Positions 1 through 24,731 of a DNA stretch of 24,731 nt are shown in pieces. Source of the stretch: a virus. Taxonomy: Duplodnaviria > Caudoviricetes. Position 1 is the first letter of the stretch. Every line of letters begins with the position of its first letter. The position numbers were made by a program, and so were the translations under genes. The DNA is taken from IMG/VR virus record IMGVR_UViG_3300009435_000050, positions 1-24,731 of that record. The stretch is one strand, 5' to 3'. Below the pieces are notes generated by a model. That model saw only the letters and a list, made by a program, of their open reading frames with translations. It did not search any database and was not told the DNA's origin.

Positions 1-269
1 CTAGTAGCGTCTAATTGGTCGGCCTTTTGTTGACGGCGGTTAGCTCTAGCTGCAGCTTGGTCTTTTAGGAATGCCTCTTGACCTGACGTGGTAGATAAGT
101 CATAATCCTTTTTGCGAATTACAGAGCCTTCTTCAACACGTCTAGCTTTGTCATCCTGCGCTGCCTCTGTTGTTTTTGCTTGCTTCTTTGTCTTTCCACC
201 TTCGTTATACTTTCTGATAGTAGCGACCATTGCTTTTTTGCCTTTCGCGCTTTTCTTCTTTAGTTTCAT
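1..269 (-). CDS. Hypothetical virion-associated protein, runs off window (MKLKKKSAKGKKAMVATIRKYNEGGK...)
   Basis: Not in ORF track. Open minus frame from ATG 269, just after the stop of the upstream gene at 271, to the window edge with no stop. Basic N-terminus with a KYxxGG motif, which I recall from Bacteroidota phage late proteins. Confidence 0.7.
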   Translation of the reverse strand, partial: MKLKKKSAKGKKAMVATIRKYNEGGKTKKQAKTTEAAQDDKARRVEEGSVIRKKDYDLSTTSGQEAFLKDQAAARANRRQQKADQLDAT

Positions 270-270
270 T

Positions 271-606
271 TTACTTTCTTTTTAGTATTTCGTTTACTGT
301 TTTCAATTCGAAGTTAGCTTTCTCTAGGTCTACTAACTTGGTTTGCATTGCTTTGTTCTCAGAGCGCAATGTAGCTACCTCCATTTTGAGGTCAACATAT
401 ATATCTCTTAATTCTTCCAAATCCTTTAGTAAGCTGTCTTGTTGTGTGCGTAGTAATTGTATAGTCTCGTCTTTAGCTACTAGAGCTCCGTTAGCACCTG
501 TATCAGATTTAGCCTTATAGACTTTCCAATAGTAGTCAAACGCCTTTGTAGACGTTATACCAACAACCAAGGCTGTTATAGCTGAGAATACAGAATCAAT
601 TACCAT
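271..606 (-). CDS. Membrane protein with N-terminal TM helix and C-terminal coiled coil (holin/spanin-like candidate)
   Basis: Hydrophobic VFSAITALVVGIT segment followed by a heptad-rich helix; overlaps the upstream stop. Lysis role is inference only. Confidence 0.6.
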   Translation of the reverse strand: MVIDSVFSAITALVVGITSTKAFDYYWKVYKAKSDTGANGALVAKDETIQLLRTQQDSLLKDLEELRDIYVDLKMEVATLRSENKAMQTKLVDLEKANFELKTVNEILKRK

Positions 607-890
607 TTTACTTTATTTGCCCAATAAGCCGCAGAGAGCTTACCCTTTTTTATATTTCTTTGATGACGAGCTTTAAATGAAGCACGTTTCTTTTTCATAC
701 GGTCAGACTCGCCTGCTTTAGGTTTGCCCGCTGTGGATGCACCTTGCTCACCGAAACGAATTAGCTTTACAGTAGTACCCTCCTTAGCCAAAACAATGTG
801 TGACTTCTTAGGATGCTGAGGCGTACGCTTAGCTTTATTGACTCCTGCAAGCCTGTGTTTCTTGAGTAAGTTCTTTATGCGGTTATCCAT
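600..890 (-). CDS. Small highly basic phage protein (LIRFG...KRASFKARH...SAAYWANKVKW type), probably nucleic-acid binding
   Basis: Lys/Arg-rich. Start reassigned to ATG 890 (MDNRIK), 5 nt after the TATCTTTG box. Motif pattern resembles a family widespread in aquatic phages. Confidence 0.7.
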   Translation of the reverse strand: MDNRIKNLLKKHRLAGVNKAKRTPQHPKKSHIVLAKEGTTVKLIRFGEQGASTAGKPKAGESDRMKKKRASFKARHQRNIKKGKLSAAYWANKVKW

Positions 891-895
891 AGATG

Positions 896-903
896 CAAAG
901 ATA
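896..903 (-). promoter_or_regulatory. Bacteroidota -7 promoter element TATCTTTG
   Basis: Matches TAnnTTTG; lies between a terminator and the ATG at 890. Confidence 0.7.
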
Positions 904-920
904 CACAAAAATACTATATA

Positions 921-949
921 AAAGAAAAGGAGAGCCGAAGCCCTCCTTT
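921..949 (-). terminator. Intrinsic terminator
   Basis: Minus strand AAAGGAGGGC-TTCG-GCTCTCCTTT followed by TCTTTT; UUCG loop. Confidence 0.8.
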
Positions 950-1002
950 ATGATTCGTGTGGAAAACCACAACTTCAACAACATATAAAAACCTACACGA
1001 AT

Positions 1003-1263
1003 CTAATTTTCTTCAGATGGCTCTACGAACTCACCTGTTTGAATGTCAATGTTTACGTTACCATACTTCTCCATCATTGATGATTGTAAGGCAGTTAAGT
1101 CTCCTTCGAACCCTTGAATAGCAGTCCAAGCCATATCTACAGCTTCTTCTACTCGTTTAAGGTTTTTCGATGCGTGCGCGAACTGACTCTCAGCTCCGCG
1201 TAATTCCGATAATGCTGTCGTTAGCTTCTCGAGTTCTTTCTTTGTTAGTTTTTTTGCACTCAT
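1003..1263 (-). CDS. Small coiled-coil protein, possible tail-fibre assembly helper
   Basis: Helical 86 aa ending KYGNVNIDIQTGEF, downstream of fibre genes. Confidence 0.65.
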   Translation of the reverse strand: MSAKKLTKKELEKLTTALSELRGAESQFAHASKNLKRVEEAVDMAWTAIQGFEGDLTALQSSMMEKYGNVNIDIQTGEFVEPSEEN

Positions 1264-1322
1264 GGTAAAATGAAATAAAATGTTATGATACTAATATACC
1301 GAAGGTATATGTGAAAAACAAG

Positions 1323-2288
1323 TTAGTAGCTTGCCCTAGTCCCCGTGTTGTTTGCTGTAGTTTCAAAATCACCTGCCGAATCTCTCACGTTTCCGTCAAA
1401 GTCAAATTCTGTGATTAAATTAGTGGAGTATGAGTTATCTGCATTCACAGGGTCGCCTGAGTTATATATGGTGGAAACCTGAGCAGGGGTGAGTACGGAG
1501 CTGTATATTTTTACTTCGTCAAAAGTACCGTTAAACCCACCCGCTGTTGTTGTTGGGTTGTGGTTATTGTTACCTAGGGTAAATTGATTAACAGCGCTTG
1601 TAGACCTGCTTCCCGAGTTTGCTGCTGCTTGAGTTGTTACCTCTGTAGCGTTCCAATATAGTTTAATACCATTGGTCGCGTTCGATTCAGATGCATCATA
1701 CGTTACAGTTATTAGGCATGCTCCTTGAGCGTTTACGTTACCTTTGTTCGTGTTGCTCCACTTTGTCCCTGAGCTAGTCCCACACCCAATAGATGAGTTA
1801 TTATCATGCAAGGCGAACTGACGGTCATAGTTAACACTACTTGTTCTGTGTCTTATTACGAATCTATTGAGACTATAACTATACTGAATGAAGAATCTAT
1901 TAGCAGTACTAGTGCTGTTCGCCATATCCCAAATAACCTCATTATTAACAGTTGCGCCTTTGCTGACCCACAATGAAATGCTTAGGTCTTGAGAGCCACT
2001 AAGATTAAACGGAGAACTTGTAGTCGTTGACTTTAACGCCTGTCCTCTATCTATTTCGTAGTAGTGAGTATTAGTGTAGGCGCTTAGATTATGGTCATAA
2101 CTGTACCACTCGCTGATTGAAGCAGGAGCTGAACCGTCGGGGTAATTGCTCGGTGAGTTCCCTGTATTTATAGTAAATAGAGCTTGATTTTCTAAGTCTC
2201 CCAATGAGGCATCAGCCAAAGTAGTAGACAGACCCGCTTCACTTAGTATATCGCTAATTTTTATTTGTCCTGATGATTGTAAAGCCAT
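1323..2288 (-). CDS. Tail-fibre-tip adhesin candidate with LamG/concanavalin A-like domain
   Basis: N-terminal MALQSSGQIKISDI motif of the kind seen after S74 fibres; LamG hallmarks SISLWV, ITVTYD, IKLYWN, FNGTFDEVKIYSSVLT. TAATG overlap with the upstream fibre gene. Confidence 0.8.
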   Translation of the reverse strand: MALQSSGQIKISDILSEAGLSTTLADASLGDLENQALFTINTGNSPSNYPDGSAPASISEWYSYDHNLSAYTNTHYYEIDRGQALKSTTTSSPFNLSGSQDLSISLWVSKGATVNNEVIWDMANSTSTANRFFIQYSYSLNRFVIRHRTSSVNYDRQFALHDNNSSIGCGTSSGTKWSNTNKGNVNAQGACLITVTYDASESNATNGIKLYWNATEVTTQAAANSGSRSTSAVNQFTLGNNNHNPTTTAGGFNGTFDEVKIYSSVLTPAQVSTIYNSGDPVNADNSYSTNLITEFDFDGNVRDSAGDFETTANNTGTRASY

Positions 2289-4048
2289 TACAGTCTATTT
2301 TCAATATCGATAATACGCTCCTCTAGTTGAGATATGATATCTTGCTGTTCTTTGTTTGATTCTATAAGAAGTGCTACTATTTTCTCGTAGTCTACCGTTT
2401 TGTAAGATGCAGAAGCGTCATCTAGTCCTTCAACCAATGGTAATTGGTGCTCTCTAACAATGCTAGGGATTACCTCTTCAACCTCTTGTGCGATTAGACC
2501 TATCTCACGCTGCCCCTTACGGCCTCCTTTTTTCCAAGTGTATTCCACGCCTCTAAGCTGAGAAACCTTCTTAGAAGCGCTCTCAATGGTCTCTATGTCT
2601 TCTTTTAGTCTAGCATCAGATATTGTAGTAGAGAATGCAACAACGTCGTTTGCTGCATGAATGTTACCACTAGTATCTATTCTGAATGCTTCACTACCTG
2701 TTACAATAAACTTCAATACGTTAGCTGCAGACATGTCTATATAGTTGTCTGAGTTAAAACCTATGTAATCTACATCTGTTCTAAGGTCTGTAGACACGCT
2801 GAATGTAGTGCCTGTTATATCTAGACCCGCTCCGTTGCTGTATGTTGTATCTGTATCTGCGTAATTAGGAATGTTTAGAACACCACCACCACTTAGCGAG
2901 GCCACGCCTGAAGTACCCGTAGTAGTAAGACTAGTAACTAATCCACCACCGCTCGAAACCGTAGTCCAAGAAGCTGTACCTGAGCCGTTTGTTGTAAGAA
3001 CTTGACCGTTAGTACCTGTGCCTGTAGGGATACTCATAACTTGAGTTCCACCACTAGAGAATGCTGTAACACCCGTAGAGGCTAGGAACATACCTGTATC
3101 TCCATCATCTAGGAATCGATAGTTAGGTGTACTAGGATTGTTTGTACCATCAACAGCTATTGCGCTAGCATCTATTCTAACGCCAAGTGTTGTAAATGGG
3201 TTAGTAGAGTTTCCCATAGCTGTACCGTCACCAAAGTAGAACATAAACGGTTGGTCGGCGCTCGACTGAGCTAGTCTGAAATGTTGGTCACCGTAATTAA
3301 CTATATGTAGTCTGTGTCTGTTTGATGAAGAGTTTACAGACTCTATTCTAAATGTTTCATCAATAGTCGAGTCAGAACCCGCAATACCTTTTATTCTAAT
3401 TGTAGAGTCGTCATTGTCTGAACGGAACATCAATCCAACCTCGTCTCCTGCTAGGTTGTTTGCATTTCTTATAGACATGTATAGATTCTCCTGTGCAATC
3501 TTAGCACTAAAGAACTCATCTGCGTCATTCAATACAGAAGAACGTGGTGAGCCTGCTCCGTCGGGAGCGATGTGCACAAAGTATTTAGGAGATACACCGC
3601 CTGTGTTTCTGTTCGCCCAATCGTCATTAGCTAAAGATAGTTGCGAGCCATCAGACATTAGCCTGAAGTTGGTTGAGTTCAAGGTATTAGACTCGTTTGC
3701 CCAACCTATTGTGTCTGCCGCGTTGTAGTTTGCTAGAACGTTTGTGATTGCTGAGCCTGTGTCTGTAAGGTATCCCTGAGAACTGTGAGTCTCCGAAGTA
3801 AGATACCTACCATCAATATCTACCGTTACAGTAGTTTGGTTGTCTACTGTCAATGAAATAACACCCGTAGAGGTATTGAACGCAGCAGCACTTACGAAAT
3901 CGTTTGTGTCTGTCGTTCCTGCAGGTATATCAATCCACGATACAGTTCCTGACCCGTTCGTTTGTAGAATCTGATTAGAAGACCCATCGGCCAAAGGAAG
4001 TGTAAAGTTAGGACTAGACCCAACCTCTATATTGTTTAGAAATTTCAT
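2288..4048 (-). CDS. Tail fibre/spike with C-terminal peptidase S74 intramolecular chaperone
   Basis: SDARLKEDI...LRGVEYTWK...IGLIAQEVEEV..VDYEKIVALLIE plus terminal coiled coil; GQVLTTNGSGTASW fibre repeats. Confidence 0.9.
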   Translation of the reverse strand: MKFLNNIEVGSSPNFTLPLADGSSNQILQTNGSGTVSWIDIPAGTTDTNDFVSAAAFNTSTGVISLTVDNQTTVTVDIDGRYLTSETHSSQGYLTDTGSAITNVLANYNAADTIGWANESNTLNSTNFRLMSDGSQLSLANDDWANRNTGGVSPKYFVHIAPDGAGSPRSSVLNDADEFFSAKIAQENLYMSIRNANNLAGDEVGLMFRSDNDDSTIRIKGIAGSDSTIDETFRIESVNSSSNRHRLHIVNYGDQHFRLAQSSADQPFMFYFGDGTAMGNSTNPFTTLGVRIDASAIAVDGTNNPSTPNYRFLDDGDTGMFLASTGVTAFSSGGTQVMSIPTGTGTNGQVLTTNGSGTASWTTVSSGGGLVTSLTTTGTSGVASLSGGGVLNIPNYADTDTTYSNGAGLDITGTTFSVSTDLRTDVDYIGFNSDNYIDMSAANVLKFIVTGSEAFRIDTSGNIHAANDVVAFSTTISDARLKEDIETIESASKKVSQLRGVEYTWKKGGRKGQREIGLIAQEVEEVIPSIVREHQLPLVEGLDDASASYKTVDYEKIVALLIESNKEQQDIISQLEERIIDIENRL

Positions 4049-4065
4049 ATGCAGTAATTATACTG

Positions 4066-4073
4066 CAAATATA
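4066..4073 (-). promoter_or_regulatory. -7 promoter element TATATTTG
   Basis: TAnnTTTG immediately after the terminator U-tract, 17 nt before ATG 4048. Confidence 0.65.
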
Positions 4074-4074
4074 C

Positions 4075-4108
4075 AAAAAAAAGGGAGGATGCGCAAGCAA
4101 CCCCCCTT
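4075..4108 (-). terminator. Intrinsic terminator
   Basis: Minus strand AAGGGGGGTTGC-TTGC-GCATCCTCCCTT followed by a T-run. Confidence 0.8.
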
Positions 4109-4133
4109 CGTGTTATAGACTATGTAGTCTGTA

Positions 4134-6203
4134 TTATATCGCTTGGATAAGAATACGGACATCATTTGTTGCAGGAGCAGCGCCGAAGTCAACTGTGACA
4201 ACGTTAGTGCTAGTTCTTACAACGTCAGCATAAACAGTGTCCCCTGAAGAAACATCGAATAACTGAACGATAACATCAGTAGTTCCTAAGTTGTGCGTAA
4301 CTGCAATAGATACATCAGTTCCGTCACCAATAGATGCCTTGAACTTTCTATCGTCTACAAACTTCTTAACACCTGCAGGAGTAACAGCATAGTTACTACC
4401 TAAAGTACCCGTGCTAGCTTCAGTAGTTGTAGCTATTTCAACACCACCTGTTACAGCAGTAGTAGCATTCGGAAGAACGTAATTGTTCGCATCCGTAGCA
4501 CCCGTGTAACCTAAGTTAGCAAGAGTAAGAGTACGCTTAGTAACAGCAGTAGTGTGACCTAAAGTGTCAACAGTAACGCTATCAATAACTGATGCACCCG
4601 TACCTGTAACCGAGATAGCAGTCTGAGTTGGGTGAGAGTAGTTGTTAGCTGTAGTAGAAACAGTAAATGTACCACCTACGTTAGCAACAGAAATTAGACC
4701 TGTACCCGTAAGAGTTACTGTGTCTGCGTCTGCAACAGTTGTAGAAGTAGAACCATCAGTAATGACGAAGTCATCCATTGTTCCACTACCTGTACCTGCG
4801 CCGATATCAGAACGAACCTCAGCACCTGTACGGAAGTCTACGTTGCCCGAGCTATCAAGAACAAGGAATTTATCCGTGTCAACACCTGCGTTAACAACAG
4901 AATCCAATTTAAGAGTTCCGTCAACCTCAAGAGCACCTGTGCGAACTGCAGCAGTACCTGATAAGGTTAGTACGTTATCCGCACCTGCTTCAGCAGTTGT
5001 ACCGAATACAAACTCGTCAGCAGACTCGTCCCAAATCATTGCTACGTTTGTAGCAGAGCCACGCTCAACCAAAATACCTGCATCCTCAGCAGGAGTTCCC
5101 GTGAATCCATGATTAAGAACAAACAAGCTGTCCTCTACACGAACCTCTTCAGCAAGAGTTACGATGTGTGCACCTGAAACAGTCAAGTCACCGTTTACAG
5201 TAAGGTCACCAACGGTAACAGCATTAGTAGTAGTAGCTCCACGTCCTGTAACGTCGTCTAAGGTGTCCGTCTCAGAGTAAGACTGTAAGTAGCGTCCATC
5301 TAAAGAAACAGAAGTCCCTGCGTTACCTACACCTGTTAAGGTAAGAGTACCACTAGCAAAAGAAGCACCGTTAATGTAGTCTATATCGTTGTCGTTAGCA
5401 GAAGTAAATGTAACTAAGTCAGTACCTGTAGTGATAGTCATACCACCTGCACCTGCGAAAGTTACAGTATCACCTGCACTAGAAGCGTCAACAGTAGTCT
5501 GTCCTGAAACAGCAATAGAACCGAAATCATCAGATTGAGACTCTAAGTAGCGTCCATCTAAATCAACAGTAACGTCAGACTGAGAACCAACACTAAGTGT
5601 TAATACACCTGTACCTGAAGCCCAAGAAGCAGAATCTACAAAGTCGTTATCATTATCGTTAGCAGAAGCAATTGTAATATCATCTCCTGAAGGAGTAATA
5701 GTTACGTTTGAACCTGCGACAAGTGTTATGTCATCAGTTCCTGCTCCTGAATCTGTCAAGCGAATAATAGCATCAGCGCCATCATCTACAGCAGATATAC
5801 TATAAGTAGTATTGCTGTTTGTAACAGTTTCGGCAGATGTACTGATAGCAGTAATGTGTCCGTATGTGTCAAAAGTTATACCGTCTACGTATGTACGAGC
5901 GGTAGCAGTAAGATTACCAACACTCGATGTGTCAGCGTGAGCGACTGTAGGGTTTGTTGTTGTACCTCCAATTGTAATAGAAGAATCACCTGCGGTTACA
6001 GAGGCAACAGCGCTCGAGCCTGTCGCTAGTCTGTCCCATGCTGTAGATGAGTCCGTATTGATGAATATAGCATCAACGGTAGTGGAGTATACAATCTGCC
6101 CCTCAGTTCCTGTCAGCGTACCGTCAGGATTACCCGCATAGTTTTGAATTACAGCATTCTGTAACTCATTGCTCTGAAGGTCTAAGTTGTTTAAAAATTT
6201 CAT
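4134..6203 (-). CDS. Long Thr/Ser/Gly/Asp-rich tail fibre protein
   Basis: Beta-rich repeats (LDGRYL modules, TLDDVTGRG, D.GILVERG, VD..GH.T) and a C-terminal VTHNLG domain. Start reassigned to ATG 6203 (MKFLNN). Confidence 0.8.
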   Translation of the reverse strand: MKFLNNLDLQSNELQNAVIQNYAGNPDGTLTGTEGQIVYSTTVDAIFINTDSSTAWDRLATGSSAVASVTAGDSSITIGGTTTNPTVAHADTSSVGNLTATARTYVDGITFDTYGHITAISTSAETVTNSNTTYSISAVDDGADAIIRLTDSGAGTDDITLVAGSNVTITPSGDDITIASANDNDNDFVDSASWASGTGVLTLSVGSQSDVTVDLDGRYLESQSDDFGSIAVSGQTTVDASSAGDTVTFAGAGGMTITTGTDLVTFTSANDNDIDYINGASFASGTLTLTGVGNAGTSVSLDGRYLQSYSETDTLDDVTGRGATTTNAVTVGDLTVNGDLTVSGAHIVTLAEEVRVEDSLFVLNHGFTGTPAEDAGILVERGSATNVAMIWDESADEFVFGTTAEAGADNVLTLSGTAAVRTGALEVDGTLKLDSVVNAGVDTDKFLVLDSSGNVDFRTGAEVRSDIGAGTGSGTMDDFVITDGSTSTTVADADTVTLTGTGLISVANVGGTFTVSTTANNYSHPTQTAISVTGTGASVIDSVTVDTLGHTTAVTKRTLTLANLGYTGATDANNYVLPNATTAVTGGVEIATTTEASTGTLGSNYAVTPAGVKKFVDDRKFKASIGDGTDVSIAVTHNLGTTDVIVQLFDVSSGDTVYADVVRTSTNVVTVDFGAAPATNDVRILIQAI

Positions 6204-6232
6204 TTGCAAATAGTATTAGTTATAACTAGATG

Positions 6233-6240
6233 CAAAGATA
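6233..6240 (-). promoter_or_regulatory. -7 promoter element TATCTTTG
   Basis: TAnnTTTG in the intergenic gap upstream of the fibre gene. Confidence 0.65.
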
Positions 6241-6247
6241 GGAAAAA

Positions 6248-6613
6248 TTAGTTAAAGTGTATCTTGCCTGAGAATTGCGCACGGACTATTAATTTGACTG
6301 TATTATCGTCAATGTATGTCACTTCGGGCTGAAGCACTTGATTAAAGGAGTCAACACAAGTAACTGCAGGTTTTTTATTCAATCCATGTACTAGAGTTAC
6401 CTCATGTTCATTTCCCACAGAAGTCCAAGCGTTTATGTTAAGTGCTAGTGTTTTGTGCTTGTCAGCAGCACCCTGTATTCCTGCAATAGACTGACGGTCT
6501 AGAACAGATACTTGATTAGGGTCGTTCTGCTGCACAGATACACTTTGAGTATTCTGAGTAGCCGTTACGGAGTTGCCCTTGCTAGGTACTGTGATGTTAG
6601 CTGTTATAGCCAC
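6248..6613 (-). CDS. Small virion structural protein (H.L...P.V...D domain; fibre adaptor-like)
   Basis: C-terminal VHGLNKKPAVTCVDS...EVTYIDDNTVKL...FSGK resembles the C-terminus of the 4134-6203 protein. Confidence 0.65.
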   Translation of the reverse strand: MAITANITVPSKGNSVTATQNTQSVSVQQNDPNQVSVLDRQSIAGIQGAADKHKTLALNINAWTSVGNEHEVTLVHGLNKKPAVTCVDSFNQVLQPEVTYIDDNTVKLIVRAQFSGKIHFN

Positions 6614-6614
6614 C

Positions 6615-6986
6615 TTAAGATAATGTTACGTCGTCAATAATTGTAAATAATCCATAGAACCAAGTCGTACGAGTTGAACCACCATCGGTAGCTTGTAGGT
6701 CGTAAACAAACGTACCTGCCTCTACAGCTTCCATTGCCGTGTAAGATTTAGTAGCTGTTAAAACACCTGCGTTAGTAGCAGTGAAATCAGCGAAAAGAAA
6801 ACTAAGTATAGGAGTTCCATTATCGTCATCCGTTGGGCGTACATCAATCTCGAAATCCGCATAAGCAGAAAGGTCTAGTGCCGCGCCTGCGGAGTCTGTA
6901 ATAGTAATGATTAGCTCGAAGGTATCTCCCTTTCGACAGGTGATATCCAACCTCTGTGCTATGTCTAAGTTCGCTTTAAGTCCCAT
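6615..6986 (-). CDS. Ig-like virion protein resembling the BppU N-terminal (fibre attachment) domain
   Basis: Pattern KGDTF.L.I...D..G.ALDLS.Y...GTFVYDLQ.......T...G.F.I..DVT. Confidence 0.65.
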   Translation of the reverse strand: MGLKANLDIAQRLDITCRKGDTFELIITITDSAGAALDLSAYADFEIDVRPTDDDNGTPILSFLFADFTATNAGVLTATKSYTAMEAVEAGTFVYDLQATDGGSTRTTWFYGLFTIIDDVTLS

Positions 6987-6990
6987 GTTG

Positions 6991-6998
6991 CAAAGATA
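6991..6998 (-). promoter_or_regulatory. -7 promoter element TATCTTTG (leaderless context)
   Basis: 4 nt before ATG 6986. Confidence 0.7.
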
Positions 6999-7013
6999 CG
7001 TATTTAAATTTTA

Positions 7014-7040
7014 AGAGGGGAAGCGAATGCCTCCCCCCTA
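7014..7040 (-). terminator. Probable terminator hairpin
   Basis: AGGGGGGAGGC-ATTC-GCTTCCCCTCT after the 1197-aa gene; weak U-tract. Confidence 0.55.
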
Positions 7041-7052
7041 TGATAGTTTTTA

Positions 7053-10000
7053 TTATGGTGTGTCTGTTACCAATTCTGACGCCGTGAAGTTGAAGCCAAC
7101 TAGGTCAGCACTTCCTATCAAGTCAGTTACTGTAGTTTCAGAGTCCTCTATTTCGTAGTAGTGCACAGGAGCTGAAGCTAATCCACTCAAGTCTTGAGTT
7201 GCACCACTATTGTAGATAGTCGCTAAGTTAGCGCTTTCATCTGTTTCAAATATAGCTACTTGGTTTACGATACCATCTAAGAGATACTGATTAGTTGTAC
7301 CGCCATCAAGTCTACCGATTCTGAATTTGTCTGATACAATAGTACCACTGTATCCACCACCTGTAGCTTGAATCTGACTAACTCCGTTAGCACCATTAAT
7401 GTACATTTGGAAAGCACTAGCTCCACCTGCTGCGGTAAGAGTGTCAGCACCACTGTAAGTAATCAAGACGTGATTCCAAGCGTTAGTAGGGAAAGTACCC
7501 ACACCGATAAAGTTTAAGTTACCTGCATTGTTACCGTATCTAAGTAGTATGTTATTACCACTAAATTGCTGTAATTCAATTCTACCTTCATTAACTAAAT
7601 CATCTCCACCATAGTAAAAGAGAGTCTGAACTGCTGTGCTAGTAGAAGGCTTAATCCATAAAGATACAGACCAAGCATCAGAAGCACCTGCTCCGTTAGC
7701 CGCTCTTTGTAAAGCCGTTACATTTGTAGCATTACCATTTAGGTAAGCGCTAGAATTGTTAAGGAACTTGAGAGACTTAGTATTAGTGGAAGCGTAAGAC
7801 GTTACAGTTACCGTTACTGAGAAAGTGGTAGAACCGCCTATCGCGTTCCCTGCCTTACAGTTAACAACTATAGTGTCAGCAGCACCGCCTACGAAAGCAG
7901 GAGCTACACCACTAAGGACACCCGTAGTCTGATTCATCGTCATCCAACTAGGTGCGTCTAATTCAACAAACTGATTAACAATGTTGTCACTAGATACTAC
8001 TTGGAAGTTCAGTGATTGACCCTCTCTTACAGAAGCTGTTTGGTTAGCAACAGTTGGAGCAAAGTTAGCGCTAGGCTGCGACCCTTGTCCTATGGTCTGC
8101 TTAGAGACTACAGGAATAGAATAGTAAGCTCTGTTGCCTCTAACACCGAAGTATAGACTAACACTAGAGCCTACAGTTGGGTTAGCCTTAGCTGTAGCTA
8201 CTAGTTCTTGGTTATCTTCAGAGTAGATAGTTAACTCTCCGTCGGCAGTGAATCTCAATGAGAACATACCTTGAACAGTTGATGCTCCACCTTTTCTGTA
8301 TCCTACTATACCTGCACCATTATCGAAATAGTACGTAGCGTTAGTGTTTACATTCCAATCTGAAACTCCATCAAATTCAAAATCAAGAGCCTCATTAGTT
8401 GCATAAGAAAATTCGTTATCAAGCTGCTCCTCTGCTGTTGAAACGCCTGTAGCTGCAGCACTGTAGTTAGTTCCGAAGTAGTCGCCTTGACCAACCTCGT
8501 CTAACATAAACATTATCTTCTCTCCTATCTCAATTGAGACGTTGCTCTTCAGTACAGTGTGGTCTAGGATACCGTTAACGATACCCGCCTCAGTTCCCGC
8601 GAAGTCATGAACGATAGTCCAATCTACAGTGCTTATAATCCCATTAGGAAATGCAGAGTTATTAAACCCACCGAACTGCAAGTTAAACGAAGAAACTCCT
8701 AAAGCAATTGTAGTCTTACCTACTATCACCTCTGTAGCTCCACTTATGTCAAGCAAAGTTAAGTGTCCGTCATCTCCGAATCTTATAGACATGGCAGCAC
8801 CGTTTGTAACAGTATAACCACCTGTGTGGTAGGTACTTATGTCAGTATTGCTAGAATCAGTAAACTTCTGAGTACCATTAGCGTAGCTAAATACTGTGCC
8901 CCAATTGGACGCGTCACTCATTGCAGGAGAGCCGTTGTAAGCTGTAGCTTCTTCAGGGCCATCCCATATACCCAATCTTAATTGATTACCTGAGTTAATA
9001 TTAAACTTAAACTCAGAACCTCTCAGAAGGGACTGTCCAAAGTAGTACGGCCCTTGAAGGTTGACAGCACTTGTCATAGTAGTAACTCCAACCTCTTGGT
9101 TAGCATTAGTACCGTACGATATATACCATCTGTCATTTGTAGCTGACAAGGTAGAACCACTAACTAAGTTGGTAGCATCTATAGTAACTGTAGTTCCGTC
9201 ATCAAGTGTTAGAATCAAGTCTGAACCACTAACAGCTCCACTAGTTACAAACTTATCAGTATCAACACCTAGTGTGGTAACATCGCTAGTAAAACTAGTT
9301 CCGTCAGCTAGGGTGATAGTTAAATCATCTCCCGATAAAACAAAGTTAGTTACAGGGTTTCCTGTGCTATTGAAAGAAGCAGCATTGGTAAACAAAGTGT
9401 TTAAAGCACTTACTGCCGTGTTCAGAACAGAATTAACAAGAACTCCATTGATACTAGCACCACCTACAGGTAAAGAGTCCACAAGAATCTTAGCTCCGTC
9501 TTTTATCTTTATCTGAATGGTCGAGCCATTAGCAACAGCTTGCAACTCATTAATAGCGTGGTGAGTCAATACTTGAGCTCCTGCAGTTAATGTAAGGTCT
9601 TTCATTATGATGCTTGACCCCGTAGCGTCAGCACTAAAGTCCATAGCTTGTAATTTAAGGTAAGGAGAGATTAACTCTAAATCCTTATCTTCAAAGAATC
9701 TGTTCAATACAGAAGTCTGATATCTAGTTGGTGTAGCATCACCTTCACAAACTTGTAGTATACCGTCATTAACTTCTTGGTTGTTTACAGTAGATACCTT
9801 GTATATGGTAGCACGTAGAGTTGTACCTGCCTCGATATCTAGCGGGTGGTCAAAGTACCACGTAAGGTCTTCGTTTACCGCTAAGGCTTGCTTGGGTAAG
9901 TATTGTATGTATACTGAGATACCATCAACAATAATCTCATATTTCAATTGCTGCGTAGCACTTACTGCCTCAGCTATTCTAACAGTGATACCTACACCAC

Positions 10001-10646
10001 TGATATTGAAAGGGAAGAAGTTGTTTCCATCATAATCGATAGCTGTGTTGTCTACAGGAGAACCACCTAATGGTATAACCTGATAGTCACCGAAGACTCT
10101 CATCTTAGGAGTTGTAGCTCCTGCGCCTGCGACTTGATTAGCTGCAACAGATTGGTCTAACACTTCACCCATTACAGGATAAGAGTTTCCGCCCGTAGCT
10201 AAATCTTCGTAGTAAAGGTTAGAGTTACCTGAAGCCATCTTATACTTACCACCGATAAAGAAACCATGCTTCTTAACCTCGATGTTCTTATTAGCCTCTA
10301 ATCTATCAGTAATTGGATTGTACTCGAAGTATTCCGTTACGATAGGCTTAGTAATCTGAGTCTCTATGTAAGAGATAACAGCAGCTCTGTCCATTCCTAG
10401 GTCAGCAACTAAATCTTGTCCCGCTTCATTCTGAATACGGTTTATGTTTAGCTTACCAAAGAATACTCTGTACTCTGTTTCGCTTCCTCTCTTGAATTGA
10501 ACGAGGGACTTGATACGGATTCTATTGGATAACGTAGGATGCGCTTCTACAGATAGAGAACCTATTTCTTTATTGTTTACTCTAGCGCCATCGAAAGAAA
10601 CCTTTCCCGATTTAAGCGTTGAATATATTTTTACCTTGTTTGCCAT
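7053..10646 (-). CDS. Large multidomain virion adhesin/fibre (1197 aa) with Ig/cadherin-like and C-terminal LamG domains
   Basis: NFAPTVANQT...APSWMTMNQTTGVLSG..P putative Ig domain; LamG WSVSLWIKP...WNHVLITY..MYING..FRIG..GIVNQVAIF; L.LTL.DGT repeats. Confidence 0.8.
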   Translation of the reverse strand: MANKVKIYSTLKSGKVSFDGARVNNKEIGSLSVEAHPTLSNRIRIKSLVQFKRGSETEYRVFFGKLNINRIQNEAGQDLVADLGMDRAAVISYIETQITKPIVTEYFEYNPITDRLEANKNIEVKKHGFFIGGKYKMASGNSNLYYEDLATGGNSYPVMGEVLDQSVAANQVAGAGATTPKMRVFGDYQVIPLGGSPVDNTAIDYDGNNFFPFNISGVGITVRIAEAVSATQQLKYEIIVDGISVYIQYLPKQALAVNEDLTWYFDHPLDIEAGTTLRATIYKVSTVNNQEVNDGILQVCEGDATPTRYQTSVLNRFFEDKDLELISPYLKLQAMDFSADATGSSIIMKDLTLTAGAQVLTHHAINELQAVANGSTIQIKIKDGAKILVDSLPVGGASINGVLVNSVLNTAVSALNTLFTNAASFNSTGNPVTNFVLSGDDLTITLADGTSFTSDVTTLGVDTDKFVTSGAVSGSDLILTLDDGTTVTIDATNLVSGSTLSATNDRWYISYGTNANQEVGVTTMTSAVNLQGPYYFGQSLLRGSEFKFNINSGNQLRLGIWDGPEEATAYNGSPAMSDASNWGTVFSYANGTQKFTDSSNTDISTYHTGGYTVTNGAAMSIRFGDDGHLTLLDISGATEVIVGKTTIALGVSSFNLQFGGFNNSAFPNGIISTVDWTIVHDFAGTEAGIVNGILDHTVLKSNVSIEIGEKIMFMLDEVGQGDYFGTNYSAAATGVSTAEEQLDNEFSYATNEALDFEFDGVSDWNVNTNATYYFDNGAGIVGYRKGGASTVQGMFSLRFTADGELTIYSEDNQELVATAKANPTVGSSVSLYFGVRGNRAYYSIPVVSKQTIGQGSQPSANFAPTVANQTASVREGQSLNFQVVSSDNIVNQFVELDAPSWMTMNQTTGVLSGVAPAFVGGAADTIVVNCKAGNAIGGSTTFSVTVTVTSYASTNTKSLKFLNNSSAYLNGNATNVTALQRAANGAGASDAWSVSLWIKPSTSTAVQTLFYYGGDDLVNEGRIELQQFSGNNILLRYGNNAGNLNFIGVGTFPTNAWNHVLITYSGADTLTAAGGASAFQMYINGANGVSQIQATGGGYSGTIVSDKFRIGRLDGGTTNQYLLDGIVNQVAIFETDESANLATIYNSGATQDLSGLASAPVHYYEIEDSETTVTDLIGSADLVGFNFTASELVTDTP

Positions 10647-10660
10647 TGTTTAGTTTTATT

Positions 10661-11365
10661 TTATGCTTGTATAAATAGAGCCATTTCTCTCATGTTAACT
10701 GTACCCGTGACATCAGACTTAATCTGAAATCTAAGTTTACCTGCGTCATTAACGCCGTTGGTGTTGATAGTATCTCCGATAAAGAACTGTATATCAACAA
10801 GGTGAGGATAGTCTTCATCAGCACCCGACTCCATGGCCAAACCTGCAGCAGGAATAGGAAAATCTTCCGAAGGGCTAGCTGCAGAGTGTCTCTCCAAGAA
10901 TATCCTTGAATCCAATCTTCCTCCATCTTCGTCGGGAATGAAAGATAAAGACGCTCTAAGTGTAGCAGAGCCTTTAATGCCTAGTCCTTCCAATAGAAAC
11001 TTAATAGGGTTTCCGTCAGAACCGTCTCCCTCGTAGCCCGTAGCCTTAGCCGCCTTCATTGCTGTTGGTCTCTCATCCGAAGTTCCCGAAGGGTGAATCG
11101 TCATTATAACGTCCTGCCATACATCTACGTCAGCAATTTCAATTTCATGAGAAGTAGCAGTGCCACTAAAATAAAAAGCAGTCAACAGCCCTAAGTATCC
11201 TTGGGTGTCGTCAGCTACTAGAGCGGTAAGGTCTGCACCTGTCATTCTTTTTGTAGAACCCGAGTTAGCCTGTGTAAGGTCAGTGGTGTCTACTACGGGT
11301 ATGAGAATCGACTCACTCGCAACATCACCTAGTACGGTTAGTTCTGATATTTTTACGTTTGCCAT
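10661..11365 (-). CDS. Virion fibre-associated protein
   Basis: N-terminal MANVKISELT...IPVVD...TKR motif common to phage fibre proteins. Confidence 0.7.
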   Translation of the reverse strand: MANVKISELTVLGDVASESILIPVVDTTDLTQANSGSTKRMTGADLTALVADDTQGYLGLLTAFYFSGTATSHEIEIADVDVWQDVIMTIHPSGTSDERPTAMKAAKATGYEGDGSDGNPIKFLLEGLGIKGSATLRASLSFIPDEDGGRLDSRIFLERHSAASPSEDFPIPAAGLAMESGADEDYPHLVDIQFFIGDTINTNGVNDAGKLRFQIKSDVTGTVNMREMALFIQA

Positions 11366-11384
11366 TTTTGTGTTTATTATTTAA

Positions 11385-11525
11385 TTAGAGTAGACCTTCT
11401 CGTATGAGATTGAATCCGTTTTCCATAAGGATACCGTCACTGTCTTCTTCTAGAATCAATGTAACGAAGTTCCCTTGGTTAACCTCTTTGTTAATGTTCG
11501 TTAGTATGTTTGGTAAACCGAGCAT
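11385..11525 (-). CDS. 46-aa small structural protein (MLGLPNILTN...LILEEDSDGILMENGFNLIREGLL)
   Basis: Below the ORF-track cutoff; fills the gap between neighbours. Carries MLGL start and L..E.G..L..E motifs seen ahead of KISEL-type fibre genes. Confidence 0.7.
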   Translation of the reverse strand: MLGLPNILTNINKEVNQGNFVTLILEEDSDGILMENGFNLIREGLL

Positions 11526-11527
11526 GA

Positions 11528-11803
11528 CTAGCGGATGTATGCTATAACATTACCCGTAGCTACAGTAATTGTAGTAAAGTCTCCGTAAAGAACCATACCT
11601 GCCTGAAGGTCAACACCTGCTAAAGCATCGCCTGCAGTAGTTGTGGTAGTTACACCTGTCGCCACTGCTATACAGTATATACATACATACTCCTCACCCG
11701 CGGGTTGAACCGTTGCTGAGCTGATTACTCTAAATCCGTTTTGTCCAAACGCTGCGTTTTGGAAATCACCTGTGTTGGTGAGATTTGTTTTTCTTGCTGC
11801 CAT
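11528..11803 (-). CDS. Small beta-rich virion protein downstream of portal
   Basis: AFGQNG...G..LYG.FT.I.V..G.VIAY pattern; operon position. Confidence 0.65.
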   Translation of the reverse strand: MAARKTNLTNTGDFQNAAFGQNGFRVISSATVQPAGEEYVCIYCIAVATGVTTTTTAGDALAGVDLQAGMVLYGDFTTITVATGNVIAYIR

Positions 11804-11818
11804 TTTATATATTGTTTA

Positions 11819-14242
11819 TTATTTCATCATTGAGTCAAGGAAACTGTCTTCCTCTCCTTCGGGCAGTTCACCTCTTTCGCCTTTGCGCTGAGAGATTAAC
11901 TTAGATTGCTCTACAGATTGTTTTTTAACACGAGAATCCTTACGGTCTTCTTGAGCCTCTGAAACAGCTTTCTTCATCTCTGCACTTGCTCCCGCTACAT
12001 CTTTAGCGTTAGCTCCTTTAAGTTTCTCTAGCTCCAACTTGAACTGATACTCCATTTGCATGCGCTGCATTTCCAACTGAGCTTTCATTTGCTCTGCCTG
12101 CATGTCTAGCTGAGCCTGAGCTTGAGCCGTTTGCATATCGGCTTGTGCTTTAGCCTGTGACGCCTGAGCTGCTGACTGTCCTTGCATTTGTGCATTTTGT
12201 TGAGCCTGCTGCTGCTGACGCTTGATGCGCTTGCCTCTACGCACTATGAGTAGACGCTCTGCTTGGTCAACATCCTTTAAACGACGGATAGCGATAGCAT
12301 CCTCAATGTCAATCTCTTTCTGCGCTAATGCTTGTTGTATGTTTTGCTCTAGGTATACCTTGTCGCCTTCATCCATCTCTGTACTAACAGTTACACCGAA
12401 GTTAAACATAGGTAGTTTTTCGAACTCCTTGATAGTTTGCATAGCGTGCTTGCCTACAGCTTTCTTGTAAGTGCCGAATAATACGGAATCCTTTGGAAGT
12501 ATCTGTAGACACTTGATTACATCCTCACATACTCTCTTATATAGAACTAAAGAAGCATGGGTGATATCATATAGTGCGTTGTTAGCTGAAGCTATCTGCT
12601 GCTGACGTACGCCAACTAGCGAGTCAGACTTAGGTGTAGAGCCATCAACAGCCTCATTTACACCCGTTGCGTCACGAATCATTCTTAAGTAGTGATTGTA
12701 TAAGCCAATCAATTCGTTCACGTTACGTATAGTATTGTTTATCTCTCTGATAGGTGGGTTTGCGAATCCTCCTTCAGGGTTTTTAGAGCGGTAATACATA
12801 ACACCTGTTTGCTCGTAGATATCTTGGATATCCAACGGAGATAACTCGCCGCCCGCTCCAAGCTGTACATTGTCCAAACCTTCGATGTCAATCATAATTC
12901 CATCAGGCTTAGCCTTAGCGATAGACTGCTGAATCTTTAGGTGTGTAATCTGTAATTGGTCAGCGAAACCGATAATGCTAGTCACCATAGACTTAGGCAT
13001 CATGCGACGTAGGTTAGTAGCCACAATAGAGTAAGACAGAGTAGTTCTGCTTAGGTCATGTATGTTACGAGGTTGGTTGTGCTTTTTGCCGTAGTTAAGT
13101 AGTACGTCTGTACCATCTATATATAGGCCACCGTATAAACACATGTTCTTCATGTATACAGGATTTCTGTCGTATACAGACTGCGTAGGCATCTTGTACT
13201 CTTCGCCTTTGAAGTAGAAGCCCATGTTTCCGTACTTAGACATCTTCTCTTCGTATACCATTTCGTCTAGACCGATGTATTCAAAGTCTAATACGTTTAC
13301 TGTGTATTCGTCATATCCATAAGACTGACGCCCTGTACGTTGGTCGTAGTAATTTCTAGCTACCTTAGAGCTGTCGTTACCAAACTTATTCTTTACTCCT
13401 TGACCTATCATCTGCCATTGCTCTTCAGAGACGCTGTTTCCTGCAATTCTCTTTAGCTCCATGATTGTCATGATGCGAATCTCTCCTGCGTAAACCAAGT
13501 CCTTAAGGAATGGGTCTTCAGAATAAGAATGTATCAAGTGACTAGGGTCAACGTAACGCTCAACTATACCATGATTAGGGTCGTTCTCACGTTTTATTGC
13601 AGCCATACCACAGACTACTAAGTCTTCTACGGCTCTACGGAACGTGCTATCGTTAAAGTCATTCCACTCGAGTGTTAAGTTACATGCAACCTGTGCAGCA
13701 ATCTCAGCAGCAATCTTGATATTGGTATCCATGAATATCTCTGCCTCTTCCTGCGTATCAGGTAGGTTGTCGATATCATCTGTAACCTGTGCTCCTAGGT
13801 CACGCATCTCTTTCAAGAACTCTTTGTTCTCGATAGCAGCTTTGACACGAGCCTTCTTGTTCTCCTTCTCACCACGTGAGATAGGGTCAATAGCCTCTAG
13901 GTTAGGATAAGGTTTTTGTGATAGTATTTTGTTTACTACGATTTTTACGAACTTGGGAACAATAGGTACAGGAGTCCAATCTAGATTAAGTAGCGTACCG
14001 CCACCACCTGTGCCATCTAAGCTGTTTAGTATCTGCTTATATATCTGAGTAGATTGAGTTCCTTGAGCGTAATCTCTAGCTCTTTCAAACTCCTTCATTC
14101 TTTTTTGATACAAAGATGATGTTGACTCTGTTCCACCCCATTGACCTAGGATGGCTTTTGCGTATGCCTTACCGTATCCTTGAGAGAGTTTCTCGTTAGA
14201 CTTTGCGGTAGGGTCAGGGAAATTTCCGTAATTCTTCTTCAT
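11819..14242 (-). CDS. Portal protein
   Basis: 807 aa directly after the terminase; LNLDWTPVPIVPKFV motif, IRDATGVNEAVDG, Gln-rich coiled-coil C-terminus. Confidence 0.88.
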   Translation of the reverse strand: MKKNYGNFPDPTAKSNEKLSQGYGKAYAKAILGQWGGTESTSSLYQKRMKEFERARDYAQGTQSTQIYKQILNSLDGTGGGGTLLNLDWTPVPIVPKFVKIVVNKILSQKPYPNLEAIDPISRGEKENKKARVKAAIENKEFLKEMRDLGAQVTDDIDNLPDTQEEAEIFMDTNIKIAAEIAAQVACNLTLEWNDFNDSTFRRAVEDLVVCGMAAIKRENDPNHGIVERYVDPSHLIHSYSEDPFLKDLVYAGEIRIMTIMELKRIAGNSVSEEQWQMIGQGVKNKFGNDSSKVARNYYDQRTGRQSYGYDEYTVNVLDFEYIGLDEMVYEEKMSKYGNMGFYFKGEEYKMPTQSVYDRNPVYMKNMCLYGGLYIDGTDVLLNYGKKHNQPRNIHDLSRTTLSYSIVATNLRRMMPKSMVTSIIGFADQLQITHLKIQQSIAKAKPDGIMIDIEGLDNVQLGAGGELSPLDIQDIYEQTGVMYYRSKNPEGGFANPPIREINNTIRNVNELIGLYNHYLRMIRDATGVNEAVDGSTPKSDSLVGVRQQQIASANNALYDITHASLVLYKRVCEDVIKCLQILPKDSVLFGTYKKAVGKHAMQTIKEFEKLPMFNFGVTVSTEMDEGDKVYLEQNIQQALAQKEIDIEDAIAIRRLKDVDQAERLLIVRRGKRIKRQQQQAQQNAQMQGQSAAQASQAKAQADMQTAQAQAQLDMQAEQMKAQLEMQRMQMEYQFKLELEKLKGANAKDVAGASAEMKKAVSEAQEDRKDSRVKKQSVEQSKLISQRKGERGELPEGEEDSFLDSMMK

Positions 14243-14275
14243 CGTAGTGCGTTTCGCTCTTGATTAACTATTGTG

Positions 14276-14283
14276 CAAAGATA
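14276..14283 (-). promoter_or_regulatory. -7 promoter element TATCTTTG upstream of portal
   Basis: TAnnTTTG in intergenic gap. Confidence 0.65.
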
Positions 14284-14294
14284 AGAAAAAATCC

Positions 14295-16418
14295 CTAAGC
14301 GTTTGGGTTGTATCGTCTAAAGAATGTCTTATTAGTAAAGTCTGCTTGTTTTGTAACCTTTGGCTTAATCTGAGCGGCTAATAAACAGAGTCCACTAGAT
14401 ATAGTTAAATCATACTTGGTACGATTATCTATACGGAATCCAATCCAATCCTCCAAGGTGTCTTGTAGATACATTCTACCCATCTGTCCCGTGTCTATGT
14501 TCTCACCTACACTATTATGTATATAAGCCTCAATAGCCATTGCATGAGCCTGTATTACCTCTGCTGAGGTAGATGGTATACCTTTTGTCTTTGATTTTGA
14601 TGCACCACCGCCTAAATGCTCGGGGCGGTCAAGCAGATACTCCAAATACCCTCTCTCCTCAAAATAACGAGCTATACCGTATTTGTTGTTCTCGATTAGG
14701 ATTGGGTAGCCAAAGTATACTGCCGCCATTAATACATCTTCATAAAATATCTTAGCCATTGGTGGGCGAGAACAGTACTCTGCTACGAATACATTGCTTG
14801 CTCCATTCATGCTGAACTTGTTATAGAAGTGACAAGCACCCTTAGAGCCACGCCCGTCGGTAGTTGCGTCAAGGTCATAGCTATCTACCCCACCTACACC
14901 TAAGTTTCCGTGTGGAGCTTGATAGTGCCCGTTTCTGTGTTTTGACTTTATGTTTCTATTATCTTTCTTTGGTTGCCATGATAGAGTCCATCTTCCCTCG
15001 GGTGATGGCTCAAATATAACCTCTGTGTCTAGTTCTCCACTCTTCCAATGAAAGTTACCCTTCACTACAGGGCTAGGATACATCATATCATTGTACTCCT
15101 TCTGTTCGTATATCTTACCTAGATTAAACAGACTACTTTCCACGGAGTCACGGAATGCCTCTTGTGTAGAGAATGGAAACTGACGAGTAACCTCGTTCAA
15201 TTCATTAGCATCATTCTTAAGTGCTTTTCTTTCGTTGTTGAGGTAAGTCCTTGCGCCATAGTCGATTAGCTCACCGTCGGAAGTTTCAACAGCAGTTGCA
15301 GGGTCGTCAACAATTGGGTTTCCGAACTTGTCGAAGAAGCCTTCAAGCGCTTCGTAAGCGGGGATGAATATACGGTAGAGCATAGACCGTGTACGGCCAT
15401 TTGCATTTCTTTCCGACGGGTCTGAGTCATTCCAAAGGTCTTTATATTGTTCGCCACCTTTCGACATAGGGTTAACCGTAGAGCCCACCAAAGCAGTTCC
15501 TACAATCTTACGACCTACAATCAAACAGGTTCTGTTAATGCGCCAAGCCTCACGTATATCAGCAGGCTTCTCCCACTTACCCGCCTCATCGAGAAACAGG
15601 TAGTACAAGCGCTCACCATCATATGCGTTGTTGGTTGTATTCTTCCAATTAATTATCGTGTTCAGTGCCTCACCTGTCTGAGCTGTCTTATTGTTCTTTG
15701 TAATCTTTTTCGCAGGCTCGCGGAAAGCAAGCTCAACACGAGGGTTAGTAGAACCATCTTGAATAGGTTTAAAGAAGAAAGGAAAGTGTCTATACATAGA
15801 TACCACCTTCTTCATAAAGACGTTATCACGTGCATCGCCACCCGTCTTAGACATGATACCTAATACCTTATCCTTCACCACTGTGCCCTCTGCTAGTAGA
15901 GTTGCAACAGCCATGTTAGTATATCCTGAACGTCTACACTTAGTAAACAACTGACCTACGCATCGTGGGTCAACCTTACAGGCTTCTGCGTGAATAAATA
16001 GTGTACGTTGAAATGCGAGGTAGTCCCCGTAGAATGAACCATCAATCTTCACCCACTGAAGCATGAAGTAATGTGTTCCTGTTATGTAAGTTTTTTTACC
16101 GTTAATGTAAAGCCAAACTCCTTCAGACCTACGCTTAAATTCTTGCTCGATATATGGACGATAGGCTTTGCGAAAGTTACTCGGCTGTTGCGCCCACTCA
16201 TCCATAGAGCGAATCCCTTTGATGGCCGCAGGCATGGCTTGACGTTTCCAATACTGCTCACTCCTATCACTAGAGGAAAACAGTATTTTATCCTCATCGG
16301 ATTCACTAGGAAGCTGTATAAGCAATCCTTCCAACTCGATAATTTCACCCATCGTATCGTTAGGACATATGTTAATGACATCTTGCTCATATCCTTCTAT
16401 TCTTTTTAAACCTGCCAT
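14295..16418 (-). CDS. terL: Terminase large subunit
   Basis: Walker A-like KCRRSGYT, Walker B YLFLDEAGKW, coupling motif GST, RNase H-like nuclease GVDSYD...IENNK...YDLTISSG. Confidence 0.93.
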   Translation of the reverse strand: MAGLKRIEGYEQDVINICPNDTMGEIIELEGLLIQLPSESDEDKILFSSSDRSEQYWKRQAMPAAIKGIRSMDEWAQQPSNFRKAYRPYIEQEFKRRSEGVWLYINGKKTYITGTHYFMLQWVKIDGSFYGDYLAFQRTLFIHAEACKVDPRCVGQLFTKCRRSGYTNMAVATLLAEGTVVKDKVLGIMSKTGGDARDNVFMKKVVSMYRHFPFFFKPIQDGSTNPRVELAFREPAKKITKNNKTAQTGEALNTIINWKNTTNNAYDGERLYYLFLDEAGKWEKPADIREAWRINRTCLIVGRKIVGTALVGSTVNPMSKGGEQYKDLWNDSDPSERNANGRTRSMLYRIFIPAYEALEGFFDKFGNPIVDDPATAVETSDGELIDYGARTYLNNERKALKNDANELNEVTRQFPFSTQEAFRDSVESSLFNLGKIYEQKEYNDMMYPSPVVKGNFHWKSGELDTEVIFEPSPEGRWTLSWQPKKDNRNIKSKHRNGHYQAPHGNLGVGGVDSYDLDATTDGRGSKGACHFYNKFSMNGASNVFVAEYCSRPPMAKIFYEDVLMAAVYFGYPILIENNKYGIARYFEERGYLEYLLDRPEHLGGGASKSKTKGIPSTSAEVIQAHAMAIEAYIHNSVGENIDTGQMGRMYLQDTLEDWIGFRIDNRTKYDLTISSGLCLLAAQIKPKVTKQADFTNKTFFRRYNPNA

Positions 16419-16436
16419 ACCTTAGTGTACGTTGTA

Positions 16437-16444
16437 CAAATATA
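16437..16444 (-). promoter_or_regulatory. -7 promoter element TATATTTG upstream of terL
   Basis: TAnnTTTG 18 nt before ATG 16418. Confidence 0.65.
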
Positions 16445-16482
16445 CGTTTAATATATTAATTTAATGTTTAAACAAAAAAAAA

Positions 16483-16770
16483 CTACTTACTGAATCTTTC
16501 AGCGAATCCACCACCAAAGTCTTTTTCTTCGTCTATAGTGCCTGTTTCTCTCGCGTTTTTTATCATTTGTTCTATATCCTGTCTAACAACTAACAGCTCC
16601 TTAGCATCCATTGCTGTTTGCTTTATTGAAGCTAGTTCCGCTTTACGAGCAGAGCCCGTGACCTCTTGGTCTACGGGCTTCTCTATTTCCTCTATCATAT
16701 TGTTGATTGCTTTCTCGGTAGCCCTAAGTAGGTTTTCCGCCGCTGTCAACGTGAAATTAAAATCAGACAT
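16483..16770 (-). CDS. Putative terminase small subunit
   Basis: Helical ~95 aa immediately upstream of terL, ending GGFAERFSK. Function inferred from position. Start may be 16779. Confidence 0.55.
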   Translation of the reverse strand: MSDFNFTLTAAENLLRATEKAINNMIEEIEKPVDQEVTGSARKAELASIKQTAMDAKELLVVRQDIEQMIKNARETGTIDEEKDFGGGFAERFSK

Positions 16771-17350
16771 AAGCTGCATGTATATAATTAGGCTTCATAC
16801 GGAATACTTGAGAGCCGTCGGGTAGGGTTATTCTGTAGTCGGCATTCTTACCGTACATAACAAGGTCTCCAACATTTACTCCTAGTTCTTCTGTTCCTGC
16901 GCTAGGGTATAGTACTACGGCCTCTTGCTTCGCTTCAACCAACTCAGTTCCTAAGAACAAGCCACCTGCGCTAACAACGTCGACCTCTTTGTCTTCTGTT
17001 GCTTCTAGGATAACCCAATCACCTAGAACGGTAACAGAATCATCCTCGTGTATAACCATGTAAGCCTGACCGTTAATCTCGGTAGGATGCCAAGCCACCA
17101 AGTAGTGGTCTTCTCCAATGCCGTATTTTTCGGGCTGTTGATTCACGTGGTGATGGAAGACTAAAGTATCCCCAACCTTAACTGACTCGGGTAAATCAGC
17201 CTTGGCGGGAATTGCTTTAATCGTACCATAAGATACACGCCCCTTGAAGTCATCCCAACGGGTGTCTTTTATAAGTTCAATCCCTGCTACTTCTAGAGTA
17301 TCTCCGAACAACTTAGGGACGTGCACTATGAAATCGTATAATGGTCTCAT
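16763..17350 (-). CDS. GroES-like co-chaperonin with two tandem GroES domains
   Basis: Domain 1 MRPLYDFIV...GTIKAIP...VKVGDTLVF; domain 2 LGDWVILE...SAGGLFL...AVV...VNVGDLVMY...DG..FRMK..I.A. Confidence 0.8.
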   Translation of the reverse strand: MRPLYDFIVHVPKLFGDTLEVAGIELIKDTRWDDFKGRVSYGTIKAIPAKADLPESVKVGDTLVFHHHVNQQPEKYGIGEDHYLVAWHPTEINGQAYMVIHEDDSVTVLGDWVILEATEDKEVDVVSAGGLFLGTELVEAKQEAVVLYPSAGTEELGVNVGDLVMYGKNADYRITLPDGSQVFRMKPNYIHAAYV

Positions 17351-17592
17351 TATCCTAGGTCTATATCGTATTCAACAATAACAGGCATATTCTCAATAGC
17401 CTTCCATAGGATTACTCCATCTTCGTTCTCTACATATATAAGGTAGCGTGAGCGTCCGTATAGCTGCTCTGCGCGACCATCTACTGCAATAGCGTGGATA
17501 GTTCCACCACCGTATACTGCTTGTCCTACGACAAAGGCGAACCCGTTCTTTGGGTCACGTCCTGATATAATTTTTCTAATTGGCTGCTCCAT
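17350..17592 (-). CDS. Conserved hypothetical protein (IRKI..G.D.K...VGQ.VYGG..I...WK...MP..VEY)
   Basis: TAATG-coupled to GroES; motif recalled beside GroES in marine Flavobacteria phages. Confidence 0.75.
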   Translation of the reverse strand: MEQPIRKIISGRDPKNGFAFVVGQAVYGGGTIHAIAVDGRAEQLYGRSRYLIYVENEDGVILWKAIENMPVIVEYDIDLG

Positions 17593-17929
17593 CGTCTTCT
17601 GTGTTTTTGTTGATGAAGTTCATCCAATCCTCTGAAGTCCAATCCTCCGTATCACGCAGGTCGGTAGGTAGAGACGGTGAGTCCATCTGTTGGTAGTATT
17701 GTACAGCGATAGATAGAACCTCGTCGAGTTCCTCTTCGTCTGCTACTACATAATCTAATACTGTTTTTAGTCTTGCCTCGCCATCTTCTCCTTCAGTGTA
17801 GATACCACCGATGAAACAGGAGACCCATTGATTTTCGAGCTCGTACTTCTGTACAAGGGCTTTGATGCCCTCTAGCTTTTCAGCTACCTCGTCGAAAAAC
17901 TCTTGCGGAGCTTCTTGATTATCATCCAT
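17576..17929 (-). CDS. Highly acidic hypothetical protein
   Basis: 117 aa, D/E-rich, first long gene of the late operon. Confidence 0.75.
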   Translation of the reverse strand: MDDNQEAPQEFFDEVAEKLEGIKALVQKYELENQWVSCFIGGIYTEGEDGEARLKTVLDYVVADEEELDEVLSIAVQYYQQMDSPSLPTDLRDTEDWTSEDWMNFINKNTEDDGAAN

Positions 17930-17971
17930 TATTTCTGTATATTTAATTTAATTGGGTTTATACCCATAGTA

Positions 17972-17979
17972 CAAATATA
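17972..17979 (-). promoter_or_regulatory. -7 promoter element TATATTTG heading the packaging operon
   Basis: TAnnTTTG in the divergent intergenic region. Confidence 0.65.
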
Positions 17980-17988
17980 CAAAATAAA

Positions 17989-18417
17989 ATGCCGAAGAGC
18001 AAGCTACATAAGAAGAAGCTAAACCGTGCGTTCCTACCATTACAGGAGAAGTACGTAAAGCGTAACTACTTGAAGTATTACAACCTGTCTATCAGAGATA
18101 TGGTAAAGTACACAGACTTATCTAGAGCTGAATTGGAGTTCTTGATGTTTGCTTATGACCTAGAGTTCTTTGAGATTACTTGGATAGCAGAAGCGTACGG
18201 ACAGAGCCGTAAGAAGCTATACGAGCGTATCGTGCTTCCTCTTAAGAAGAAAGGCTACCTTCAGGAATATCTCGGTGTAGGCAAGGACGGTGAGGACGTT
18301 GACGTACATTTCAACATAAGGCGCAATGCTCAGAAGCTGTCTGTAAGTCATAAAGGTCGCCACAATGTTCAGCGTACCTATCGTAAGATAGAGGGAGAAG
18401 AGGAGATTAGGTACTAA
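17989..18417 (+). CDS. Winged helix-turn-helix (MarR-like) DNA-binding protein
   Basis: LSRAELEFLMF...IAEAYGQSRKKLYERIVLPLKKKGYL...VSHKGR pattern; basic; lone plus-strand gene in this block. Confidence 0.7.
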   Translation: MPKSKLHKKKLNRAFLPLQEKYVKRNYLKYYNLSIRDMVKYTDLSRAELEFLMFAYDLEFFEITWIAEAYGQSRKKLYERIVLPLKKKGYLQEYLGVGKDGEDVDVHFNIRRNAQKLSVSHKGRHNVQRTYRKIEGEEEIRY

Positions 18418-18641
18418 GAGAAATACTTGCTGTACTGTTTCATCGCCCATTTCCGCAGATAAAGCGGTTGGTAGTTTGCCACTTTTTTTAAGTCCCTTTC
18501 TAGTTCCTTCTTTGGTGGTGGTATGAATAGTATATACTCCAAGCAAAACAGACAAAACCTTAGTTTTGATGCGAAGACGTGCTGCAGAAATAGCTTGATA
18601 AAGCCTTTTAAGCCATTTCCATGAGGAAACCGTACATTCAT
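18414..18641 (-). CDS. Hypothetical protein
   Basis: Preceded by a TACCTTTG box (18663-18670); converges on the HTH gene with a 4-nt overlap. Confidence 0.5.
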   Translation of the reverse strand: MNVRFPHGNGLKGFIKLFLQHVFASKLRFCLFCLEYILFIPPPKKELERDLKKVANYQPLYLRKWAMKQYSKYFS

Positions 18642-18683
18642 ACCCGAGTATTATTACAATTACAAAGGTAGCGATTATATTTC

Positions 18684-18935
18684 TTAGCTTGTAAACCATT
18701 TTTGTATCATTAACACGGGGTAAGCAGGGTAGTATGACACAGCCATAACAGCTAAGTATCTTCCCGCCTTCTCCATTTCGAATATCCTTGTTTCCTTTGC
18801 CTCTTCCTCACTTATGTTGAAGTTCTCCACTTCTTCCTTCGTAGGTGCTCGAAAACATTTGGATGCTATGTGAGCTGCTGCAAGATTGTATATGAATGCT
18901 GCTCCGAATGGTATTGCTAGTATAGTATATATCAT
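18684..18935 (-). CDS. Small membrane protein with two hydrophobic segments
   Basis: ATG just after a terminator and variant box TATATTAG (18939-18946). Confidence 0.65.
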   Translation of the reverse strand: MIYTILAIPFGAAFIYNLAAAHIASKCFRAPTKEEVENFNISEEEAKETRIFEMEKAGRYLAVMAVSYYPAYPVLMIQKWFTS

Positions 18936-18947
18936 ACTCTAATATAC

Positions 18948-18976
18948 AGAAAAACCCCTGCTCACACAAGGGTTCT
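18948..18976 (-). terminator. Intrinsic terminator
   Basis: AACCCTTG-TGTGAG-CAGGGGTT followed by TTTCT. Confidence 0.7.
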
Positions 18977-19043
18977 TCGTAGATACTTATCACCTCCTTT
19001 CTTTAAACGCGTTTAGCGTTCCGAAATTTTACAATTCCGAACT
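18948..19043 (-). ncRNA. Candidate ~95-nt sRNA carrying an extended Shine-Dalgarno sequence
   Basis: Bounded by variant box TATCTTTA (19048-19055) and a terminator. Contains AGAAAGGAGGTGAT with no ATG downstream before the terminator. Confidence 0.4.
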
Positions 19044-19066
19044 ATAGTAAAGATAAGGTATATGTA

Positions 19067-19228
19067 TTAAAAGCTATCCACAAAGGCTGCTACTACAGAC
19101 AGAGCTACTGCTGCAAACACCCCAAAGAATAACGCTGTAGGCAGGCTAGCGCTAACTAGTCCTGCTGTGACGGCTGAACAGGCGATGCCTTGACCGTACT
19201 TTTTCCCGAACTTTTTCATATATTCCAT
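19067..19228 (-). CDS. Small membrane protein (53 aa)
   Basis: Start reassigned to ATG 19228, 4 nt after TATCTTTA (19233-19240). The longer predicted start lies inside the terminator. Confidence 0.65.
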   Translation of the reverse strand: MEYMKKFGKKYGQGIACSAVTAGLVSASLPTALFFGVFAAVALSVVAAFVDSF

Positions 19229-19241
19229 GGTGTAAAGATAC

Positions 19242-19283
19242 AAAAAAAAAGAACCCATCACGACGGGGGGAAGTAATGGGCTC
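19242..19283 (-). terminator. Intrinsic terminator
   Basis: GAGCCCATTAC/GTGATGGGTTC 11-bp stem (two G-U pairs on the minus strand) followed by a long T-run. Confidence 0.8.
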
Positions 19284-19339
19284 TAACATCGGCGGCATTA
19301 GTCAAGGTAGCGAATCTCTGCCCGCGCTGATGTATACTG

Positions 19340-19615
19340 TTATCTAAGTATGTATATAATAACCTCTGTCGCTATAGCTGTAAGGAATCCCCATGAGCCA
19401 ACCCAAATGTTGTCCCACATGGTTCTCTTGTCTAGCTGTCCTTTTACTGATATCAGCTTACCGTCTAACGTGACTTTATCACTAACGTGTCCCTGCAATT
19501 GCATTTTAAGGTTTTCCTTATCTGCTTTAAGCACTTCGATTTCCTCTTCAAGTTCCTCGAATGTTTTATCAGGACTATAGTATTCGTCGTCCTTATAGTA
19601 ATCCCCCATACCCAT
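19340..19615 (-). CDS. Coiled-coil protein with C-terminal TM anchor
   Basis: Heptad helix followed by IWVGSWGFLTAIATEVIIYIL. Confidence 0.7.
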   Translation of the reverse strand: MGMGDYYKDDEYYSPDKTFEELEEEIEVLKADKENLKMQLQGHVSDKVTLDGKLISVKGQLDKRTMWDNIWVGSWGFLTAIATEVIIYILR

Positions 19616-19619
19616 ATAT

Positions 19620-19802
19620 CTACAATACTCTTTCTAACGCAAGGATAAGACCTTCTGCACCCGCAACAGCCATAAGAATGTATTTGGTGTAGTCGGCGCT
19701 CTTCGCCTTCTCCCCATCCTTATATCCCTGAAGCGCAGCTTCCGATTTTATCAGTTCCACTTCTAAATCAGTTATACGTTGTTGTAGCTTCTCCTTAGTC
19801 AT
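19620..19802 (-). CDS. Coiled-coil protein with C-terminal hydrophobic helix
   Basis: ATG 4 nt after TATCTTTG (19807-19814). Confidence 0.7.
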   Translation of the reverse strand: MTKEKLQQRITDLEVELIKSEAALQGYKDGEKAKSADYTKYILMAVAGAEGLILALERVL

Positions 19803-19806
19803 AGTA

Positions 19807-19814
19807 CAAAGATA
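19807..19814 (-). promoter_or_regulatory. -7 promoter element TATCTTTG (leaderless context)
   Basis: TAnnTTTG, 4 nt before ATG 19802. Confidence 0.7.
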
Positions 19815-19839
19815 AGCAATTAATACGAGTACACATAGG

Positions 19840-19874
19840 CCTCATAGATAAAACCTATCACCCTCATAGATAAA
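19840..19874. repeat. 13-bp direct repeat CCTCATAGATAAA x2
   Basis: Copies at 19840-19852 and 19862-19874, 22-bp period. Confidence 0.75.
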
Positions 19875-20797
19875 TACAATGAAGATAATTAGTAAAACAG
19901 CCTTATATTTAAAAAATATACCGTACCTTTGCCTCAGTATCATATTCGAGAGTGTGATTCATTTGTCTTTCTCACTCTTGTCTTCTTGTGTTGTTTTCCA
20001 AACACACACACTAATCTTCACAAATGTTTAGGGCTAGTTATATTCGTTACGCACTTGCGTCATCACCTCGTTGATAACAGCCTCTCATAGCACCTTATAA
20101 GAAGTGCTTTCTAACGTCCTATCGGACTGTCTCCCTTATCTACATATTACCATCTCTAGAAAGACGCTCTAACGCGCTCTCATGACACGTCACCCGTCTA
20201 TTGCAAAATGGAAAAAAGGTATCACTGCCTTCAGGTGTCAATTTAAAAAAGTTGTGAGAAATAAATATGGTGGGGATTATATATATACACACACGCTGCG
20301 ACACCGAAACGGAAATGGAATCCGAACCCCCCTCCCCACGACTGCTGATGATTGGGTCAAATACTTTTGGCTTTTTGGGTTCATGGTCTGCTGCACAATG
20401 CGCCCTAGGTTCTAAGCCTTGAATTGAGATGTAGTAAACACGGGGACTATCACGCCCCACCTAAATACAATTCTCTTATCTATCCTGCAACGGGGTTACC
20501 TATAGACTCGTTTAGTCTGTGAATGGGTACACGTTGTTAGTGCCTATGGTTAAAGGGCTTTGTGAATAACGTTCGTACATATACCATTCTAGGCGATGGC
20601 TTTTGGGGGCTCTTTGGCGTGCTTTGGCGTAACCATTCTACGGGGGCTGCAGGCCGATTGGTAGGCTCATTTGGGGGCGTTTTTGGATTGGCCCAAGATG
20701 ACATTTAATGAAATCTGACTTTTGAAAAAATCGGAGCGCTGTGCGCTAGTAATGGTGGGGGTTAAGGGGGATGGCTGTGAATAAGGTTCGGATAAAA

Positions 20798-20817
20798 GGG
20801 TAGGGTTGGGACAAGGG
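20798..20817 (+). other. G-quadruplex-forming motif GGGTAGGGTTGGGACAAGGG
   Basis: Four G3 tracts with loops of 2, 2 and 4 nt. Confidence 0.6.
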
Positions 20818-21093
20818 TAGCTGTATCCCTTGCTGTCACTAGGATTGATTAAAGGGTAGGCTTTGACAAGTAATTCCTAGGACATATCCAAACATTTTAT
20901 ACTCTTTTTTTCATGGTATAAATCACTCAATTGTGGTTATTAGTCTGTAGGTAATTTTACTCAGCGGGGAAAAACTTCATAGGTATTTTCGCTCATTTTG
21001 CATTTGAGGCAAAAAAACTCTGTATCCTAGGCTAGGCTTGGGCTAGAGGGCTCTCCTCGCGCGGGTATCAATAATAGCCGAGAAAGGGGGGTG

Positions 21094-21123
21094 TTGCAGG
21101 TATCGATAATGGTTGTACATTCG
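21094..21123 (+). promoter_or_regulatory. Probable Bacteroidota promoter for the ncRNA/early transcript
   Basis: TTG (21094-21096), 19 nt, TACATTCG (21116-21123); one mismatch to TAnnTTTG with canonical spacing. Confidence 0.5.
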
Positions 21124-21757
21124 GCTTGTCGAACGGGATGAGATATGAGACTCTTGGCGGAGCACATAAGAAGTATCTACCCGACCATCGAGGCCGAAAG
21201 GCTGACAAGCGCCAAACACATTAACAGCGCAGCCGATGTTGAGCAAGCTAACCTAGAGGAACCAACACCCGAGGGATTTAATAGCTGCGACCGACCAACC
21301 ACTCTTCCTCTACTAGGTATGGATGGAACACTGAGAGAGCCACACGGCTTTGCAACCTGCAGACTCAGTAAGTACAGCCTACCGAAAGACAAAGAGCCGA
21401 ACGGATAGAGCGCCTTGGCGCAGGATGCACAACGGAACACGATGAACAGAAAGCGAGCCGCAGCAATGCAGCGAGCAGTAGTAACCGCTAGTACAGATAC
21501 CGCAAGAATCCACAAGTAAGCCCTAGAAACAAGTACGATGCTGTGGTTGCTTTGCCCAAAGGATGATGCTGATTGTATCGATTGAGCATGTAGGATGCGC
21601 ACCAAGGTAGCGCCCCAAAAGACTACACAATCGAGTGCCCCGTAAGACATCAACCAAGTAGGCATTGACCCATTCCCGTGGGGCGCTGAGTGAGGCATTC
21701 GTTACGTAGAGTATGTATGCTGAGACTCACAGCAGGAGCGAGACCTGCCGCCCTACC
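21124..21757 (+). ncRNA. Candidate large structured ncRNA (ROOL/GOLLD-scale), family unassigned
   Basis: No credible ORF. Many nested helices with plus-strand G-U pairs, a GAAA tetraloop, complementary loops, and a 3' tRNA-like module. Confidence 0.6.
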
Positions 21758-21762
21758 TAACC

Positions 21763-21786
21763 CGAGCCAACCACGGCTCACAAATT
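21763..21786 (+). repeat. Leader hairpin motif copy 1 CGAGCCAACCACGGCTCACAAATT
   Basis: Ends 8 nt before ATG 21795. Confidence 0.85.
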
Positions 21787-21794
21787 GAATCGAA

Positions 21795-22127
21795 ATGACA
21801 AACGCTGAAAAATTAATCGCAAGCCTAAGCCCCGTAAACACTAACCTAGATGGCGCACCAATCGTGTGCTTAACGGCAGACCCGTACCTAGGTAAGTTCA
21901 TGGTTAAGCAGCAGTTCAAATTAAGCCTAGGGCAGCCCACAACGCTGACCACATTGCACGACCCCGAAAGCGGCAGACTAATCTTCACGGCACGTGATGA
22001 GGAAAGCCACGATGTTGCGCAGGGCGCTATGTCTAAGCTAGACTACGATTGCATGCGTAAATCGGAAGAGAACGCAAAACTAAGAACAGCATCGGTGGTG
22101 GCTCAATTGGGCTTTCTAGGTTGCTAA
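21795..22127 (+). CDS. Hypothetical early protein
   Basis: ATG with A-rich leader after the conserved motif; 110 aa. Confidence 0.75.
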   Translation: MTNAEKLIASLSPVNTNLDGAPIVCLTADPYLGKFMVKQQFKLSLGQPTTLTTLHDPESGRLIFTARDEESHDVAQGAMSKLDYDCMRKSEENAKLRTASVVAQLGFLGC

Positions 22128-22165
22128 TTACCCGTGCTTCCCATAGCGAGGCGGCACGTTATTTA

Positions 22166-22256
22166 AGTGAGGGCAGTGGTAGACTGAAACAAGGTCTGCG
22201 CCTAGGTCGTGCTAGGACTGCTCACTATTAATCGAGTCAACCACGACTCACAAATT
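22166..22256 (+). ncRNA. Structured cis-element copy 2 (three-way junction plus leader hairpin)
   Basis: P1 GCAGT/ACTGC, P2 GTAGAC/GTCTGC, P3 CCTAG/CTAGG, P4 GAGTC/GACTC; covaries with copy 3. Confidence 0.75.
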
Positions 22257-22264
22257 CAATCAAG

Positions 22265-22495
22265 ATGGCTAAAGTCACTAGAAGTACTGCAGGCGCTAAG
22301 TTCGTAAGCAGCAAGGAGAAGTTCAATGGTGCTCAGTTCGCTGAGTTCAACGTGAACGTTAAAGTAAGCAAGGGTCGTGCTGAGCGGTTAGCTATGAAAG
22401 CTAGACTAGCTGAGGCTAAGGCTGTCATGGCTTTGCCCGTTACCGCAGGATTCGTTGAAGTTAAGTCTAACCTACAATTCGCGTTCAGCGCCTAA
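22265..22495 (+). CDS. Small basic hypothetical early protein
   Basis: ATG 8 nt after motif copy 2; Ala/Lys-rich. Confidence 0.75.
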   Translation: MAKVTRSTAGAKFVSSKEKFNGAQFAEFNVNVKVSKGRAERLAMKARLAEAKAVMALPVTAGFVEVKSNLQFAFSA

Positions 22496-22496
22496 T

Positions 22497-22703
22497 ATGA
22501 CTACGAACGAGGATTACTTGTTTATGAACGACAACATAGGCAAGAGCGGTGTTATCACCGATGAGATAGGTACACTCGATGAGCACATAGGTTACAATGG
22601 TGAAGTGCTCACGATTGAGGATGTAGATGAGGATGGATTCTACATATTGAATGGCGGCCATTGGTGCGCTGATGATAACGAGTTTTTAATCTTAGAAAAG
22701 TAA
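22497..22703 (+). CDS. Small acidic protein, possibly SH3-like beta barrel
   Basis: Start reassigned to ATG 22497, 1 nt after the upstream stop; GEVLTIEDVDEDGFYIL..G.W..D.EF pattern. Confidence 0.7.
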   Translation: MTTNEDYLFMNDNIGKSGVITDEIGTLDEHIGYNGEVLTIEDVDEDGFYILNGGHWCADDNEFLILEK

Positions 22704-22706
22704 GCT

Positions 22707-22955
22707 ATGAAGAATGCTATAAAAGAAGTCATGTTCGACCTATTGGTGAACGGCTCAGTATCGGAAATGATGAAGACCATGCAGTTAGGCATGCAGCATG
22801 ATGATTACAACATCCGTTTCACAGCGCAGTTATGTGCTGATGAGGCAGATACAATCGAGGAAGAGGGCGCTATGGTTGCAGACTACCCTAATCTAGTTAC
22901 CAAGTGCGACTTGTATGCTGAAGTAGTAACATTAATCGTAGATAGCAAGTTATGA
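22707..22955 (+). CDS. Hypothetical early protein
   Basis: Tightly packed in operon. Confidence 0.7.
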   Translation: MKNAIKEVMFDLLVNGSVSEMMKTMQLGMQHDDYNIRFTAQLCADEADTIEEEGAMVADYPNLVTKCDLYAEVVTLIVDSKL

Positions 22956-23251
22956 AAAACGTGAGAGAATTTATCAACGCAGTGCTAGTTTGCACGATGG
23001 CTCTAGGCCTAGTCTGTTTCCTAAAATATGGTGACATCGAGTTCATATACATCGCACTAGGTTGTGGTAGTGTATTTGCGCTGTCAATCAAGCTAACCCC
23101 TAAGCCAAAGGTTGAAGAGCAGGTCATCCTGCAGGCCGTGCGCCATGGTGACGAGTTCTTCATCAAGAATGTAGTAACGGGTTCACTAAGGCCTAGCAGT
23201 CGCGCTGAGGTCAGCGACCTATGGTGCAAAGGACAAATCGAATTTAAGTAA
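22952..23251 (+). CDS. Membrane protein with two N-terminal TM helices
   Basis: ATGA overlap with the upstream gene; two hydrophobic segments. Confidence 0.7.
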   Translation: MKNVREFINAVLVCTMALGLVCFLKYGDIEFIYIALGCGSVFALSIKLTPKPKVEEQVILQAVRHGDEFFIKNVVTGSLRPSSRAEVSDLWCKGQIEFK

Positions 23252-23267
23252 TCTAAAACCCAACAAT

Positions 23268-23348
23268 ATGTTAGTATCAACCTTAATCATCTCAGTAGTA
23301 GCAAACGTTTCAATGTTAACGTATGCAGGCTACAAGGACGCTAAGTAA
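23268..23348 (+). CDS. 26-aa single-TM micropeptide (MLVSTLIISVVANVSMLTYAGYKDAK)
   Basis: A-rich leader; fills the gap before structured element copy 3. Confidence 0.55.
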   Translation: MLVSTLIISVVANVSMLTYAGYKDAK

Positions 23349-23355
23349 AAATCAA

Positions 23356-23441
23356 TCTCTATGGCTGACTGCAATAAGGTCAGCGCCTACATCGTGGTAG
23401 GGTAGAGACCTATTAACCGAGCCAACCACGGCTCACAAATT
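23356..23441 (+). ncRNA. Structured cis-element copy 3 (three-way junction plus leader hairpin)
   Basis: P1 TCTCTAT/GTAGAGA, P2 GCTGAC/GTCAGC, P3 CCTAC/GTAGG, P4 GAGCC/GGCTC. Confidence 0.75.
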
Positions 23442-23448
23442 TAATTTT

Positions 23449-24731
23449 ATGTCACGTTTTGTAGCAGATGTGTGGGGCGTAGTAGCGCTAGCACTAAATC
23501 AAAAAGATTCAAAGGTTCGCAACGTAGCGACTAAGTCTCAAATCCTATTCCGTACAGCAGGTATCAACCATGCAACCACGGGCAAGATGAGCACTAAGCA
23601 AGCCGTAGTGAAAATCAACGCACTAGTTCAAATGCATGTTGAGGCATTCAGCCTTGGTGGTGGCGATGAAGACTTAGAATGTGTTCACGTTATCGTAGCG
23701 TACAAGTCCGATACCGATACACTCATGGTGTACGGGAACAGCGATGATACGCTAGGCGGTAAGCGCTTCGAGGAACTAAACGAATACTCTAAGGGTAGCG
23801 AGAAGAGATTCGGCAAATGGTATTTCAACATGGGGCAATTTCAAGATGCCGTTGAGTACATGCTAGACGCATCGTCAGCGCCCGAATTAATAGAGGCAGA
23901 AACCACAAAAATTGAAACCATGGGACAGACACCACAAGAGTTAATGATGCAGGCCATGAGCATGATGCAGCAAGGCGGCTCGATAGATGAGGCTGCCGTT
24001 GAGAAGATTGTAGACAAGCGTATCAAGGCTCAGTCTGCGACTAAGGTTGAAGTAGTGACAGCTAAGGCGGTCAAGAAAGTAGACAAGGCTCACAAGAACT
24101 TTGCTGATGCTGTTGCGCTTGTAGGCCTAGGTAAGAATGTCACGCTGATTGGCGAGGCAGGAAGTGGTAAGTCTTTCGGGGCTATCCAAATGGCTCGAGC
24201 GCTAGACCAAGAGTACGCTGTTGTATCATGTCACGGCAAGATGCAGTCGTTTGATTTGGTGGGCGCTATGTCCCCTACAACGGGCGATTACATTAGCACT
24301 TCGCTACGTGATGCATACGAGAATGGTAAGGTGCTCATCCTCGATGAGTTTGACCGCTCTAACAACGAGACTACCATTGCACTCAACGGAATCTTAGCAG
24401 GCGATTGCTACGGCTTTCCCGATGGTATGGTGCAGCGCCATGCAGACTTCAAGGTCATCGCATGTCAAAACACTTTCGGCACGGGTACATCTAAGGTGTA
24501 CGGCTCAGCTAAGCCGCAGGATGGCTCAACGCTCACACGATTCACACGTGTTCTGTGGGATATCGACAGCAAGCTAGAGAAAGCTATATGTGGGGATACC
24601 GCTGCAACGAATGCTGTGCAGCGCATCCGCTCTAATGCTCAAGGCCTTGGATATGACCAAGTGCTTATCACGCCTCGCCAAGCGATTGATGCTAACCAAA
24701 TGGTAGACAGCCTAGGTTGGTCAGTCAAGAA
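23449..24731 (+). CDS. MoxR/CobS-like AAA+ ATPase with long N-terminal extension, 3' truncated by window
   Basis: Not in ORF track. Open from ATG 23449 (MSRFVADVWG). Walker A GEAGSGKS (24151-24174), Walker B VLILDEFD (from 24331), FPDG...H.DF.VIAC.NT.G.G, STLTRF, TPR. Confidence 0.9.
   Translation, partial: MSRFVADVWGVVALALNQKDSKVRNVATKSQILFRTAGINHATTGKMSTKQAVVKINALVQMHVEAFSLGGGDEDLECVHVIVAYKSDTDTLMVYGNSDDTLGGKRFEELNEYSKGSEKRFGKWYFNMGQFQDAVEYMLDASSAPELIEAETTKIETMGQTPQELMMQAMSMMQQGGSIDEAAVEKIVDKRIKAQSATKVEVVTAKAVKKVDKAHKNFADAVALVGLGKNVTLIGEAGSGKSFGAIQMARALDQEYAVVSCHGKMQSFDLVGAMSPTTGDYISTSLRDAYENGKVLILDEFDRSNNETTIALNGILAGDCYGFPDGMVQRHADFKVIACQNTFGTGTSKVYGSAKPQDGSTLTRFTRVLWDIDSKLEKAICGDTAATNAVQRIRSNAQGLGYDQVLITPRQAIDANQMVDSLGWSVK

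Follow-up and report, generated by a model that had tools for sequence, protein, structure and literature searches.

A conserved Shine-Dalgarno unit with no start codon in a tailed phage, and its possible role as an anti-Shine-Dalgarno decoy

A small unit in the genome of a tailed phage carries an extended Shine-Dalgarno (SD) sequence that is followed by a terminator and not by a gene. Its anatomy, its conservation, its complementarity to 16S rRNA and the absence of coding can be read from the sequences, and the unit is conserved among related phages and under strong selection. It is likely transcribed as a non-coding RNA of ~95 nt. The best explanation, which has about as much for it as against it, is that of a decoy RNA that would pair with the anti-SD of 16S rRNA, hold the 30S subunit in a dead-end complex and compete with rpsU mRNA.

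The unit and its genomic setting

The window, i.e. the whole stretch of 24,731 nt analysed here, carries terminase, portal and GroES-like genes in the order found in Cellulophaga phage phi13:2. Phage records matching the terminase (n = 117) come mostly from phages of Flavobacterium and Cellulophaga; for those in culture, identity is 39% or less. TATCTTTG-type boxes are found upstream of several window genes. From the terminase relatives, these boxes and the SD-less gene starts we infer a host of the Flavobacteriia type. A terminase scan of genome contigs gave no relative and no host genome. A scan with the motif gave about 130 matches, the best 120 of which are coding or chance, with no host or prophage copy among the matches listed; many of these come from the sense strand of one Flavobacteriaceae enzyme gene, which we take to be hemF-like.

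The other genes appear to lack SDs, as the earlier note on this DNA had remarked. None of 25 window genes is predicted to form a duplex of −10 kcal/mol or better with the 16S tail, and genes with an SD of −13 kcal/mol or better number 0/65 and 0/61 in complete relatives. A bS21 gene (PF01165) is found in none of four related records, three complete relatives included. Thus the usual account of phages replacing bS21 is inapplicable here.

Table 1. Coordinates of the unit, its neighbours and look-alike units in other phages
Feature	Position	Strand	Remarks
Promoter-like −7 box TATCTTTA, Bacteroidota TAnnTTTG type	19055–19048	minus	direct read; predicted +1 = 19043
Predicted non-coding RNA, ~95 nt	18949–19043	minus	distance from promoter to terminator; family range ~60–100 nt
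Hairpin 1, CGGAAUU/AAUUUCG	19022–19039	minus	dispensable 5′ module
Hairpin 2, GAACGC/GCGUUU, loop variable	19005–19021	minus	includes the palindrome of the earlier note (19015–19004)
Extended Shine-Dalgarno AGAAAGGAGGTGAT	19002–18989	minus	invariant core AAAGGAGGUG = 19000–18991
Second block GUAUCUA	18980–18986	minus	invariant AUCU = 18984–18981
Intrinsic terminator, 13 pairs	18978–18949	minus	3′ of second block
Promoter-like box TATATTAG of 83-aa gene	18939–18946	minus	3 nt before its ATG; box conserved
Downstream gene, 83 aa, no known family	18684–18935	minus	anchor for relative search
Upstream gene, 53 aa	19067–19228	minus	own box 19240–19233
phi13:2 look-alike	L653:3142–3215 = NC_021803 about 23142–23215	minus	whole-genome scan; also L682
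Colly_1 look-alike: AGAAAGGAGG, 6 nt, AUCU, strong hairpin	L680:1501–1560 = MT732450 about 19105–19165		intergenic, genes 37/38; plus strand
phi38:1 start-less AGAAAGGAGGUU, no AUCU	L399:1499–1555 = KC821614 about 42439–42495		gp79 3′ UTR, before terminator
SD (often AGAAAGGAGA) + terminator, AUCU in most	L731, L745, L775, L806, L780 (near 1501–1560); L058:4001; L429:3001; L484:3053		right behind stop of structural/lysis-region gene

A direct reading of the unit (Table 1) confirms the box, the TTCGGAA pair (19041–19035 and 19025–19019, minus strand), the palindrome, the SD and the terminator that had been described before, as well as the lack of an ATG after the SD. The TA[CT]CTT of the box shows no variation in 17 aligned members. 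The TAnnTTTG box of Flavobacterium is reported at −12 to −5 (PMC9723704), and thus the +1 of the unit is placed at 19043 and the predicted RNA is ~95 nt long. There is no terminator between the 53-aa gene and the unit, so the unit may double as the 3′ UTR of that gene. Should transcription of the 53-aa gene read through into the unit, the box sequence CCUUAUCUUU (19048–19057) could pair with 18996–19004 in the consensus fold and mask the 5′ half of the SD, which may be a coincidence. The 5′ arm of the terminator includes a TTG (18969–18967), 20 nt before the box of the downstream gene.

In the predicted fold, an A-rich single strand leads into AGAAAGGAGGUG, followed by AUAAGUAUCU and the terminator. 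The fold of a 101-nt stretch has an energy of −32.1 kcal/mol (z = −4.1, equalled by 0/200 shuffles), to which the terminator contributes much. This fold leaves the 5′ half of the SD single-stranded, with an unpaired probability of 0.74–0.93 for AAAGG, and has the 3′ half weakly paired (unpaired probability 0.03–0.30). The exact SD 14-mer occurs once in the whole window. At the gathering threshold, Rfam gives no match in the window or in six related loci; the best weak match, to BTnc231, has 21.7 bits against a threshold of 80.4 and is mainly driven by the terminator. No tRNA or tmRNA is found in the window.

Other parts of the window also show features of interest. A gene of 142 aa and no known family (17989–18417, plus strand) is situated opposite the late genes and is conserved in 18/19 relatives, and the L484 locus has a gene resembling it near GroES. 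A long ORF-poor stretch (~19900–21800), with G-rich tracts at 20334 and 21090, separates the two gene directions and is likely a control or origin region. Contigs from the sole run recorded as RNA (1/7) cover 19806–20310, outside the unit, and overlap this stretch. Boxes situated 3–4 nt before the ATG are found for about 4/26 inspected window genes (minus-strand ATGs at 19802, 19228, 18935 and 6986). These are predicted to be leaderless, and most structural genes have leaders. The benefit for leaderless phage mRNAs suggested earlier is, with so few such genes, a weak proposal.

Conservation and complementarity to 16S rRNA

Relatives were sought among viral and metagenome contigs by aligning the downstream 83-aa protein, without selecting for the motif. 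The 33 rows obtained represent 21 distinct upstream regions, the window's own record among them, and with that record excluded the unit is present in 20/20 distinct relatives. It is immediately 5′ of the 83-aa gene in 18/21 regions. In the other three (L116, L117, L118) it is found ~850 nt further upstream, beyond an inserted 271-aa gene. The inserted gene (L118:474–1289, also in L116 and L117) is outer-membrane beta-barrel-like with a weak Pfam match (PF13505), and the region around the unit is one in which small genes vary and insertions are found.

Two of the 21 regions are one element, one copy being truncated, which leaves 20 scored sequences that share ancestry and are not 20 independent events. 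All 10 columns of AAAGGAGGUG and all four of AUCU are unchanged in these, as compared with fourfold-degenerate columns of two neighbour genes, of which 0/7 and 1/13 (1/20 in total) are invariant. The conserved complement amounts to 10–12 nt, i.e. the 10-nt core and two purines; the final AT of the 14-mer varies. A covariance model run over 63 sources added one divergent member, L022, which reads AAAAAGGAGGGAAGAACUAUCU; the UG is lost, and AAAGGAGG, AUCU and the 8-nt spacing are kept. Counting L022, AUCU is present in 21/21 members. The 10-mer is single-copy in each of two complete 62–63 kb relatives, and three more distant relatives (TerL ~60%) show no 10-mer and no covariance-model match. Conservation of the SD in homologues had been set as a test in the earlier note, and the SD is kept in them.

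The other parts of the unit differ in how they are conserved. In the terminator, 10/13 pairs vary yet stay paired, two of them on both sides. Hairpin 1 has seven pairs that are kept in 98.8% of cells and never vary (12 members); pairs of hairpin 1 and of the SD hairpin being invariant, that alignment gives no covariation support for either. The sequence of hairpin 2 differs between members, e.g. GCGC-UUC-GCGC in the L119 group, and neither the DNA palindrome nor the doubled TTCGGAA noted earlier is conserved as such. A 14-nt block within the 5′ module is unchanged in 14 aligned members. The 5′ hairpins are missing in L125 and L022. These minimal members are bounded by an upstream terminator and retain the leader, SD, AUCU and terminator, and thus have nothing else in the RNA to stabilise or control. 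In L010 and L011 one hairpin replaces the 5′ hairpins and the two-hairpin module is shifted upstream. The displaced module (L010:7059–7197; L011 upstream of 609) stands alone, with a terminator of its own and a compensatory G-C to C-G change, which suggests a second small RNA function.

The 16S tails compared here number 21 and come from 30 Flavobacteriales loci. The exact complement of the invariant core, CACCUCCUUU, is present in 17/21. The earlier note had described a 14-nt match to the 16S tail; this holds for the 10-nt core, as a 12-nt complement fits 4/21 tails exactly and the full 14 nt fits 0/21. The next tail base beyond CACCUCCUUU is C or U, and the opposing phage base is G in 17/20 and A in 3/20. 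The two bases 5′ of the core are always purines, able to pair with the CU or UU of the tail. The window SD gives a predicted duplex of −20.6 kcal/mol with one Flavobacteriales tail, and the 20 members, each taken with the best-fitting of three tails, range from −17.8 to −22.2 kcal/mol, below the −13 kcal/mol that serves as the rpsU-type criterion of SD pairing. Among 31 parsed Flavobacteriales rpsU leaders, the six that carry GGAGG show −17.6 to −19.9 kcal/mol, and the pairing strength of the unit equals that of these. No other site in the window or in either complete genome matches the tail as well as the unit does, with runners-up within 0.2–0.7 kcal/mol, and the unit alone among terminator-like sites has such a match upstream (1/9, 1/21 and 1/13). 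Pairing of the predicted RNA with the 16S tail, as proposed earlier, is thus well supported by complementarity; trapping of 30S subunits that lack bS21 is what we infer from it. No pairing is seen in this family between bases 5′ of the SD and the 16S precursor trailer, which leaves the suggested effect on 16S maturation unsupported.

The AUCU block, situated 6–8 nt 3′ of GGAGG, was overlooked in the earlier note. It is complementary to 16S positions 790–793, in a loop present in 20/21 16S loci, and the GUAUCUA of the window to 789–795. Complementarity reaches 794 in 18/21 members, 795 in 15/21 and 789 in 16/21, and never 787. The 790-loop match was noticed post hoc, and a random 7-mer has an 8.7% chance of finding its complement somewhere in 16S. 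Outside the clade, G at AUC−2 is found in 0/10 families, so the pairing does not extend to 795 there. The 790 loop lies on the mRNA path, beside the SD helix. It is described as exposed and as taking part in subunit association (PMC4613259). Three readings would fit the AUCU sequence, namely a fold-back on the SD, a near-cognate P-site codon and a complement of the 790 loop. The fold-back hairpin (AGGUG/UAUCU) is improbable as the sole reason for AUCU, being weak at −1.0 to −4.6 kcal/mol, with no member strengthening it to ACCU and 0/5 pairs varying.

Look-alike units in other phages

Cellulophaga phage phi13:2 has an unannotated stand-alone look-alike consisting of a TATATTTA box, a 17-nt leader, AGAAAGGAG, AUCU-AAA and a terminator. 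It is near-identical in phi18:3, phi19:3 and phi46:3. A second AAAGGAG...ATCT is situated ~100 nt upstream of it in phi13:2. The start-less SD of phi38:1 (Table 1) is also found in phi40:1 and the Calle phages; six putative non-coding RNAs are reported in the phi38:1 paper, and RNA-seq of phi38:1 exists. Pattern scans show SD-terminator modules that directly follow stop codons in low-GC phages whose genes are not SD-led. One of these, L806, reads AUG-AUC-UAU-UAA at its module, and the AGAAAGGAGA form would fit an AUCUCC tail variant (3/21 hosts).

Other loci recovered are of a different kind. L061, L070, L077, L080, L081 and L095 (4001, 904, 2368 etc.) show AGAAAGGAGGUGAAAGUAUCU and a small hairpin on the strand opposite the 3′ end of a gene labelled by eye as holin-like. 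These phages are Firmicutes-type in appearance and were found with a pattern that requires the motif; two that were tested have no Rfam match. In a marine phage family of 25 loci (L430 family, e.g. L491:3001–3053), the stop of the SSB gene overlaps AGAAAGGAGGUGUUCUCCU, a self-folding SD, and a terminator follows. This family was dropped as support, as its genes use SDs and the SD folds on itself.

Counts over families give no clear excess for the general class of an SD before a terminator (10/70 families vs. 4/50 with a reversed core). The combination of SD, AUCU and terminator is found in 10/81 families, which exceeds neither control (p = 0.32 and 0.72), and AUCU behind the SD in unselected terminator families in 2/9 vs. 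2/61 (p = 0.08). In 14 annotated phage genomes, AUCU is found at 3/27 non-coding AAAGGAG sites vs. 0/60 control cores (p = 0.028), with one site having prompted the test and another overlapping a promoter-like box. A promoter-plus-SD scan (64 rows) gave no further stand-alone family. A wider class of SD-AUCU-hairpin modules is, from these sequence comparisons, a lead.

A proposed ribosome decoy and its alternatives

In Bacteroidota the anti-SD is reported to be sequestered by bS21, bS18 and bS6, and in Flavobacteriales rpsU to carry an extended SD (PMC7797042, PMC9976891). McNutt 2023 (PMC9976891) describes extended-SD messages as forming tRNA-independent complexes even on wild-type ribosomes and bS21-free ribosomes as favouring rpsU, and proposes the bS21 feedback as a counter-defence. 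The decoy could work as follows. The unpaired AAAGG would serve as a toehold for the 16S tail, which would open the weak AGGUG/UAUCU hairpin and form a helix of 10–12 bp, most readily on subunits that lack bS21 and have a free tail. The 30S subunit would then be parked with AUC in the P site, a dead end because AUC and not AUG is at the start-codon position. Competition with rpsU mRNA could blunt the bS21 feedback of the host, or host initiation might be lowered more broadly. A strong SD is found in just 6/31 sampled rpsU leaders, so the link to rpsU fails if the host belongs to the others.

Known systems share some of these features. The extended SD of rpsU in Flavobacteriales (PMC7797042, PMC9976891) is described with a tail complement of 10–12 nt, and the unit resembles it in pairing strength and in having a pseudo-start at the spacing of its start codon. 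However, the unit is phage-encoded, has no AUG and no bS21 or bS18 frame, has a terminator straight behind, and would use up bS21-free subunits instead of supplying them. SprF1 of Staphylococcus aureus is reported as an ncRNA that associates with ribosomes through a purine-rich stretch and interferes with the loading of mRNA at initiation by competition (PMC8938821). The unit is likewise a predicted small RNA with a purine-rich stretch, its ribosome binding being a prediction. SprF1, however, is the antitoxin of a type I pair and has a toxin gene antisense to it; the unit has no such gene opposite (no overlapping plus-strand ORF of at least 50 aa and no conserved frame behind the SD), has no sequence or Rfam link to SprF1, and belongs to phages of a host lineage that normally hides the anti-SD. 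STAB-SD of Bacillus thuringiensis cry3A (PMC4113751) is likewise an SD lacking a start codon, described as recruiting 30S, but it is situated in a 5′ UTR and shields the downstream coding region in cis, and the unit has a terminator downstream and its own promoter-like box. By the criteria of these systems, the unit is not an rpsU leader, a STAB-SD or a type I antitoxin; by analogy, the decoy would act like SprF1 and borrow the rpsU signal. Bacteroidota phages that encode bS21 (Chen 2022, PMC9723584) are reported to involve the 30S platform at the site proposed for the decoy, and to do so from near terminase and portal. Those phages are ~300 kb with a protein gene, whereas the phages of the unit are 62–63 kb, lack bS21 and would have an RNA instead. 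A literature search found no phage anti-SD decoy RNA, most subscription papers being outside its reach.

An extended form of the decoy would make the unit one of a class of two-point antisense RNAs in Bacteroidota phages, with the SD anchoring the 16S tail and AUCU pairing with the helix-24 790 loop and blocking P-site loading and subunit joining. The module would recur in unrelated phages (phi13:2, Colly_1) as stand-alone RNAs or as 3′ ends of late mRNAs. We regard this form as rather unlikely. No natural RNA pairing with the 16S 787–795 loop was found in the literature search. Tapprich and Hill reportedly used antisense DNA probes to 787–795 in 1986. Such a probe is laboratory DNA; the second block of the unit would target the same exposed loop with a match of 5–8 nt that was noticed post hoc.

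The modules right behind stop codons in other phages count against the decoy in that they equally suit a role in cis. The 30S footprint reaches about +16. A 30S subunit loaded on the SD, its P site occupied by AUC, would cover the 5′ arm of the terminator (from +7) and so cause read-through, or would cap and protect the 3′ end of the upstream mRNA. The short and near-constant distance from AUC to the stem, the likely second role of the unit as 3′ UTR of the 53-aa gene and the similar modules between stop codon and terminator in phi38:1, L731, L745, L775, L806, L780 and L058 all favour this. However, a conserved promoter box with a −33 TTG belongs to the downstream gene itself, which is replaceable by insertion (L116–118), and in L125, L022 and phi13:2 the unit has a promoter-like box of its own and a leader of merely 17 nt. 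STAB-SD is described as shielding RNA 3′ of itself (PMC4113751), where the unit has only a terminator. A ribosome-controlled attenuator would be expected to have a conserved leader peptide or an antiterminator; no peptide is conserved, and the consensus fold has no antiterminator. We consider the cis role unlikely. A non-AUG micro-gene, in which the SD drives initiation at AUC and a start-stop or very short frame cycles ribosomes and drains fMet-tRNA or release factors, is a distinctly unlikely alternative when the frames are compared. AUC does occupy the start-codon spacing, 8, 7 or 6 nt behind GGAGG in 15, 2 and 3 members (6–10 nt in rpsU leaders with GGAGG), and the next codon is a stop in 9/20, with UAG, UGA and UAA all used; phi13:2 and L058 likewise show AUC-UAA. 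Yet the other 11/20 have six-codon frames or no stop before the transcript end, no peptide behind the SD is conserved in 20 members, and AUG, which would better suit a start-stop element, is absent behind the SD in 21 members. The GTG at 18993, named earlier as a possible start, is directly followed by TAA in L015 and is missing in L022; neither GTG nor AUC opens a conserved frame, and this test of the earlier note does not refute its proposal.

The target may also be something other than the ribosome. It could be an RNA that has a CCUCC tract and pairs in antisense, or a protein that binds RNA by recognising GGA motifs and the 5′ hairpins. In keeping with such a target, the 5′ module has an invariant 14-nt block and persists on its own in L010 and L011, where it shows a compensatory change. 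However, every base of the invariant SD block fits the 16S tail core, and the variation in its flank tracks the tail; the 5′ module is absent in L125 and L022 and no Rfam family reaches the gathering score. Such a target is therefore quite improbable. The unit might also be the remnant of a ribosome-binding site whose gene was lost, or a site read at the DNA level, retained either by chance or as the target of a DNA-binding protein, which would agree with its locus in a variable slot of small genes. This is highly improbable given that nearby neutral sites are scrambled (1/20 invariant) with SD and AUCU intact, that terminator pairs covary and that genes of these phages have no strong SDs before them.

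The decoy remains the reading we prefer. Bacteroidota ribosomes hide the anti-SD and use it little beyond rpsU, and the unit is a selected perfect complement to it without a gene. If the decoy is real, it would be a phage RNA that attacks the ribosome directly, a means of taking over the host that is absent from the literature found, and the proposal of McNutt that the bS21 feedback is a counter-defence would become directly testable. The look-alikes in phi13:2 (Cellulophaga baltica) and Colly_1 (Maribacter forsetii) offer cultured systems. The unit would be a small natural probe for the bS21-free subpopulation of ribosomes.

Follow-up and report, generated by a model that had tools for sequence, protein, structure and literature searches.

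The 24,731-nt stretch of marine phage DNA analysed here (the window; record IMGVR_UViG_3300009435_000050, 24.7 kb and ~40% complete) carries an element that probably represents a new, so far uncatalogued family of large structured phage RNA, accompanied by a probable system of tRNA punctuation. The 630-nt element sits between divergent gene blocks, the late block on the minus strand, with terminase, portal, GroES and tail genes, and the early block on the plus strand, with small early genes and an AAA ATPase. Comparison of homologous sequences leaves little doubt that it is a real structured RNA, in which base pairing, and not a reading frame, is shown to be the conserved feature. Large ornate RNAs of bacteria and phages are rare and their functions are a standing question; the element adds a family for which both the start and the maturation site can be predicted and in which a tertiary contact covaries. 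It also hints at a wider system: tRNA look-alikes of 41-80 nt lie between the early genes of three or more phage groups, and one of these groups has Shine-Dalgarno sequences. If the reading proposed below is true, phages would join organelles and MALAT1 as cases of mRNA punctuated by tRNA-like structures.

A Bacteroidota host is probable for this phage, since the named-phage relatives of the window terminase are mostly Flavobacterium and Cellulophaga phages (68 of 117 records Flavobacterium and 15 Cellulophaga phages, all less than 60% identical). A large conserved structured RNA heading the early region of such a phage had been put forward in a preliminary description of this DNA, and covariation and homologues bear this out. 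Small shares of the region occur in twenty RNA runs, none of them with as much as half of its words. Four RNA runs were compared as assembled contigs; they had been picked for holding the region and their contigs carry no strand or ends, and therefore their coverage, confined to 21136-21743 in X6 and X7 and scattered over 19.8-23.7 kb in X3 and X5, is not taken as evidence for a discrete RNA.

Table 1. Features of the element and its surroundings (window coordinates).
Feature	Position	Strand	Description	Basis
Conserved upstream block	21018..21070	n/a	outside the RNA	blastn matches in L024, L026, L027, L029, L030; alignment A1
Predicted Bacteroidota sigma-A promoter	21094..21123	+	TTG 21094-96; -7 box TACATTCG 21116-23	
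Ornate 5' domain	21128..21669	+	five sub-domains, possibly closed by P1	comparative model
Sub-domain 1	21134..21183	+	nested stems, conserved CACAUARRA loop (21163-71)	model helices 2-4
Sub-domain 2	21186..21238	+	three-way junction (CAUCG/CGAUG, GAAA hairpin, variable A/C-rich hairpin)	model helices 5-7
Sub-domain 3	21246..21286	+	AGCUA/UAGCU stem, two 2-bp hairpins	model helices 8-10, alignment A2
Sub-domain 4	21296..21549	+	long irregular helix (21296-314 with 21532-49) leading to a multibranch	model helices 11-21
Sub-domain 5	21553..21664	+	UGCC/GGCA stem, stacked stems up to CAAG loop	model helices 22-26
Probable kissing loop, 4 bp	21414-17 with 21603-06	+	CUUG with CAAG	alignment-free search
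tRNA-like 3' domain	21678..21759	+	fold z -2.65	unaided RNAalifold prediction
First ACCAC hairpin	21764..21786	+	5-bp hairpin with ACCAC loop, then ACAAAUU, ahead of start codon 21795	repeated motif
First early gene	21795..22127	+	110 aa	no family match
Second tRNA look-alike with ACCAC hairpin	22171..22249	+	53 nt, 7+5 bp, 6-nt loop; hairpin 22234-49; z -2.99	precedes gene 22265-22495
Third tRNA look-alike with ACCAC hairpin	23356..23434	+	53 nt; hairpin 23419-34; z -3.4	precedes AAA ATPase gene at 23449

Homologous loci were gathered via neighbouring proteins and DNA patterns, and 12 full-length and six partial sequences of 495-645 nt, 50-98% identical to the window, were aligned (alignment A2), leaving out duplicate loci of the same contig, L159 and L244 (copies of L027), L254 (a copy of L168) and the short fragment L026. 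Wherever the flank of a viral contig is long enough, the element stands at the head of the early region; these contigs come from related marine phages, probably of Bacteroidota. Among the 120 stretches from the 27 of 64 metagenome parts scanned, 14 were homologues. A blastn search of 50,697 phage records gave a single chance match (E 0.8), the exact element pattern had no match in GTDB genomes, and a scan of viral contigs for the 5' motif returned 89 stretches, none of them a new homologous contig. The large RNA was likewise not found in L289, L290, L291, L306, L307, L317, L318, positions 1-40000 of the phage elemoA, positions 25000-60850 of MW202828, or more distant relatives (terminase identity 59-62%). 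Since L289 keeps the promoter context and follows it only with a ~55-nt leader and the first gene, the large RNA is, to judge from these genomes, patchily distributed in the clade.

The absence of a credible open reading frame, claimed previously, held among the homologues. The plus-strand frame 21145-21408 is open in two of the 12 full-length homologues (98% and 95% identical to the window, one without ATG) and the minus-strand frame 21177-21698 in one of 12 (at least 95% identical); neither had a PHROG or Pfam match. Conservation of the 21145-21408 frame instead of base pairing had been named as a result that would speak against an RNA, and the homologues conserve the pairing, not that frame.

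Single-sequence folding is not used as support here because it was not significant on either strand. The minimum free energy (MFE) of the plus strand was no better than that of shuffled sequences (z -0.78, four of 20 shuffles as good), the minus strand gave z +0.30, and the 5' domain alone gave z -0.69. The preliminary description had held that folding no better than shuffled sequence would count against an RNA, and this is what the energies gave; the evidence from covariation nevertheless outweighs this null result. Its wording of a highly paired region was an overstatement on the same grounds, only 294 of 633 nt being paired in the comparative model, and the A-rich linkers that it mentioned are present (43% A at unpaired positions).

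The comparative model of 147 pairs was built from RNAalifold, a stem screen and inspection. In alignment A2, 84.7% of cells were paired, against 32-40% with slid partners, and in the 11 closer rows 91% were paired and 46 pairs had changed on both sides. Two-sided changes affected 78 of the 147 pairs, compared with 45.8±3.6 in shuffles (none of 500 as high), a figure that is inflated because the pairs were picked while viewing these same homologues, which are few, related and partly mosaic. As the helices were picked with the data in view, a selection-matched control was run, in which the same greedy choice of stems was applied to column-shuffled alignments; this fairer test gave 100 for the real alignment and 46.6±8.4 for the shuffled ones, with a maximum of 63.5 among 40. 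The G-U substitutions, GNRA loops and T-loops all fit the plus strand, and 28 of the 70 invariant positions fall in 21666-21759.

Six helix pairs of those proposed earlier were found in the window at the places given for them, the shorter helices were visible too, and the fate of the proposed helices among the homologues was mixed. Homologues keep CGGG/CCCG, AGATA/TATCT, GGCC-GAAA-GGCT, ACTGAG/CTCAGT, TGATG/CATCA, TCGATTG/CAATCGA and TGTAG/CTACA. They do not keep GCTTGTC/GACAAGC, ACCTAGAGGAA/TTCCTCTACTAGGT, GCCTAC/GTAGGC and the 15-bp helix, for which six of 39 pairs had changed on both sides; shuffles gave 7.1, and 435 of 500 reached the observed number. The strands of these four have other covarying partners, namely 21296-302/21543-49, 21311-14/21532-35, 21316-22/21378-83, 21553-56/21661-64 and a local GCAA hairpin, and the four helices could be an alternative fold in the closest relatives.

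The sub-domains of the 5' domain (Table 1) are unequally conserved. The closing stem P1 (21128-32 with 21665-69) is 95% paired without any two-sided change, and its 5' strand is also part of the promoter context in L289, which lacks the large RNA; its pairing may reflect promoter constraint. Sub-domain 3 is divergent in L028 and L029 and absent from L027 and L031. The multibranch of sub-domain 4 comprises a three-way junction (21330-69), a CUUG hairpin and a GCAA hairpin, the last of which is missing from L022, L027 and L031. In sub-domain 5, the UGCC/GGCA stem shows two-sided change in all four pairs. Near-identical 3' domains were seen in pairs that otherwise differ strongly (L027/L186, L028/L030 and L029/L223), which suggests module exchange within the RNA.

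A kissing loop probably joins sub-domains 4 and 5. The two loops change together in three lineages, represented by L027, L031 and L022 (CUUG/CAAG, CUAG/CUAG, CUCG/CGAG, CUAA/UUAG), and the pair was recovered without alignment in 11 of the 13 full rows; the remaining L028 and L029 hold the same loops on a bulged stem. Counting by columns gives this contact little support (12 of 500), four rows being out of register. Two other candidates were dropped: a pseudoknot of the 5' CGGG with the 3' linker, judged by eye and broken in L029 and L031, and a resemblance of ~21426-21504 to the RNase P S-domain, in a part that three homologues lack.

Upstream of the element, the promoter-like site noted earlier is supported by a TTG and the box TACATTCG, which has one mismatch to TAnnTTTG. 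A -7-type box with zero to three mismatches to this consensus stands three bases 5' of an invariant TGTC in all 15 sequences with an intact 5' end; it is perfect in L185, and L028 and L029 carry the variant TAnnTTGY. In Flavobacterium psychrophilum, the box and the same variant lie at -12 to -5, according to the accessible part of PMC9723704. As the box occupies these positions there, G21128 is the predicted +1 of the RNA, and the first helix of the earlier list, which starts at 21124, would therefore begin upstream of the transcript. L024 and L027 each carry two copies of the ~50-nt conserved block 5' of the promoter (21018-21070), separated by ~220 nt. Many related contigs break less than 1 kb from it and two complete records begin 0.8-1.5 kb upstream of it, and for this reason a genome terminus may lie nearby.

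The 3' end of the element is a second module, absent from the earlier helix list. An 8-bp acceptor-like stem (21678-85 with 21749-56) is stacked on a 5-bp T-like arm with a 7-nt loop (21732-48); both stems are 100% paired in the 18 covering rows, and four of the five pairs of the T-like arm show two-sided change. The domain keeps the tRNA features G53-C61, C56, G57 and A58, and its eighth acceptor pair is of the G-1:C73 type, a feature of tRNA-His. Where a tRNA has its D and anticodon arms there is one long irregular arm, no D-loop is evident, and CUA stands in place of CCA. In this model, the domain has the geometry of the upper half of a tRNA. It is not a canonical tRNA, as it has no cloverleaf D-arm, anticodon arm or anticodon loop; ARAGORN made no call in the window and one doubtful call in three complete relatives. 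That call, a tRNA-Tyr in G002 (L264 9038-9130), is probably false, as it overlaps a tag matching those at the same place in G001 and L030. In L022 and G003 (L270, G003 45331-45382, minus strand), another T-arm-like fold occurs within ~40 nt after the large RNA, and further non-coding structure precedes the first gene.

Comparison shows this domain as the first of a repeated series of acceptor-plus-T-arm look-alikes, or tags, predicted between the early genes. Each of three window genes is preceded by an ACCAC hairpin with a mini tRNA-like fold 5' of it, and in the third look-alike the acceptor stem is wholly changed and its pairing retained. The 53-nt class was folded by RNAalifold unaided, with two-sided change in 13 of 19 pairs. 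The T-like loops of the clade are often non-canonical (AGCGARA, or 6-nt RUCGUG), those of the window being AGCGAGA, GUCGUG and AUCGUG, and relatives carry UUCGA loops at equivalent places. In this clade, many tags are followed by a hairpin of 5 bp whose loop is always ACCAC, and then by ACAAA (21764-21786, 22234-22256 and 23419-23441); the stems of the hairpin covary, and it may be a protein-binding or translation-start element.

A loose tag descriptor was replaced on account of heavy background. The final one gave 36 matches in 280,973 bases, which are not independent of one another, six coming from the 3' domain of the large RNA itself and others being orthologues; all 36 lie on the early strand and 34 outside ORF calls. 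Among these 34 intergenic tags, C74 was present in every one and CCA in none; for 21 of them an ATG was called no more than 70 nt away, by an ORF caller that misses short and open ORFs. Many tags begin ~20 nt or less past the upstream stop codon; +1 is seldom G, -1 seldom U, and position 75 is never C. A stricter descriptor, written with the known tags in view, matched 21 times in six clade sequences and once in 48 shuffles, and also matched the true tRNA-Ala of elemoA and one background site in MW202828. Two tag-pattern scans returned known contigs only, and a pattern of the 42-nt class returned three new contigs. Five minimal look-alikes stand directly before successive genes in L290 (1350-4583) and six in L291 (1456-6043), on the minus strand; they measure 42-47 nt, the shortest of all tags being 41-43 nt, and occur without a large-RNA match. 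L290 uses GGAGG ribosome-binding sites (Shine-Dalgarno), and this tag-bearing region is divergent from a terminase small subunit. No Rfam family reached threshold on the tags, mascRNA and the tmRNA T-arm scoring weakly.

It is proposed, with about an even chance of being right, that host RNase P cuts the first transcript at the tRNA-like domain, freeing a ~550-nt ornate RNA and punctuating the early message. Host polymerase with sigma-A would start at G21128, and the conserved base pairing would give an ornate domain of ~540 nt and the tRNA-like domain. Acceptor-plus-T-arm tags, with C74 kept and CCA avoided, follow between the early genes. RNase P would measure the 12-13-bp stack and cut 5' of each tag, here at 21677/8 or 21678/9, and the ~550-nt RNA would be the first product of infection. 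Missing CCA, the tags would be uncharged and probably left as protective 5' ends of the downstream messages. In the least certain step, the freed domain may serve in trans during early infection, as a scaffold or decoy that is compact and possibly associates with itself; it would resemble ROOL or GOLLD RNA in its working without belonging to either.

The host enzyme is favoured because no RNase was matched in a complete relative and because the geometry is that of known RNase P substrates. Bacterial RNase P can use substrates that consist of an acceptor stem and a T-arm; it gauges ~12 bp from the T-loop and forms pairs with R73-C74-C75, and the 3' end of MALAT1 is made in the same way, by a cut at a tRNA-like element, as described in accessible parts of PMC11143913 and PMC4919922 (the latter for MALAT1). 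Of 81 ORFs called in the complete relative G002, 69 were searched together with one more; most of these 70 lack a Pfam family, and none matched an RNA polymerase, RNase or CCA-adding enzyme. They include a sigma-factor-like gene (PHROG 1740, Sigma70_r4) at L264 15620-16291. The non-canonical loops, the missing D-loop, the rarity of G+1 and U-1, and the lack of C75 could weaken recognition by RNase P, and the absence of a terminator 3' of the element also speaks against the proposal.

Cutting of phage RNA by nucleases has precedents, as the polycistronic early transcript of T7 is cut at structured RNase III sites. C4 antisense RNA and M3 RNA, phage substrates of RNase P, resemble the proposal in that a host nuclease matures a phage RNA (PMC11143913, in part); unlike in these RNAs and in T7, the signal in this phage would be a tRNA mimic that recurs along the transcript and is joined to a large ornate RNA.

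Closer in geometry are the t-elements and mascRNA-type elements, defined by an acceptor-like stem on a T-arm, ~12 bp long with a G-C-closed T-like loop, which is the arrangement found at 21678-21756 (8+5 bp) and at 22171 and 23356 (7+5 bp). Like the tags, t-elements are non-decoding tRNA-like folds with a T-arm beside protein genes; as far as the accessible texts go, a role in directing RNase P and RNase Z has been proposed or shown for them, setting mRNA ends in plant mitochondria (PMC1920247), and have been used as a tool for RNA-end processing in Haloferax (PMC6546412). Unlike them, the predicted phage tags repeat between early genes, shrink to 41-43 nt, keep C74 and avoid CCA. The MALAT1/mascRNA and MEN-beta/menRNA pairs (PMC4919922, in part; RF01684) also combine a long RNA with a small tRNA-like element whose 5' cut would make the 3' end of the long RNA. 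Two mini-tags had weak mascRNA scores (E 8.9 and E 3.8; 20-22 bits against a gathering threshold of 42.5), and the tags differ from these pairs in their bacterial or phage setting, with coding genes 3' of the tag. The oversized tRNAs with 'introns' of Lak phages (PMC6784885, in part) share with the 3' domain a tRNA upper half, an enlarged arm and Bacteroidota hosts; those are callable genes with insertions, in contrast to a domain without D-arm, anticodon loop or ARAGORN call.

An alternative to cleavage by RNase P is an uncut early transcript that retains the tags and the full leader of 670 nt, all of them acting on it in cis, in antitermination or decay protection or as a site for a host tRNA-elbow reader or a phage protein. 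This would agree with the finding of no terminator 3' of the element, with the position of every copy before a gene, mostly with the same ACCAC hairpin, and with the structured leaders (~330 and ~280 nt) that head the early regions of L290 and L291 and appear by eye to end in a tag. It is nonetheless thought unlikely on balance, as a 12-13-bp stack with a fixed C74 is the geometry read by a processing nuclease (PMC11143913, in part), and the early region of L289, which is of the same kind, has so short a leader that the large domain is not needed there in cis.

The element might also persist as one intact RNA of ~630 nt, if RNase Z or exonucleases trimmed it after 73/74 and CCA were added, making it a large tRNA mimic or decoy. 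Precedents for tRNA mimicry are tmRNA and the tRNA-like 3' ends of plant viruses. The acceptor-plus-T domain is the best conserved part of the element, the G-1:C73-type pair recalls tRNA-His, and with a cut 3' of the tag the ACCAC hairpin would become the start of each message. This reading is rather improbable: the acceptor 5' strand is internal, so that even then the RNA could not be charged without a 5' cut, RNase Z of the B. subtilis type disfavours C74, and no tmRNA or tRNA was called. Neither ARAGORN nor Rfam called a one- or two-piece tmRNA for the element, whose two acceptor strands, unlike those of tmRNA, both lie inside its last 80 nt and are followed by CUA.

It would be more surprising if the phage's non-canonical tags were recognised and cut by the 5' domain, acting as a ribozyme or as the RNA part of an enzyme, a very improbable reading. 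The size, the tertiary contact and the invariant single-stranded bases would suit a catalyst, no RNase was matched among the G002 ORFs, and elemoA, a relative in culture, bears a hammerhead-like ribozyme in the leader of its early region. Loops of the oddest kinds (AGCGARA, RUCGUG) occurred solely where a genome also has the large RNA, in a small number of genomes. On the other side, L289, L290 and L291 have tags with no large-RNA match. The element itself had no RNase P, group I, group II or hammerhead match. For RNase P RNA, Rfam gave no match and the generally known conserved-region motifs were found in none of 13 rows. For group I and group II introns there was again no Rfam match, core motifs as generally known were absent from the 13 rows except for one R-like 9-mer in L022, and the element lies between a promoter and a gene, as opposed to an intron, which interrupts a gene. 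On this reading the 540-nt ornate domain would be a new kind of catalytic RNA, the phage's own version of RNase P, cutting its non-canonical tags so that tRNA punctuation of the early transcript needs no host enzyme; the chance of this is very small.

The preliminary description had offered either a divergent member of families such as GOLLD and ROOL or a new class. ROOL and GOLLD, as portrayed in accessible parts of PMC5737381 and PMC12286853, are like the element phage-borne RNAs of 500-650 nt with many multistem junctions, few invariant bases and a covarying loop-loop contact; they often lie near tRNAs and form nanocages. The element differs in having no Rfam match or tRNA island, in lying at the first early promoter without a terminator, and in having its own tRNA-like 3' domain. 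A highly diverged GOLLD, ROOL or OLE is extremely unlikely despite the similar size, phage origin, several junctions and loop contact (PMC5737381, PMC12286853, both in part). Searches with Rfam models, including GOLLD, ROOL, OLE, HEARO, RNase P, tmRNA and group I/II, found no match in the window (E<=5), in 21050-21850 (E<=10) or in nine homologous loci (E<=10), and the element has several junctions and, from few sequences, one supported loop-loop contact as a probable pseudoknot against three in ROOL. Its different architecture also disfavours membership. A new class fits better, with the amendment that the unit consists of two modules, the ornate ~540 nt and the tRNA-like domain.

That the conserved feature is a DNA signal (origin, terminus or packaging site) or a small protein gene is scarcely credible: it lies at the point of early/late divergence, 0.9-1.6 kb from the start of two complete records, with many contigs breaking nearby, but the frames are lost, the G-U changes, GNRA loops and T-loops follow the plus strand, and the element starts at the predicted +1.

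The literature covered, mostly outside subscription journals and in part only, yielded no account of the large RNA, or of tRNA-like tags that recur between the early genes of phages, and the accessible part of bioRxiv 10.64898/2026.09.15.751765 does not mention phages. The 8,495 candidate RNAs of 29-151 nt reported from IMG/VR, some of them tRNA-like (PMC10690425, in part), or the supplement of PMC5737381 may list short pieces of the large RNA or mini-tags.

Two further observations concern the relatives. A second recurring hairpin loop, with CACUAU, occurs in or beside tags (G001 ~3890 and ~6365; G002 4514-4578 and ~9140; L030 11316-11395). The hammerhead-like sequence of the Flavobacterium phage elemoA_7-9A (NC_055852.1; L284 19083-19139, minus strand) is an unannotated type III match of 36.3 bits (E 8e-6), below the gathering score of 48.5; it lies directly upstream of the first early gene, and a T-arm-like fold can be seen by eye further upstream.

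Follow-up and report, generated by a model that had tools for sequence, protein, structure and literature searches.

What are the structured elements that recur ahead of the early genes of this phage, and what might they do for it? The window analysed here, a 24,731-nt stretch of DNA (positions 1 to 24,731 of IMG/VR record IMGVR_UViG_3300009435_000050), is a phage fragment whose minus strand carries, by profile searches, the genes for portal, terminase and tail proteins; past a gene-free gap, the plus strand has small ORFs without an assigned family and a gene for a CobS-like ATPase. Its terminase is 39% identical to those of the Flavobacterium elemo phages, with Cellulophaga phages also matched, and its uncultured close relatives are complete at 62-66 kb. 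The terminase matches, the Bacteroidetes-type promoter predicted at 21094-21123, and A-rich start regions that lack a Shine-Dalgarno sequence together suggest that the host is flavobacterial. A first-pass annotation, made from the letters alone, had placed a repeated RNA element in early-gene leaders, and that setting is borne out: the elements lie upstream of early genes in a relative of Flavobacterium and Cellulophaga phages.

Related loci were gathered by protein and pattern searches in viral and metagenome collections, and two of them, apparently the window's own record, are excluded from every count. A blastn search of GenBank phages with the early region returned chance matches only, and relatives of the terminase were not found among GTDB genomes. 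The orthologue of the CobS-like ATPase in one relative (G002) has an AAA_5 domain. A GroES-like co-chaperonin gene adjoins the terminase (16763-17350), and elemo phages have one too. An A-rich motif recurs in late-region intergenic gaps (882-913, 4059-4082, 6219-6250, 17965-17988, 19219-19250 and 19800-19823; repeat families D7 and D9) and, read on the minus strand, resembles a late promoter. Next to a gene resembling that of the crassvirus muzzle, two relatives (L049 444-10205, L053 3188-13364) encode giant proteins on the minus strand (3253, 2126 and 1252 aa); these proteins gave no Pfam, PHROG or PDB match, show no DxDGD motif, and are probably ejected cargo. A sigma-70 region-4-like phage protein encoded upstream of a primase-helicase (L052 15620-16291) may drive late genes. 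Finally, a 68-codon gene of the window (22482-22706) is cleanly absent from a related strain (runs X1/X2), where 8 different letters occupy the joint and neither side has an element.

The early promoter was predicted from the Bacteroidetes consensus; similar boxes stand at an equal offset before 2 of 17 homologous leader starts under the strict pattern, and before 10 of 17 with the pattern widened after inspection. A sigma-70 promoter scan of the early region was uninformative. Directly after the predicted promoter begins a conserved non-coding leader, which ends at the first of the modules described below and has 16 distinct homologues of 436-553 nt. Its overall alifold energy is weak, and a 4-bp closure of its 5' and 3' ends and one covarying hairpin (21337-21350) are predicted from the 16 homologues; Rfam gave no match to the leader. 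In 9 of the 16 homologues the first bases fit GNCGAAN(0-1)G, a motif of Y RNAs, but a Ro60 gene was not found in four phage records. Contigs from four sequencing runs cover the region, one run being recorded as RNA, with scant cover, while the other three may be DNA; in one sample two contigs begin at 21225 and 21235, positions that do not count as evidence for a transcription start.

Class A, a covarying three-way junction

Two intergenic copies of the element (copies 2 and 3; Table 1) were found as first annotated, 1185 nt apart and aligning without gaps over 84 nt at 77% identity. All 18 core pairs hold in both copies, 16 of the 19 differences fall within stems, and double changes occur in all four helices (five in P1, one each in P2 and P3, and one more in P4, read directly from the sequence), much as had been claimed. 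The helix lengths needed one correction, P1 having 7 bp and not 5. P1 and P3 form a 12-bp stack, and the junction strands of 1, 1 and 0 nt leave two unpaired nucleotides in total. Loop 2 starts with U-G-N-R-A in 26/26 rows of our alignment A1, rows that were themselves selected by loop motifs, and UGNRA is missing from three class A variants. Loop 3, with 6 nt, is no canonical T loop. The pentaloop of the T loop is closed by U and A, according to the accessible text of PMC4810234, and the start of class A loop 2 fits this arrangement.

The 26 distinct class A copies of alignment A1 were picked for their loop motifs, without regard to pairing, and part of the loop conservation is therefore built in. 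Of its 580 stem cells 96.9% are paired, a level that none of 500 shuffles reaches, although the rows are related strains and the paired cells are therefore not independent events. Fifteen of the 23 pairs have changed on both sides. Doubly changed cells number 113, where shuffles give 39, slid controls are 29-39% paired, and RNAalifold, unaided, recovers the same three-way junction. The argument from G-U pairs for folding of the plus strand also survives, with 30 G-U against 6 A-C cells across the 26 homologues favouring that strand; folding z-scores against shuffles are -3.55 and -4.15 for copies 2 and 3 on the plus strand, and -2.01 and -2.06 on the minus strand. Rfam 15 covariance models, a check that the first-pass annotation had itself proposed, were run on the window, the 2.45-kb early stretch and eight related loci; the best scores lie far below the gathering threshold, and no family match is significant. 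Covariation in homologues and this Rfam result uphold the proposal of a structured plus-strand RNA absent from Rfam, and, judged from sequence, the class A fold is a real, uncatalogued RNA structure.

How far the family extends was approached with the class A model, which found 0 copies in stretches of an elemo phage, of MW202828 and of four loci with 59-62% terminase identity; among the sequences searched, the family thus looks confined to close relatives. The P4 pattern had 14 scattered matches in GTDB genomes, in unrelated taxa, which we judged from their titles to be chance.

Table 1. Early-region features of the window, in order of position
Feature	Position	Strand	Basis
Predicted Bacteroidetes-type host promoter, -33 TTG and -7 box	21094..21123	+	Sequence pattern
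Partly structured, conserved non-coding leader of about 550 nt, upstream of the first module	21127..21677	+	16 homologues
Copy 1, module of class D, with P1 of 8 bp, a long inner arm, a stem of 5 bp closed by a 7-nt loop (AGCGARA), and a C-C-U-A tail	21678..21759	+	Leader alignment
Copy 1 P4 hairpin, ACCA in loop	21764..21779	+	Repeat search, folding
First early ORF, 110 aa, no family match	21795..22127	+	Profile searches
Copy 2, class A three-way junction core	22171..22223	+	Folding, covariation
Copy 2 P1, 7 bp	22171-77/22217-23	+	Folding, covariation
Copy 2 P2, 6 bp, 9-nt loop	22179-99	+	Folding, covariation
Copy 2 P3, 5 bp, 6-nt loop	22201-16	+	Folding, covariation
Copy 2 N73-C-U-A tail, at the position of tRNA N-CCA	22224..22227	+	Leader alignment
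Copy 2 P4 hairpin	22234..22249	+	Covariation
A-rich start region without Shine-Dalgarno sequence, plus ATG of the 76-aa ORF	22250..22267	+	Leader statistics
76-aa ORF, first of four small genes in a run	22265-22495	+	ORF reading
Copy 3, class A three-way junction, helix lengths equal to copy 2	23356..23408	+	Folding, covariation
Copy 3 N73-C-U-A tail	23409..23412	+	Leader alignment
Copy 3 P4 hairpin	23419..23434	+	Alignment
CobS-like AAA ATPase gene behind copy 3, continuing past the window end	23449..24731	+	phrog_249, E 1.4e-38

Four folds in one slot, a ruler and a tail

A further correction to the first-pass annotation is a third copy in the window, which shares P4 (21764-21779) but carries a different 5' module (21678-21756). 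Anchoring leaders on P4 and the following ATG alone gave 73 distinct ones from the window and 29 loci, which belong to related strains and are not independent events; the strict P4 pattern had yielded 78 contexts, 19 of which were dismissed as chance by eye. The slot upstream of P4 and the start codon is filled in these leaders by four unrelated folds, classes A to D, which account for 29, 18, 10 and 14, respectively, of the 71 leaders that have a T-like loop. In class B, a minihelix of 42 nt, the T arm is that of a canonical tRNA, with an invariant G-UUCGA-N-U-C, and there is a D-loop-like GGU; 99.1% of its 216 stem cells are paired (a level reached in 0/500 shuffles), and 9 of its 12 pairs are doubly changed. 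Class C combines a short hairpin resembling a D arm with a loop of 8 nt that begins UUCAA, and 99.3% of its 150 stem cells are paired (again 0/500 shuffles). Class D ends in C-C-U-A in 14/14 leaders and has a G-1:C73 pair, as in tRNA-His. All classes, which range from 42 to 100 nt, are without an anticodon arm, and all present the 12-bp stack of acceptor and T-type stems seen in t-elements and RNase P substrates: 7+5 in A, 6+6 in B, 6+bulge+5 in C and 8+5 in D. The canonical 7-nt T loop is present in class B and in variant form in C and D, the class A loop being the 6-nt one. Orthologous genes, in families sorted crudely by their first residues, carry different classes (A 10/B 5; A 6/C 10/B 1; A 7/B 2).

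Modules also occur in other arrangements. One leader of relative G005 (L060 5200-5490, minus strand) has three tRNA-like modules in tandem, two of them with C-C-A-A tails, and ends in a P4 variant with a bare ACCA tetraloop. Class-B-like modules without P4 stand at L052 9061-9240, L048 6290-6420 and L056 9083-9135, followed by a conserved hairpin with a CACUAU loop and by more structure. ARAGORN, run on 49 related loci, called 1 tRNA gene, a class-B-like module miscalled as tRNA-Tyr.

What the four folds share is a distance. In tRNA, the geometry of T stem and acceptor strand places N-CCA after 12 nt. The T-like loop was found in 71 of the 73 P4-anchored leaders, and 12 nt after it begins an N-C-U-A tail in which C74 is kept in 71/71, U75 in 67/71 and A76 in 70/71, N73 being free. 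The distance from loop to P4, unlike this fixed ruler, ranges from 14 to 25 nt. In 26 leaders with a short spacer the anchor itself forces the U and A of the tail; in the 45 where it cannot force the tail, C74 is present in 45/45 and CUA in 41/45. Eight intergenic modules without P4 from four relatives, taken with no filter on the tail, have C74 in every case (three matches, within genes or on the opposite strand, were dropped from this set). We regard ruler and tail as the strongest evidence that class A, despite its 6-nt loop 3, may act as a mimic of the top half of tRNA; given that loop, the likeness rests on position and ruler and not on a T-loop match. The earlier structural reading holds as to a covarying RNA, but it overlooked the resemblance, in helix lengths and tail, to the acceptor/T-arm domain of tRNA.

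Downstream of the modules, the loop of P4 carries ACCA in 72/73 leaders (CCACG itself belonged to the anchor), more conservation than a mere insulator would need, and CCACG lies 23-25 nt upstream of the ATG in 59/70. Over 70 leaders the frequency of A is 0.73-0.86 at -11 to -13 and 0.77-0.81 at -6/-7, positions that match determinants of efficient initiation in F. johnsoniae as given in the accessible part of PMC6847099; the A-rich stretch is thus an ordinary host start signal. The pseudoknot or switch that had been suggested between loop 3 and P4 does not hold up, since 7 of 26 rows alter loop 3 with P4 unchanged and 2 of 26 are without P4. A resemblance of the 3' side of P4 to the T7 promoter was dropped, those bases covarying as a stem. 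At L133 924-1047 a perfect P4, a Shine-Dalgarno-like stretch and an ATG occur with no recognisable module upstream, either by chance or as a distant use of P4.

Proposed host processing and competing explanations

Overall, we place about even confidence in a reading in which the modules are anticodon-less tRNA mimics that host RNase P would cut, thereby punctuating and capping the early polycistron. Among the roles named by the first-pass annotation, that of a processing element is the best fit and is retained at this same even weight, now with the tRNA ruler and tail as its basis. No promoter-like pattern was found before the modules in 72 leaders (a search of low power, about 2 being expected by chance), and no U-tract follows P4 in 73, which suggests that one upstream host promoter would give a long early transcript running through all modules, which the RNase P of the host would cleave at the 5' base of every module. 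Cuts are predicted before 22171 in copy 2 and before 23356 in copy 3. The module would remain on the downstream mRNA as a paired, nuclease-resistant 5' cap, and each cut piece would run from a paired 5' end through P4 into the start region, which P4 would shield from upstream structure. Class A would adopt an elbow-like fold, and C74 would be kept for a pair with G293 of L15, U75 being able to wobble. The first cut may also set the long leader free as a large RNA in its own right.

The enzymes of the likely host class can be viewed through 41 genomes of the class of a Prevotella genome (Bacteroidia in GTDB). RNase P RNA is found in 40 of the 41, and GGU of L15 was read in 15 of 30 RNase P RNAs by a crude parse, the other 15 being unreadable; RNase Z is over the cut-off in 29/41. 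Bacterial RNase P cleaves acceptor plus T-arm hairpins and the phage M3 and C4 RNAs, as the accessible part of PMC11143913 reports, and, in that of PMC1874595, mutation of C74 lowers the rate of B. subtilis RNase P more than 100-fold while CCA-less precursors are still cleaved. Several points count against the RNase P reading: the tail is CUA and not CCA, class B has A at +1 where class D has U or G-1, the ACCA loop of P4 is kept more strictly than an insulating hairpin would call for, and the three modules in a row of G005 are more than punctuation alone needs. RNase Z could cut the modules at the 3' side instead. A fuller version of the RNase P reading is one that we hold only tentatively: the phage lineage would have at least four swappable, structurally unrelated mimics of the tRNA top half, class A being a new elbow fold in which UGNRA and 6-nt loops replace the D and T loops; host RNase P would read the non-CCA C-U-A tail and thereby determine the termini and the lifespan of early mRNAs, while a 550-nt non-coding RNA of the phage would be freed by the first cut.

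It is unlikely that the modules are excised on both sides, by RNase P and then by RNase Z or exonucleases, to act in trans as anticodon-less tRNA decoys for host toxins or enzymes directed at tRNA, with the mRNA beginning at the spacer and P4 serving as a 5' stabilising hairpin. C74, the main block to B. subtilis RNase Z, is invariant, most modules hold a fixed place upstream of a start codon, and a TROVE/Ro60 gene is present in 0/4 phage records; on the other side stand the tandem modules of G005, the modules without P4, the prevalence of RNase Z in the host class (29/41), its action after RNase P on CCA-less precursors (PMC1874595, accessible part), and the like processing of t-elements and of a YrlA RNA (accessible parts of PMC1920247 and PMC4201824). 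Rather improbable is an uncut translation enhancer of module and P4 combined, in which the tRNA-like elbow or the ACCA loop would bind the ribosome and raise initiation. The regular spacing of P4 CCACG (23-25 nt before the ATG in 59/70 leaders) would suit it, as would the disregard of Bacteroidia ribosomes for Shine-Dalgarno sequences and the ribosome's reading of the tRNA elbow (PMC4810234, accessible part), but the spacer between module and P4 varies from 14 to 25 nt, the A-rich stretch already fits an ordinary host start signal, some modules are not adjacent to a start codon, and a ruler to a CCA-like tail better suits an end-processing enzyme.

We attach a low probability to an uncut put-like cis antiterminator or exonuclease roadblock that protects or extends the early transcript. 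The elements are indeed repeated and covarying in an early operon behind a single promoter, but positions 20500-24731 contain 2 terminator-like sites against 3.8 expected, and four unrelated folds share the tRNA ruler only. In its 5'-exonuclease form the nuclease-blocking role proposed by the annotation finds no support, RNase J being over the cut-off in 0/41 host-class genomes; a block to 3' exonucleases is conceivable. Lower again is the standing of a signal at the level of DNA, whether hairpin promoters read by an N4-like phage polymerase or by a sigma factor of the phage, or sites at which recombination shuffles genes. A sigma-70 region-4-like protein and giant proteins without a family match are found in relatives, and modules are swapped between genes; yet the T-loop sequence, the G-U bias and the tRNA ruler are features of RNA, one early gene has been lost naturally with no element at the joints, the DxDGD motif is absent from two complete relatives, and three giant proteins have no PDB or PHROG match, although a very divergent polymerase is conceivable. 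Very improbable, finally, is a self-cleaving ribozyme or ligand-sensing riboswitch with a switch between loop 3 and P4, roles that the annotation had also entertained. A three-way junction with conserved loops, U-G-N-R-A opening loop 2 in 26/26 selected A1 rows, invites such an idea, but there are two junction nucleotides only, Rfam has no match, the pseudoknot is broken in 9/26 rows, three class A variants lack UGNRA, neither a terminator (no U-tract in 73 leaders) nor a Shine-Dalgarno platform is present, and ahead of orthologous genes the module gives way to three unrelated folds.

Known systems and the possible meaning of the modules

In logic, the closest analogue of the phage modules is the set of early RNase III sites of T7, repeated structures between early genes at which a host nuclease cuts the polycistron into mRNAs; the T7 sites are long bulged hairpins for RNase III, whereas the helices here, of 5-7 bp, copy tRNA geometry. 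Like the tRNA-like domain of tmRNA and like mascRNA, class B joins an acceptor stem to a T arm and to a D-like loop that lacks a stem, but it has neither a tag reading frame nor CCA. We rejected tmRNA identity because RF00023 scores 10-14 bits against a threshold of 47, on 17-nt matches to the T arm only, and ARAGORN finds no tmRNA; tRNA identity was likewise rejected, with no tRNA-clan match in the window and no anticodon arm in the modules. The HK022 put RNA gave no Rfam match to the element. Repeated signals also stand immediately upstream of small early genes' start codons in cluster K mycobacteriophages (SAS/ESAS) and in T4-type phages (PeSL cassettes); in those it is the sequence that is conserved, Shine-Dalgarno-like or promoter, whereas the modules keep their structure and tRNA geometry.

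Phage RNAs with a junction or a tRNA-like domain come closer. C4 antisense RNA (Rfam RF01695) has a three-stem junction. Together with phi80 M3 RNA, the C4 RNA of P1 and P7 is a phage RNA processed by host RNase P, according to the accessible part of PMC11143913. M3 and C4 are single-copy and trans-acting, whereas the modules repeat before successive genes and have no Rfam C4 match. YrlA and other bacterial and phage Y RNAs resemble the modules in having a tRNA-like domain and no anticodon arm, and RNase P cuts M. smegmatis YrlA, whose acceptor stem has 7 bp (both from the accessible text of PMC4201824). Y RNAs adjoin a Ro60 gene, whereas the modules lie in mRNA leaders and have no Rfam match; the Y RNA reading was rejected for the modules, a TROVE gene being found in 0/4 phage records, 3 of them complete. 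The t-elements of plant mitochondria, in the accessible part of PMC1920247, are likewise tRNA-like structures that are not tRNAs, lie at the boundaries of mRNA units and were put forward as signals that direct RNase P and RNase Z cleavage in cis; they are organellar and mostly decayed cloverleaves, whereas the phage modules comprise four anticodon-less folds of 42-100 nt under purifying selection, with a fixed CUA tail, a shared downstream hairpin and predicted cleavage.

No description of such an element was found in the literature searched, surveys of viral structured RNAs among it, which included few subscription papers. Six spellings of the motif had no match in the searched part of the supplements of PMC10690425, among whose 10,000 candidates the element may be. 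Comparison of sequences indicates an element family that is real and uncatalogued, while tRNA-like punctuation itself is already known from organelles.

If the fuller reading were true, mitochondrial-style tRNA punctuation would have evolved in a bacteriophage, and the phage would use the host's tRNA-maturation ribozyme as a general tool for processing mRNA, which until now has been described for organelles and for a handful of individual RNAs. In this context, four natural folds with one ruler and one tail provide a panel for the substrate needs of RNase P and RNase Z, including why the tail is C-U-A and not CCA. The modules are also parts of 42-53 nt that might insulate or stabilise mRNAs in Bacteroidota, where tuning by Shine-Dalgarno sequences fails.
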